Assembly (NCBI RefSeq): GCF_056712565.1
Contig: NZ_CM160072.1
Reading direction: 5' to 3' (one strand)
DNA length: 64,000 nt
Shown here: in pieces, positions 1-64,000 of the stretch
Position numbering within the stretch: the stretch's first letter is position 1
Layout: every line of letters begins with the position of its first letter
Made by a program: the position numbers and the translations under genes
The notes under the pieces: generated by a model
Seen by the model: only the letters and a program-made list of their open reading frames with translations
Databases searched by the model: none
Told to the model about the DNA's origin: nothing

Positions 1-1022
1 GCTTCTGCAGTAATCACCGCGTTGCCGCCTACCGCCAGAATATTGGTCAGTTTCGACGGCAATACGGCATCCGCCGCGCCGCGTTTTTGCACCACCAGAT
101 GGCAATCGCCCATCTTCAGCAGTGCGGGTAAAGCGTCATACGATTGCAGCGGGAAGAATTGCATGTTGCGCAGTCCACGCTGTTGCGCCATTTTTTCCAG
201 TCGCGCTTTGCCGCCGCCCTGCCCGACAATGGCAAAAATCAGCGGTTCATCACGCAGGCGTTCGGCAGCTTCAATAACGTTTTCCAGCCCCTGCTTTTCA
301 CCAATATTGCCGGAGTAAAGAATGATTTTTTTGTTATCCGGCAGGCCAAGCTGGTTACGAAGGGCATCAACATCGACATCTGCGACATGCTGAAAACGGG
401 CAATTTCTGACCAGTTGGGGAAGAAGATGACGTTTTCTGCCGCCACGCCTTTTTCGATGGCTTTATTCATCATCGAACGCGAAATCGTGGAGACGTTATC
501 GACGTTATGCAGTCCGCTACGTTCGAACGCCGTTGCCAGCTGTGCCACTTTGCCGCCTTTGCCTTTTCCGGCAAGGCCCAGCCCCAGCATGGCGTCCACT
601 TCGTAATCCTGAATATGCAGCACGGTACGCGCGCCAGAGAGTTTCGCCAGCAGGCGCATTCCCGGCGTGCAAAACAGCGTTGGCACTACGCCGATAATGC
701 GATCCGGCTTCCAGCGACGTTGCGCCATCAACGGGAAAAAACTGCTGGCGGCAAAACTGCCGAGATGCAACAGGCGTTTCAGGGTGCTCGGCTGTTTTGG
801 CACGTACAGCGGGCAGCGCCACACCGTGGCGGCCCCCTCTTCTCGTTTGTACCGCCAGGCGGAATAGTTCTCGCCCACCTGCCATTGCGGGTAGTAAGGC
901 GGTGCGGTAATAACCCGCACCTCATGACCTTGTGCCGCCAGCCATTCCACCATCTCTCCGGTGTATTTGCCGATACCGGTTAACTCCGGCGAGTAGTTAA
1001 TGCCGTAGACCAGTATTTTCAT
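1..1022 (-). CDS. wcaI: Colanic acid biosynthesis glycosyltransferase WcaI, partial (N-terminal ~340 aa; 3' end lies beyond window start)
   Basis: Minus-strand frame open from ATG at 1022..1020 to window edge; hand translation begins [35 protein letters not shown]; start overlaps gmm stop (ATGA); not in ORF track because no in-window stop. Confidence 0.85.
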
Positions 1023-1501
1023 AATCCGGGTACTCCGGCACGCTTCTCAGCGAGAAAATAGGCGCGGCTGTTAGCGTGAACATTGTCACTGGCGAGCAGT
1101 GCGTCCGGGGTCAGCCAGCGGTAATCGTCATGCTGCTCATCCGGCAGTAACAGATCTTCTTCAGCGACTCTGAAGCGAAAACCGAGCACCACATAGTGAG
1201 TGGTGAAATCCGTGCCGGAGAAGTTATCGTCATAAAAGTGCTGCCAGACACCGTAAAACTGGCCTACTGTTATCGGTAGACGCAGCCCCAGTTCCGCCAT
1301 CGTCAGCCGCTCAAATGCGGCTTCCAGCATTTCGTCTTTCTGCACGCGCCCTCCCGGCACAAACCAGTAACCCTGTGCCGGGCGGTTGGTTCTTTTGCCA
1401 AGCAGAAACTCGCCGCGACTGTTCTCGACAATAAAGTCGAGAGAGACAAGCGGTGTGGAGCGCACTACCGTGGCAAAGTCTTCCTGACGTAAAAACATCA
1501 T
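1019..1501 (-). CDS. gmm: GDP-mannose mannosyl hydrolase (Nudix), WcaH; true start may be the second Met (1498)
   Basis: 160-aa [35 protein letters not shown], Nudix-like; position between fcl and wcaI. Confidence 0.9.
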
Positions 1502-2466
1502 TACCCCCGAAAGCGGTCTTGATTCTCAAGGAACCACTGGTAAGTGCTGGCAAGCCCCGCTTCCAGTGAGATTTCGTGATACCAGCCAAGCTGATGCAGG
1601 CGCGTCACATCCAGCAGTTTGCGCGGCGTACCATCCGGTTTACTGGCATCAAAAACCACCCGACCTTTGTAACCCACCACTTTGGCGATGGTTTGCGCCA
1701 GCTCGCGGATAGTGCAGTCAACGCCCGTGCCGACGTTAATGTGCGACAGCATCGGCTGGGTGTTCTCCAGCCAGACTTCGTGCGCCAGCTCCATCACATG
1801 AATGCTTGCCGCCGCCATATCATCGACATGCAGAAATTCACGCATCGGTGTACCGCTCCCCCACACCACCACGTCAGGCGCATTCTGTGCCGTCGCCTCG
1901 TGGAAGCGACGCAGCAATGCTGGGATCACATGCGAGTTACTCGGATGGAAGTTGTCGTGCGGCCCGTACAGGTTGGTCGGCATGACCGAGCGGTAATCGC
2001 GTCCGTACTGGCGGTTGTAAGATTCGCACAGTTTGATCCCGGCGATTTTGGCAATGGCATAAGGTTCGTTGGTCGGCTCCAGCGTGCCCTGCAACAACTC
2101 GCTTTCTGCCATCGGCTGTTTTGCCAGTTTCGGGTAGATGCAGGACGATCCGAGAAACAGCAGTTTGTTCACGTCGTTCTGATGCGCAGCGTGAATGATA
2201 TTGCTCTCAATCATCATGTTCTGGTAGATGAAATCCGCCGGATAGGTGTTGTTGGCAACAATGCCGCCCACTTTCGCCGCCGCCAGATAGACCTGGTCAA
2301 TACGTTCGCTGGCAAAGAAATCATGCACGGCGCGGCTGTCCAGCAGGTTCAGCTCGTCGCGGGTGCGTAATACCAGTTCCACATCACCGCGCTGTTCGAG
2401 CTGACGCCTGATGGCGGAACCAACCATCCCACGATGGCCAGCGATAAAGATTCGTTGTTTACGCAT
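1501..2466 (-). CDS. fcl: GDP-L-fucose synthase (WcaG)
   Basis: 321-aa [27 protein letters not shown]-type N-terminus; follows gmd. Confidence 0.92.
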
Positions 2467-2468
2467 GT

Positions 2469-3590
2469 TTATGACTCCAGCGCGATCGCCACGTCGTAGC
2501 CGTGAGATTTCAGCAGAGAGTGTTTTTTCGCCGCTTCGAGGTCATTAGCCACCATTTCAGACACCATCTCTCTGAGGGTGATTTCCGGTTTCCAGCCCAG
2601 TTTTTCGTGCGCTTTGGTCGGGTCGCCGAGCAGCGTTTCAACTTCTGCCGGGCGGAAGTAACGCGGGTCAACGGCGATAATCACATCGCCCGGTTTAACG
2701 CCCGGCGCATCATGCCCGGTGACGGAAACCACAATGCCCTTCTCTTCAACGCCCGTGCCTTCAAAGCGCAGTTTGATACCCAACTGTGCCGCCGCCATTT
2801 CTACGAACTGACGCACGGAGTACTGAACGCCGGTAGCAATTACGAAATCTTCCGGCTGTTCCTGTTGCAGCATCATCCACTGCATTTTTACGTAGTCTTT
2901 GGCATGGCCCCAGTCACGCAGGGAATCCATATTGCCGAGGTACAGGCACGACTCCAGCCCCTGGGCGATGTTGGCGATTGCGCGGGTGATTTTGCGGGTA
3001 ACGAAGGTTTCGCCGCGGCGCGGGGATTCATGGTTGAAGAGAATACCGTTACAGGCGTACATGCCGTAGGATTCGCGGTAGTTAACGGTGATCCAGTAGG
3101 CGTACAGTTTGGCGACCGCATACGGAGATCGCGGGTAGAACGGCGTGGTCTCTTTCTGCGGAATTTCCTGCACCAGACCGTACAGTTCAGAGGTGGAAGC
3201 CTGATAGAAACGGGTTTTCTTTTCCAGACCGAGGAAGCGGATCGCCTCCAGCAGGCGTAGCGTACCCATCGCATCGACGTCTGCGGTATATTCCGGTGAC
3301 TCAAAAGAAACCGCAACGTGGCTCATTGCGCCCAGGTTGTACACTTCATCCGGCTGCACTTCACGCAAAATACGCGTCAGGTTGGAGGTATCACTCAGGT
3401 CGCCATAATGCAGATGGAATTTCGGGTTGCAGGTGTGCGGATCCTGATAAATGTGATCCACGCGCTCGGTGTTGAATGACGATGCACGACGCTTAATACC
3501 ATGCACCTCGTAACCTTTTTCCAGCAGAAACTCTGCCAGGTAAGAACCGTCTTGTCCGGTTACACCGGTGATGAGAGCAACTTTTGACAT
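2469..3590 (-). CDS. gmd: GDP-mannose 4,6-dehydratase
   Basis: 373-aa [34 protein letters not shown], classic Gmd N-terminus. Confidence 0.95.
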
Positions 3591-3616
3591 GTCTTATTCC
3601 TCTGTATTTTTTGAAT

Positions 3617-4165
3617 TTATTCAGTTTCAACGCGTTCGCGTATCACCACTGCGGGATTCCCCCGGCAAACCACATTTGCCGGAAGCGATTTAAAAACACT
3701 GCTTCGCGCACCCACGACGGTGCCGTCGCCGATCGTGACGCCAGGGGCAACAAAAACATCTGTCGCCAGCCAGCATTTCTCGCCAATCACAATAGGCGTG
3801 GCGTTAATGGTGAAATGTTGACTTGCATGGTCGTGGCTCCCGGTGCATAAATAACTTTTTTGCGATATCACCGAATGTGCGCCAATGGTTATTTCACCGA
3901 GGGTATATAAATTGACGTCATCGCCGACCCACGCGTAATCACCTAAGGTTAATTTCCACGGATAGGTAATTTTTACTGACGGACGAATAACTACGTTTTT
4001 TCCTATTTTTGCGCCGAATAAACGTAATAAAAATGCCCGCCAGCGATACAATACTTGTGGCGACCAGGCAAATATTGTTGCCTGTACTGCCCACCACAAT
4101 TGCACTTTAATAGCGTTGCCACCCCGGAACCCTTTCGGCACCGAGAATCCACTTAAATCCTGCAT
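3617..4165 (-). CDS. wcaF: Colanic acid acetyltransferase WcaF (hexapeptide-repeat)
   Basis: 182-aa ORF; cluster position. Confidence 0.85.
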   Translation of the reverse strand: MQDLSGFSVPKGFRGGNAIKVQLWWAVQATIFAWSPQVLYRWRAFLLRLFGAKIGKNVVIRPSVKITYPWKLTLGDYAWVGDDVNLYTLGEITIGAHSVISQKSYLCTGSHDHASQHFTINATPIVIGEKCWLATDVFVAPGVTIGDGTVVGARSSVFKSLPANVVCRGNPAVVIRERVETE

Positions 4166-4180
4166 CGTTTTCCCTTATAT

Positions 4181-4936
4181 TCAGCTTTTGTTATATAAGG
4201 CTTTCGTCTTTGAGGTAGTACGTTGGCGTAAATGCCAGGATAATTCAGCCCAAAAGCCAGGCACGTGCAATATCTGCCGTTGGACTTTTTTGGCGTCAGC
4301 ACACAATTCCATATTATTGGTGGTAGATACCCCACCCATGGAAAATTCAGACACCAGACCATTGAGTTTTTTAAATGCATAACCGGCTTTATACATTTTG
4401 GCCGCCAGCGCGTAGTCGGACGAAACTTTATATTCCAGGTCATAACGCCATTTTTTCAAGCCGGATACCGGGAAAAATATCGCCTGATGACTGGCGGGCA
4501 GGCTGTGATAAATATACCAGCCCGGTTTGGCGCTACGTTTAATTTTATGCCCGTCGCCAAAATCCAGCAGCGCATCGCCAGTGATCATCACGTTATCTTT
4601 TTGTACTTTTAACTTACGGACAAAATTTGCGGCATCCTGATGAAAAATATCACCTGAGTTGAGAAACAACGCGAACTTGCCTTGTGCCATCGCAATGCCT
4701 TTGTTCATGGCGTCGTAGATACCGTTATCTGGCTCGCTGACAAAGCGTAGGTTATAGATACCCTTGAGATTTTCCAGGTACTCACAGGTGCCGTCATTGG
4801 AACCGCCATCGACAACAATCCATTCGAAGCTGATATCGTCCGCCTGCGCCAGATGCGCCAGATGCGCCAGCGAGGCGTGTGTTTTGACTATCCCTGCGAG
4901 GTTACGAAACGCGACAGTGATTATGCTAAGCAACAT
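4181..4936 (-). CDS. wcaE: Colanic acid glycosyltransferase WcaE (GT2)
   Basis: 251-aa [15 protein letters not shown]...DGGSNDGT; cluster position. Confidence 0.85.
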
Positions 4937-4946
4937 GTTCTTATTC

Positions 4947-6164
4947 TTACCTCGTAATATTTAACGCTTTTCGCAAAATAAACGGACAGACGATTAAAAA
5001 TGCATATTCCGGGCTAAATATCGAACCGGTAAAAAACAGCGATACCGGAGTAAAAAGATATAATTGCACGCGAAAATTGCGGTTATCACCAAAAGCGTTG
5101 ATCATCATTTTTATCACTTTCCCCATGTACCACAGCGATAAAAACACTGCGAACCAGGAAAAATAAATAATCAGCAGATACAAACCATTGTCTATGGTTT
5201 TTCCGACATCCGCACCGTTAAATATTCCGAATGATGCGACATATTCATAAAGTGAGCCAAATCTGACTACACCGTCAATATGGGTCAAAGAATAACCGAC
5301 CATCACCAGCGGACCGACAATACGATAATACGATGACGATCCTTCCGTGCCTAAATCACCCAGACGGGTGGAAATATAAGGAAATGCAATTACCACACCA
5401 ACCAGGAATACAGCCAGAGAAATCAATGCTAACGGTAACTTTTTCTTAATCGCCTCTTTATTCAGATATTGAAATGCCCACTCCAGCAAATAAAACAGGA
5501 TAAAGGTCATAACCCCTGAAAACGATCCGGATAATATTATCCCTGCGAGAATCATAGCATCGGTTTTAGGCGTTTTGATACCAAACTGTTTGATGCTGAG
5601 CCAAATTGAGATTAATGCCAGAGCGAAAAATGCCGGTTCGAAATAAAGTGCTGTCGTGCGCTTGCCGCCGAATTTGATGAAATTCAGCACATAGCTGTTG
5701 CTGTAAATCAGATATTTCGAAATCGATTCCATAATACTGCTGCCGCCGGTGAGGATAATTTGCGCCATCTCCACCGCCGCCAGCGCCACCACCAACCCGA
5801 CCACCAGATAAAAAAAGCGTAATATCTTGCGGTGGTTGTGGGGCGAAATCGTTTTAAAGCGAATACTCCACACCATGCCAATAATGATCACAATATAGAC
5901 AAACAGCATGGTTGAAGTGACGTATTTACTGGCATCCAACGACTGACCAAACAGGTAGTTAAACGCCGTGAGTCCCGCGCCAATCCCCAGGGCAATCATT
6001 AATTTTTTAACGCTGATGCGCTCTAAAAACAGCAGTAACAAGACAGGTAAAAAAGTGACGATGGTGATGGGGAAACTTTCACCAAGCTGGGCGATTTTGA
6101 CGTTAACCAGCAGGTAGATCAGCGGCAGCAGCAGGTAGCTACAGATTCTGATAGAAGTTGACAT
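4947..6164 (-). CDS. wcaD: Colanic acid polymerase WcaD (multi-pass membrane protein)
   Basis: ORF 4947..6236; start trimmed to internal Met ([15 protein letters not shown]) to give ~405 aa and relieve overlap with wcaC; many TM segments. Confidence 0.8.
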
Positions 6165-7356
6165 ACTCCTCCAGCATCTGTTGTCCACTGTAGGCGGCAC
6201 GGCTGCGCTGGCTGAACTCAGCCAGCGTGGTACCAAATACCGCCTGCGCGATTTCCGGTTTGCTTAACTGGACCAGTTGCAGCACGTCTTCTTCACTGAC
6301 GGTTTTACCGCCGGATTTTTGCAGCACTTCCCGCGCCGCGTCGCTATGGGTGGCAATCACCGGCACGCCAATCGATAGCGCCTCACACAAAATTAGCGGG
6401 TAGTTATCGACGCGAGAACTGAATACCAGCGCATCCATCTGATTGAGCGCGCTCATCAACTTGCGCTTGTCAGTTTCAAAGCCGTGATTAACCACGTTGC
6501 CAGCGGTGAACGGCGAGAACTTACCAAAGGTATGCAGTTCGATTTTGTCGCCCAGCGCCATCATCTCGCGTACCAGTTGCTGGTTAGTTTTGCCGTCGTA
6601 ACGCAGGTCATGCGCTACCACCGCGATTTTCGGCTTGCCCTGAGTTTCGCGCACCGGAGGCAAGTCCGCCAGAATCGCTTCGGTTGCCATATCAATGCCA
6701 TTATTGATAATCCGGCAACGCCCTGGACCGTACAGACTATTGAAAGCATCAGCCACATGCTGGCTGGGGGAAATAAACTGACAGCCCAGCGCCAGCATCT
6801 CACGGAATAACTGGCGTTTGCCCGCCACCAGCTGGTGTGCGCGATCAATCTTCACCGGCGGATAATTATTTAAGGTCGGGCATTTCTGGCAGCCCGTTTT
6901 CCAGCCTTCGCAACCGTCGGTAAAGGCGCAGCGTCCGGTAACGCTCCAGTGATCGTGCAGCGTCCAGACCAGAGTGACATCCGGTTTGTGGTTTTTCACC
7001 TTTTCGCAAAAGCGCACCACGCTCTTAAGATTTAGCCAGTAGCTGTGCAGCACATGAAAATGCAGAACCACCGGGCCCGGTGTGCGAGTAATGGTGCGAT
7101 ATAACTCATTGAAATTGCCAAACAGATCGCGATTAAACAGACGAAACAGGGCAATGTTCGCCATCGCGGTCATCTGCGGCGTATGTTTGATGACCTGCGG
7201 ATAGTTTTGATTGCTGACGCTCTCTTTGCCGCCTTTGCCGTAGCCGTAGACAAAATGTGACGCCAGCCCCTGTTGCAGCGCACGCTGGTGGAGATCTAAC
7301 GCCACACCTGCCGCCCCGCCTTCCGCCAGTCGCACATTAAATTGCAAAATATTCAT
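6139..7356 (-). CDS. wcaC: Colanic acid glycosyltransferase WcaC (GT1/GT4-like)
   Basis: 405-aa ORF MNILQFNVRLAEGGAAGVALDLH; cluster position. Confidence 0.85.
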   Translation of the reverse strand: MNILQFNVRLAEGGAAGVALDLHQRALQQGLASHFVYGYGKGGKESVSNQNYPQVIKHTPQMTAMANIALFRLFNRDLFGNFNELYRTITRTPGPVVLHFHVLHSYWLNLKSVVRFCEKVKNHKPDVTLVWTLHDHWSVTGRCAFTDGCEGWKTGCQKCPTLNNYPPVKIDRAHQLVAGKRQLFREMLALGCQFISPSQHVADAFNSLYGPGRCRIINNGIDMATEAILADLPPVRETQGKPKIAVVAHDLRYDGKTNQQLVREMMALGDKIELHTFGKFSPFTAGNVVNHGFETDKRKLMSALNQMDALVFSSRVDNYPLILCEALSIGVPVIATHSDAAREVLQKSGGKTVSEEDVLQLVQLSKPEIAQAVFGTTLAEFSQRSRAAYSGQQMLEEYVNFYQNL

Positions 7357-7841
7357 TTAATTACCTTCACTCGCGCTTTTTCTCCCACCACCAGCGCGTT
7401 GTCCGGGACAGAGTCGAGCACCACGCTGCCCGCGCCCACGGTGACGTTGTTACCAATCGTGATATCACCAAGAATAATGACGTTGGCACCGAGTTCGACA
7501 CCGTTACCAATGTGTGGACATGCCATGTTATCGGCCCCCCGATTGCCGATAGTGACGCCGTGGCGAATGGTGAAATCATCCCCCGCTACCACGTTTTTAT
7601 TGATCACTACGGCGTAACCGTGATGGATAGTGAAACGGCGGCCAATGGTCGCAGCGGCCTGGATTTCATAACCGAAAAAGCCTTCGGTGATAATGCGATA
7701 CAGCACCAGCAGCGGAGCCGCCCACAGATTGTTGAGAACGTTCTTTTTGCGCCACACTGAACAAAAATGGGCGACGCGATAGGCAAGCACCATGCAGCAC
7801 GGGCGTAAACTCCAGCTGTTGGCGCGCAGATCTTCCAGCAT
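7353..7841 (-). CDS. wcaB: Colanic acid acetyltransferase WcaB (serine acetyltransferase-like)
   Basis: 162-aa ORF with hexapeptide repeats; 4-nt overlap with wcaC. Confidence 0.85.
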   Translation of the reverse strand: MLEDLRANSWSLRPCCMVLAYRVAHFCSVWRKKNVLNNLWAAPLLVLYRIITEGFFGYEIQAAATIGRRFTIHHGYAVVINKNVVAGDDFTIRHGVTIGNRGADNMACPHIGNGVELGANVIILGDITIGNNVTVGAGSVVLDSVPDNALVVGEKARVKVIK

Positions 7842-7843
7842 CC

Positions 7844-8683
7844 TTAACGCCCCCGTATTCCTTCAGCCAGACGTTTGCCGTTACGCACCGATAGCAGCGT
7901 CAACAACGTCCGCCAGGTCATGCGTTTATTGCGGATCTGGTAGAGGGTAAACAGCTGATATTTTTTGCTGGCACGGTCGAATTTGTCTTTGTGCTTGCGG
8001 TAAAAGTGGAAGTATCCGGAGAATTTTTTCGGTGACGAGGTGATCTGCATTTCACCGTGATTGATATGCAGGATCTGCGTCGCCTCTTCCACTTTCCACG
8101 GTTCGCCGTACTCCACCACCATCCGCAGGAAAATGTCGTAATCCTGTGCCGCTTTCAGTTCGGTATCGAACAAACACTCTTTGAAACGCCACGCCCAGGT
8201 AAAGACCTGATTGCCAATGATATTGCGTTTGTAGAACAGGCGGCGTGAATACGGCGATTTGGGATACAGCGGCAAACTTGCCGGTTGGGAATAGACTTCG
8301 CCCTGGCAAACGTAGTCGTTAGCGTACAAAAAGGCGTGTGTGACCAGTTGCTGTTTATGGGCGAGGAAGACGCTCAGGCGGTTGGGTGTCCATTCATCAT
8401 CATCATCGATCCCGGTGATGTATTCCCCTTGCGCCAGCATAATCGCCTGGTTACGTACCGCGCACGCCCCGCTGTTAATGTCGTTGTGAATGTAGGTAAT
8501 ACGCGGGTCGTTGAGGGCTGTAACGTACTGTTGCAGCTGTTCCCAGGAGGTGGAGCAATCATCCACGATGATCATCTCCCAGTTACTGTAGTCCTGGCGC
8601 AGGACCGATTTTATCGCCCGAATCGCCAGTTGTTGGCGGTTCCAGGTCGGCATATAGATTGAGATCAGCGGATTGTCTTTCAT
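7844..8683 (-). CDS. wcaA: Colanic acid glycosyltransferase WcaA (GT2)
   Basis: 279-aa ORF MKDNPLISIYMPTWNRQQLAIRAIKSVLRQDY. Confidence 0.85.
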   Translation of the reverse strand: MKDNPLISIYMPTWNRQQLAIRAIKSVLRQDYSNWEMIIVDDCSTSWEQLQQYVTALNDPRITYIHNDINSGACAVRNQAIMLAQGEYITGIDDDDEWTPNRLSVFLAHKQQLVTHAFLYANDYVCQGEVYSQPASLPLYPKSPYSRRLFYKRNIIGNQVFTWAWRFKECLFDTELKAAQDYDIFLRMVVEYGEPWKVEEATQILHINHGEMQITSSPKKFSGYFHFYRKHKDKFDRASKKYQLFTLYQIRNKRMTWRTLLTLLSVRNGKRLAEGIRGR

Positions 8684-8811
8684 AGGTTGTTCTCCCGGAG
8701 TGTCGAGATGTTCTGCCGGTTTATAAGCTTGTTTACGGCTTCTGTTGCCGGATGCGGCGCGAACGGAGGTCGGATAAGATGCGTCAGCATCGCATCCGAC
8801 AGCGGATCTCG

Positions 8812-10974
8812 TTATTTCGCGTCCGACTTATATTCGTATTCGTAATAGCCATAATCCTGATACGCGCTGGCGCGGCGGAAGATGGAGTTCAGAATCACCC
8901 CTTTCACCGGAATACCGTTTTGCTCAAAGCGGCTCAGACTGGTTTCCACTTCTTTCAATGTGTTGACCGCATAACGCGCCACCATTAACGTGGTTCCGAC
9001 ATGACGACCAACAATTGCGGCATCGGTCACTGCCAGAATCGGCGGCGTATCAATCAACACCAGGTCGTAGTTTTTACTCGCCCAGTTCACCAGTTCGGCA
9101 AAGCGTTCGCTCATCAACAGTTCAGAAGGATTTGGCGGTACCTGACCGCGCGGGATCAGGTCAAATTTGGCAATAGAGGTCGGTTTAGCCGCGGTAGTAA
9201 TATCGCCCTGACCAATCAGAATTTCCGACAGGCCATTAACGTTATTGGTGCCCAACAGCTCGTGGGTATAACCTTTGCGCATATCGCAGTCGATCAACAA
9301 CACCCGTTTATTGGTCTGACTGATCACCGCCGCCAGGTTGGCGCAGACAAAGGTTTTACCGATTGACGGGCTAACCCCGGTCATCATCAACACATTGTTC
9401 TGCGCCTGCATCATCGCGAAGTGCAGACTGGTACGCAGACTGCGGATGGCTTCAATCGCCAGATCGGTTGGATTCCCCACCGCCAGTAGCTGGCTCTGTT
9501 TATAGCGTTTAATCCCTTTGATGGTTTTGACGCTATCGCGCGCTTTCTGCCATTCCGACAACGGGATGCTGGCATAGACGCTGATACCGTGTTCTTCCAG
9601 CACCTGCGGGCTTTCGATGCCACGATTAAACAACGAGCGCAGCAGTACACCCACGATAGAGAGCATCAGGCCAAGGATAATCGCGCCGAGGATAATCAGC
9701 CCTTTCTTCGGTTTCAGTACACCTGGCTGGGTGATTGCCGGGTCAACAATGCGCACATCGCCGACGGTGCTGGCTTCGGTGATTTTCAGCTCCTGCTCTT
9801 TATTCAGCAGCTGCATATAGACCTGCTGACCAGACTCGACATCGCGGGTCAGACGGACAATCTCCTGCTGGGTTTTCGGCATCGCCGTTACGCGACCATT
9901 AAGTTTGGCTTTTTCGTCTTCCAGCGCCTGCCGTTTCTCCAGCAGCGTGCGATACGCCGGGTGAACTTTGGTGTACAGCTTGGAGATTTCCGCTTCTTTA
10001 AAGGTCAGTTCGTTCAATTGTGCGTCGATGTTCACCATCGAATCGAGCACCGCTTTCGCTTCCAGCGGCAGATCAACAGAATCTTTATCCTGACGGAAGG
10101 CATTCAATTTATTTTCGGCAACATCAAGGCGGCTACGTACTTCCGGTAACTGTTGCGCGAGGAAGGCGAGGCTTTTCGACGCTTCCGCGGATTTGCGCTC
10201 AATATTTTGTTCCTGATAGTTACGGGCGATGCTGTTAAGAATGTCGCGGATCTGTTCGCGATCTTCACCGGTATAAGTCAGGCTCAGTACGCCTGCGTCT
10301 TTGCCGTTCTCCGTTACCGTCAGGCTGTTTTGCAGTTGATTGATCATCCCCAGCGTGGAGTATTTGGTGACGGTAAACTCACTGCCCGGGCGGGCGTGAA
10401 TGGCTTCAACCATCAGCGTGACGCCTTCTTTTTTCAGCATCTGGCCCGCTTGCCCACGGGCGCTAAAGCCGCCATCGCTGCTCAGAGTGTAGTTTTTATC
10501 GTCCAGCACATTAAGCGTAAACACCTGATCCGCCATCTCTTTCGGGCGGTTAAAGGTGGTCACTTTTACCGTCTCGTTCTGGCGTCCCATCAGGCGATCC
10601 CAGCCCGCACCGAAAATCGGGAACGTGTTTTTGCTCACTGCAATATCGAGGTCGAGATCGTCCACCGTTTTACCAAGCACCAGACGCGAACGAATCAACT
10701 GGATCTCGGCGTCCGATGCTGGCGGTTTGTTGGCTAATGCCGAACCAATGTCCTGCACTAACGAATTGCCGCTGTTTTGCTCGATTTGTACCAGTGCGTC
10801 GGCACTATAAATCGGCGTGGCGAAGAAGGTGTAAACCACGGCACAGAGGGCAAATACGGCGGTGATGCCAATTACCCACCAGCGCGCTTCAATGACGGTG
10901 CCGACCAGGCGACCAATATCGATTTCATCACTGCCCGTTACCGGAGCGGCATGTTGTTTTACTTTTTCTGTCAT
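8812..10974 (-). CDS. wzc: Tyrosine autokinase / polysaccharide co-polymerase Wzc
   Basis: ORF 8812..11010; start set at MTEKVKQHAAPVTGSDEIDIGRL (~720 aa); Walker A GVSPSIGKT; C-terminal Tyr-rich tail YQDYGYYEYEYKSDAK. Confidence 0.9.
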   Translation of the reverse strand: MTEKVKQHAAPVTGSDEIDIGRLVGTVIEARWWVIGITAVFALCAVVYTFFATPIYSADALVQIEQNSGNSLVQDIGSALANKPPASDAEIQLIRSRLVLGKTVDDLDLDIAVSKNTFPIFGAGWDRLMGRQNETVKVTTFNRPKEMADQVFTLNVLDDKNYTLSSDGGFSARGQAGQMLKKEGVTLMVEAIHARPGSEFTVTKYSTLGMINQLQNSLTVTENGKDAGVLSLTYTGEDREQIRDILNSIARNYQEQNIERKSAEASKSLAFLAQQLPEVRSRLDVAENKLNAFRQDKDSVDLPLEAKAVLDSMVNIDAQLNELTFKEAEISKLYTKVHPAYRTLLEKRQALEDEKAKLNGRVTAMPKTQQEIVRLTRDVESGQQVYMQLLNKEQELKITEASTVGDVRIVDPAITQPGVLKPKKGLIILGAIILGLMLSIVGVLLRSLFNRGIESPQVLEEHGISVYASIPLSEWQKARDSVKTIKGIKRYKQSQLLAVGNPTDLAIEAIRSLRTSLHFAMMQAQNNVLMMTGVSPSIGKTFVCANLAAVISQTNKRVLLIDCDMRKGYTHELLGTNNVNGLSEILIGQGDITTAAKPTSIAKFDLIPRGQVPPNPSELLMSERFAELVNWASKNYDLVLIDTPPILAVTDAAIVGRHVGTTLMVARYAVNTLKEVETSLSRFEQNGIPVKGVILNSIFRRASAYQDYGYYEYEYKSDAK

Positions 10975-10976
10975 TC

Positions 10977-11420
10977 TTATACCTGCTCTGCGTTCAATGC
11001 CTGCGCCCACTGGCGGGCAGACCGTTCAAGTAATGTGTACACCGCTGCAAACGTTTCCCGGCTTTTGCGATACGGATCGGGGATTTCACATTCGTTATCC
11101 CAGTGACCAAACAGCATCACTTTGCCGCGCATCTCGGGTGCCATCTCGCATAAGCGTTCGATATGGCGATTTTCCATGGTCAAAATCAGGTCGTAGTTGC
11201 GACACAGACGGCGGCTGATTTGCCGTGCACAGTGACCTTCCAGAGACAGTTGATGTTCTGCGGCGACGCTGATAGCAGTAGGGTCAGCGCCCTTACCGAC
11301 CAGCGCGCCGAGTCCAGCGGACTCCACTTTCAGCTCCGGGTGATAACGTTGCAGTAAGCGTTCCGCCGTCGGGGAGCGGCAAATATTGCCGACACAGACA
11401 ACTAAGATGTTGTTAAACAT
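10977..11420 (-). CDS. wzb: Low-molecular-weight protein-tyrosine phosphatase Wzb
   Basis: 147-aa ORF with CVGNICRSP P-loop motif. Confidence 0.92.
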   Translation of the reverse strand: MFNNILVVCVGNICRSPTAERLLQRYHPELKVESAGLGALVGKGADPTAISVAAEHQLSLEGHCARQISRRLCRNYDLILTMENRHIERLCEMAPEMRGKVMLFGHWDNECEIPDPYRKSRETFAAVYTLLERSARQWAQALNAEQV

Positions 11421-11425
11421 GACGA

Positions 11426-12565
11426 TTACCAGTTATGAATGTCGCTGGCTGTATCCGTCATGTAACGGACACCGCTAATAGTTGGCAGCAACTGATTGAT
11501 CAGACGGTTCCAGCGGGAAACCGGGGCGGTGGTGACATACACCACGTCATAAGGTTGCAGGCGGAATTCTGTCGCCATCACCAGCGACGTGGCATCGGAC
11601 ATATCCAGCTGGTAGATATTGGCAATCTTGCCATTACGCCCGCCCTCGCCTTTCAGCGGACGAATGACAAAGATGCCGCTGGCGTTGGAGGTGGTCATGT
11701 CGATGCCTTCAGCATTGCCCAGGGCTTCAGTCAGGGTCATGCCGCTAAAGTCCATTTTCAGGGTGCTCTGTTTCTTCACTTCACCCATCACAAATACTTT
11801 CAGATCATCATTACGCGGCACGTAAAGAATATCGCCGGGGTAAAGCAGTCGGTTCTGATTGAGGTCGCCGTTTTGCATCAGCGCCTGCAAAGAAATGCGC
11901 TCTTCACGACCATTGTGTGTTAGCACCACGTTGCGCCAGTCAGCGGTATCAGTCAGGCCACCCGCGGCGTTGATGGCATCGAGAATGGTCAGTGGCACGT
12001 TGGTGATCGCCTGTTGGCCGGATTTATTCACCTGTCCGGAGATATAGGCCTTTTGTGAGCGGAAGGCGGCGATATTAACGTCCACCTGCGGGTCAGCGAT
12101 GTACGTCGCTAAGCGCCCGGTAATATCACTGCGGATTTCAGCGAGCGTTTTCCCCACGACGTGAACCTTGCCGATATACGGGTAGAACATGGTGCCGTCA
12201 GGCTGTACCCAGTTGCCGGTGTCGCTGGAGCTGCGGTACTGACCAGCTGGCGTGGTGAGTTCCGGGTGATCCCAGACGGTGACATTAAGAACGTCCCCCG
12301 GCCCGACGCGATACTGATAATTCGCGATCTCACTTTCCAGCGTCATATTGGGGCGCGCTACGTTGGGGCGTGGGCGTAATTGATCAATCAGGCGCGGGGT
12401 CAGCGGATAAACATTCACCATTTTGTCGAGATCGAAATCAGCGTCCTGCTGTTTGATGACGTCTTTCCCCATCGTCGACATATTGCTGCCCGGAAGTACT
12501 GTGCAACCGCTTATCAAGGTTACTGACACCAATAATGGCATCAATTTCATTTTGGATTTCATCAT
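11426..12565 (-). CDS. wza: Outer-membrane polysaccharide export lipoprotein Wza
   Basis: 379-aa ORF; lipoprotein signal LISGC; first gene of the capsule operon. Confidence 0.92.
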
Positions 12566-12743
12566 TGTTTATTTATCACTTTGGCAGAGTAATTATCCTG
12601 TGCACTATTAATAGCAATGTCGCCATGCACATTTACCTTGCAGTTAATTGAATAAAAATTTAACTGGCATCAGTCCTAAAAAAATTGATTTCATCCGCAG
12701 GCTATTGACAGAATAATTCAGACTGGTCTTTCAGGCATCCAGA

Positions 12744-12755
12744 CACGCTACCGCC
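12744..12755 (-). promoter_or_regulatory. ops element (GGCGGTAGCGTG) within JUMPstart, RfaH-dependent antitermination site in the wza leader
   Basis: Plus strand reads cacgctaccgcc at 12744..12755, i.e. GGCGGTAGCGTG on the wza strand, ~180 nt upstream of the wza start. Confidence 0.75.
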
Positions 12756-12968
12756 CCTGGCTTTTTAGCTACCAATACACTGATTTAGCTTAATTTTTAA
12801 AACCCTCTCAACATACAGTCGTTGATGAGAAAGGGTTATTGCGGAAATTAACTTCCGAATATAAGGTGACATTATGGTAATTGAATATTGGCTCTCCAAT
12901 AATGCAGGAGGAAGTGTTACAGCTAACGGAATAGCAGGCAAGGTAACAATTCGGCAATTGGCTATTTT

Positions 12969-12982
12969 TAAGAATTATATTA
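12969..12982. promoter_or_regulatory. Possible RcsAB-box-like sequence upstream of wza (taagaattatatta)
   Basis: Loose resemblance to the RcsAB box consensus as I recall it; location in capsule promoter region. Confidence 0.25.
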
Positions 12983-13223
12983 AGTGTCATTCAATATGGT
13001 TTTTAGGAGTTTCTTTAGGTTGACAATATTTAATATAGTGTCTCCACATGCGATATTTCTTAAATAATGTTTTATTATTACCACTTTTAATTCAGGGATA
13101 ATGTGAGGTTATTACCCTCAAATAATATGAGATAAATAGTGCTGCAACATTGCATTTTTGCCCCGATTTATCCATGATCGAATTGTGACATTTGTCATAC
13201 AACGAATAGGTTTTGTACTTACT

Positions 13224-14807
13224 ATGGAATGGATTGCCGATCCGTCTATCTGGGCCGGGTTAATCACGCTGATTGTGATCGAACTGGTCCTCGGCATTGA
13301 TAACCTGGTCTTTATTGCCATCCTCGCCGAAAAACTACCGCCGAAGCAGCGCGACCGCGCACGGGTTACCGGGCTGCTGCTGGCGATGTTAATGCGCCTG
13401 TTACTGCTGGCGTCAATCTCCTGGCTGGTCACCCTGACTCAACCGCTGTTCAGCTTCCGCTCGTTTACCTTTAGCGCCCGCGATTTAATCATGCTGTTTG
13501 GTGGTTTCTTCCTGCTGTTCAAAGCCACGATGGAGCTGAACGAACGGCTGGAGGGGAAAGACAGCAATAACCCCACACAACGCAAAGGTGCGAAGTTCTG
13601 GGGGGTGGTGACACAAATTGTGGTACTGGACGCCATCTTCTCACTCGACTCGGTGATTACCGCCGTCGGGATGGTCGACCATTTACTGGTCATGATGGCC
13701 GCCGTCGTTATCGCTATCAGCCTGATGTTGATGGCCAGCAAGCCATTAACGCAATTTGTTAACAGTCACCCGACGATCGTTATTCTCTGCTTAAGCTTCC
13801 TGTTGATGATTGGCTTTAGCCTGGTGGCAGAAGGTTTCGGCTTCGTCATTCCGAAAGGCTACCTGTACGCTGCTATTGGTTTCTCGGTGATGATCGAGGC
13901 GCTCAATCAGTTGGCTATCTTTAACCGGCGACGTTTTCTTTCCGCTAACCAGACGCTGCGCCAGCGGACTACCGAAGCGGTAATGCGCCTGCTTAGCGGG
14001 CAAAAAGAAGATGCGGAACTGGACGCCGAAACCGCGTCTATGCTGGTGGATCATGGTAACCAGCAAATCTTTAATCCGCAGGAACGGCGGATGATTGAGC
14101 GGGTACTTAATCTTAACCAGCGCACCGTCAGCAGCATTATGACGTCGCGCCACGATATTGAGCATATCGATCTCAACGCACCGGAAGAAGAAATCCGCCA
14201 GTTGCTGGAGCGAAATCAGCATACGCGGCTGGTGGTTACCGACGGTGATGACGCAGAAGATTTGCTCGGTGTTGTTCACGTTATCGACCTGCTACAACAG
14301 TCTCTGCGCGGCGAACCGCTCAACCTGCGGGTGTTGATTCGCCAGCCGCTGGTGTTCCCGGAAACCTTGCCGTTGTTACCTGCCCTGGAGCAGTTCCGTA
14401 ATGCCCGCACGCACTTTGCTTTTGTAGTGGATGAGTTTGGCTCGGTGGAAGGAATTGTGACATTAAGTGACGTCACTGAAACCATTGCCGGTAACTTACC
14501 GAACGAAGTGGAAGAGATCGACGCCCGCCATGATATTCAGAAAAATGCGGACGGTTCCTGGACGGCGAATGGTCATATGCCGCTGGAGGATCTGGTGCAA
14601 TATGTGCCGCTGCCGCTGGATGAAAAACGTGAATATCACACCATTGCCGGGCTATTGATGGAATATTTGCAGCGTATTCCAAAACCTGGCGAAGAAGTTC
14701 AGGTGGGGGATTATTTGCTTAAAACGTTGCAGGTGGAAAGCCATCGCGTGCAGAAGGTGCAAATTATTCCGCTACGTAAGGATGGCGAGATGGAGTACGA
14801 AGTGTGA
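13224..14807 (+). CDS. yegH: Inner-membrane TerC-family / CBS-CorC-domain protein YegH
   Basis: ORF 13158..14807; start set at [34 protein letters not shown]; TM N-terminus, CBS-like C-terminus. Confidence 0.85.
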
Positions 14808-14881
14808 TAAAACATCAAATGCGCAGGTTCAAACTGCGCATTTGATTTATACAAAATTTAGTATAATCTAAGGATGGAGTA

Positions 14882-15220
14882 ATGAGAAAAAAGCTGGCTT
14901 TTCTTGATACCAGTCTTGACGATTTACGCGCATTTCCAGAATCGTCTCGACAGGAAATTGGCTATCAACTCGACAGGATCCAACAAGGGTTAAACCCATA
15001 CGACTGGAAACCTTTTTCAACTATCGGCCCTGGTGTGCGAGAGATTCGTACTCGCGATGCTGATGGGATCTATCGCGTCATGTATATCGCAAAATTTGAA
15101 GAAGCGGTTTACGTATTGCATTGTTTTCAAAAGAAAACACAGACTACCAGTCAATCGGATATTGATTTAGACAAACGACGCTATAAAGAACTTGTTCAGG
15201 AGCGGAAAAATGAAAATTGA
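14882..15220 (+). CDS. Type II toxin, RelE/ParE superfamily (HigB / Gp49-like)
   Basis: 112-aa ORF with ...GIYRVMYIAKFEEAVYVLHCFQKKTQTTSQSDIDLDKRRYKEL, typical of Gp49-like RelE/HigB toxins; immediately followed by an HTH antitoxin gene. Confidence 0.7.
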   Translation: MRKKLAFLDTSLDDLRAFPESSRQEIGYQLDRIQQGLNPYDWKPFSTIGPGVREIRTRDADGIYRVMYIAKFEEAVYVLHCFQKKTQTTSQSDIDLDKRRYKELVQERKNEN

Positions 15221-15500
15221 AACCTTTGATAGTGTGTGGGATGCGGTGAGTGACACCCCTGAACAAGCGGAAAATATGCGGATCCGTGCCGAACTTGTAA
15301 CGATCATTAATAACTGGATTGAACAACAAGGGTTTAGCCAGGCTCAGGCAGCGTCTGCTTTAGGGGTCACTCAACCTCGCATATCTGAACTTGCCAGAGG
15401 TAAGATCCAGATCTTTAGTATCGATAAATTGATCACCATGATGGCTCATGCAGGATTGCATATTCAACGTATTGAAATTCAATATCCACATGCTGCTTAG
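15210..15500 (+). CDS. XRE-family HTH antitoxin (HigA-like)
   Basis: Start chosen at MKIETFDSVWDAVSDTPEQAENMRIRAEL with GGAG Shine-Dalgarno; HTH motif QAQAASALGVTQPRISELARGK; overlaps toxin 3' end by 11 nt. Confidence 0.7.
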   Translation: MKIETFDSVWDAVSDTPEQAENMRIRAELVTIINNWIEQQGFSQAQAASALGVTQPRISELARGKIQIFSIDKLITMMAHAGLHIQRIEIQYPHAA

Positions 15501-15552
15501 TGCTATAAATACAGATGGCGACAAATTGACGCCGCCATCTGCATAACTTGTC

Positions 15553-17406
15553 TTACATCTTCTCCAGCAACTTCTTCACATCTTTGCCATTGCGGGAATC
15601 TTTATTCCGCTCGGCCCAGTCATTCAGGCGACGTTTCGCTTCGTCCTGTAGATGTTTGCGCAGTAACTGATCCACTTGCAGGCTGTAATTGAGTTGCTGC
15701 CAGTTGCCATAAACCCGCAGCGGTACTGGCGTTTCTTTGAGGAAATCAATCAGTTTGCTTTCTCCGTTCCAGCCACCAATCACACGAATGTCAAACTGGG
15801 TGTCGCAGGTTTGATCTGCCAGATTCAACATGCCTTCCCCTGTCAGCGCCAGCACTGGCGATTGACCTTGCATGTCGTTTAACGTCACGACGCCATCCTT
15901 CAACGTCAAATCGGTGGTAAAGCGGTCAAGACGCGTCACGTTATCAAAGTTTTCAGCGGCCTTCACATCACCACCATTACGTTCTACCGCTTGCTGAATC
16001 ATCTGCTGGAAGTTCATCCCTTCCATGCGTGTGTCGGTCATTTCGACATGTGCCTGTCCTTGCCAGTTGTGGCGGAATGCGTCGGCATCTATGTCAGCAC
16101 CGGAGAAATCACCAGCCAGTGACATCTTTCCGGTCAACGAAATCGGATAGTTAAACGCCTTCAGAATGGTACCAATCTCAACGTTTTCCAGCCGTGGCTG
16201 GAAGTTTATCCGCGGATTTATTGATGTCGCGTCCAGCGTGCCCGGCAGCGAAACCTGTCCACCGTTAAGCTTGCCCTGCAGTTGAGTAATTTCCAGCAAA
16301 CCCGACTTGTTGGTCATTTGCGTGGCAACGTCTGTAAAATTCATTCCGCGCCAGCGCACGTTACTGGCCTGCAACAAAATATCAGCCGTAAAGCCATGCA
16401 ATCCCTGATAGGCCGGTTCATCAATACGCGAAGAAATGACCGGGCGCGGCAACGTGGATTGGCTCTGCCCTTGCTGCGCGGCACCGTTTTCACCGTTCGC
16501 TGTTTCTTTAAGCGGGATGAGGTTGTCAAGATTCAGTTGCGGGAATTGCAGTCTCAGCTGCCATTCCGGTTTCTCTGTCAACGTGACCTGTGCTTGCCCG
16601 CTCAGCGTACTGTCATTGGCGGTCAAACTAATTTGGTTAAATGAAAGGCGTTTATGTGACTCCTGCCACTGGGCCTGGAAACTCCCCTGCCCCTGAATAC
16701 CTTGTTTTGGTAAATCGGCACCCTGCAACTGCCAGTTAATTTGTTCAATAGCCGCCGTTAAATCATGCGGATAATCAGAAGCATCTACCGTACCGTTAAG
16801 GGATATCGTGAGGTCGCGCTGATCGCGATTAACCCGCCCGGAGAACTCAAATGAGCCACGATGTTGGGGATCTTGTTCCATTTGCAGGCGGATATTGCGG
16901 ATTGTCACCTGCTCGTCATCTTCATGCTGGAACACCAGCACGCTGTCCGCCATCTTAAGACTGGATATATCAAACGACCATCCGCGATCGTCTGACAGAT
17001 CCGGCAAGGTATTGTCGCGCGGTGCAACCGGAGCGTCTTCACTGCGCACCGCTTCCGTCTGCGGCGTCAGTTGGATCACAGCCCCTTTTAGCATCACCTG
17101 CTTAACGCTCAGTTGATGACTCAGTAGTGGTAAAAGCGCCACGTCCAGACGCATGTTGTCGGCGCGAACCAGTGGCTGGCTCGCGCCCTGGGCGGTGAGA
17201 GACATTCGCCCGGAGAGGATACTAAGCTGCGGCCAGACGTGCCAACGCAGTGGCCCGTCGAGCTGCAATTGATAACCGCTACGTGCAGCAACTTGCTTGA
17301 CCATATAGTCGCGGAAATCATTCGGATTCACCAGCAACACTAACGCAGATAACCCGGCCACCAGCACGACCAGGAGTATCATCAGCGTCGTCAGAAATCG
17401 TCTCAT
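15553..17406 (-). CDS. asmA: Outer-membrane assembly protein AsmA
   Basis: 617-aa ORF MRRFLTTLMILLVVLVAGLSALVLLVNPNDFRDYMVKQ. Confidence 0.9.
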   Translation of the reverse strand: MRRFLTTLMILLVVLVAGLSALVLLVNPNDFRDYMVKQVAARSGYQLQLDGPLRWHVWPQLSILSGRMSLTAQGASQPLVRADNMRLDVALLPLLSHQLSVKQVMLKGAVIQLTPQTEAVRSEDAPVAPRDNTLPDLSDDRGWSFDISSLKMADSVLVFQHEDDEQVTIRNIRLQMEQDPQHRGSFEFSGRVNRDQRDLTISLNGTVDASDYPHDLTAAIEQINWQLQGADLPKQGIQGQGSFQAQWQESHKRLSFNQISLTANDSTLSGQAQVTLTEKPEWQLRLQFPQLNLDNLIPLKETANGENGAAQQGQSQSTLPRPVISSRIDEPAYQGLHGFTADILLQASNVRWRGMNFTDVATQMTNKSGLLEITQLQGKLNGGQVSLPGTLDATSINPRINFQPRLENVEIGTILKAFNYPISLTGKMSLAGDFSGADIDADAFRHNWQGQAHVEMTDTRMEGMNFQQMIQQAVERNGGDVKAAENFDNVTRLDRFTTDLTLKDGVVTLNDMQGQSPVLALTGEGMLNLADQTCDTQFDIRVIGGWNGESKLIDFLKETPVPLRVYGNWQQLNYSLQVDQLLRKHLQDEAKRRLNDWAERNKDSRNGKDVKKLLEKM

Positions 17407-17427
17407 GGTATCCTCAATGGGCCTGAA

Positions 17428-18009
17428 TTAGTCTTTATCGATTCGGCTAGCTACCGCGCCCTGCTGGTTGCGATATTTCGCATCTTCACGGCGGTTGTAA
17501 GGTCGCGCCGCCGGGCCGGAAAGCGGCTCAAAGCTCAGCGCACCAATTAACATGCCCGGACGCAGCGCCAGCGGCAGCTTACCGGAGTTGTAGAACTCCA
17601 GCACAATGCAGCCAGACCAGCCCGGATCGATGCGGTGCGCGGTGACGTGCACCATCAGCCCCAGACGCGCCAGTGAAGAACGCCCGTCCAGCCAGCCCAC
17701 CAGATCGGCTGGCAGCGTCACCGACTCCAGCGTCACCGCCAGCGCCAGCTCTCCTGGGTGAAGATAGAACGCCTCGCTTTCATCGAGAACGATCTCATCG
17801 CTCATCACGCGGTCAAGCGCGGCGCTCACTTCATCTTTGGGACCGCTCAGATCGATAAACGCTGCCGTGTGACCACGGAAGGTACGAAATTTATTGCCCA
17901 GGCGCACATCCACCGTCGCGCCGTTAATACGCTCCACTGGCGGACGTGGGTTGATCGACAAACGGCCTTCATCAAGCCAGGCTTCAATATCTCGGTCACA
18001 CAGACGCAT
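17428..18009 (-). CDS. dcd: dCTP deaminase
   Basis: 193-aa [26 protein letters not shown]. Confidence 0.95.
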
Positions 18010-18100
18010 GGCATTTTCTCCTTTCGCGCATCACTCCCTTAACGCCAATTACGTCAAGGGCATACCAGGTTATCACTGAACGGTACACAATTTATCAAGC

Positions 18101-18742
18101 TTATTCAAAGAACTGACTTATTTTCGCTTTCAATATATCGATGGCGATGCGGTTTTTCCCGCCGCGCGGCACGATAATGTCCGCATATTGTTTAGAAGGC
18201 TCAATGAATTGCAGAAACATCGGGCGCACGGTTTTTTGATATTGCGCCATCACTGAATCCATTGAACGCCCACGCTCGTTAACGTCACGCTTGATGCGGC
18301 GCATCAGGCAGATATCCAGCGGGGTATCAACGAAAATTGAGAAGTTAAGTTCGTCACGCAAACGCGCATCCGTTAGCAGCAAAATGCCTTCGAGAATGAT
18401 GACTTTCTTCGGCTCAACCGTCACCGTTTCTTTCATACGCGTATGTTCAACATAGCTGTAAACCGGCAGGTCAATTGCCGAGCCGCGTTTCAATGCTTGT
18501 AAATGCTCAAGCAGCAGGCTGTGATCCATCGCGCTGGGATGGTCGTAGTTGGTCTTAACGCGTTCTTCCATCGACAGATGGCTTTGATCTTTGTAATAGC
18601 AGTCTTCGGGAATTACGCCGATGTGTTCATCACCGACTTGCTCACGTAATTCACGATAAAGGGTACTGGCAATAAGACTCTTGCCGGAAGCCGATGCGCC
18701 AGCGATACCGATAATGACGCACTGATGAGACTGATCAGTCAT
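18101..18742 (-). CDS. udk: Uridine/cytidine kinase
   Basis: ORF 18101..18805; start set at [23 protein letters not shown] (P-loop). Confidence 0.93.
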
Positions 18743-19059
18743 ATATTTAGCGACCTGATTAACCTGGATGTTAGGAAGGGGGCGACGAAGCGCCAAACGC
18801 GGCAATTATAGGGATTTCATCCGCCTGATACCAGTCGAATAGCGTTGCCGCGCGCTCAGAGTTAATTGTTGACGAAGAATTCCCGGTGGCAAATTACGTT
18901 GATCAGTTTTATACAAGGTAAAAATTGTTATACACAGTTGCGCAAATTATCCGCCTTTACGTCACTTTATGAGCAATTCGCATATAAAATGTAAAACTTT
19001 TGTACTAGCATAAACACAGAAACGAATACTGGCGACCTGGTCTTGCGGATAAAGCGGTA

Positions 19060-22000
19060 ATGAGCAAACAATCACAGCATGTATTAATTGCCCTGCCCCA
19101 CCCGCTGCTTCACCTGGTCAGTTTAGGTTTAGTCTCGTTTATCTTCACCCTTTTCTCACTTGAGCTTTCGCAGTTTGGCACCCAACTCGCCCCACTGTGG
19201 TTCCCGACGTCCATCATGATGGTGGCGTTTTATCGCCATGCCGGGCGCATGTGGCCGGGGATTGCGCTGAGCTGCTCGCTGGGAAATATCGCCGCATCCA
19301 TCCTGCTTTTTTCCACCAGCTCGCTGAACATGACCTGGACGACCATCAATATTGTTGAAGCCGTGGTCGGGGCAGTGCTACTGCGTAAATTGCTGCCGTG
19401 GTATAACCCATTGCAAAATCTGGCTGACTGGCTGCGTCTAGCACTCGGCAGCGCCATTGTTCCACCTCTGTTAGGGGGTGTTCTGGTTATCCTGCTGACG
19501 CCCGGAGACGATCCTCTCAGGGCATTTTTGATATGGGTACTGTCAGAATCCATCGGCGCACTGGCACTGGTGCCGCTGGGATTGTTATTTAAACCACACT
19601 ATCTGCTGCGCCATCGCAACCCACGGTTGCTTTTTGAGTCGCTGCTCACGTTAGCCATCACACTGACGTTAAGCTGGCTTTCGATGCTGTATCTGCCGTG
19701 GCCTTTTACTTTCATTATTGTGCTGTTGATGTGGAGCGCCGTGCGCCTGCCACGAATGGAAGCCTTTTTGATCTTCCTTACCACGGTGATGATGGTGTCA
19801 CTGATGATGGCCGCTGATCCCTCCCTGCTTGCTACGCCGCGTACATACCTGATGAGCCATATGCCGTGGCTACCGTTTTTGCTGATCCTGCTGCCCGCCA
19901 ACATCATGACCATGGTGATGTATGCCTTTCGTGCGGAACGCAAACACATTTCCGAAAGCGAAACCCGTTTTCGTAACGCCATGGAATATTCCGCCATCGG
20001 CATGGCATTAGTGGGCACCGAGGGGCAATGGCTGCAATCCAACAAAGCACTCTGCCAGTTTCTCGGTTACAGTCAGGAAGAGCTGCGCGGACTCACCTTT
20101 CAGCAACTGACCTGGCCGGAGGATCTCAATAAAGATCTCCAACAGGTTGAAAAGCTGATCAGCGGTGAAATAAACACCTATTCAATGGAAAAACGCTACT
20201 ACAACCGCAATGGCGATGTTGTCTGGGCGTTGCTTGCCGTCTCACTGGTGCGCCACACGGATGGCACGCCGCTCTATTTTATCGCTCAGATTGAAGACAT
20301 TAACGAGCTAAAACGCACCGAACAGGTGAATCAGCAACTGATGGAGCGCATCACGCTGGCTAACGAAGCGGGCGGGATTGGCATCTGGGAGTGGGAGCTG
20401 AAGCCGAATATTTTTAGCTGGGATAAGCGGATGTTCGAGCTGTATGAAATTCCTCCGCATATCAAACCGAACTGGCAGGTGTGGTACGAGTGCGTGCTGC
20501 CGGAAGATCGCCAACACGCCGAAAAAGTGATTCGTGATTCGTTGCAATCACGCTCGCCCTTTAAACTGGAATTTCGCATTACCGTGAAAGACGGCATTCG
20601 CCATATCCGCGCCCTCGCTAACCGGGTACTGAATAAAGAAGGCGAAGTCGAACGCCTGCTCGGCATTAATATGGATATGACCGAAGTGAAACAGCTTAAC
20701 GAGGCATTGTTTCAGGAAAAAGAGCGCCTGCACATAACGCTGGATTCCATCGGCGAAGCCGTGGTCTGTATTGATATGGCAATGAAAATTACCTTTATGA
20801 ATCCGGTGGCGGAGAAGATGAGCGGCTGGACGCAGGAAGAAGCGTTAGGTGTTCCGCTCCTGACGGTGTTGCATATTACTTTTGGCGACAACGGACCATT
20901 AATGGAGAACATTTACAGTGCCGACACCTCACGTTCCGCGATTGAACAAGATGTGGTGTTGCACTGCCGAAGCGGCGGCAGCTACGACGTGCATTACAGT
21001 ATTACGCCGTTAAGTACTCTGGACGGCAGCAATATAGGCTCGGTTCTGGTGATTCAGGACGTCACCGAATCACGCAAAATGCTGCGCCAGCTGAGCTACA
21101 GCGCCTCCCATGATGCACTGACGCATCTCGCCAATCGCGCCAGTTTTGAGAAGCAACTACGCATCCTGCTGCAAACGGTAAACAGTACGCATCAGCGACA
21201 TGCCCTGGTGTTTATCGATCTTGATCGCTTTAAAGCGGTGAATGACAGCGCCGGGCATGCGGCGGGCGACGCTTTACTGCGCGAACTGGCGTCGTTGATG
21301 CTGAGTATGCTGCGCTCCAGCGACGTGCTGGCGCGACTCGGTGGCGATGAATTTGGTCTGCTGCTGCCAGATTGTAATGTCGAAAGTGCGCGTTTTATCG
21401 CTACACGCATTATCAGCGCCGTGAATGACTATCACTTTATCTGGGAAGGACGTGTACATCGGGTAGGTGCCAGTGCCGGGATTACCTTGATTGATGACAA
21501 CAATCATCAGGCGGCTGAAGTGATGTCGCAGGCTGATATCGCCTGTTATGCCTCCAAAAATGGTGGACGGGGCCGGGTGACGGTTTACGAACCGCAGCAA
21601 GCTGCCGCACATAGCGAACGGGCGGCGATATCGCTTGATGAACAGAGGCGGATGATTAAAGAGAATCAGTTGATGATGATCGCCCACGGTGTCGCTTCGC
21701 CGCGGATCCCGCAAGCGCGTAATTTGTGGCTGATTTCACTTAAGCTCTGGAGTTGCGAAGGCGAGATTATTGATGAACAAACATTTCGTCGTAGCTTCAG
21801 CGATCCGGCACTTAGCCATGCTCTTGACCGACGGGTATTCCACGATTTTTTCCAGCAGGCCGCAAAAGCGATTGCCAGTAAAGGCTTAAGCATCGCCCTC
21901 CCCCTTTCCGTTGCCGGTTTGAGTAGCGCCACGCTGGTGAATGAACTAATTGAGCAGCTGGAAAATAGCCCTCTACCACCACGGTTATTACATCTGATTA

Positions 22001-22377
22001 TTCCGGCAGACGCGATTTTAGATCACGCAGCAAGCGTGCAAAAACTGCGGCTGGCGGGATGTCGGATCGTATTCAGTCAGGTGGGCCGCGATCTGCAAAT
22101 CTTCAACTCGCTGAAAGCAAATATGGCAGATTACCTGCTACTTGATGGTGAGTTATGCGCCAGCGTGCAGGGTAATTTGATGGATGAGATGCTGATTACG
22201 ATTATTCAGGGGCATGCTCAGCGACTCGGGATGAAAACCATCGCCGGGCCAGTCGTTTTACCCTTAGTGATGGATACGCTTTCGGGCATCGGCGTCGATC
22301 TGATTTATGGCGATGTGATTGTCGATGCCCAACCGCTGGATTTGCTGGTGAATAGCAGTTATTTCGCGATTAACTGA
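19060..22377 (+). CDS. dgcE: Diguanylate cyclase DgcE (YegE): membrane sensor N-terminus, PAS repeats, GGDEF, C-terminal EAL-like region
   Basis: 1105-aa ORF; hydrophobic N-terminus; RLGGDEFGLLL GGDEF motif. Confidence 0.9.
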   Translation: MSKQSQHVLIALPHPLLHLVSLGLVSFIFTLFSLELSQFGTQLAPLWFPTSIMMVAFYRHAGRMWPGIALSCSLGNIAASILLFSTSSLNMTWTTINIVEAVVGAVLLRKLLPWYNPLQNLADWLRLALGSAIVPPLLGGVLVILLTPGDDPLRAFLIWVLSESIGALALVPLGLLFKPHYLLRHRNPRLLFESLLTLAITLTLSWLSMLYLPWPFTFIIVLLMWSAVRLPRMEAFLIFLTTVMMVSLMMAADPSLLATPRTYLMSHMPWLPFLLILLPANIMTMVMYAFRAERKHISESETRFRNAMEYSAIGMALVGTEGQWLQSNKALCQFLGYSQEELRGLTFQQLTWPEDLNKDLQQVEKLISGEINTYSMEKRYYNRNGDVVWALLAVSLVRHTDGTPLYFIAQIEDINELKRTEQVNQQLMERITLANEAGGIGIWEWELKPNIFSWDKRMFELYEIPPHIKPNWQVWYECVLPEDRQHAEKVIRDSLQSRSPFKLEFRITVKDGIRHIRALANRVLNKEGEVERLLGINMDMTEVKQLNEALFQEKERLHITLDSIGEAVVCIDMAMKITFMNPVAEKMSGWTQEEALGVPLLTVLHITFGDNGPLMENIYSADTSRSAIEQDVVLHCRSGGSYDVHYSITPLSTLDGSNIGSVLVIQDVTESRKMLRQLSYSASHDALTHLANRASFEKQLRILLQTVNSTHQRHALVFIDLDRFKAVNDSAGHAAGDALLRELASLMLSMLRSSDVLARLGGDEFGLLLPDCNVESARFIATRIISAVNDYHFIWEGRVHRVGASAGITLIDDNNHQAAEVMSQADIACYASKNGGRGRVTVYEPQQAAAHSERAAISLDEQRRMIKENQLMMIAHGVASPRIPQARNLWLISLKLWSCEGEIIDEQTFRRSFSDPALSHALDRRVFHDFFQQAAKAIASKGLSIALPLSVAGLSSATLVNELIEQLENSPLPPRLLHLIIPADAILDHAASVQKLRLAGCRIVFSQVGRDLQIFNSLKANMADYLLLDGELCASVQGNLMDEMLITIIQGHAQRLGMKTIAGPVVLPLVMDTLSGIGVDLIYGDVIVDAQPLDLLVNSSYFAIN

Positions 22378-22487
22378 GGGAGCGTTTGCCCCATTGCCTG
22401 ATGCGACGCTAACGCGTCTTATCATGCCTACAAATCGCTCATTCCCCAGGCCGGATAAGGCGCTCGCACCGCATCCGGCGACCAACG

Positions 22488-23336
22488 TCATGCTTCGTCT
22501 GGTTGCCAGCCTTCCGTATACCAGATATGCAACAACGCATAAGAACGCCAAGGTTTCCAGCGCTCGGCATAACGGCGGATTTGTGCCGGTGTCATTCCCG
22601 GAAATCGCTGTTTAATCAGATAATCATCCGGCAGAAAAACATCTTTCGCCTGCCAGCCGCGCAAGGCGAAATAATTCGCCGTCCAGCGCCCGATCCCCGG
22701 AAAAGTTTGCAGTTTTTTCATCGCTTGTTCTACGTCGCCCGGTATTGTCATTGGTAAGGTGCCCTCCAGCGCCGCATTTGCCAGATGAATCAGTGCCTCT
22801 GCCCGTTTCAACGGCATACCTAACGCTTTTAATGCCTGCGGGTCGGCTGCAGCCAGCCGCTGAGGCGTGGGGAAGCAGACATAATCCGGAAAATCATCCA
22901 GCCGTTCGCCATAAAGCTGTGCCACTCTGGCGGTCAATTTTGCCGCCATCGCCACGCTCACCAGTTGGCCTAAAATCGCCCGCACGCCCTGCTCAAAAGC
23001 ATCAACACTGCCGGGTAAACGCAATCCGGGCCGCGCCGCGCCTAACTTGCCCAACGCACCGTTAACAATCTGCGGGTTACATTGCAGATCAAACAGGCAG
23101 CTCATTTTCGCCAGACACTCAGCGGCAACAGGTTCTAAACCTGCACTTAAATTTATGTGCAGAGTATGGCGGGCTATATCCGGAATAGCAGTCACCACGC
23201 CGCGATATTCGCCTACCGCCAGACTACAGGCATAATAACTGTCCGCGCCCGTTTCCACGCTGCTCACCGCACGGGCGGCGAGAAATCCCAACATCCACGA
23301 CCAGTCATACGGCGGCTGCCAGTTCAGGGTATACAT
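22488..23336 (-). CDS. alkA: 3-methyladenine DNA glycosylase II
   Basis: 282-aa ORF MYTLNWQPPYDWSWMLGFLAARAVSSVE. Confidence 0.9.
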   Translation of the reverse strand: MYTLNWQPPYDWSWMLGFLAARAVSSVETGADSYYACSLAVGEYRGVVTAIPDIARHTLHINLSAGLEPVAAECLAKMSCLFDLQCNPQIVNGALGKLGAARPGLRLPGSVDAFEQGVRAILGQLVSVAMAAKLTARVAQLYGERLDDFPDYVCFPTPQRLAAADPQALKALGMPLKRAEALIHLANAALEGTLPMTIPGDVEQAMKKLQTFPGIGRWTANYFALRGWQAKDVFLPDDYLIKQRFPGMTPAQIRRYAERWKPWRSYALLHIWYTEGWQPDEA

Positions 23337-23469
23337 CGCATCTCCTTGTTAATCCGCTTTCAGCATAAACGTTATTCAGACGCTGCGCTTTGCTTTCATA
23401 TTCCGGTTGTCGCGACGGCAACATTTCGCTAAAGTCACGCCCCTTCTTCACCGGCATGGGGATTATTTC

Positions 23470-24822
23470 GTGTTTATTGGTTTTGATTACGGTACAGCAA
23501 ACTGTTCAGTGGCGGTCATGCGCGACGGTAAACCGCATTTGCTAAAAATGGAAAACGACAGCACGCTGCTGCCTTCAATGCTTTGCGCGCCAACGCGTGA
23601 AGCGGTAAGCGAATGGCTGTACCGCCATCATGACGTTCCGGCAGACGACGATGAAACGCAGGCGCTGCTGCGTCGGGCGATTCGTTATAACCGCGAAGAA
23701 GATATCGATGTTACGGCGAAAAGCGTGCAGTTCGGTCTTTCCTCACTGGCACAGTACATTGATGATCCAGAAGAGGTGTGGTTTGTGAAATCACCAAAAT
23801 CGTTCCTCGGTGCCAGCGGCTTAAAACCGCAGCAGGTAGCGCTGTTTGAGGATCTGGTCTGCGCAATGATGTTGCACATTCGCCAGCAGGCGCAGGCTCA
23901 ACTGCCGGAGGCAATTACTCAGGCAGTGATTGGTCGCCCGATCAACTTCCAGGGGCTGGGCAGCGATGAAGCAAACACCCAGGCGCAAGGGATTCTGGAA
24001 CGCGCGGCGAAGCGTGCCGGGTTTAAGGATGTGGTATTCCAGTACGAGCCGGTCGCGGCTGGGCTGGATTACGAAGCCACCTTGCAGGAAGAAAAACGGG
24101 TGCTGGTGGTGGATATCGGCGGTGGTACGACTGACTGTTCTTTACTGCTAATGGGGCCACAGTGGCGTTCGCGCCTCGATCGTGAAGCCAGCCTGCTGGG
24201 TCACAGTGGTTGCCGTATTGGCGGTAACGATCTGGATATCGCACTGGCGTTTAAAAACCTGATGCCGTTACTGGGCATGGGTGGCGAAACCGAAAAAGGC
24301 ATCGCGCTGCCGATTCTGCCGTGGTGGAATGCGGTTGCCATCAACGACGTCCCTGCGCAAAGTGATTTCTACAGTAGTGCCAATGGTCGTCTGCTTAACG
24401 ATCTGGTACGCGATGCCCGCGAACCGGAAAAAGTGGCCCTGTTACAGAAAGTCTGGCGTCAGCGTTTAAGCTATCGCCTGGTACGTAGCGCAGAAGAGAG
24501 CAAAATTGCGCTTTCAAGCGTAGCGGAAACCCGCGCCTCACTGCCGTTTATCAGCGATGAACTGGCTACGCTGATTAGCCAGCAAGGGCTGGAAAGCGCC
24601 CTCAACCAGCCACTGGCGCGAATTCTGGAACAGGTGCAACTGGCGCTGGATAACGCCCAGGAAAAACCGGATGTCATCTATCTGACTGGTGGTAGCGCCC
24701 GATCGCCGCTGATTAAAAAAGCGCTGGCAGAACAGTTGCCGGGCATTCCGATTGCAGGCGGCGATGACTTTGGCTCCGTCACCGCCGGGCTGGCACGCTG
24801 GGCGGAAGTGGTGTTTCGTTAA
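23470..24822 (+). CDS. yegD: Hsp70/actin-fold ATPase YegD
   Basis: ORF 23407..24822; start set at GTG (VFIGFDYGTANCSVAVMRDG) to give ~450 aa. Confidence 0.85.
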   Translation: MFIGFDYGTANCSVAVMRDGKPHLLKMENDSTLLPSMLCAPTREAVSEWLYRHHDVPADDDETQALLRRAIRYNREEDIDVTAKSVQFGLSSLAQYIDDPEEVWFVKSPKSFLGASGLKPQQVALFEDLVCAMMLHIRQQAQAQLPEAITQAVIGRPINFQGLGSDEANTQAQGILERAAKRAGFKDVVFQYEPVAAGLDYEATLQEEKRVLVVDIGGGTTDCSLLLMGPQWRSRLDREASLLGHSGCRIGGNDLDIALAFKNLMPLLGMGGETEKGIALPILPWWNAVAINDVPAQSDFYSSANGRLLNDLVRDAREPEKVALLQKVWRQRLSYRLVRSAEESKIALSSVAETRASLPFISDELATLISQQGLESALNQPLARILEQVQLALDNAQEKPDVIYLTGGSARSPLIKKALAEQLPGIPIAGGDDFGSVTAGLARWAEVVFR

Positions 24823-24834
24823 TTGAAAAATGGC

Positions 24835-26784
24835 TCAGCAGCGGCTTAAATCAGCCTTCGCCTGAGCCAGTTTTTCTGCCGCCTGACGTAGCGGCTCCAT
24901 CAACGGCATGGTCCGTGCTGGAGCATGAAGGCGGAATCGCTGCAACTCTGTCGCACCGACAGTCAACGCCGATTCCAGCCGATGTCGTTTGGCGGTCATT
25001 TTCGCCATTACCGCTTGTCTGTCTGCTGGCGTTACCGCTTCATTCGGCCTGAACACAAAACGGCGTTCGCAACTCGCTTTCCAGTCGATAACCGCCTGGG
25101 TCAGATGATCACCAAAACCTTTTACTTGCTTAACGCTCCGTCGGGTAACGTCTGCCGCCGTTTCAATACCAAAGGACCGTAACGCCGCTTTACGCGCAGG
25201 GCCAACGCCGGGAATAGAGGCAACATCAATAAAAAATCCCTCCAGAAACTTCTGCTTCTGCCGTTCCCTTGCGGTGTCCTGAAGTGCTGCCAGATCGCGC
25301 TTTTCTTCTTCCGGTAACCCAAGAATTTCGTCCTTCATTTTTTCGAGCCTCGCCCGTTTGGCGATAAAACCTTCCAGCCCGCCCAACTGCTGGATCTGGC
25401 TGACTAAATGGTCATAGTCCATTTTCGCGCGATTAAACGCCTCACGGCGTTGCTGGATTTCTGCTTTGTACGCTTTGCTTGTCAGGCTGCCAATAATCCA
25501 GATAGCCGCCAGCACAGGAATCAAAATAATATAACTCGGTTCTGCCTGAAGGCCGCAAAACAACAGCGATAACGCTGACAGTGCGATCTCAATCAGAATG
25601 ATGTATTCGCGCCGTAACAGGCCTAAAGGAAGCGACCTGCCAGTCGGTTGGAAATGATCGGGTAATGGCAATTGCAATGCTGGCGGTGCTACTGATGCCA
25701 TCACCATCGCCCAGACTCTCGCCAGCACAAAATCACCGCCGGTGGTAATGACCTCTTCACCGAGATCAATAAAATAGATAACGCCTTGATTATCCAGCGC
25801 ACACCACGGGCAGTCAGTCAAATGAGCGGGGTAAACATGCATTGCCGAAACGGTACATTTCTTTAACTGTTGGCGTAGTAAATCAAGTGCCGCTACCCAC
25901 GCTTTTGCCGTCGGACGCCCGGTTGCCACGCCACTTTCCGTGAATGCCTGCTGAAACATGGCTTCAACATCGCCCGGTAACATCGACAGCGGAATCGATC
26001 GTGGCGGCGGTTTTAAACCACGTCGCTGATTATCTGAGGCGTAGGCATAACGGAAATGGGCAATATCCGTCTCCAGCGCATTACCTGCATCAGAGATAAG
26101 CGGTACACCGGAATAAGGATGCCGCCCACCAAACAAGATGTGAAATATCAGCAACGCAAGGCCAAAATTATCGTGATTTTCTGTGCGTTCAAAGCCGACA
26201 AATGATGGCATGGTTTGCAGCTCTGGCGGCGTAAAATGCGACACGCCGACTTCGCATAAATGCAGTGTACCATTGGCATTAATCTGAAAGGAGTCGCTAT
26301 CAATCAACACCACTTTGCTGTCGCGACCTACCATAAAGCTGTTCTGGTTTACGTCACCCACGACGTGCCCGTGCTCATGAACAGTAGCAAAAGATGAAGC
26401 AATATTGCGCGCAACATAGAGTAGAAAATCCCACGCACAATGAGGGTAACTCTGGCGACGATGTGCCGGGCTATAGATCATATGAATCGGTTCTTTACCA
26501 GAAACTTTTGGCATCATAAAACCGATAACTTTTCCGCCTCGTCCACCGTGAAGCGTTGCCTGCGGCCAGGCGACATAATTCAACAACTGCGCGTCAGCTG
26601 TCGCAGCCATAAAGGCAAGTTTGTCCTGTTTTAAGGCGGGTGGCGGCGTGTGATAAATCTTGGCGACGCTATCGACAAACTCCTCGATATCATAAACCGC
26701 ACCTTCGCCGCCTTTGCCCAGTTCACGGCCAGGCGTAACGCACTCACCAGTAGCAGTATATAAAGTGGGTTTCATGGTAACCAC
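24835..26784 (-). CDS. yegI: Ser/Thr protein kinase-like protein YegI
   Basis: 649-aa ORF; kinase-like N-terminal half, predicted TM segment, C-terminal helix-hairpin-helix-like region; start may be MKPTLYT. Confidence 0.85.
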   Translation of the reverse strand: MVTMKPTLYTATGECVTPGRELGKGGEGAVYDIEEFVDSVAKIYHTPPPALKQDKLAFMAATADAQLLNYVAWPQATLHGGRGGKVIGFMMPKVSGKEPIHMIYSPAHRRQSYPHCAWDFLLYVARNIASSFATVHEHGHVVGDVNQNSFMVGRDSKVVLIDSDSFQINANGTLHLCEVGVSHFTPPELQTMPSFVGFERTENHDNFGLALLIFHILFGGRHPYSGVPLISDAGNALETDIAHFRYAYASDNQRRGLKPPPRSIPLSMLPGDVEAMFQQAFTESGVATGRPTAKAWVAALDLLRQQLKKCTVSAMHVYPAHLTDCPWCALDNQGVIYFIDLGEEVITTGGDFVLARVWAMVMASVAPPALQLPLPDHFQPTGRSLPLGLLRREYIILIEIALSALSLLFCGLQAEPSYIILIPVLAAIWIIGSLTSKAYKAEIQQRREAFNRAKMDYDHLVSQIQQLGGLEGFIAKRARLEKMKDEILGLPEEEKRDLAALQDTARERQKQKFLEGFFIDVASIPGVGPARKAALRSFGIETAADVTRRSVKQVKGFGDHLTQAVIDWKASCERRFVFRPNEAVTPADRQAVMAKMTAKRHRLESALTVGATELQRFRLHAPARTMPLMEPLRQAAEKLAQAKADLSRC

Positions 26785-27533
26785 AGCGCCAGTGCCAACG
26801 TTTTATCATCATCCGTACGCTCGTTTACCGCCGGGCTGGACAAAAACTGCTTTAACAATTCAGGTAATAAATCGAGTTGTTCCTGCGTTGCTGACGCCAG
26901 TCCATTGAAAAACGGGGTAAAGAAAGGCACATGCGGAGAATTATCCAGCATATTTAACGCCAGTCGCTGAATACCATCCGTAAATGCTGCAACTTTGTGC
27001 GCACGCTCAGTGCTGGTGAAAGTTTCCAGTCTGGAAACGGCATCTTCATCGGTAATGAAGTGCGTCATATTGGTATATTCACCCACCATCGGCGTGAGCG
27101 GCAGTTGCAAACCGTGCCCCAAATCTACCACCACGCCGCCATCGCCAATCTGCATAATCAAGGTGCCATTAGCTGATGAAATCAATCCCAAAAACGTGCA
27201 GGCAAAATCGCGAACCGCTAATTCTTTGGCTTCCGCCTCGGCAAAAAGTCGCTGACGAATGGTCAGCACAATGTCCGTTGCGAGGACATCATTAAGCCCC
27301 AATTCCCCGCCCTGCATTTTTTGCGACATATAAGCCATCGCTTCATTGACGGCGAGCATCGCACCTTCGCCACCCTGCGAGACGCTGCCTGCGCCATCAG
27401 CGACAAATACCGACAATAATGGCTGCTGGTCATTTAGCCAGGCAACCTGCATCTGGCAGGCATCCTGGCAAGGCAAATCAGCGCTAATATGCGACGTTCC
27501 AACGGCTGATGCATAGACCAGTCGCCAGCTCAC
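26772..27533 (-). CDS. pphC: PP2C-family Ser/Thr phosphatase PphC (YegK)
   Basis: 253-aa [29 protein letters not shown]; overlaps yegI start and yegL stop. Confidence 0.85.
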
Positions 27534-28189
27534 ACTGACGTCCAGCCTTTTGGCGCTTCCAGCACAACTTCCGTTCCCGGCGTGGAGCGGGAAACCGAAC
27601 GCAGCGAACTGGATAACCAGCTAAACAGTTCACGGAATTGTAATCCCTGCAGAGACAAAGGCTGACGGACGCTGATTTGGGCCAGCGTCTTCATATCCGC
27701 CCCCTGAACACCGATGGTAAAGAAGGCAAACTTCTTATCTTCTTCCCCCTGAAACACTTTGTTGGCGGCAGCCTGCCACTCATCGGTTGGTGCGCCATCG
27801 GTGATCAGGAAAATCCACGGACGATAATAGGAAATACCATTGGCACGATATTCACGTTTCCGCTCCTCAACCATATCCAGGGCTTTGGTAATGGCAGCGC
27901 CCATTGGTGTATCGCCCTGGGCAAACAGGATGGGCGGGAAAAAATTAGCGGCGCTGGTAAAGGGTTGTTCCACATGCACCGGGCCGAACGTCACAATGCC
28001 GAGTTCCACTCTTTTTAAGGCCAGCGAATCGGCAAGCAGCTCATCGCGAAAGGTAACCAATCCGGTGTTAAGTTCATTAATGGGTCTGCCGCTCATCGAG
28101 CCAGAAACATCCAGCAGCAAAATGCAGGGGCAACGTGGTTCCGGGTTACTGGCAAAATCGCTGGTGGCAAACGTGATTTGTTCGCTCAT
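27530..28189 (-). CDS. yegL: von Willebrand factor A domain protein YegL
   Basis: 219-aa ORF with vWA MIDAS-like motif DVSGSMSG. Confidence 0.8.
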
Positions 28190-28362
28190 AAGAAATCCTT
28201 TCTTAGAGAATTATTGAGGTCCGGTATCATACCGATTGCAATAATGAAATAAGAGCAAACGAAGAAACTTTCAGAATTAGGCCCGGCGGCGCAGAAAATT
28301 TTGCTATTCGCCTCGCAAGAACGGAGAGCCGTCGATTGACACTAAGGGCGGAGTGACATAAT

Positions 28363-28513
28363 TTCAGGAGTGAGGGTAGAGCGGGGTTTCCCCCGCCCTG
28401 GTAGTCTTAGTAAGCTGGCCAGCTAATGACTAAGAGCACCACGATGATGAGTAGCTTCATCATGACCCTTTCCTTATTTAAGGCCCCTTCCTCGGGAGGG
28501 GCTTTCCCGTTTC
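28363..28513 (+). ncRNA. sibA: Sib antisense sRNA, copy 1 (approximate ends)
   Basis: Plus-strand transcript antisense to the ibs ORF, ending at the GC hairpin ggcccc...gggaggggc followed by a short T-run (28481..28513). Confidence 0.45.
28407..28463 (-). CDS. ibsA: Ibs-family type I toxin, 18 aa (MMKLLIIVVLLVISWPAY)
   Basis: Minus-strand ATGATGAAGCTACTCATCATCGTGGTGCTCTTAGTCATTAGCTGGCCAGCTTACTAA, read by hand; too short for the ORF track; A/B assignment is by position only. Confidence 0.7.
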   Translation of the reverse strand: MMKLLIIVVLLVISWPAY

Positions 28514-28690
28514 AGCGTCCCGCTGAAATCTTCGGCTTACCTCCTTTCGCCCTGTATGCAGTCTATCGCTGACTTGCGGATAAAATAGTTTCAAGTGTGA
28601 TTATTGCGTAACGACTCGCAAAGAATATTTGCTGGCAGGATCGCAGACTGCAAAGTCTGCGGATTGACAATTGGACCGTGAAGGCATACT

Positions 28691-28841
28691 TTCAGGAGTG
28701 AGGGTAGAGCGGGGTTTCCCCCGCCCTGGTAGTCTTAGTATGCTGGGTAGCTAATGACTAAGAGCACCACGATGATGAGTATCTTCATCATGACCCTTTC
28801 CTTATTTAAGGCCCCTTCCTCGGGAGGGGCTTTTCCGTTTC
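28691..28841 (+). ncRNA. sibB: Sib antisense sRNA, copy 2 (approximate ends)
   Basis: Second repeat unit; same hairpin terminator at 28809..28841. Confidence 0.45.
28735..28791 (-). CDS. ibsB: Ibs-family type I toxin, 18 aa (MMKILIIVVLLVISYPAY)
   Basis: Minus-strand small ORF within second repeat unit, read by hand. Confidence 0.7.
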   Translation of the reverse strand: MMKILIIVVLLVISYPAY

Positions 28842-28998
28842 AGCGTCCCGCTGAAATCGTCGGCTTATCTCCTTTCGCCATGCAAGCAGTCTATCGCTAA
28901 CGCGTAGATAAAATAGTTTCATGTGTTATTACTGGATGCGTGCTCGCAAATGTGCCCGTCATTCAGACGATTCCCGACAGTGTTTCATAATTCCTCCA

Positions 28999-29016
28999 TT
29001 TTTCTCCCTTATTGGC
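28999..29016 (+). promoter_or_regulatory. BaeR box upstream of mdtA (tttttctcccttattggc)
   Basis: Matches the BaeR consensus TTTTTCTCCATDATTGGC as I recall it, ~55 nt upstream of the mdtA start. Confidence 0.6.
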
Positions 29017-29069
29017 TGGCTACACTAGTATCATTCCGCGAAACGTTTCAGGAAGAGAAACTCTTAACG

Positions 29070-30317
29070 ATGAAAGGCAGTTATAAATCCCGTTGGGTAA
29101 TCGTAATCGTGGTGGTTATCGCCGCCATCGCCGCATTCTGGTTCTGGCAAGGCCGCAATGACTCCCAGAGTGCAGCCCCTGGGGCGACGAAACAAGCGCA
29201 GCAATCGCCAGCGGGTGGTCGCCGTGGTATGCGTGCCGGCCCATTAGCTCCGGTTCAGGCGGCGACCGCAGTAGAACAGGCTGTTCCGCGTTACCTCACC
29301 GGGCTTGGCACCATTACCGCCGCTAATACTGTTACGGTGCGCAGCCGCGTGGACGGTCAACTGATGGCGTTACATTTCCAGGAAGGCCAGCAGGTCAAAG
29401 CAGGCGATTTACTGGCAGAAATTGACCCAAGTCAGTTCAAAGTTGCATTAGCACAAGCCCAGGGCCAACTGGCAAAAGATAAAGCCACGCTCGCCAACGC
29501 CCGCCGTGACCTGTCGCGTTATCAACAACTGGCAAAAACCAATCTCGTATCTCGTCAGGAACTGGATGCCCAACAAGCGCTGGTCAGTGAAACCGAAGGT
29601 ACCATTAAGGCTGATGAAGCAAGCGTCGCCAGCGCGCAATTGCAACTCGACTGGAGCCGTATCACCGCACCAGTTGATGGTCGCGTTGGTCTCAAGCAGG
29701 TTGATGTTGGTAACCAAATCTCCAGTGGCGACACCACCGGGATTGTGGTGATCACCCAAACACATCCTATCGATCTGGTCTTTACTCTGCCGGAAAGCGA
29801 TATCGCCACCGTTGTACAGGCGCAAAAAGCCGGAAAACCGCTGGTGGTAGAAGCCTGGGATCGCACCAACTCGAAGAAGTTAAGTGAAGGCACGCTGTTA
29901 AGTCTCGATAACCAAATCGATGCCACTACCGGTACGATTAAAGTGAAAGCTCGCTTTAATAATCAGGATGATGCGCTTTTCCCTAATCAGTTTGTTAACG
30001 CTCGCATGTTAGTCGATACCGAACAAAACGCCGTGGTGATCCCCACCGCCGCACTGCAAATGGGCAACGAAGGCCATTTTGTCTGGGTACTGAATAGCGA
30101 AAACAAAGTCAGCAAACATCTGGTGACACCGGGCATTCAGGACAGTCAGAAAGTGGTGATCCGCGCAGGTATTTCTGCGGGCGATCGCGTAGTGACGGAC
30201 GGCATTGATCGCCTGACCGAAGGGGCGAAAGTGGAAGTGGTGGAAGCCCAGAGCACCACTACTCCGGAAGAGAAAGCCACCAGCCGCGAATACGCGAAAA
30301 AAGGAGCGCGCTCCTGA
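29070..30317 (+). CDS. mdtA: Multidrug efflux membrane-fusion (periplasmic adaptor) protein MdtA
   Basis: ORF 28923..30317; start set at [28 protein letters not shown]. Confidence 0.93.
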
Positions 30318-33300
30318 TGCAGGTGTTACCTCCGAGCAGCACAGGCGGCCCGTCGCGCCTGTTTATTATGCGTCCTGTCGCCACCACGCTGCTGATGGTG
30401 GCGATCTTACTCGCCGGGATTATCGGTTATCGCGCCCTGCCCGTTTCGGCACTGCCGGAAGTGGATTATCCGACCATTCAGGTGGTCACGCTCTACCCAG
30501 GTGCAAGCCCGGATGTCATGACCTCTGCCGTTACCGCGCCGCTCGAACGCCAGTTTGGGCAGATGTCCGGCCTGAAACAAATGTCGTCGCAAAGTTCCGG
30601 CGGTGCGTCAGTTATCACTTTACAGTTCCAGCTAACCTTACCGCTGGATGTCGCCGAGCAGGAAGTGCAGGCCGCGATTAACGCTGCCACTAACCTGTTG
30701 CCGAGCGATCTGCCTAACCCGCCGGTTTACAGCAAAGTGAACCCGGCAGATCCGCCGATCATGACGCTCGCCGTCACCTCAACCGCCATGCCGATGACCC
30801 AGGTGGAAGATATGGTGGAAACCCGCGTCGCGCAGAAAATCTCGCAGATTTCCGGCGTAGGGCTGGTCACGCTTTCCGGCGGCCAGCGTCCGGCTGTTCG
30901 CGTCAAACTTAACGCTCAGGCGATTGCCGCCCTCGGTCTGACCAGCGAAACCGTGCGCACCGCTATTACCGGCGCTAACGTTAACTCGGCAAAAGGGAGC
31001 CTCGACGGCCCTTCCCGCGCGGTCACGCTTTCCGCGAACGACCAGATGCAATCCGCCGAAGAGTATCGCCAGCTAATCATCGCCTACCAGAACGGCGCAC
31101 CGATTCGTCTGGGCGATGTCGCAACCGTAGAGCAAGGAGCAGAAAACAGCTGGCTCGGCGCGTGGGCGAACAAAGAACAGGCCATTGTGATGAATGTCCA
31201 GCGCCAGCCCGGTGCTAACATTATCTCCACCGCCGACAGCATCCGGCAGATGCTACCACAGCTCACCGAGAGTCTGCCGAAATCGGTGAAGGTGACGGTA
31301 CTTTCTGACCGTACCACCAATATCCGCGCATCGGTCGACGATACCCAGTTTGAGCTGATGATGGCTATCGCGCTGGTAGTCATGATTATCTACCTGTTTT
31401 TGCGCAATATTCCGGCGACCATCATTCCCGGCGTCGCAGTGCCGCTGTCGTTAATCGGCACCTTCGCGGTCATGGTGTTTCTCGATTTTTCAATCAATAA
31501 CCTGACGCTGATGGCGTTAACTATCGCCACCGGATTTGTGGTCGATGACGCCATCGTGGTGATCGAAAACATTTCCCGCTATATCGAAAAAGGCGAAAAA
31601 CCGCTGGCGGCGGCGCTCAAGGGCGCGGGTGAAATCGGCTTTACCATTATCTCGCTGACCTTCTCGCTGATTGCGGTGTTGATCCCCCTGCTGTTTATGG
31701 GCGATATCGTCGGGCGACTGTTCCGCGAATTTGCTATTACCCTGGCAGTCGCGATTTTGATCTCAGCGGTGGTGTCGCTAACCCTGACACCGATGATGTG
31801 CGCACGGATGCTCAGCCAGGAGTCGCTGCGTAAACAGAACCGCTTCTCCCGTGCCTCGGAGAAAATGTTCGACAGGATAATCGCCGCCTATGGTCGTGGA
31901 CTGGCGAAAGTGCTGAATCATCCGTGGCTGACCTTAAGCGTGGCGCTCAGCACGCTGCTGCTTAGCGTGCTGCTGTGGGTGTTCATTCCGAAAGGTTTCT
32001 TCCCGGTGCAGGACAACGGCATTATTCAGGGCACTTTGCAGGCACCGCAATCCAGCTCCTTTGCCAATATGGCCCAGCGGCAACGCCAGGTCGCGGACGT
32101 GATTTTGCAGGATCCGGCAGTGCAAAGTTTGACCTCATTTGTTGGCGTTGATGGCACTAACCCGTCGCTGAACAGTGCGCGTTTACAGATCAATCTCAAA
32201 CCACTGGATGAACGAGATGACCGGGTGCAAAAAGTCATCGCCCGTCTGCAAACGGCGGTGGATAAAGTGCCGGGCGTCGATCTCTTCCTGCAACCAACGC
32301 AGGACCTGACTATTGATACTCAGGTCAGCCGCACCCAGTACCAGTTTACCTTGCAGGCCACGTCACTGGATGCGCTCAGTACCTGGGTGCCACAGTTGAT
32401 GGAAAAACTCCAGCAGCTGCCACAGCTTTCTGATGTCTCCAGCGACTGGCAGGACAAAGGGCTGGTGGCGTATGTCAATGTCGACAGGGACAGCGCCAGC
32501 CGTCTGGGGATCAGCATGGCGGATGTCGATAACGCCCTGTACAACGCGTTTGGTCAGCGACTGATTTCCACTATTTATACTCAGGCTAACCAGTATCGCG
32601 TGGTACTGGAACACAACACCGAAAATACCCCAGGCCTCGCGGCGCTGGATACCATTCGCCTGACCAGCAGCGACGGTGGCGTGGTGCCGTTAAGCTCAAT
32701 TGCCAAAATTGAGCAGCGTTTTGCGCCGCTTTCCATCAACCATCTGGATCAGTTCCCGGTAACGACTATCTCCTTTAACGTGCCGGATAACTATTCGCTG
32801 GGCGATGCGGTGCAAGCGATTATGGACACAGAGAAGACGCTGAATCTGCCGGTGGATATCACCACGCAGTTCCAGGGCAGCACCCTCGCCTTCCAGTCAG
32901 CGCTGGGCAGCACTGTCTGGCTGATTGTCGCGGCGGTGGTGGCGATGTATATCGTGCTCGGCATTCTGTACGAGAGCTTTATTCACCCGATCACCATTCT
33001 CTCGACGCTACCCACCGCAGGGGTCGGCGCGCTGCTGGCGTTAATGATTGCCGGTAGCGAACTGGATGTGATTGCCATTATCGGCATTATTTTGCTGATC
33101 GGTATCGTGAAGAAGAACGCCATCATGATGATCGACTTCGCGCTGGCTGCTGAGCGCGAGCAAGGCATGTCGCCGCGCGAAGCTATTTACCAGGCTTGTC
33201 TGTTGCGTTTTCGTCCGATCCTGATGACCACTCTGGCGGCTCTGCTTGGTGCGCTGCCGCTGATGTTGAGTACCGGGGTCGGCGCGGAACTGCGTCGTCC

Positions 33301-33439
33301 GTTAGGTATCGGCATGGTCGGCGGTCTGATTGTCAGCCAGGTGCTGACGCTGTTTACCACGCCGGTGATTTATCTGCTGTTCGACCGTCTGGCATTGTGG
33401 ACCAAAAGCCGCTTTGCCCGTCATGAAGAGGAGGCGTAA
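30317..33439 (+). CDS. mdtB: RND multidrug efflux transporter MdtB
   Basis: 1040-aa ORF with 12-TM RND architecture. Confidence 0.95.
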
Positions 33440-36400
33440 GTGAAGTTTTTTGCCCTCTTCATTTACCGCCCGGTGGCGACGATTTTACTGTCGGTCGCCA
33501 TTACCCTGTGCGGCATACTGGGTTTCCGTATGCTGCCAGTCGCCCCGCTGCCGCAGGTCGATTTTCCGGTGATCATGGTCAGCGCCTCGCTGCCCGGTGC
33601 GTCACCAGAAACAATGGCGTCTTCCGTTGCCACGCCGCTGGAGCGCTCACTTGGGCGCATTGCCGGAGTCAGCGAAATGACCTCCAGCAGTTCGCTCGGC
33701 AGCACGCGCATTATTTTGCAGTTTGATTTTGACCGGGATATCAACGGCGCAGCGCGCGATGTGCAGGCGGCGATCAACGCCGCGCAAAGTCTGCTACCCA
33801 GCGGGATGCCCAGCCGTCCGACCTATCGCAAAGCGAACCCGTCGGATGCGCCAATTATGATCCTCACGCTGACATCCGATACTTATTCGCAGGGTGAACT
33901 GTACGATTTCGCCTCGACACAGCTGGCTCCGACGATTTCGCAAATCGACGGTGTCGGTGATGTCGATGTTGGCGGCAGCTCGCTGCCCGCCGTACGCGTC
34001 GGGCTGAATCCGCAGGCGCTGTTTAATCAGGGCGTCTCGCTGGACGACGTACGCACCGCCATCAGCAATGCCAACGTGCGTAAACCGCAGGGGGCGCTGG
34101 AAGATGGTACTCACCGCTGGCAGATCCAGACTAACGATGAACTGAAAACCGCCGCTGAATATCAGCCACTGATTATTCATTACAACAACGGCGGCGCGGT
34201 TCGTCTGGGCGATGTGGCGACGGTGACCGACTCAGTACAGGATGTGCGCAACGCCGGGATGACCAACGCCAAACCGGCTATTTTGCTGATGATCCGCAAG
34301 CTGCCGGAAGCCAACATTATCCAGACGGTAGACAGCATCCGCGCCCGTCTGCCGGAATTACAATCCACCATCCCGGCAGCAATTGATCTGCAAATTGCCC
34401 AGGATCGCTCCCCTACTATCCGCGCGTCGCTGGAAGAGGTTGAGCAGACGCTGATTATCTCGGTGGCGCTGGTGATTCTGGTGGTGTTTTTGTTCCTGCG
34501 TTCGGGTCGCGCCACCATTATTCCCGCCGTTGCGGTGCCGGTTTCGCTGATTGGTACGTTTGCGGCGATGTACCTGTGTGGTTTCAGTCTCAATAATCTT
34601 TCGTTAATGGCGCTCACCATCGCCACTGGCTTTGTGGTGGATGACGCCATCGTGGTGCTGGAAAACATTGCCCGTCATCTGGAGGCGGGGATGAAACCGC
34701 TACAGGCCGCGCTGCAAGGTACTCGCGAAGTCGGCTTTACGGTGCTGTCGATGAGTCTGTCACTGGTGGCGGTGTTCCTGCCGCTGCTGTTGATGGGCGG
34801 ATTGCCGGGTCGCCTGTTACGCGAGTTTGCCGTGACGCTTTCTGTCGCCATTGGTATTTCGCTGCTGGTTTCCCTGACGTTAACGCCGATGATGTGCGGC
34901 TGGATGCTAAAAGCCAGCAAGCCGCGCGAGCAAAAGCGACTGCGTGGCTTTGGTCGCATGTTGGTAGCCCTGCAACAAGGCTATGGCAAGTCGCTGAAAT
35001 GGGTGCTCAATCATACCCGTCTGGTGGGCGTGGTGCTGCTTGGCACCATTGCGCTGAATATCTGGCTGTATATCTCGATCCCGAAAACCTTCTTCCCGGA
35101 GCAGGACACCGGCGTACTGATGGGCGGGATACAGGCTGACCAGAGTATTTCGTTTCAGGCGATGCGCGGTAAGTTGCAGGACTTCATGAAAATTATCCGT
35201 GACGATCCGGCGGTGGATAATGTCACCGGCTTTACCGGCGGTTCACGGGTGAACAGTGGAATGATGTTTATCACCCTTAAACCACGCGGCGAGCGGAGCG
35301 AAACGGCCCAACAGATTATCGATCGCTTGCGTAAAAAACTGGCGAAAGAACCGGGAGCGAATCTGTTCCTGATGGCGGTACAGGATATTCGCGTTGGCGG
35401 ACGTCAGGCTAACGCCAGTTACCAGTACACGTTGTTATCCGACGACCTGGCGGCACTGCGCGAATGGGAGCCGAAAATCCGCAAAAAACTGGCGACATTG
35501 CCAGAGCTGGCTGATGTTAACTCCGATCAGGAAGATAATGGCGCGGAGATGAACCTTATTTACGATCGCGACACCATGGCGCGATTGGGAATTGACGTGC
35601 AAGCCGCCAACAGCCTGTTAAATAACGCCTTCGGTCAGCGGCAAATCTCGACCATTTACCAGCCGATGAACCAGTACAAAGTGGTGATGGAAGTTGATCC
35701 GCGCTATACCCAGGACATCAGTGCACTGGAAAAAATGTTCGTTATCAATAACGAAGGAAAAGCGATCCCGCTGTCGTATTTCGCTAAATGGCAACCGGCG
35801 AACGCTCCACTGTCGGTGAATCATCAGGGATTATCGGCGGCCTCGACCATTTCGTTCAACCTGCCGACCGGGAAATCGCTCTCGGACGCCAGTGCGGCGA
35901 TCGATCGCGCAATGACCCAGCTTGGTGTGCCTTCGACGGTGCGCGGCAGTTTTGCCGGAACAGCGCAAGTGTTCCAGGAGACGATGAACTCACAGGTGAT
36001 CCTGATTATCGCCGCCATCGCCACGGTATATATCGTACTGGGTATCCTTTACGAGAGTTATGTGCATCCACTGACGATTCTCTCCACCCTACCCTCGGCG
36101 GGCGTCGGAGCGCTGTTGGCGCTGCAGCTGTTCAATGCCCCGTTCAGCCTAATTGCGCTGATAGGGATCATGTTATTAATCGGCATCGTGAAGAAAAACG
36201 CCATTATGATGGTCTATTTTGCGCTTGAAGCCCAACGGCACGGTAACCTGACGCCGCAGGAAGCTATTTTCCAGGCCTGTCTGCTGCGTTTTCGCCCGAT
36301 TATGATGACTACCCTGGCGGCGCTGTTTGGTGCGCTGCCGCTGGTATTGTCGGGCGGTGACGGCTCGGAGTTGCGGCAACCATTGGGGATCACCATTGTC

Positions 36401-36517
36401 GGCGGTCTGGTCATGAGCCAGCTTCTGACGCTGTATACCACGCCGGTGGTGTATCTCTTTTTCGACCGTCTGCGGCTGCGTTTTTCGCGTAAACCTAAAC
36501 AAGCGGTAACCGAGTAA
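33440..36517 (+). CDS. mdtC: RND multidrug efflux transporter MdtC
   Basis: 1025-aa [32 protein letters not shown]. Confidence 0.95.
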
Positions 36518-37933
36518 ATGACAGATCTTCCCGACAGCACCCGCTGGCAATTGTGGATTGTGGCTTTCGGCTTCTTTATGCAGTCGCTGGACACCACCAT
36601 CGTTAACACCGCGCTTCCCTCAATGGCGCAAAGCCTCGGGGAAAGTCCGTTGCATATGCACATGGTCATTGTCTCTTATGTACTGACCGTGGCGGTGATG
36701 CTGCCCGCCAGCGGCTGGCTGGCGGACAAAGTCGGCGTGCGCAATATTTTCTTTACCGCCATCGTGCTGTTTACTCTCGGTTCACTGTTTTGCGCGCTTT
36801 CCGGCACGCTGAACGAACTGTTGCTGGCACGCGCGCTACAGGGCGTTGGCGGCGCGATGATGGTGCCGGTCGGCAGGTTGACGGTGATGAAAATCGTACC
36901 ACGCGAGCAATATATGGCGGCGATGACCTTTGTCACGCTGCCCGGTCAGGTCGGGCCGCTGCTTGGCCCGGCGCTCGGAGGTCTGCTGGTGGAGTACGCA
37001 TCGTGGCACTGGATCTTTTTGATCAACATTCCGGTGGGGATTATTGGCGCGATCGCCACACTGATGTTAATGCCGAACTACACCATGCAGACGCGGCGCT
37101 TTGATCTCTCCGGCTTTCTGTTGCTGGCGGTTGGCATGGCAGTCTTAACCCTGGCGCTGGACGGCAGTAAAGGTACAGGTTTCTCGCCGCTGGCGATTGC
37201 TGGCCTGGTCGCAGTTGGCGTGGTAGCACTGGTGCTTTATCTGCTGCACGCCCAAAATAACAACCGCGCCCTGTTCAGTCTGAAACTGTTCCGCACTCGT
37301 ACCTTTTCGCTGGGCCTGGCGGGGAGCTTTGCCGGACGTATTGGCAGTGGCATGTTGCCCTTTATGACACCGGTTTTCCTGCAAATTGGTCTCGGTTTCT
37401 CGCCGTTTCATGCCGGACTGATGATGATCCCGATGGTACTCGGCAGCATGGGAATGAAGCGAATTGTGGTACAGGTAGTGAATCGCTTTGGTTATCGTCG
37501 GGTACTGGTGGCGACCACGCTGGGCCTGTCGCTGGTCACCCTGTTGTTTATGACTACCGCTCTGCTGGGCTGGTACTACGTTTTGCCGTTCGTCCTGTTT
37601 TTACAAGGAATGGTCAACTCGACGCGTTTCTCCTCCATGAACACCCTGACGCTGAAAGATCTCCCGGACAACCTGGCGAGCAGCGGCAACAGTCTGCTGT
37701 CGATGATTATGCAATTGTCGATGAGTATTGGCGTCACCATCGCCGGGCTGTTGCTGGGACTTTTTGGTTCGCAGCATGTCAGCGTCGACAGCGGCACCAC
37801 ACAAACCGTCTTTATGTACACCTGGCTTAGCATGGCGTTTATCATCGCCCTTCCGGCGTTTGTCTTTGCCAGAGTGCCGAGCGATACGCATCAAAATGTG
37901 GCTATTTCACGGCGAAAAAGGAGCGCGCAATGA
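36518..37933 (+). CDS. mdtD: MFS transporter MdtD
   Basis: 471-aa ORF with 14-TM MFS pattern. Confidence 0.93.
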
Positions 37934-39333
37934 AGTTCTGGCGACCCGGTATTACCGGCAAACTGTTTCTGGCGATTTTCGCCACCTGCATTGTCTTATT
38001 GATCACGATGCACTGGGCGGTACGTATCAGTTTTGAGCGCGGCTTTATCGATTACATCAAGCATGGTAATGAACAACGGCTGCAAATGCTCGGCGATGCG
38101 CTTGGTGAGCAGTACGCCCAGCACGGGAACTGGCGCTTCCTGCGTAATAACGATCGCTTTGTATTTCAGATCCTACGTTCACTGGAGCATGATAACAACG
38201 AAGATAAGCCCGGCCCCGGTATGCCACCACACGGCTGGCGCACGCAATTTTGGGTGGTTGATCAAAATAATAAAGTGCTGGTTGGCCCGCGAGCACCGGT
38301 TCCACCCGACGGCACACGGCGGCCCATTATGGTCAATGGTGCGGAAGTTGGCGCGGTGATCGCCTCCCCTGTTGAACGACTGACCCGTAATACTGATATC
38401 AATTTTGACAGACAACAGCGGCAAACCAGTTGGCTGATTGTGGCTTTATCTACCTTATTAGCGGCGCTGGCGACATTCCCACTGGCGCGCGGTTTGCTGG
38501 CTCCGGTAAAACGACTGGTGGATGGCACGCACAAACTGGCAGCGGGTGATTTCACTACTCGCGTAGCCCCCACCAGCGAAGATGAGTTGGGCAGACTGGC
38601 AGAGGATTTCAATCAACTCGCCAGCACACTGGAGAAAAACCAGCAGATGCGCCGCGATTTTATGGCCGATATTTCTCATGAACTGCGCACGCCTTTAGCA
38701 GTACTGCGCGGCGAACTGGAAGCCATTCAGGATGGTGTGCGTAAATTCACGCCGGAGACGCTGGCTTCTTTACAGGCAGAAGTCGGAACACTGACAAAAC
38801 TGGTTGACGATCTCCATCAATTGTCTATGTCTGATGAAGGCGCTCTCGCCTATCAAAAAGCACCGGTAGATTTGATCCCACTGCTGGAAGTGGCGGGAGG
38901 CGCATTTCGCGAACGATTCGCCAGCCGTGGCCTGAAATTGCAATTTTCCCTGCCAGACAGTATTACCGTATTTGGCGATCGCGATCGTTTAATGCAGTTG
39001 TTCAATAACTTACTGGAAAACAGCCTGCGCTACACTGACAGCGGCGGCAGCCTGAAAATCTCTGCCGAACAGCACGACAAAACGGTGCGCCTGACCTTTG
39101 CCGACAGTGCGCCGGGTGTCAGTGACGATCAGCTACAAAAATTGTTTGAACGTTTTTATCGCACCGAAGGTTCCCGCAACCGCGCCAGCGGTGGTTCCGG
39201 GCTGGGGCTGGCGATTTGCCTGAACATTGTTGAAGCACATAACGGCCGCATTATTGCCGCCCATTCGCCTTTTGGCGGGCTTAGCATTACAGTAGAGTTA
39301 CCGCTGGAACGGGATTTACAGAGAGAAGTATGA
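37930..39333 (+). CDS. baeS: Envelope-stress sensor histidine kinase BaeS
   Basis: 467-aa ORF; H-box ISHELRTPL; HAMP and ATPase motifs. Confidence 0.93.
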
Positions 39334-40052
39334 CCGAGTTACCAATCGACGAAAACACACCGCGTATTTTGATCGTGGAAGATGAACCGAAGCTGGGGCA
39401 GTTGCTCATTGATTATCTGCGTGCTGCGAGCTATGCGCCAACGTTGATTAGCCACGGCGATCAGGTACTGCCATATGTGCGCCAGACACCACCGGATCTG
39501 ATCCTGTTGGATCTGATGCTCCCTGGCACCGATGGCCTGACGCTGTGCCGGGAAATTCGTCGTTTTTCTGACATTCCGATCGTGATGGTGACGGCAAAAA
39601 TCGAAGAGATCGACCGCCTGCTGGGGTTGGAGATTGGCGCAGATGACTATATCTGCAAGCCGTACAGCCCACGGGAAGTGGTAGCGCGCGTCAAAACCAT
39701 TTTGCGCCGTTGCAAACCGCAGCGTGAGTTGCAGCAACAGGATGCTGAAAGCCCGTTGATTATCGACGAAGGTCGTTTTCAGGCTTCCTGGCGCGGTAAA
39801 ATGCTTGACCTGACGCCTGCAGAATTTCGTCTGCTGAAAACGCTCTCTCATGAACCAGGAAAAGTGTTCTCCCGCGAGCAGTTGCTGAACCATCTTTATG
39901 ACGACTACCGCGTGGTAACCGACCGTACCATCGACAGCCACATTAAAAACCTGCGCCGCAAGCTGGAATCTCTCGACGCCGAACAGTCATTTATCCGCGC
40001 CGTTTACGGCGTCGGTTACCGCTGGGAAGCCGACGCCTGCCGCATCGTTTAA
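39330..40052 (+). CDS. baeR: OmpR-family response regulator BaeR
   Basis: 240-aa ORF; receiver domain and winged-helix C-terminus. Confidence 0.95.
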
Positions 40053-40231
40053 CATTTTTACCTGCCGGAGATGGCCTTCAGACCAGATCCGGCAACATTA
40101 TCCCACGCATGGTCAGCAAACTGACATTATCTCTCCGCCCTGGCAGGCACCAGAAAATCGCTCATACTTTAATTGGCAAACAGTACCTTTAGATGCTGTT
40201 TTCGATACGCAATTTCAATCAAGGAGTCATT

Positions 40232-40564
40232 ATGGCTGGTTGGTTTGAACTCAGTAAGAGCAGTGATAATCAGTTCCGGTTTGTGCTAAAAGCGGGCAAT
40301 GGTGAGACTATCCTCACCAGCGAGCTGTATACCTCAAAAGCCTCTGCGGAAAAGGGCATCGCGTCGGTGCGTAGCAACAGCCCGCAAGAAGAACGCTATG
40401 AGAAAAAAACGGCAAGCAATGGCAAATTCTATTTCAATCTGAAAGCCGCCAATCATCAAATTATCGGCTCCAGCCAGATGTATGCCACCGCGCAATCTCG
40501 TGAAACCGGAATTGCCTCCGTTAAAGTAAATGGCACAAGCCAGACGGTGAAAGACAATACGTAA
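40232..40564 (+). CDS. yegP: YegP (UPF0339 / DUF1508 tandem-repeat small protein)
   Basis: ORF 40193..40564; start set at MAGWFELSKSSDNQFRFVLKAGNGE with AAGGAG Shine-Dalgarno; internally repeated motif. Confidence 0.85.
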   Translation: MAGWFELSKSSDNQFRFVLKAGNGETILTSELYTSKASAEKGIASVRSNSPQEERYEKKTASNGKFYFNLKAANHQIIGSSQMYATAQSRETGIASVKVNGTSQTVKDNT

Positions 40565-40571
40565 TTACGAT

Positions 40572-40606
40572 GCCGGGCGTAGGTTGTTGGCGTCCGGCTT
40601 TATATC
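40572..40606 (+). terminator. Putative intrinsic terminator after yegP
   Basis: Imperfect GC hairpin gccgggcg...cgtccggc followed by tttatatc. Confidence 0.4.
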
Positions 40607-40688
40607 AAAATAACGCTTATTTATTGATAATTAAGATTAACCTCCGTCATTAAAATAATGAGTAAATAAGTTTCAGTATCAGAATTTA

Positions 40689-41303
40689 TCACGCCCCACA
40701 ATCACCAATCTGATCCACCACCGTCAGATACCAGTCACTGTCATAACTGTAAAGTTGACTTAAATAAAATACCAGTCCATCGTTACTCTCTTCTGGCGCA
40801 GCGACCACACGCACGGCCCCGTATTCCATTCGACGCGCTGCGGCAATCTGCGCATCAGAAATAGTATTTTGCGGTGAACCAAACATCTGCGTGAAGACCA
40901 AACTACGGCTGACTTTATGGTGAACATCGCTATTGCTAATAAAATACCCCTGCTTATTCCAGCCACGTTCGCAGTTAAATTTCGGGATAGCTTTCTTATT
41001 AAATTCGTCATCTCGCGGAACATGTTCCCCTGCCGAGGGCCATGGGAAATACTCGGGAACAGGTTGCCTGAAATTAATTTGCTTAAGATTTTCAACATCC
41101 ATCGAAGCACCACGGTGGAAAAGAACATACAAACCCGTTTTTTTATCAATTAACGAGTTGATTAATTGGGCATCTTCTTGCTGAAAGCCCATAATCACCT
41201 TTCTGGCTGTTTCCTCCAGCGTACACCCGGCATTGGCGGGTAAAGAAAAGAATATCAGCCCCACCAGCATCATTCCTTTTTTTAACATCAGCATTGTTTG
41301 CAT
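40689..41303 (-). CDS. Accessory island gene A: secreted/periplasmic protein of unknown function (signal peptide, AXA-type cleavage site ANA-G)
   Basis: 204-aa ORF MQTMLMLKKGMMLVGLIFFSLPANAGC; last gene of a four-gene minus-strand operon; no family recognised. Confidence 0.55.
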   Translation of the reverse strand: MQTMLMLKKGMMLVGLIFFSLPANAGCTLEETARKVIMGFQQEDAQLINSLIDKKTGLYVLFHRGASMDVENLKQINFRQPVPEYFPWPSAGEHVPRDDEFNKKAIPKFNCERGWNKQGYFISNSDVHHKVSRSLVFTQMFGSPQNTISDAQIAAARRMEYGAVRVVAAPEESNDGLVFYLSQLYSYDSDWYLTVVDQIGDCGA

Positions 41304-41354
41304 CTTCTCATCATGGGGCTCATATTACACATTTAACAATTTTCAGGATAAACC

Positions 41355-43463
41355 TTACACCATACTGTTAACCTGGCCGGGTAATTCGCTAGCTGGAATA
41401 CGAAAGGTATACCAGGCATAACGACAGCGTTTCCACAGGCTGGAGAAATGGAGATGATAAAGGCAATCTGCAATAATTTCGTTATCTGGATATAAAGACT
41501 CGGCAAAATGTGTCCAGCGCGCACTGAGTTTCATGTTAAACAGTTTTTCATCTTCTTTGTTACCATACAGGCGCGACAAAGTAATCATTGCTTCGAGCGT
41601 ACCTTTATTCGCTTCTTCTTGTACCTGTTGGAGGTGCAAATGAGCAAGTGAGAGTTCTTTCACCTCAAAGATATTAAGTAAAAAAAGCCCCCATGCTTTT
41701 TCATGTCCAGCTTCATGAGCCAGAAATAAATTGTCAAGGAGATTTTTTTCATAAATAGCCCGTGTTTCTTTAGAAATTTCTTGTTTATTTAGTGCCTGGT
41801 AGCAGATAGCAATGCTAAAATAAATATTTTGTAGATCTTGTTGATGTTCGCTATAACCATAATTTTTTACCAGTGGATAAGATACCGAGCTATGGAAATT
41901 TAGGTCATCTTGAAGTATTTTAAGTGCCCGTCGAAAATACTCCAAAGCTGTAGATGGTTCATAAGGTAATTTTGTATTGTCTTCCTTATCCAAATATTCA
42001 AGAGCAACTAAATTTAATGCGGCAGGAATATTTCTTTGCTTACCAATTGTCGCAAGCGGAATGAAATAATCAGAAAGGTCAAACCAACTCAAATCTTTTA
42101 TTGCCGACCGCCAATTATGATTGTATTTAATGTCACTAGCTTTTTCCAGCCAAGCATCGCCCTGCCCTTCATCTTTTTCAAAACCCAAAATACCCTCTCG
42201 CTGGAAAAACCCCCTATAAATAACAGGTGTAGCATAAGTTGTATTCTGTGAATTTTGGCAGATAAAATTATATATCCAGAATGAATCTGGATAATAACTT
42301 AATGCAAATTTTATCGCGTACGCAGTGTAATAATTATTGAGCTTCATGTCTTCCATCACCGCTCGCTGTATACAGCACCACAACTTATCGTGATCGTTCT
42401 GCTTGTTATAGCAGGCAAGTAACCACTCTAGGGCATTATGGCGACATTCCTGAAATTGTGCGTACTGAGCAATATTCTCTGCTAAGTCGATTGCATATTG
42501 TTGCTCCTCGGGCGCAATGTCCTCAATGCTGACATCTCGGTAATCATCCCACCAAAGTAAGAGATCCATATAGTCATGTTCTTCGGTAGATAAGTGCTTA
42601 CAGGTTACTGAATCCAGCAATTCGGAAATTTCTTTATGCGACCCTCCCCAGCGTGGCATTCGAAATGGTATATATTCAACAAAAGGATAAAAAGTGTGAG
42701 GAAAAATAGTCAGGCAAACAGAAAGCCAATATTTTTGCCCACCATCATCATCATACTCAGGAAGTATATTGGGGCGAGGCAAAACGGGGCATATTGCATG
42801 CTCAAACGAAAGTCCGGAATACGCCATCAACGCTTCCACTTCTTGCGGGGAGCGGCGGTGATAATTTTTCAGTGCGATCATTAATGGTATTCCTGCGACA
42901 CTATCACCGTTAAGGTGTGCCGCCAGCCAGGCTGGCTGACCAAATACTTTTGAGTTGGTGCTGGTAAGTAATGCAGCCATCCATTGTCGTGGGTCACAAT
43001 CAATTGCTTTAAGTGTAGCGATGACCATTTGTTCATTACATGCACCAGCACAAAGCCACATTGCATGTGTGGTATCATTTGCCCAGCCATAACTGCGATA
43101 TAACCATGCACGGTGATTCCAGTATTGTGCTTCGGCAAGCCAGGCATGTGTAGAATGAGGTCTTGCTTGCTGCCAGGTTTTAATGAGTCTTAAACCTTCT
43201 GTTCCGGCATCAACTAGCGTGTTCATATCATAAAAATAGTTGCACATTTGGGTCCAGGATAAAAAATAGCGCTTTTCAGCCTGACGAGAAGTGAAACTCT
43301 CCTGTAATACCTGGTTATAAATTTCATCTAGTTCCTGATAACGTTTTTCTTGTAACATATAAGGAATATTTGCGATTTGCCATTTTCTCTCAAGAGTATT
43401 AAGTGGCATTTTTTGGTCACACATCTTTTGCATTGCACTGAGTAAACGAGCATCCTGTTCCAT
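41355..43463 (-). CDS. Accessory island gene B: large (~700 aa) Trp/Tyr-rich cytoplasmic protein of unknown function, possibly helical-repeat
   Basis: ORF 41355..43502; start set at MEQDARLLSAMQKM, which has an AAGGA Shine-Dalgarno and leaves a 10-nt gap after gene C; no family confidently recognised. Confidence 0.55.
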   Translation of the reverse strand: MEQDARLLSAMQKMCDQKMPLNTLERKWQIANIPYMLQEKRYQELDEIYNQVLQESFTSRQAEKRYFLSWTQMCNYFYDMNTLVDAGTEGLRLIKTWQQARPHSTHAWLAEAQYWNHRAWLYRSYGWANDTTHAMWLCAGACNEQMVIATLKAIDCDPRQWMAALLTSTNSKVFGQPAWLAAHLNGDSVAGIPLMIALKNYHRRSPQEVEALMAYSGLSFEHAICPVLPRPNILPEYDDDGGQKYWLSVCLTIFPHTFYPFVEYIPFRMPRWGGSHKEISELLDSVTCKHLSTEEHDYMDLLLWWDDYRDVSIEDIAPEEQQYAIDLAENIAQYAQFQECRHNALEWLLACYNKQNDHDKLWCCIQRAVMEDMKLNNYYTAYAIKFALSYYPDSFWIYNFICQNSQNTTYATPVIYRGFFQREGILGFEKDEGQGDAWLEKASDIKYNHNWRSAIKDLSWFDLSDYFIPLATIGKQRNIPAALNLVALEYLDKEDNTKLPYEPSTALEYFRRALKILQDDLNFHSSVSYPLVKNYGYSEHQQDLQNIYFSIAICYQALNKQEISKETRAIYEKNLLDNLFLAHEAGHEKAWGLFLLNIFEVKELSLAHLHLQQVQEEANKGTLEAMITLSRLYGNKEDEKLFNMKLSARWTHFAESLYPDNEIIADCLYHLHFSSLWKRCRYAWYTFRIPASELPGQVNSMV

Positions 43464-43473
43464 AGATATCCTT

Positions 43474-44190
43474 TTAATTAGGTTCAAAAATTTTAAATTC
43501 ATTCCACGGCAATTTTTTCCAGTTACTGGATGGATCTTTCAACCATGCAGTGACTTCCTTTAAATCACGGTTCGCAGTGGCGACGGGGGTATCGTATATC
43601 ATTAACCATTTTTGTCGGGCGCGAACATAAGCACTGGCATAATCTTCCCATGAAGCGAAACAATCTTGTGCTCTTTGAGCATTCAGTAATAACACTATCC
43701 AGGCCTGGTTTTCATCGCACCAGCCTAAACCGGCGATGCAACGAGTTAAAAAAGCAGTGCGCATACAGTCAAACGCCAGCCCATCCAGAACCTGGCCTTG
43801 TGCTGCCAGTTGTTCGTAAAAATCATGTGGAGAATTACCAAGCCCTGTAGCCCAGCGCTGTAATATAACGCCAATTTGTTGACGGAAATCTTCGTTGCTT
43901 TGGTAAGTTTCTGTTCCTAGCTCTTGTTTAACCTGTAGTGCAAGTTGTTGACGCTTATCATCAGTCAACTTTAAATCTAACGTGAAGCCATTTACTGACA
44001 GTCCATTACGACGAGCAACTATATCACCAATTGCTAATGCCCACTTACGTCTCTTTGTTGCTCGTCTTTTGTCCTTGATTAGATCCTTTTCTTTTTCTTT
44101 AGCAATAAAAGCATCGATTTGTGGTTTGTTTTTTTTGTATCTATAGATAAAAATAAATATTGCGACCAGGAGAACAATGATAAGACTCAT
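43474..44190 (-). CDS. Accessory island gene C: single-pass membrane-anchored protein of unknown function (possibly DUF1266-like, unverified)
   Basis: 238-aa ORF; N-terminal TM helix MSLIIVLLVAIFIFIY then soluble domain; start ATG shares one base with gene D stop (TAATG). Confidence 0.55.
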   Translation of the reverse strand: MSLIIVLLVAIFIFIYRYKKNKPQIDAFIAKEKEKDLIKDKRRATKRRKWALAIGDIVARRNGLSVNGFTLDLKLTDDKRQQLALQVKQELGTETYQSNEDFRQQIGVILQRWATGLGNSPHDFYEQLAAQGQVLDGLAFDCMRTAFLTRCIAGLGWCDENQAWIVLLLNAQRAQDCFASWEDYASAYVRARQKWLMIYDTPVATANRDLKEVTAWLKDPSSNWKKLPWNEFKIFEPN

Positions 44191-45404
44191 TATTTTTCAA
44201 CCTCTGACAGGGGTAAGTAATGAGATGTCTGTAATGTCAAACTCTCTATCTCAAAGGAAATGTTGCTGATATTTTGACCTGCAAATTGCGGATGCCACTC
44301 AGCGCCAGGGAATAACATTTCCGCAGAAGTAGCAACTATAGGGTCAATAGCATTAAGATAATGTAACTTATCAGGTGCGCTGTGTAACAGTAACCACTGC
44401 AACTCCACTGAAGGATTTGTAAAATGTTCTAATAAATGAAAGTTATTATGTAGTACGCTTAGTAAAAAACTGGTTTCGTATACTTCCGTTACATATTTCC
44501 ACCCCTGATATTCAGGTGTATTTTCATAAACAATACCCATACCTTCACAATCACTATGTCGAACTGCTTGTGGTGATAATAGTTGCAAAAGAGACAAAAC
44601 ATCGTCCGCATATTTTTTAACTGGATGACGATTTTGCTTACCTTTTATTTGATCAATTTCAAGTGAATCACCAACAACATTGAGAGCAATAGTAACATGA
44701 GGAATATTATTATTATCACGCAAACTGAATAACCGTAATTTATGTTGCTCAATTTGATTTGCATAATACTCACCATAACCACCGGTAAGATTTTTTCGAT
44801 CATCAAACTGGCCTACGCAATGTTGCATATGCCATGATTCATAAGCCATTTCACGACGAAGGTTCGAATGACTGGCATCAAACTCAACAATTTTTCCGTC
44901 TGGCACATCAAGTATTGACTTTACAGTATTTTGTTCACTCGGCTGCCACCCTTTCTCGCGTCGTTGAAGCATCTTTTCATGCTCTTCTTCACGCATTCTG
45001 AACGCAACGTAGCAGGTTATGCGCTGTAGTTTTGATTCCAGACGGGTACCACATTTCCTGGAAAGAAATTCCACCAACTCCCGTTCTTTGGTTAATATTT
45101 GTTGATGATCGGTTTCGATATAATAAAGTGTCGCAGTTGATACTGAGGCAGTATTAAACTTCGATACCAGCCATTCCGGGATTACATCATCATTTTTATT
45201 AAACAGTGAATATTCTGCAAGCGAGTTAATTTGTTGCACCATTGGAAAGTCACTAATTAGCCATCGATAAAAATGGTTGAGTAACCATTTTTGGATGGTC
45301 TCATTATCCTGGCGAAACAGACTTCTTTGCAAAATTGCTGTTTTTACTTCCGGGGCATTAATTACATCCCTTGCATTATAATTCTGGTGAATATTTCCAG
45401 TCAT
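44190..45404 (-). CDS. Accessory island gene D: 404-aa cytoplasmic protein of unknown function (possible PcfJ-like domain around WHMQHCVGQ; unverified)
   Basis: First gene of the operon; AT-rich codon usage; motif ESWHMQHCVGQFDDRKNLTGGYGEYYANQ. Confidence 0.55.
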   Translation of the reverse strand: MTGNIHQNYNARDVINAPEVKTAILQRSLFRQDNETIQKWLLNHFYRWLISDFPMVQQINSLAEYSLFNKNDDVIPEWLVSKFNTASVSTATLYYIETDHQQILTKERELVEFLSRKCGTRLESKLQRITCYVAFRMREEEHEKMLQRREKGWQPSEQNTVKSILDVPDGKIVEFDASHSNLRREMAYESWHMQHCVGQFDDRKNLTGGYGEYYANQIEQHKLRLFSLRDNNNIPHVTIALNVVGDSLEIDQIKGKQNRHPVKKYADDVLSLLQLLSPQAVRHSDCEGMGIVYENTPEYQGWKYVTEVYETSFLLSVLHNNFHLLEHFTNPSVELQWLLLHSAPDKLHYLNAIDPIVATSAEMLFPGAEWHPQFAGQNISNISFEIESLTLQTSHYLPLSEVEK

Positions 45405-45891
45405 AACATCCGCCCGTGTTTATTATATCACTCAAAGCAATAATTGTTGACTATAGATTTTTTATCTAAATCAGCATGGTTGCAGGTACATACTCAAGTA
45501 AGCCACTCAAGAAAATAACGTAAACTCAATAGTGGCAGCGTCACAAACTTTGGAAATTATGTCTTATATTTGCAGTTTATTTTAGTGAATAATTGAGATA
45601 AATGACATTATTTTACATCCTCAATAATTCAGGCTGTAAGAGGACGGCAAATACATTCATAATTATCAGGGGATGAACATTCAGGAAAGTAGTCAGTATC
45701 GTCAACTTTTTCTTTTATCACTACATGAAGATTTCGTGTAGATACTCCCATCTCTGCCACTTCTCCCCTCACATTTACACTGGAGCTAAACCCGCCGATT
45801 GCGCTACAATGCCCGCCCTTAAAGTGGGGGCACTCCCCTAACCGCTTCATCAGGTGAAGCGGCTCTGACCTGTCATCAGAACGAGAGAATT

Positions 45892-47253
45892 ATGTTTAAA
45901 CCGGAACTCCTTTCCCCGGCGGGAACGCTGAAAAATATGCGTTACGCTTTCGCTTATGGCGCAGATGCTGTTTATGCGGGCCAGCCGCGTTACTCCCTGC
46001 GTGTACGCAACAACGAATTCAACCACGAAAATCTTCAGCTCGGCATCAATGAAGCCCACGCGCTGGGGAAAAAGTTTTATGTCGTGGTCAACATTGCACC
46101 GCACAACGCCAAGCTGAAAACCTTTATCCGTGACCTGAAACCGGTGGTGGAAATGGGGCCGGATGCGCTGATTATGTCCGATCCAGGGCTGATTATGCTG
46201 GTGCGTGAACACTTCCCGGAAATGCCAATCCACCTCTCGGTACAGGCTAACGCCGTAAACTGGGCGACGGTGAAATTCTGGCAGCAAATGGGTCTGACCC
46301 GCGTGATCCTCTCTCGCGAACTGTCACTGGAAGAGATTGAAGAGATCCGCAATCAGGTGCCGGATATGGAGATCGAAATCTTCGTTCACGGCGCGCTGTG
46401 CATGGCCTACTCCGGTCGCTGCCTGCTCTCTGGCTATATCAACAAGCGCGACCCGAACCAGGGCACCTGCACCAACGCCTGCCGCTGGGAGTACAATGTC
46501 CAGGAAGGGAAAGAAGATGACGTCGGCAACATCGTACACAAGTACGAGCCGATTCCGGTGCAAAATGTTGAGCCGACGCTGGGTATCGGCGCGCCAACCG
46601 ACAAAGTGTTTATGATCGAAGAAGCCCAGCGTCCGGGCGAGTATATGACCGCGTTTGAAGATGAGCACGGCACTTACATCATGAACTCGAAAGATCTGCG
46701 CGCCATCGCCCATGTTGAACGCCTGACCAAAATGGGCGTGCATTCGCTGAAAATCGAAGGCCGTACCAAATCTTTCTACTATTGCGCACGCACCGCGCAG
46801 GTTTACCGTAAAGCTATCGATGACGCCGCTGCGGGCAAACCGTTCGATACCAGCCTGCTGGAAACGCTGGAAGGTCTGGCGCATCGTGGCTATACCGAAG
46901 GTTTCCTGCGTCGTCATACCCACGACGATTATCAGAACTACGAATACGGTTATTCGGTTTCTGACCGCCAGCAGTTTGTTGGTGAGTTTACCGGTGAGCG
47001 CAAGGGGGAGCTCGCGGCGGTAGCGGTGAAAAATAAATTCTCCGTTGGCGACAGCCTTGAGCTGATGACGCCGCAAGGCAACATTAACTTTACCCTTGAG
47101 CATATGGAAAACGCCAAAGGTGAAGCGATGCCGGTCGCACCAGGCGATGGTTATACTGTGTGGCTCCCGGTGCCGCAGGATCTTGAGCTAAATTACGCGC
47201 TGCTGATGCGTAATTTCTCCGGGGAAACCACGCGTAACCCCCACGGTAAGTGA
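45892..47253 (+). CDS. yegQ: Peptidase U32-family protein YegQ
   Basis: 453-aa ORF MFKPELLSPAGTLKNMRYAFAYGADAVYAGQPRYSLR. Confidence 0.9.
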   Translation: MFKPELLSPAGTLKNMRYAFAYGADAVYAGQPRYSLRVRNNEFNHENLQLGINEAHALGKKFYVVVNIAPHNAKLKTFIRDLKPVVEMGPDALIMSDPGLIMLVREHFPEMPIHLSVQANAVNWATVKFWQQMGLTRVILSRELSLEEIEEIRNQVPDMEIEIFVHGALCMAYSGRCLLSGYINKRDPNQGTCTNACRWEYNVQEGKEDDVGNIVHKYEPIPVQNVEPTLGIGAPTDKVFMIEEAQRPGEYMTAFEDEHGTYIMNSKDLRAIAHVERLTKMGVHSLKIEGRTKSFYYCARTAQVYRKAIDDAAAGKPFDTSLLETLEGLAHRGYTEGFLRRHTHDDYQNYEYGYSVSDRQQFVGEFTGERKGELAAVAVKNKFSVGDSLELMTPQGNINFTLEHMENAKGEAMPVAPGDGYTVWLPVPQDLELNYALLMRNFSGETTRNPHGK

Positions 47254-47397
47254 TTAATTTCGATTATTTTTCCCGGATGGAAAATTCTTAGAAACCGATC
47301 ACATACAGCTGCATTTATTAAGGTTATCATCCGTTTCGCTGAAAAACATAACCCATAAAATGCTAGCTGTACCAGGAACCACCTCCTTAGCCTGTGT

Positions 47398-47424
47398 AAT
47401 CTCCCTTACGCAGGCTTATTTTTT
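47398..47424. mobile_element. Probable P2-type att core at the prophage/host junction
   Basis: Reverse complement aaaaaataagcctgcgtaagggagatt matches the P2 att core as I recall it at 25 of 27 positions; lies between yegQ and ogr. Confidence 0.4.
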
Positions 47425-47487
47425 ACGCGTAACACAATGAAATAAAAGGATTTATTTCTGGTCACGTCCACACATTGACCACATCGA

Positions 47488-47520
47488 CAAAAAAGCCCCT
47501 CGACTGAGGGGCTTCCTGTT
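47488..47520 (-). terminator. Intrinsic terminator downstream of ogr
   Basis: Hairpin gcccctc-gact-gaggggc with a T-run on the minus strand (aaaaaa on plus at 47488..47494). Confidence 0.5.
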
Positions 47521-47525
47521 TGTAA

Positions 47526-47744
47526 TTACATCCACATAATTTGCTGCCCTGACGGCAACGGGTGCGGTCTTACGGCGTGGACTTCTCCCGGCTTCACGAT
47601 GTATCGCTGTACCGACTCATAAGTGATGAATGTGGCGCTGCAATTCACGTTCTGACACTGGTGATAACGCTCTTTTGTCGTGTCAGTGATATAGCGGCTT
47701 GTACGCGCATGTGCGGCATGCTGGCATAAAGGACAATGAAACAT
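47526..47744 (-). CDS. ogr: P2 Ogr-like zinc-finger late transcription activator
   Basis: ORF 47526..47807; start set at MFHCPLCQHAAHARTSRYITDTTKERYHQCQNVNCSATF (~72 aa, Cys4 motif). Confidence 0.85.
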   Translation of the reverse strand: MFHCPLCQHAAHARTSRYITDTTKERYHQCQNVNCSATFITYESVQRYIVKPGEVHAVRPHPLPSGQQIMWM

Positions 47745-47825
47745 CGCGAGCACCTCTTCCGGTTTTGTTGATGGTGCTATTTTAGTTAATTTATCCTTAT
47801 AAAACAAATAGATAAAATAAAAACA

Positions 47826-48989
47826 TCACTCATCATCTTCTGTTTCGTACTCCACATCAGAAAGCCTGACCTCAAGCTCCAAGGACGTCGTGAAGCCGCT
47901 ATTATTCAGAAAATGTGTCACCTTAGTGATTGTCCAGTCCTGCTCGTCTATGACGCGCTTAAAGCCTGACACTTTAACCGGTGTTTCCGTGTAAATATCT
48001 GCCCGACCGGTAGCCAGGCTGATGGAGAACTCCGCAACGCCCCGTTGCAGCTTATCCCACTTCGCCTGAGCGGCGCGCATGGCCTGCGCTTTCGTGGCAT
48101 ATACCGCGGTCAGGGCAAAAACATTGTCAGCCTCACCTGCCATGTATTCACCTTCGCGCGCTTCCGGTACTTTTGGCGCTTTCTTCTGCGTGACTGGTTT
48201 CGCTTTCGGGTGCTCCAGTGCGCGCAGGTGTTTCTCTTTCTTTTTGCGTTTCAGTTTTACCTTCTGCTTTTGTGGCTTCGGGTCTTTGGTGTGTAACCAC
48301 TTTGCCGTTACGCCGGTATAGGCTCCACGGTCAGCAATCGCAAAATGATGGCGGTCGCCGTCGCTGCGGGTGATGGTAATCTGCGGGATTTTTTTACCGC
48401 TGGCCGTCACCCCCTGCCCCGCCTTGAGAAACAACAGTTTTCCCATTTTTACCGACACCTCACCGCCGTTGCGTTCAGCAAGGCGGGTCAGGAATTTTGC
48501 ATCAGACTCCTGCGACTGGTCGATGTGCGGGATTTTAATTCCGGCCAGTGACGGAGCGACACTGGCTTCCAGCCTGTTACGGGAGGCTATCGCTTCAACA
48601 ATCGCACCGAGCGTGGTGTCATGCCAGGAGCCTTCACGGCGGGAATTGAGCGTCCCGCGAAAATCTGCACTCCGGGCGCGGATGGTGACCACATCCGGTG
48701 CGCCCCGGTGTTCAACCTCATCAACGGTAAATTTCCCTTTGCATACCAGGGCAAAACCTTTCCAGCCGATATACACCGTCAGGACAGCGCCACGAACCGG
48801 CAGCCCGACCTGCCCGTCGGCATCGTTCAGTTCAATATCAAGCTGGTCAGCCTCAAAGCCCCGGTTATCCGTCAGGGTCATGCTCATCAGACGGTCGCTG
48901 ATATTGCCGGTAATATCCCTGTTGTCGAGCATCAGCATGTAATCCGGCGTCAGCGTACTGCCTGCATCAAATGTCAGTGCATCCAGCAT
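47826..48989 (-). CDS. D: P2 gpD-like late control / tail protein
   Basis: 387-aa ORF MLDALTFDAGSTLTPDYMLMLDNRDITGNISDRL. Confidence 0.9.
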   Translation of the reverse strand: MLDALTFDAGSTLTPDYMLMLDNRDITGNISDRLMSMTLTDNRGFEADQLDIELNDADGQVGLPVRGAVLTVYIGWKGFALVCKGKFTVDEVEHRGAPDVVTIRARSADFRGTLNSRREGSWHDTTLGAIVEAIASRNRLEASVAPSLAGIKIPHIDQSQESDAKFLTRLAERNGGEVSVKMGKLLFLKAGQGVTASGKKIPQITITRSDGDRHHFAIADRGAYTGVTAKWLHTKDPKPQKQKVKLKRKKKEKHLRALEHPKAKPVTQKKAPKVPEAREGEYMAGEADNVFALTAVYATKAQAMRAAQAKWDKLQRGVAEFSISLATGRADIYTETPVKVSGFKRVIDEQDWTITKVTHFLNNSGFTTSLELEVRLSDVEYETEDDE

Positions 48990-49468
48990 TATCCCGCCCC
49001 CGTCATATCCGTGAATTTAGTCGCCATACTGCCAGCCTTACCGATGAGCGATTCTGCCTGTTTACCGATATCGCCATAAAGCGCGGCCAGTGATTCATCA
49101 ACGCGGGTGAGCGACAGCGTAAAATCAATTTTCCGGGGTGTGCCGTCTGCAAAGAAAATACTCCCTGTTTCACTCACCCTGCTGATGACATACATGCCGT
49201 AAATCATGCCGGTGCCATCCAGCAACGGCCACGCCCGGCCTTCCTCAGCCATCAGCCTGAGCGTGGTCATCGTCAGCTTGCCGCCGGTCAGTTCGGGATA
49301 AAGCACACCGGCAAGCGTGATATTTTCCTCGCCAACACCGAGAAACTGAAAGGCATCCCGTTTGCCGATACGGGAATTTGACGCCCAGCGATAATCTGAT
49401 TCACGCTGCATGGTCTGGTGTGGCAGCGTCTGGCGCATAAAAACAAACATACCTAACGCGAGCATCAT
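48989..49468 (-). CDS. U: P2 gpU-like tail protein
   Basis: 159-aa ORF MMLALGMFVFMRQTLPHQTMQRESDYRWASNSRIGKRDAFQF. Confidence 0.9.
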   Translation of the reverse strand: MMLALGMFVFMRQTLPHQTMQRESDYRWASNSRIGKRDAFQFLGVGEENITLAGVLYPELTGGKLTMTTLRLMAEEGRAWPLLDGTGMIYGMYVISRVSETGSIFFADGTPRKIDFTLSLTRVDESLAALYGDIGKQAESLIGKAGSMATKFTDMTGAG

Positions 49469-49482
49469 TTTTCGTCACCTCC

Positions 49483-51930
49483 TTAACCGTCATGCATCAT
49501 GCTGGCACGGGCGCGCGCACGTTTATCCCGCTCGTATTTTTCGAGCGCATCCTGTAACTGGCGGTCAAGCTGTGTCCCCGGCGCAGTACCACCCGTCAGG
49601 CTGATGTGATATTCGTTTTTACTCTGGTCCACATAAGAGCGGCCAGCCGGTGCCGTGACCGGCTGATAAGCCTGATAGCCTGCATAAGAGCTGGTCGCCG
49701 GAATATAACCACCGGTGCCATACGTGGCGGCATGAGTTCTGGCGGCGGTCTGGTCAAGTGTGTCTGACTCTTTGTTGATAACACCGAGTTTTTCCAGTAC
49801 CCAGTCAATACCGCTGCGCAGTTTGTTGAACGCATTAAGCGGCAGCATCAGCGCGTCAGCCAGTGCCTGCCCGAACATGACGCCCGTGTCACGGCAACGG
49901 TTCAGGGTGTCCCGGGTGGCTTTAACCGGAGCAATCAGGTTTGTAAACCACTGCCACGCGGCCTGTAACTTTTCGCCCAGCCAGTCAAACACCGGCTTAA
50001 GTGGCGTGAACAGCTCCCCCACCGGCGCAAATGCCGCTTTCAGCCCTTCAACCACACCGCCAAAGAATGCGCTGACAGGCTCCCAGTATTTACGGATAAG
50101 CAACGCCCCGGCGACAATGGCAGCCACCACGGCCACAACCGGCCAGCTAATCGCCCCGATGGCCGTCATAACAGCACTGCCAACCGTCGTGAAGATTGCC
50201 CCCATTGCGCCTGCTGCCGCGATAATAGCATTGATGCCGGTGATAACCGGCCAGGCTACGAGGCCAATGGCACCAATGATGCCAGTCAGCGCCAGTGCAC
50301 CACCGGCAATTAGGCCAATGGTTAACGCCAGTGATTTGTTTTTCTGGATCCAGCCGTCGAGTTTTAACACATACTTTGTGGCCGTCTGCGTGAGCTTACG
50401 CAGTGCGCCTTCCTGCTGGTCAAACAGGTCAGTCCCCACCGCCTCATAAGCGGACTGAAACTCCTTAAAGTCACCGCCGAGGTTGTCCTGCATGATATTT
50501 ACCAGTTCTGCGGTCTTTCCGTCTGAGGCTTTAAACGCAGCGGTCAGTTTGTCCAGCTTTCCGGTTGAGGCGGCAGTCATCAGCACGGCGGCGGCTGAAC
50601 TGGCCTCCTCCCCGAAAATGGTTTTCATGTATTCAGCCTGCTGGGCAGTACCGAGCCGGTTTTTCTCAAAACTGGCCTGCATTTCTTTCAGAATGGTAAA
50701 TACTGGTCGGGTGTTTCCCTTACTGTCTGAGGTTTTCACACCAAGCTCTTTGAGTGCATCCCATGCTTTTCCCGTCGGTGCCTGCAGGCGGCTTAACACG
50801 GCACGGCTTCCCGTTCCCGCCATTGAACCGGTAATTTTTGCATCATGCAGCGCCCCGACCATTGCGGCTGTTTCTTCAATGCTGACACCGGCATTTTTTG
50901 CCACAGGTGCGGCATAGGTCAGCGCATCGCTCATACCGTCAAAATCGGCGGCGGTTTTGTTCATCGTCATGGAGAGAACATCCCCGATATGAGCGACCTT
51001 ATCGTTTGAAAGCTGAAAGGCGGATTTCATCCCCATCAGCAGGGCGGCGTTTTCTTCCATCGTGCGGCGGTTCGCCAGCGCCATATTCAGCGTGACCGGC
51101 GTTGCCGCCTGAATGGCATCAACATCCCCACCGGCTTTCGCAATGATAATCTGCGCACCGGCAGCATCATCCGCCGAGGCGGCTGTGTTGTCGCCGAGCT
51201 GGCGCGCCTGTTTGCGTAGCGCGGCCATTTCGGCAGAATCTTTTGCCACACCGAGCACGGCCTGTAATTCTGAGTTTTTCTGCGCAAACTCATAACCGGG
51301 CATCAGCAGCTTAACACCGGCCATCGTTCCCGCCGCCGCAATCCCCACACCGGCAGCGCCCACTGAGGCCATATTTCCGGCCAGTTCCTTTCCGGCCTGA
51401 TAACGCTGTTTGACTGCGTTAAGTTTTGCCTGTTGCGCACTGACACGCGCCAGCGCGTCACGCTGCCGGTTAAGCTGGGCGGTGGTTTCACTGATACGGT
51501 TTTTCAGTCCCTGCTCATCATGTGCAAGATTGCGGGTATTAATTCCCACAGCGGCCAGTTCCCGCTGCTGGCGTTTAACGGAATCTGTCAGGCGGTTATA
51601 TTTCGCCTGTAAGTCCTCCGCCGCACGCTTTGCGGATTCCAGCACTTTCGCCTGAGCACGGGTCGGGCGTTCGGTGTTTTTAAACTGTGTGGCAAGGGCT
51701 TCGGCCTGCTGCCGTGCCTTTTCAAGTGCATGACCAGTCACGGCGAGCTGTGCACTGGTCTTGCGGAATCCCTCAATACGGGATGCGTGACCGTTCAGCT
51801 CGCGCAGTGATTTTTGTGTTTCCCGGATATCCCCCGACAGCAACTTACTCGCTGTGCGGATGGATTTAAACGGGCGGGACGCCTGGTCAACAGCCCTGAG
51901 CAATACCTGTAATTTTACATTGTTACTCAT
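49483..51930 (-). CDS. T: P2 gpT-like tail tape measure protein
   Basis: 815-aa ORF, coiled-coil N-terminal half, Gly/Ala-rich hydrophobic segment. Confidence 0.9.
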   Translation of the reverse strand: MSNNVKLQVLLRAVDQASRPFKSIRTASKLLSGDIRETQKSLRELNGHASRIEGFRKTSAQLAVTGHALEKARQQAEALATQFKNTERPTRAQAKVLESAKRAAEDLQAKYNRLTDSVKRQQRELAAVGINTRNLAHDEQGLKNRISETTAQLNRQRDALARVSAQQAKLNAVKQRYQAGKELAGNMASVGAAGVGIAAAGTMAGVKLLMPGYEFAQKNSELQAVLGVAKDSAEMAALRKQARQLGDNTAASADDAAGAQIIIAKAGGDVDAIQAATPVTLNMALANRRTMEENAALLMGMKSAFQLSNDKVAHIGDVLSMTMNKTAADFDGMSDALTYAAPVAKNAGVSIEETAAMVGALHDAKITGSMAGTGSRAVLSRLQAPTGKAWDALKELGVKTSDSKGNTRPVFTILKEMQASFEKNRLGTAQQAEYMKTIFGEEASSAAAVLMTAASTGKLDKLTAAFKASDGKTAELVNIMQDNLGGDFKEFQSAYEAVGTDLFDQQEGALRKLTQTATKYVLKLDGWIQKNKSLALTIGLIAGGALALTGIIGAIGLVAWPVITGINAIIAAAGAMGAIFTTVGSAVMTAIGAISWPVVAVVAAIVAGALLIRKYWEPVSAFFGGVVEGLKAAFAPVGELFTPLKPVFDWLGEKLQAAWQWFTNLIAPVKATRDTLNRCRDTGVMFGQALADALMLPLNAFNKLRSGIDWVLEKLGVINKESDTLDQTAARTHAATYGTGGYIPATSSYAGYQAYQPVTAPAGRSYVDQSKNEYHISLTGGTAPGTQLDRQLQDALEKYERDKRARARASMMHDG

Positions 51931-52350
51931 TCGTGTTTCCGCTTCGCCTGAGCGCCTTTTCGCGCCATGTGATGAGTTCGGTCAGGCTCATGGGATACAG
52001 TTCTGATGGCGGCCAGTGAAATATCACTGCCACATCCGCCATCAGGTCATCGACCGACAGATTTTTCGGAAGCGTCACTGCACCGAGTTCGGCGACAAAA
52101 AACCGACCACCTTACCGGCCAGCGCCACAAGGTCAGGCAGTTCCAGCGCGGCGACTTCCTGCTCGGTCAGCATCGGTGCCGTCATGCGCGGCAGCACCTT
52201 AATCAGTGCATCGACTTCGGAGTTCGCGACCGCAGCCAGACTGACACCGCGCAGCGTCCCGGCATTAGGTTTCATCAGCGTGACCTGTTCGATAACCTGC
52301 TCACCACGCTTGACCGGATTGTCCAGGGTAATCACATTTTCTTTGTTCAT
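51923..52350 (-). CDS. E': P2 gpE+E' fusion made by programmed -1 frameshift at TTTTTTG (52102..52096)
   Basis: The -1 frame stays open for 58 codons past the slippery site (VAELGAVTLPKNL...SGNTNE) and stops at a TAA overlapping the T start (ATGAGTAA). Confidence 0.6.
52075..52350 (-). CDS. E: P2 gpE-like tail assembly chaperone
   Basis: 91-aa ORF MNKENVITLDNPVKRGEQVIEQV; ends just after a TTTTTTG slippery run. Confidence 0.85.
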   Translation of the reverse strand: MNKENVITLDNPVKRGEQVIEQVTLMKPNAGTLRGVSLAAVANSEVDALIKVLPRMTAPMLTEQEVAALELPDLVALAGKVVGFLSPNSVQ

Positions 52351-52406
52351 GGTTTTCTCACTTCTGAATCGGGGTTAACCGGTCAGCCAGGCTGACCGGA
52401 TGAAAA

Positions 52407-52925
52407 TCACAGGCCGATATTGCGGCGGTGTTGCTCCAGCCGGTCGACGCCGTTCACCTTCTCAATCATGTTGATGGTGTCGATTTCGACCAGCTCCTTA
52501 CCGTCCATCGTCAGCCGGAAATAGGTGCAGACCACGGAGATTTTCGACTCGGTGTCTTCTCCCTGTTTGCCCTCGCCGGTGTCGATTTCTTTCTGACGTC
52601 CACGCATGACCACCTCGACGGCCACCGTTTCGCCGGTATCGTCGCGCTGGTAAGAGCCTGCAAAACGAATCGGTACGGAATCCACACCGGTTGCGGCGTA
52701 AAGCTCCCAGATAACCGAATCCGGGAAGCCACCGAGCGACCACTCCATTGACAGCGCATCGTCATCAAGGCCGAGGTCTACCGGTGCGCTGCCGTTCATC
52801 CCCGCACCGCGATAGTTTTCGAGCTTACGGGTCAGTTTTGGTAGCGTGACGGACTTCGCGACGCCCTGATAGCTGTAGCCGTTCAGAAAGACGTTCATTA
52901 ACTTGAGTTTGCGCGGCATTGCCAT
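52407..52925 (-). CDS. FII: P2 gpFII-like tail tube protein
   Basis: 172-aa ORF MAMPRKLKLMNVFLNGYSYQGVAKSV. Confidence 0.9.
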   Translation of the reverse strand: MAMPRKLKLMNVFLNGYSYQGVAKSVTLPKLTRKLENYRGAGMNGSAPVDLGLDDDALSMEWSLGGFPDSVIWELYAATGVDSVPIRFAGSYQRDDTGETVAVEVVMRGRQKEIDTGEGKQGEDTESKISVVCTYFRLTMDGKELVEIDTINMIEKVNGVDRLEQHRRNIGL

Positions 52926-54130
52926 CGGTCAGGCTCCTTATAATTGCTGTTAACCGAGGTGACCAGATTTGCCAGGTATTTATCGGTAATACGCTGGCGC
53001 AGGGTCAGGTTTTCAAGAGGAGGCACCGGTGTATAGTCGTAGTCGATATACAGTTTTCCGGCCTTGAGGGTTTCCGCATCGTTGGATTCTTCGCTGAACC
53101 AGCAGGTCGCATCCACGATATAGCCGTTTGTTTTCAGCTCACGGAATTTGGCATTGATGCCGTCAACGATGTCGCGAATCAGCGTTGCGGTGATGGGCTT
53201 GTCCACCGCCCACATGTGCGCCTCAGCCATCGTGTCAGCCAGTACCTGCGCGGTGCGGGTGTAGTTTTCAAAGAGGAACAGCGGGTCATCAGAGCAGGTA
53301 CGGTTACCCCAGAATCGGAAACCGTCGCGGCGAATCAGCGTAGTGACGCCTGACTCGTTAAGCAGGTCAGCATCGGTGCCGGACTCCTGCAAATCCCAGA
53401 ATACAGATGCGCTGATGCCGGTAACACCGTTTACCCCGACGTTGGACAGCGTTTTATGCCAGCCCTGCTCCTGGTCGATTTTAGCGCGCAGACCCAGCGC
53501 ACGGGCGGTGGCATACGCGGTAGCGGTGGTACTGGTGACCGTATCCCATGCGAGGAAATCCGGCCAGATGACCATCAGCTCACGCTGGCTGAAATTCTGG
53601 CGGTAGGCTTTCACCTCGGAAATGGTCTTACAGCCCCATGCGCTGATATATCCGAAAGCGCGCAGCTTCTGACAGACGGATGCCAGTGCAACAGCCACCT
53701 CTTTGGTATCCAGTCCCGGCACACCGAGAATACGCGGTTTAACACCGGTTACCGACTCCGCCGCCAGCAGGGCTTTTAGTCCGGTGTACTGACCGTTTTC
53801 GTCGGTGGTGCCGATGATATTGGAAACGGTCTGCGCGAGTTTCGTTTCCTCGTCATCACCGGTGCAGTCTTCCACGCGCACGACAACGGTGACCGGTTTT
53901 GACTGGTCAGCGATGGCCTGCAACGATGCCGCCAGCGTGCCTTTTTTACCGGCCTTTGCAATTGCGCTTTGCACATTGGTAATCAGCACCGGTTTATTGA
54001 GGGGGAAGGTTTCCGCATCCGCATCGCTGGCCGTGCAGACCATGCCGACAATGGCAGTGGATACGGTGGAAATGACGCGGGTGCCGTCGTTAATCTCCAG
54101 CACCTGCACGCCATGATGATAGTCACTCAT
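52898..54130 (-). CDS. FI: P2 gpFI-like tail sheath protein
   Basis: 410-aa ORF MSDYHHGVQVLEINDGTRVISTVSTAIVGMV. Confidence 0.9.
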   Translation of the reverse strand: MSDYHHGVQVLEINDGTRVISTVSTAIVGMVCTASDADAETFPLNKPVLITNVQSAIAKAGKKGTLAASLQAIADQSKPVTVVVRVEDCTGDDEETKLAQTVSNIIGTTDENGQYTGLKALLAAESVTGVKPRILGVPGLDTKEVAVALASVCQKLRAFGYISAWGCKTISEVKAYRQNFSQRELMVIWPDFLAWDTVTSTTATAYATARALGLRAKIDQEQGWHKTLSNVGVNGVTGISASVFWDLQESGTDADLLNESGVTTLIRRDGFRFWGNRTCSDDPLFLFENYTRTAQVLADTMAEAHMWAVDKPITATLIRDIVDGINAKFRELKTNGYIVDATCWFSEESNDAETLKAGKLYIDYDYTPVPPLENLTLRQRITDKYLANLVTSVNSNYKEPDRWQCRANSS

Positions 54131-54220
54131 CCGTTTAACTCCGTGGTTAATGGGTACAACTATTTTCTGTTGTGCAGAGCATAAGACGCTATTTGACCTG
54201 GCTGGTCAGTGGATGAAACA

Positions 54221-54253
54221 ACAGATAAAGAAAAGGCGGGCAATTCGCCCGCC
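54221..54253 (-). terminator. Intrinsic terminator on the minus strand, upstream of the FI promoter region
   Basis: Hairpin ggcgggc-aatt-cgcccgcc with a T-rich tract on the minus strand (ttttctttatctg). Confidence 0.55.
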
Positions 54254-54316
54254 TGTCCTGATTTGTACTCACTCATTTTCCGCCTGACAATTTACATAGC
54301 CCAAATGCTATCAAAC

Positions 54317-54334
54317 CTGACAGTCTGCTTTGAG
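54317..54334 (+). repeat. Copy 1 of ~16-bp motif CTGACAGTCTGSTYTG (ctgacagtctgctttgag)
   Basis: Shares a 13-mer with copy 3 and an 11-mer with copy 2. Confidence 0.7.
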
Positions 54335-54460
54335 CGAAAAGTGGACATTAGAGTTACAAAAGCAAGTTTAAATCATCCAAAATATTACAATGTCCTTATC
54401 TATCTGATATCGTTATGATAAAAAGCTCCTGAATATAATCGATAGTAGGTGGTTATTTCC

Positions 54461-54838
54461 ATGAAATCAATTTTAGAGGTCTTTACTCAAGGAAATACTA
54501 AAGAAAAACTGGCTGTTATCGCCGATCTCACAACCATTGCGGGAATATCGATTGCAACTATTATTGCTGGTTTGTTAACCCTAGTTGCAAAAACAGATAA
54601 ACTAGATGTTGGAAATCTGTTTGGAGTTGTCATAATATCTCTGCTCGGATTGGCTGGTGTTTGCTGTTTTGTGGCCTTATTTATTTGGGTTATAACCCAA
54701 ATGTCTAAACCATGGGGAACACCTCGGGGGGTTCAGCCCTTAGTTAAGTGTGCTATTTCCCTTATCTTTATCTGTATGTTTTTGCTGGCTGTCTTTACAT
54801 TTTATGAGTTTATTTCTTCGATGAGCATACGCTATTGA
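54461..54838 (+). CDS. Small three-TM-helix membrane protein of unknown function (prophage cargo)
   Basis: ORF 54449..54838; ATG at 54461 (MKSILEVFTQGN); three hydrophobic helices; AT-rich; convergent with the recombinase gene. Confidence 0.5.
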   Translation: MKSILEVFTQGNTKEKLAVIADLTTIAGISIATIIAGLLTLVAKTDKLDVGNLFGVVIISLLGLAGVCCFVALFIWVITQMSKPWGTPRGVQPLVKCAISLIFICMFLLAVFTFYEFISSMSIRY

Positions 54839-54860
54839 ATATAAAATCAGCCCCCATAAC

Positions 54861-55547
54861 TTAAAAGAGACCTTCTATATCGACTTCAATGCCCAAATAA
54901 CGGACTGTGCTTTCCAGTTTCTTATGGCCCAACAGAAGTTGGATCACCCGGAGACTCTTGGTTTTCTTGTAGATTAAGTAAGGTTTTGTTCTTCTCATGG
55001 AATGTGTGCTGTACAGCGAATCTTCGAGACCAAGCTTTTCTACCCACCCATGAAAAATTCGGTTGTATTGCCGGGTTGATATATGGTGGTTAGTTCCGAC
55101 CCGAGAGCGGAACAGGAAGCCTTTACTATGCCAGTTGCCGAGCTTTATCAATGCAGTAACCGCTTCCCTTGTCCCTTTGGTTATCTCAAATTGGACAGGG
55201 CTGCCGGTTTTCTGTTGCAACACCGTTGCTCTGCTTGAGACAGAACTGCCATATGCAGCATCTGATACTTTGAGTTTGACCAAATCACAGCCCCGTAGCT
55301 TAGTGTCCAAAGCCATGTTGAACAGAGCTAGATCGCGTGTTTTACCTTCCAACTCAAGTCTAATCCGGATCCCCCAGATATGAAATATCTGAAGTGGCCT
55401 TTTTTGACCGATGGTACGGTCTTTATTCCACGGTGACGTTTTCATATTCAAATCTCCTGCAATGTGGGAGATTTGAGTATGGTTGTCTCTCAAGAGCGAA
55501 AATAAGTCAACTATCACTAGTTGTTGCGCATGTACGTATTCTGTCAA
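54861..55547 (-). CDS. Short tyrosine-type site-specific recombinase (catalytic domain with only ~50-aa N-terminal extension)
   Basis: 228-aa ORF with the tyrosine-recombinase motif series: R in DTKLRGCDL, HSMRRT (H-x-x-R), LLGH, Y in TVRYLG; starts 4 nt after the stop of the upstream 280-aa gene. Confidence 0.6.
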   Translation of the reverse strand: MTEYVHAQQLVIVDLFSLLRDNHTQISHIAGDLNMKTSPWNKDRTIGQKRPLQIFHIWGIRIRLELEGKTRDLALFNMALDTKLRGCDLVKLKVSDAAYGSSVSSRATVLQQKTGSPVQFEITKGTREAVTALIKLGNWHSKGFLFRSRVGTNHHISTRQYNRIFHGWVEKLGLEDSLYSTHSMRRTKPYLIYKKTKSLRVIQLLLGHKKLESTVRYLGIEVDIEGLF

Positions 55548-56291
55548 TTAATTATTGACAATCATCAATTCTGGAATGATCAAAATCATCATATCGAATT
55601 ATAGTCTGGTTGACTGTATCTATTGTTGGTGTCATTTCTGTTATAATATCCTGATAACCTAAAGAGTTAAATACATTTACTAAGGCCTCACACCGAAGGG
55701 CCGTAGCAATTACAAAATTATAAATTGCCAGCCGTTTATTTTCTTGTTTAACTGCAAGAATGAATTCGATAGCAGTATTTTCATCACTTTGGATTGCATT
55801 ATATAGAGATACTATATTTACCATATCATCAGAGAATGTATGTATTGAATCACAAAGGGGAACGTAATGGGCATGATAGTGTGTTTCCCAGCCAATTAAT
55901 TCAAAAAGTCTTCTGGTTCCTGGATATTCAGGTGTATTTGGCCACAATCTATTAAATAGATCAGTTAGTTCTTTTCCCATGCGAATCCTTTCATTTGCTG
56001 CTGGATTAGTCATTCCTTTGGATTTTAAACACTCCAGCCACCGTTTTCCATTACTATGAACTAATTTCTTACTAGCCTTGAGTAATGCTTGTGCATTTTC
56101 GCCATCATCTATTGCTATATAAAATTGATTGGCAGCCTGTTCTATTATAACCCTAGCTAATACTTCCGATGCTGAAAAGGCTCCTATATTCAAAGAAGAG
56201 ATAGCCTGATTACTAAGTTCATTCAGTACATTAAAGTACTGTAAGACCATCAATTTTTGTTCCACACCCTTTAGGTTGTCTGGATTTGCCC

Positions 56292-57197
56292 CTATATTTC
56301 CAGACACCTGTTATCACTTAACCCATTACTGGCTTGCTGCCGTAGATATTCCCGTGGCGAGCGATAACCCAGTGCACTATGCGGATGCCATTCGTTATAA
56401 TGCTCGAACGCCTCTGCAAGGTTCTTTGCTGCCGTTAACCCGTCTGGTTTGGGCATGACACTGATGTAGTCACGCTTTATCGTTTTCACGAAGCTCTCTG
56501 CTATGCCGTTACTCTCCGGACTCCGCACCGCCGTGCTCTTCGGTTCAAGCCCCAACATCCGGGCAAACTGCCGTGTTTCATTAGCCCGGTAGCATGAACC
56601 ATTATCCGTCAGCCACTCTACTGGAGACGCCGGAAGCTCGTTGCCGAAGCGGCGTTCCACCGCTCCCAGCATGACGTCCTGTACTGTTTCACTGTTGAAG
56701 CCGCCCGTAGTGACCGCCCAGTGCAGTGCCTCACGGTCACAGCAGTCCAGCGCGAACGTGACTCGCAGTTTTTCTCCGTTATCACAGCGGAACTCGAACC
56801 CGTCAGAGCACCATCGCTGATTACTTTCTTTCACAGCCACTCTGCCTGTATGTGCCCGTTTCGATGGCGGTACAGCAGGTTTTCGCTCAAGCAACAGCGC
56901 ATTCTGGCGCATGATCCGGTAAACACGTTTGGCATTGATCGCAGGCATACCATCAAGTTCTGCCTGTCTGCGAAGCAGCGCCCATACCCGACGATAACCA
57001 TACGTGGGCAGCTCTCCGATAACATGGTGTATACGGAGAAGCACATCCGTATCATCAGTGTGACGACTGCGGCGGCCATCCATCCAGTCATCGGTTCGTC
57101 TGAGAATGACGTGCAACTGCGCACGCGACACCCGGAGACAACGGCTGACTAAGCTTACTCCCCATCCCCGGGCAATAAGGGCGCGTGCGCTATCCAC
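56292..57197 (-). CDS. insD: IS2 transposase OrfB (InsD, DDE catalytic domain)
   Basis: 301-aa [41 protein letters not shown]. Confidence 0.9.
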
Positions 57198-57520
57198 TTT
57201 TTTGCCCGTCCATATTCAACGGCTTCTTTGAGGAGTTCATTTTCCATCGTTTTCTTGCCGAGCAGGCGCTGGAGTTCTTTAATCTGCTTCATGGCGGCAG
57301 CAAGTTCAGAGGCAGGAACAACCTGTTCTCCGGCGGCGACAGCAGTAAGACTTCCTTCCTGGTATTGCTTACGCCAGAGAAATAACTGGCTGGCTGCTAC
57401 ACCATGTTGCCGGGCAACGAGGGAGACCGTCATCCCTGGTTCAAAGCTCTGCTGAACAATTGCGATCTTTTCCTGTGTGGTACGCCGTCTGCGTTTCTCC
57501 GGTCCTAAGACATCAATCAT
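57155..57520 (-). CDS. insC: IS2 OrfA (InsC, HTH); fused to OrfB by -1 frameshift in the 57155..57197 overlap
   Basis: ORF 57155..57565; start set at [26 protein letters not shown]. Confidence 0.85.
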
Positions 57521-57768
57521 CTGCTCTCCAATGACTAGTCTAAAAACTAGTATTAAGACTATCACTTAAATAAGTGATATTGGTTGTCTGGAGATTCAGG
57601 GGGCCAGTCTATTGTCTATTTTATTTTTATGCTCCTCAAATTTTGCATGGATATATTTATTTATCGCGGCTATTTTTTTTACATCTTCGTCAAGATCAAA
57701 CGGGCAACGTCCAAACAATTCTTTTTTCATATATTTCTCCTGTTGTACAAGCTTCCATAAGTTGGCAG

Positions 57769-57774
57769 ATTATA
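57769..57774 (-). promoter_or_regulatory. Candidate sigma70 -10 hexamer (TATAAT) ~40 nt upstream of the 280-aa gene start
   Basis: Plus-strand attata at 57769..57774; no clear -35 identified. Confidence 0.3.
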
Positions 57775-57962
57775 CACTGAAGATTACCTATAAATAGCTG
57801 TGCGGGATAGCAGATCAGTGCAAGAAGTACAACCAAGTGAACTGTGCGTATTCAGATACCTGGCCTAACGTTCGCGATAGCCGTCCCCTGCACGAAGCCA
57901 TATATTAGATGTATTAGCTCAGACCTTATCTGACAGGTTGAGTAGGTAGAATCTAATCAAAG

Positions 57963-57980
57963 CTGACAGTCTGGTTTGGA
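57963..57980 (+). repeat. Copy 2 of the motif (ctgacagtctggtttgga), same orientation as copy 1
   Basis: Direct repeat of copy 1; together they bracket the whole cargo module. Confidence 0.7.
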
Positions 57981-58080
57981 CTGTGAGTTCAACCGATGGA
58001 TGCAACACACAGCGATCTACGGACATTACTAGCATAGCTGTGTATTAATCATCGGGAAGCAGGTCAGTCCGCTCCTAGCA

Positions 58081-58096
58081 CAGAGCAGACTGTCAG
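58081..58096 (-). repeat. Copy 3 of the motif, inverted (minus strand reads ctgacagtctgctctg)
   Basis: Inverted relative to copies 1 and 2; 102 bp from copy 2; sits in the loop of a 10-bp perfect stem (58076..58085 with 58108..58117). Confidence 0.7.
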
Positions 58097-58151
58097 ATTA
58101 GGCTTTACTCTGTGCTATAGATACGTTAGCTCACTCCAGAGATCATACAAC

Positions 58152-58679
58152 TTATTGCGGCATTTCCGGCCATTCAGGATTTGCAGGATCCACACGGCTG
58201 ACCAGAACACTGTAGCGTTCCCATGCTTCCAGTCGGCTACGCTCCTCATCTGTTGCCATATTCAGTCTGACAGAGCGTTCCAGTGGCTGAATGATAGTTT
58301 CAGCTTCGGAAAGCAAAGCTGACTTCTGTAATTCCGCCAGTTGCAGCTGTTCGTCTGCCGTATAAATCCGCTTAATCACGGCACCATCCTTAAACATCCA
58401 TTTACCTGAGTCATCAGCACGTCGGTTGGCGGTAATATCAGGAACCTCGACAACGCTAAAACCTTCAGGGTTGAGCGTTGAAGCATCTCTGGTGATGCCG
58501 ACAATTATATTATTCTCATCGTAAACAATCTTTATCGTGTCTTCCTGAAAATTACTTACTTCCTCATACCAGTTTTTTCCCTCTTCGGACCATAACCAGA
58601 TAACATCAAAATTTTTTGTCAGTTGATATTGGGCAACAGTTTTTGGATTACCCGCAGTAATATTTTTTAAATGCTGCAT
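58152..58679 (-). CDS. G: P2 gpG-like tail fibre assembly protein
   Basis: 175-aa ORF immediately downstream of the tail fibre gene. Confidence 0.85.
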
Positions 58680-58682
58680 AAA

Positions 58683-61412
58683 TTACACCTGTGCGACGTT
58701 ATACCATGTGCCATTGATGTATTTTTGTATTGGTCTGAATACTGCGGGGTCATCACCATCGACTTCACCGACAATACCAAGCCCGGTAATTACGTGCCCT
58801 GCTTTCTCATACATCACCCCTTTCTGCATGGTCTGGACAACACGTGTGCCAAGTCTGACATCTCTCACATAGCGGGAATCAAAGTTACCGTAATCCGAGG
58901 GATTAACACGCCCCGTAATATTTATGGTTTTATTACTTTGAACGCTTCCGGAGACAAAGCGCATAACATGGACGCTATTAGCATAAACATCCAGATTACC
59001 ATCACCATTTTGTTTAAAGCCCGTGTCATTATCACCCAAAACAATCGAATTACCGCCAAGAGCACTGGATGTTCCTATACCCAGAGCACCATTCAATTGA
59101 CCACCAGATAACGGCAGTGCACCGACATCTCCCGCTGTAGGTTTTCGCGTTGTGGTATAAAACTCAGACCAGTCAGCCTCGAATCCGTAACCGTCACGAG
59201 CAGAACGATAAAAAATACCACCGTTCTTATAATTAACGCGAAACTGGGCGGCGGGACAACTTCCTTCCCCGATATTAAAATGAAGAATTAACGTTGATGC
59301 CCCACCAATAGTTGCGTTATAGGCTCCGCTACTCCAGTTCCATCCAACGGCTTTATCATTCGCAACGGTGTCTCCTGTTTTTCCTGAAGCAAATGCACCA
59401 ATATTTTTCGGCGTCAGGTTAATATCTGATGTTCCATCAAACGAAACGTTATTAATTTTACGGGCTGTTTTCAGCTTTGTTGCTGTCGCCGCATTGCCGG
59501 ACAGTTCACCAGAAAGGCCAGCACTGAATGTCTGTTTCGCGCCCCATGTCTGGGCTTCGTCGATAATTGGCACACGTCTTGTCGTGATCGTGCGGCTTCC
59601 CGGATTTCCTGAAATACGCACCATAAAAAAGCGGTAGTTGGCTTTACTTACAGTGCTGCGCCATACATGCATTGAGCGTCCCGAACCAGAATCATCACTC
59701 GGACCGACTGAGATGTTTATCAGGTTGCCATCAATGACGCCCCAGTCCATACCGTCGGGAATATTGGTCATGTTATCCAGCCGAACGGTTATCAGACTGC
59801 CCGGCACAAAATCGTATGTCTGCCAGTCCAGGCTGGTGAGTTTTGCCACTGCGCCACCGATACCCAACTCTAACGGCAAAGAGTTTGAGTTATAAATCTG
59901 TCGCCACTCCCCCCACGCGTTAAATGAGCCACCAAGAAACACTCGCTCATATAAACGGTCTTTTGTAGCTGCGCTGGTTCCTGTGGTCGTGTAACGTTGC
60001 AAAACATAGACACCATCCTTGCGCCTGATGACTTCCAGAAAACCAGACTGCCCCTGGATTGGGGTGTGGGTCGCTTTGCCTGTCACACTGTAAATACCTG
60101 GAGACATCAAATCATCCAGGTCATCCTCATAGAAGGTACTACTGGTCTGATAACCAATTTGGATCCAGTCTTCCCACTGTGGATTTTCTGCATCCCATTT
60201 GGCTGTCAGGCCGCGAATATACATAGTCCCGTTACGGGTTGTATAACGCTGTGTGCGTCCATATAGCCCACCTTCGAAAATTTCCAGAATGCCCTGCGCG
60301 TCTCCTCCCTGCTCGGGGTAATGTCGTTCAAAAGAAGCTATTGCTGAACTGCTGTTTCTCCATAGACCTAAATGTTCTGCGCCACCGAGAGAGTTAAGGT
60401 CAATGGTCGTACTTAGAGCTCGCGTTACAGCCTGAACATGGCGCCATGCTCCCCATGGTCCATCATTACCATTCCATGTTCCAATGAGTTTGCGGATATA
60501 CAAATTTCCGTCACGTGTGGTATAGCGTTGCGTGCCTGCAAAATTGCCGCCAGTAAAAACCTCAAGCACACCGACAGCATTATCTTCAGGGAAGTTTTTC
60601 TCCAGTGTTGCGTTGGTGGACGTTGCTTTAGACCAGATACCTGAATAAGCCTTAACAGAACCAAACGTATTCAGATCAGCATCAACCGGCATTTCGCCAT
60701 TGTTTTTCATAAACGTCAGGCTGGTAACGCCAACATTGTCCAGAAAAGCTGATTTATCCTGGATATCTGCACCATTCTGATTTTTCGCCAGACGTGAATT
60801 TGCGTTGTCATTTGCTGCCTTGACCGCTTTTGGCGTTGCTGCCAATGACTCACTGGTGCTGTTTGTTGCACTGCTTAACTGAGTAAAACCTTTTTCTGTC
60901 AGCGTGGCGTCAGGATGGCGGCGGGACTGCTCATGCTCTGCGATTTTGTCATCGACGTAATCCTGCGTCGCCATCACTGTGCTGGCATCAATACTCAGCT
61001 CAACGGACGCCACGTTACTGACAATAATAACCATGCGGCAGGTCTGCGCACGCCCGGAGCCTTCAGCCAGTTCTGGCTTATAGCTTTCAGCCATGTTGGA
61101 TACCGCAATCAGTGTTCCGGCATCGTCATACAGACCAAGCTCACGCATCCAGAAGCCGCCCACTTCGGGCGGTACAACCAGTTCAGCCACGATATAGTTT
61201 TTATTCTTGTTATCCACGCTGACTTTATTCAGAGCGTGACGCCAGACCTCATGCACCAGTTTCGTCTGACCGGCATCCGGCACCGGCAATTTGCCATTAC
61301 CGTCACCCACGGCCATTGCAGACAGGGTTACTTTTTTCCCGCCGGGGACAGTGGCGGCTGCCAGCTTTGCGGCTCCGGCAGTAGTGATAACGGTTTTAAA
61401 TTTCGTGCTCAT
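58683..61412 (-). CDS. H: P2 gpH-like tail fibre protein (long variant, 909 aa)
   Basis: N-terminus MSTKFKTVITTAGAAKLAAATVPGGKKVTLSAMAVGDGNG is P2 H-like; extended Gly/Thr/Ser-rich distal region. Confidence 0.85.
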   Translation of the reverse strand: MSTKFKTVITTAGAAKLAAATVPGGKKVTLSAMAVGDGNGKLPVPDAGQTKLVHEVWRHALNKVSVDNKNKNYIVAELVVPPEVGGFWMRELGLYDDAGTLIAVSNMAESYKPELAEGSGRAQTCRMVIIVSNVASVELSIDASTVMATQDYVDDKIAEHEQSRRHPDATLTEKGFTQLSSATNSTSESLAATPKAVKAANDNANSRLAKNQNGADIQDKSAFLDNVGVTSLTFMKNNGEMPVDADLNTFGSVKAYSGIWSKATSTNATLEKNFPEDNAVGVLEVFTGGNFAGTQRYTTRDGNLYIRKLIGTWNGNDGPWGAWRHVQAVTRALSTTIDLNSLGGAEHLGLWRNSSSAIASFERHYPEQGGDAQGILEIFEGGLYGRTQRYTTRNGTMYIRGLTAKWDAENPQWEDWIQIGYQTSSTFYEDDLDDLMSPGIYSVTGKATHTPIQGQSGFLEVIRRKDGVYVLQRYTTTGTSAATKDRLYERVFLGGSFNAWGEWRQIYNSNSLPLELGIGGAVAKLTSLDWQTYDFVPGSLITVRLDNMTNIPDGMDWGVIDGNLINISVGPSDDSGSGRSMHVWRSTVSKANYRFFMVRISGNPGSRTITTRRVPIIDEAQTWGAKQTFSAGLSGELSGNAATATKLKTARKINNVSFDGTSDINLTPKNIGAFASGKTGDTVANDKAVGWNWSSGAYNATIGGASTLILHFNIGEGSCPAAQFRVNYKNGGIFYRSARDGYGFEADWSEFYTTTRKPTAGDVGALPLSGGQLNGALGIGTSSALGGNSIVLGDNDTGFKQNGDGNLDVYANSVHVMRFVSGSVQSNKTINITGRVNPSDYGNFDSRYVRDVRLGTRVVQTMQKGVMYEKAGHVITGLGIVGEVDGDDPAVFRPIQKYINGTWYNVAQV

Positions 61413-61422
61413 TGTTTCTCAC

Positions 61423-61953
61423 TTATCCGGGATAAACAGTAATAACATCACCATCACAGACCACACCGCCTGTATACAGACAGCCGGGAATGTCCTGGAT
61501 AATGTTCAGACCGATAAGGTGGCGACTTGCGGGTTTGGCATCGGCAATAAGCCGTTCCATTTCCAGATACATCTCCTCCGTGATGCCGCTTTCCAGCACA
61601 CCGATATCAAGGCGAAAGGTTCCGGGCGGGTCGTTTGTCTCCCACCATTCCTTTACGTTAATGAGATAGCCGAGCGGCTCCACCACACGCCGGATTGCGC
61701 CTATAGTGCCCTTATGGCAGTGAATGAAATACGCATCGCGGATAACGGCGCGTTTTGTTGCTTCCGGCCACTTTTCATCCCACCTGTCAACAGAAAACGC
61801 CCACGCCAGCCACGGCAGCAGATTTGCCGGACAGGTGTCCGGGTTCCACAGCTCACGAATACTGACCGGCGTTTTTTCAATTTCCGCACAGGCTTTTGCG
61901 GCGGCAACTTCAAGCGGTGATGAGCCGGTCGGCAGCAGGCGCGAATCACTCAT
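61423..61953 (-). CDS. I: P2 gpI-like baseplate protein
   Basis: 176-aa ORF; position between J and H. Confidence 0.88.
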   Translation of the reverse strand: MSDSRLLPTGSSPLEVAAAKACAEIEKTPVSIRELWNPDTCPANLLPWLAWAFSVDRWDEKWPEATKRAVIRDAYFIHCHKGTIGAIRRVVEPLGYLINVKEWWETNDPPGTFRLDIGVLESGITEEMYLEMERLIADAKPASRHLIGLNIIQDIPGCLYTGGVVCDGDVITVYPG

Positions 61954-62854
61954 CAGAGCCTCCGGTCACGACGCGGTATTCGGTACAGAAAGACGCCTGC
62001 GTACTGTTGAGCACGATGTCGGCCAGCGGTGCAGTCAGTTCGACACGCTGCACGCCTTCCACATGCAAAGCGGCATAAATGGCAGACAGACGGATGTCGC
62101 GCCCCAGCCGGTGCTGTGCCGTGATATACGCTTCCAGTTTTTTTACTGCGGCCGCGCGGATGGGTTCGCTTTCGGGACCAGGGTAAAGGTAAAGCGTGGC
62201 GTTTATCTGGTATTCAACGATGGCGGCAGACTGCACGGTCACGCGGTCAGCCACCGGCCTGACATCCTCGCCATTAAGGGCGTTACGTACCACCGCCAGC
62301 AGGTCTTCGGATGCCACACCGTTATTCTCACGTGACAGCACAGAGATGGTGACGCAGGCCGGAGACGGACTGGTGACAGAGATATCCGCGACACGCCCGT
62401 CGGCACTGCGGCCATGATACTGATAGGCACCCACCGACCCGGCGACGCTTAAGCCTTCAAACGCCTGCTGAATACGCAGCCGGTAATCGGTGTCAGACTC
62501 CATCACTGCCGGTGTCGGCGGGATAGTCGAATCATCTGCCGGGGTGATAATCAGGCGCGTGGTGTTGTAATTGGCACCAATCACATCAAGGTCATTACCG
62601 GCAGCACAGGCCAGCATCACCGCCCGTGCGGCCTCATTCACACGCTGACGCCAGATAAGTTCACGATAAGCATTTTCCTCCAGCAGTTTGACGAGAGGCT
62701 CGGATTCCAGCGTCAGGGTACGGGCGACCGCCTCCTGCTGGTCTTCCGGGTAAAGGGAAATCAGTGTCGCCTTGCGTTCGGCAAGAATGGTTTCAAAGTC
62801 CAGCTCCTCGACCACATCCGGTGCGGGTAGCTGGTTCAGGTCGATAATCGGCAT
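61946..62854 (-). CDS. J: P2 gpJ-like baseplate protein
   Basis: 302-aa ORF MPIIDLNQLPAPDVVEELDFETILAERKA. Confidence 0.9.
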   Translation of the reverse strand: MPIIDLNQLPAPDVVEELDFETILAERKATLISLYPEDQQEAVARTLTLESEPLVKLLEENAYRELIWRQRVNEAARAVMLACAAGNDLDVIGANYNTTRLIITPADDSTIPPTPAVMESDTDYRLRIQQAFEGLSVAGSVGAYQYHGRSADGRVADISVTSPSPACVTISVLSRENNGVASEDLLAVVRNALNGEDVRPVADRVTVQSAAIVEYQINATLYLYPGPESEPIRAAAVKKLEAYITAQHRLGRDIRLSAIYAALHVEGVQRVELTAPLADIVLNSTQASFCTEYRVVTGGSDE

Positions 62855-62858
62855 GGTT

Positions 62859-63206
62859 TCAACTCACAGGGATGGTTAACGAAAGTGGCTGGCCGGTGTC
62901 GTTGTGCTGACCGGTTAACGTGACCGTCATTCGCCCGTCAAAACTGCGCTCAGTGGTGACGGATGACAGGGTGACGCGGGGTTCCCATTTCAGCACCGCC
63001 ATGTAACAGGCGACCTTAATCTGCAACTCAAGCGCCGGAGTCTGCGGCTGGTCAATCATTGACGCCAGCAACGAGCCGTAATCACGACGCATCACCCGCG
63101 AGCCGACCGGTGTGCGCAGGATATCGCCGATACTCTGGCTGATATGCTCAAGGTCAGTGACAGTCAGGCCATCACTGCGATTCATTCCGAGATAACGCGC
63201 AGTCAT
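62859..63206 (-). CDS. W: P2 gpW-like baseplate wedge protein
   Basis: 115-aa ORF MTARYLGMNRSDGLTVTDLEHISQSIGDIL. Confidence 0.9.
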   Translation of the reverse strand: MTARYLGMNRSDGLTVTDLEHISQSIGDILRTPVGSRVMRRDYGSLLASMIDQPQTPALELQIKVACYMAVLKWEPRVTLSSVTTERSFDGRMTVTLTGQHNDTGQPLSLTIPVS

Positions 63207-63838
63207 AGAGGTCCTCCGGTTGTGCCGCCGCTGTCGCCGGGGTGTTTATGGGTATGCAGTACCTTACCGTTTGATGAGAGTTCACCGCCGGTGTGTTCAA
63301 TGTTGCCGCGCATCGTCCCGCCCTTCTGCACTTCCAGCGTGCCGGTAATCAGCCTGTTGGTGCAGACCACCTCCGGTGTGTCCAGGGTGACGCGGGTTGA
63401 TGCTTTCACCATGACCACCGGCACCGTGGCAGTAACAGAATCAGAAGCCGTCACGCTGGCCGTTTTAATTCCGCTTGCCGTGAGCGCACTGGTTTCGGGT
63501 TCATACTCAATCACCGCCCCGTCAGGGAAACGGATGTACAGGGCATCCGCCGACGCAGACGGCGCGGGGTTATCACCGGAATAAATCCCCGGCAGAACGA
63601 ACGCCGTGTCGAGTTCACCGCCCACGGCCAGAATCAGCACCTGTTCCCCCTCGGAAGGTGCCCACCACGTGCGCGAACGTCCGGCGCGATGGGTCAGCCA
63701 CTGAAGCCAGTCGGTGCACATGCCGCCGGTCTGCACACGGCAGCGACCGGCGTTAAGGTCGGTTTCGACGATAATGCCGGTGCGGATCATGTTGCGCAGT
63801 GCGCGCGCGAGTTCCTGAATATTTGCGAGAGTGTTCAT
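63203..63838 (-). CDS. V: P2 gpV-like baseplate spike/assembly protein
   Basis: 211-aa ORF MNTLANIQELARALRNMIRTGIIVETDLNAGRCRVQ. Confidence 0.9.
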   Translation of the reverse strand: MNTLANIQELARALRNMIRTGIIVETDLNAGRCRVQTGGMCTDWLQWLTHRAGRSRTWWAPSEGEQVLILAVGGELDTAFVLPGIYSGDNPAPSASADALYIRFPDGAVIEYEPETSALTASGIKTASVTASDSVTATVPVVMVKASTRVTLDTPEVVCTNRLITGTLEVQKGGTMRGNIEHTGGELSSNGKVLHTHKHPGDSGGTTGGPL

Positions 63839-63904
63839 AACGGGAAGGATGCCGTCGGGTCATACCGGCGGCAATGTGACGATGAGGTGTCGGGAATGGC
63901 ACAA

Positions 63905-64000
63905 CTAACGGTCGAGGTGAGCCAGGATAATCTCTTCAATCATCTGCACATCCTCACCGGTAAAGCCGAGCAGAGGACGCGCCGGATAATCAATTTTCTT
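63905..64000 (-). CDS. Partial CDS, 3' end only (31 codons + TAG); possibly the P2 S-like tail completion gene
   Basis: Minus-strand frame open from the window edge (KKIDYPARPLLGFTGEDVQMIEEIILAHLDR stop); identity inferred only from P2 gene order. Confidence 0.35.
   Translation of the reverse strand, partial: KKIDYPARPLLGFTGEDVQMIEEIILAHLDR

Follow-up and report, generated by a model that had tools for sequence, protein, structure and literature searches.

The H gene of this prophage encodes a tail fibre protein much longer than that of phage P2, which raises the question of what the additional length consists of and whether it gives the phage a different host range. According to the list of reading frames in the window (the whole 64,000-nucleotide stretch of DNA that was analysed), the H frame is intact and lies exactly where it was originally predicted, beginning with ATG and specifying 909 amino acids (aa). 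The length of about 670 aa that had been given for P2 H is also correct, the reference protein having 669 aa (NC_001895, 12734-14743; NP_046775.1). A gpI-like reading frame is followed after 10 nucleotides by H and then by a 175-aa gpG-like frame, and the same I-H-G order is found in the corresponding locus of E. coli ATCC 11775. The gene occupies the H position of a Peduovirus late operon, V-W-J-I-H-G, with a Caudo_TAP chaperone gene after it. It is very probably the H gene of a P2-like (Peduovirus) E. coli prophage, encoding a modular mosaic of the long 'L-413C type'. The reading frame, its synteny, the homologies, the domain folds and the variability map are direct observations; the features are as follows.

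58683-61412, minus strand: tail fibre gene H, L-413C type, an open reading frame of 909 aa plus stop with an ATG start
60960-61412, minus strand: Phage_tail_fib baseplate-attachment domain, aa 1-151 (PF12571, E=1.7e-57, full profile)
60792-61412, minus strand: P2 H-like N-terminal segment, aa 1-207 (84% identity to P2 H aa 1-207)
60780-60905, minus strand: Phage_fiber_2 repeat, one copy, aa 170-211 (PF03406, E=1.6e-20)
60423-60710, minus strand: knob-like domain 1, aa ~235-330, with TQRYTTRDG (repeat statistics, AF2, Foldseek, profile match)
60138-60422, minus strand: knob-like domain 2, aa ~331-425, with TQRYTTRNG (37.5% identity to knob 1, E=4e-23; same model and fold matches)
59877-60137, minus strand: knob-like domain 3, aa ~426-512, with the degenerate LQRYTTTG (31% identity to knob 1, E=1.6e-4)
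59553-59876, minus strand: fourth, divergent knob-like beta domain, aa ~513-620
59409-59552, minus strand: widespread tail-fibre shaft repeat, aa 621-668, GNAATATKLKTARKINNVSFDGTSDINLT (multi-copy matches in long fibre proteins)
59115-59408, minus strand: Mu S'-like module, aa 669-766, Pfam gp37_C (PDB 8ju3 match; PF12604, E=6.6e-6)
58686-59111, minus strand: distal tip, aa 768-909, of the P2 H / Mu S C-terminal family (P2 H, L-413C and Mu S matches)
58152-58679, minus strand: tail fibre assembly chaperone G, 175 aa (Caudo_TAP PF02413, E=6.7e-34; 89% identity to P2 G)

The two H proteins are alike neither in length nor in sequence throughout, and the match to P2 H is confined to the ends. The N-terminal likeness that had been claimed is borne out by the 84% identity over aa 1-207, and aa 768-909 align with P2 H aa 472-669 at about 52% identity with a 56-aa gap. 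The central 560 aa (208-767) have no counterpart in P2 H, to whose aa 208-471 they are unrelated, so that collinearity over the whole length fails. Replacement of 264 central residues by 560, together with a tip 56 residues shorter than that of P2, yields 909 rather than 669 aa. The proteins share the slot between I and G as well as the N-terminal segment and a homologous tip. However, P2 H contains neither the knob block nor the Mu S'-like module, and unlike the window protein it has a second Phage_fiber_2 repeat and a Gp34_trimer domain. The distal two-thirds of the protein, which had been regarded as distinct as a whole, are thus non-P2 over the central region but P2-like over the last ~140 aa.

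The QRYTT-type repeats that had been noticed in the distal region have firm statistical support. The motif occurs at aa 295, 388 and 472, within three tandem repeats of ~90 aa. By segment-wise BLASTP and Smith-Waterman alignment against shuffled sequences, the first and second repeats are 37.5% identical (E=4e-23, z=27) and the first and third 31% identical (E=1.6e-4, z=6.7); a BLASTP self-comparison of the whole protein gave no internal matches, the repeats surfacing only in these two kinds of comparison. No repeats are detectable at the DNA level in 57600-61500, arguing that the knob copies are old and not recent duplications. The accompanying claim of richness in Gly, Thr, Ser and Asn is correct in direction (35.5% in aa 304-909 versus 28.5% in aa 1-207), but the effect is weak and comes nearly all from Gly (13.0% versus 6.8%).

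Homologues of H carry the name 'pyocin knob domain-containing protein' in the source records. Pfam searches with the single knob domains (E up to 1) returned no family and an NCBIfam search with the whole H protein returned nothing, and the 'pyocin knob' label was therefore tested by structure prediction and profile search. The AF2 monomer model of aa 215-625 has a pLDDT of 85.7 (about 90-95 in knob domain 1) and consists of four beads joined by low-confidence linkers. Its best PDB matches are knob-bearing fibres, namely those of R1/R2 pyocin, phi11 gp45, phi812 and P68. In Foldseek searches, knobs 1 and 2 match the R1/R2 pyocin fibre and phi11 gp45 (E about 3e-7 for knob 1), and the knob region has a profile match to 6cl5_A with E=4e-8. 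The structure prediction that had been proposed as a check identifies the extra length as four tandem knob-like domains followed by other modules, each knob being modelled as a small antiparallel beta-sheet domain of knob fold.

Comparison with other coliphage fibres and R-type tailocins, also proposed in the original prediction, revealed relatives in both groups. The R1/R2 pyocin fibres of Pseudomonas aeruginosa (PDB 6CL5, 6CL6) carry tandem knobs of the same fold in mid-fibre and share the plan of a fibre that binds the baseplate at its N-terminus, has a binding domain at its distal end and is served by a chaperone of its own (PMC6116203). They differ in having two knobs instead of four and a lectin-like beta-sandwich as tip instead of the Mu S/P2 H type, and their identity to the window knobs in structural alignments is only 14-16%. 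All four knobs recur as one block of 386 aa in gp37 of about 200 Tequatrovirus-type genomes, at 53-60% identity and 98-99% coverage; with gp37 of T-even phages such as RB14 and RB6, identity over the entire block is 55-60%. T-even gp37, the distal subunit of the long tail fibre (RB14, RB6, Shigella phage JK23), shares this block but belongs to another phage family, and its N-terminus joins gp36 rather than the P2 baseplate.

Distal to the knobs, the shaft repeat at aa 621-668 matches many long fibre proteins in multiple copies in a representative search, and aa 631-690 are 100% conserved among the ten family members compared. The following module, aa 669-766, is identical to residues 320-417 of Mu S/S' (PDB 8ju3) at 79 of 98 positions (~81%; 170.6 bits, i-E 4.9e-49). 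Within the tip, aa 833-908 match the C-terminus of Mu S (5yvq) and aa 783-855 match S16 gp37 (6f45); the whole-sequence E values are 4.6e-72 for 8ju3 and 1.5e-32 for 5yvq. The last 80 aa of H are 75% identical to P2 H and about 99% (98-100%) identical to L-413C. The tip is presumed to be the LPS-binding end and to depend on the chaperone. The fibres S/S' of phage Mu, with their chaperones U/U' (PDB 5YVQ, 8JU3), share the distal modules and also the repeat at aa 167-233, but they are ~500 aa long and lack the knob block. Unlike Mu, the window has no invertible G segment and no second, inverted set of fibre and chaperone genes. No second fibre end or chaperone lies downstream among the window reading frames or in the ATCC 11775 locus. 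Likewise, 57600-61500 contains no signs of an invertible segment and no significant flanking inverted repeats, only two weak ones of 27-28 nt (75-81%).

The closest well-studied relative is gpH of the plague-diagnostic Yersinia phage L-413C (AAP04455.1, 913 aa), which aligns with H from end to end with 746 of 914 positions identical (82%) and 6 gap positions. The I-H-G context is the same and aa 1-240 and 631-909 are 97-100% identical, while the knob region (aa 241-630) is another allele, 27-87% identical per 30-aa bin. L-413C gpH is likewise a mosaic of four parts, P2-like over its first 207 and last ~140 aa and foreign in the middle, and such a mosaic with the same P2-like boundaries (~207 and ~137 aa) has been published for it (Garcia et al. 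2008, via PMC7460101). Labelled L-413C gpH attaches to cells of Y. pestis (PMC7460101), and an R2 pyocin equipped with the L-413c fibre kills Y. pestis (PMC11464564, citing Williams 2008). The novelty implied for the window protein finds no support: the architecture was already known from L-413C (Garcia et al. 2008, via PMC7460101), has been used to retarget R-type pyocins and is common in E. coli prophages.

Full-length homologues are found in about 30 phage records at up to 97.6% identity, the closest being Escherichia phage 899 and Yersinia phage GMG73 (about 97.5%); nine further homologues from phages, 909-919 aa long, can be aligned from end to end. Phage 899, which comes from a uropathogenic strain, has the window's knob allele. 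E. coli ATCC 11775 has a 100% identical gene, whose product (WP_000104719.1) is annotated 'phage tail protein', and at least 14 further complete E. coli genomes, including strains labelled APEC O1/O2:K1:H7, have one too. Of the 5426 complete genomes of E. coli, 170 carry the gene at 80% coverage or more.

Variability among ten members of this family is confined to aa 241-510 and 841-900. Variation is greatest in knob 3, of which these ten otherwise near-identical fibres have at least three alleles; leaving phage 899 aside, the nine compared relatives are just 43-70% identical over aa 451-510. Divergence of G follows the tip variant across relatives. Along H the G+C content falls from ~0.54 (5' end) to ~0.44 (3' end). 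This fall and the different nearest relatives of the modules (T-even gp37, Mu S', P2 H/Mu S) support a recombinational origin of H. The fibre protein runs from a P2 H attachment domain through four knobs, a common repeat and then a Mu S'-like module to a P2 H/Mu S-type tip. We infer that it forms a trimer. Its N-terminal domain would attach it to the baseplate, and chaperone G, encoded downstream, presumably assists the tip in folding. By analogy with L-413C and P2 on Y. pestis, the tip with G may recognise the LPS core. The main effect of the knob block would be a longer shaft, and it may also make a lateral contact with glycan as a second site. The family would diversify as alleles are exchanged, both in the knob block and in the tip+G cassette.

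It had been proposed that H carries a swapped receptor-binding region and therefore has an altered host range. The first proposal is only partly right, because the shaft has been exchanged and enlarged while the tip family is kept (75% identity to P2 over the last 80 aa, 89% for G). A swapped tip was considered and rejected, since over the last 80 aa P2 H is nearer to the window protein than is the 919-aa subfamily, whose tips are 46-48% identical. The second proposal does not follow: on Y. pestis, L-413C and P2 vir1 need the same critical LPS-core residue, the terminal GlcNAc (PMC3182234), and the tip of L-413C is 99% identical to that of the window protein over the last 80 aa. Host range may nevertheless differ through the variable knob region.

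One alternative, unlikely but the best of those considered, is that the knob block and not the tip is the main determinant of host range, acting as a swapped-in lateral site for a glycan such as O-antigen, capsule or outer core. If so, the swapped receptor-binding region of the original prediction would be essentially right. In its favour, variability within the family is highest in the knobs, knob 3 above all. R1/R2 pyocin fibres also have their most diverse sequence at Knob2 and the C-terminal domain, knob-like domains appear in fibres and spikes that bind saccharides, and a model of binding at two sites has been proposed for P2- and Mu-type fibres (PMC6116203). However, L-413C and P2 vir1 are wholly different in this region and yet require the same LPS-core residues on Y. 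pestis (PMC3182234). L-413C, vB_YpM_22 and vB_YpM_50 have different knob alleles with the same tip, and all are recorded on Y. pestis. In addition, the same block forms part of the gp37 shaft in about 200 T-even phages. Receptor recognition in T-even phages is attributed to the fibre tip or to the gp38 adhesin. The preferred reading remains a long shaft with a P2/Mu-type tip as the main receptor-binding end.

It is very improbable that H survives merely as a relic of a defective prophage and yields no working fibre. The same prophage does contain a 1330-bp IS3-family element 540 bp downstream of G, a sign that the prophage is accumulating insertions, and the window stops within the tail genes, the head genes lying beyond its range. 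However, the insertion is in a non-essential cargo locus between G and FI, outside the structural genes (PADLOC gave no matches for the three cargo genes there). Furthermore, neither H nor G is disrupted, and many genomes contain copies of them that are 100% identical. An H of 97.6% identity is present in isolated phages, and in ATCC 11775 the identical locus comes with terminase, capsid, lysis, baseplate and tail genes, a full complement of P2 type. That the gene encodes the fibre of an R-type tailocin, as the R-pyocin-like knob fold and the names of homologues might suggest, is scarcely credible given the Peduovirus gene order and sequence, the capsid, scaffold and terminase genes beside the tail genes in ATCC 11775, and nearest relatives that are complete phage genomes of 31-34 kb. 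Both readings were considered and rejected on these grounds.

The protein is already in RefSeq (WP_000104719.1), and as a discovery the finding has little weight. Its value is for annotation: two length classes at least, one of 669 aa and one of 909-919 aa, go under the name "P2-like H", and a long H can occur in records labelled "Peduovirus P2". The long form is best divided into four: the P2 attachment domain, the shaft of four knobs of T-even gp37 type, the Mu S'-like module and the P2/Mu-type tip with G. The variability map marks two exchangeable zones, the knobs and the tip+G, as sensible targets for host-range engineering. A more speculative and rather doubtful extension is that the four-knob block provides a second, lateral glycan site and that exchange of knob alleles tunes the phage to the E. 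coli surface types on which it orients itself; if this is true, the window allele would be adapted to the surfaces of extraintestinal pathogenic E. coli.

The tail fibre gene H is intact and stands where it normally does in a P2-like prophage, between I and G. The coordinates originally predicted for it, 58683-61412, coincide exactly with an ATG-initiated reading frame, and the ORF call gives the following arrangement:

61423-61953, gpI-like ORF, ending 10 nt before the start of H
58683-61412, minus strand, H, ATG start, 909 aa
58152-58679, minus strand, tail fibre assembly chaperone G, 175 aa, after H (Pfam Caudo_TAP; 89% identity to P2 G)

The tail fibre H of reference phage P2 (NP_046775.1; NC_001895, 12734-14743) is 669 aa long, in agreement with the original prediction (about 670 aa), and the window protein exceeds it by 240 aa. 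By BLASTP the two align in only two parts. One is aa 1-207 of the window protein (84% identity); the other, aa 768-909, matches P2 H 472-669 at about 52% identity, with 56 residues of P2 H missing from the window protein. Identity to P2 H reaches 75% over the last 80 aa. In the same BLASTP comparison the central 560 residues find no counterpart among the 264 that form the centre of P2 H. The length balance is therefore a central gain of 296 residues and a loss of 56 in the tip, and with only their ends aligning the two proteins are not alike throughout in either length or sequence. The prediction of a distinct distal region holds as to distinctness, but the distinct part is the central shaft (aa 208-767) and the fibre end is still of the P2 type; likewise, the proposed swap stands as a replacement by recombination, though it was the shaft that was replaced and not the tip, and the altered host range drawn from it stays putative. 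H is a modular protein, and its attachment domain and its tip with the chaperone are members of P2/Mu families. The G+C content of the gene, about 0.54 at its 5' end, falls to about 0.44 at the 3' end and is 0.38-0.41 where H meets G, which agrees with a mosaic origin.

This long architecture is already known. The 913-aa gpH of Yersinia phage L-413C (AAP04455.1) is collinear with the window protein (746/914 identities). Published work treats it as a hybrid of four parts, its N-terminal 207 aa and C-terminal 137 aa being P2 H-like and the stretch between them being pieced together from other enterobacterial fibre sequences (Garcia et al. 2008, as summarised in PMC7460101). The mosaic boundaries of the window protein are the same as those reported for L-413C.

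Only four features are recognized by Pfam, namely the N-terminal attachment domain (aa 1-151), a single Phage_fiber_2 repeat (aa 170-211), gp37_C (aa 677-752) and, weakly, gp37_trimer; it has no model matching the repeats of H. The repeated motif noticed in the sequence is real, with QRYTT at aa 295, 388 and 472 within three tandem repeats of about 90 aa. The first and second repeats are 37.5% identical (E=4e-23; Smith-Waterman z=27 against shuffles) and the first and third 31% (E=1.6e-4, z=6.7). No repeat is left at the DNA level in 57600-61500, and the duplications are accordingly old. The reported richness in Gly, Thr, Ser and Asn is only weakly true (35.5% in aa 304-909 versus 28.5% in aa 1-207), and the excess is essentially glycine.

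An AlphaFold2 monomer model of aa 215-625 (mean pLDDT 85.7) consists of four beta-rich beads, with confidence dips at the linkers between them (aa ~325-334, 415-424 and 515-524). A Foldseek search of the PDB with this model finds the phi11 gp45 receptor-binding protein, the R2/R1 pyocin fibres (6CL6, 6CL5) and the phi812, 80alpha and P68 fibres, all at E ~3e-7 and probability 1.0. Homologues of aa 208-668 were gathered (2002 representatives at E<=0.001), and the sequence profile of 36 of these, trimmed and aligned, by itself retrieves the knob region of the R1 pyocin fibre (E=4e-8). As modelled, the extra domains of H are the "knob" domains of Buth et al., whose list of structural relatives includes phi11 gp45 and T4 gp34 (PMC6116203). 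Many of the homologues are already named "pyocin knob domain-containing protein" in public sources. At 53-60% identity and 98-99% coverage, the whole four-knob block (386 aa) also occurs in about 200 T-even phages, for example RB14 and RB6, and in Shigella phage JK23, as part of gp37, their distal long-tail-fibre subunit.

Beyond the knobs, a common fibre repeat (aa 621-668) precedes a segment, aa 669-766, that resembles residues 320-417 of the Mu S/S' fibre 8JU3 (79/98 identical, counted from the alignment; i-E 4.9e-49). Further on, aa 783-855 resemble gp37 of Salmonella phage S16 (6F45) and aa 833-908 the C-terminal domain of Mu S (5YVQ). A Mu-like invertible arrangement is absent: the sequence downstream holds no second fibre end or chaperone, and the region has no meaningful inverted repeats.

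Among ten family members of 909-919 aa, variation is confined to the knob region (aa 241-510) and the tip (aa 841-900). Between alleles, of which there are at least three, identity in knob 3 drops to 43%, and the tip has two variants, 37-50% identical to each other; the window protein carries the L-413C/vB_YpM variant (98-100%). Variation is moderate in aa 181-240 (80-100%) and aa 511-630 (63-83% against L-413C), and aa 1-180 and 631-840 are 93-100% identical in all comparisons. G is 89-95% identical to relatives with the same tip variant and 71-75% to those with a different tip, which fits a tip-plus-chaperone cassette.

Judging from the families named, H would trimerise and bind the baseplate by its N-terminus, G would help the tip to fold, and the tip would recognise the LPS core. 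Labelled gpH of L-413C, the nearest relative that has been characterised, binds Y. pestis cells (PMC7460101), and an R2 pyocin with the L-413c fibre kills them (PMC11464564, citing Williams 2008). L-413C needs the terminal GlcNAc of the LPS outer core and the inner-core heptoses, and P2 vir1 does likewise (PMC3182234), which argues that the primary receptor is set by the shared tip family and not by the exchanged centre. For this reason the knob block is most likely a longer shaft. A less likely but live rival is that it makes a secondary, lateral glycan contact, since it is the most variable zone of the family, and since Buth et al. place R-pyocin diversity in Knob2 and propose that P2/Mu-type fibres bind at two sites (PMC6116203). 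That H is a relic gene can be dismissed, because both H and G are intact and recur unchanged in many genomes, the identical locus of E. coli ATCC 11775 has a full head, lysis and tail gene set, and H occurs at 97.6% identity in phage isolates; a tailocin is dismissed on that gene context too.

Between G and the tail sheath gene FI, at the position of Z/fun in P2, lies a cargo ("moron") locus (54449-57800) of low G+C (0.33-0.40), interrupted by a 1330-bp IS3-family element:

57155-57565, minus strand, IS3-family transposase ORF, 136 aa, presumably IS2-like
56292-57197, minus strand, IS3-family transposase ORF, 301 aa, overlapping the 136-aa ORF
55552-56281 and 57612-57729, minus strand, DUF5677 gene split by the element (intact in ATCC 11775: 280 aa, WP_000711883.1)
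54861-55547, minus strand, short tyrosine-recombinase-like gene
54449-54838, opposite strand, 129-aa ORF, "hypothetical" in ATCC 11775

The element (56282-57611) leaves the N-terminal ~40 codons of the DUF5677 gene at about 57729-57612 and the remainder in an ORF at 55552-56307. The ATCC 11775 locus, otherwise 99.98% identical, lacks it, and among the complete E. coli genomes of the collection none spans both junctions (best coverage 90%). A target duplication is suggested by the 5-6 bp that the two flanking alignments have in common. PADLOC finds no match for the three cargo genes, and in L-413C, phage 899 and P2 the position is taken by different genes in each case.

The ATCC 11775 copy of H (WP_000104719.1, annotated "phage tail protein") is 100% identical, as are those of at least 14 further complete genomes, some of them from human isolates and some from strains labelled APEC O1/O2:K1:H7; H is present at >=80% coverage in 170 of 5426 complete E. 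coli genomes. Full-length tblastn matches occur in 30 of 50,697 phage records, led by Escherichia phage 899 and Yersinia phage GMG73 (about 97.5-97.6%), then Yersinia phages vB_YpM_50/22 and several Peduovirus isolates (84-90%), with L-413C at 81.6%. Peduovirus P24A7b (LR595887.1, 12732-15356) has a P2-like H of 874 aa, about 73% identical to aa 1-671 of the window protein, knob block included, after which come a different distal end and an assembly protein of the TfaP/TfaQ type, apparently a third tip-plus-chaperone cassette on the same shaft. A 919-aa H of the L-413C type also occurs in OU784746.1 ("Peduovirus P2") and NC_070906.1 ("Escherichia virus P2"), versus 669 aa in reference P2. The species label is thus no predictor of fibre type, and "Peduovirus P2" on records with the long H is an annotation trap.
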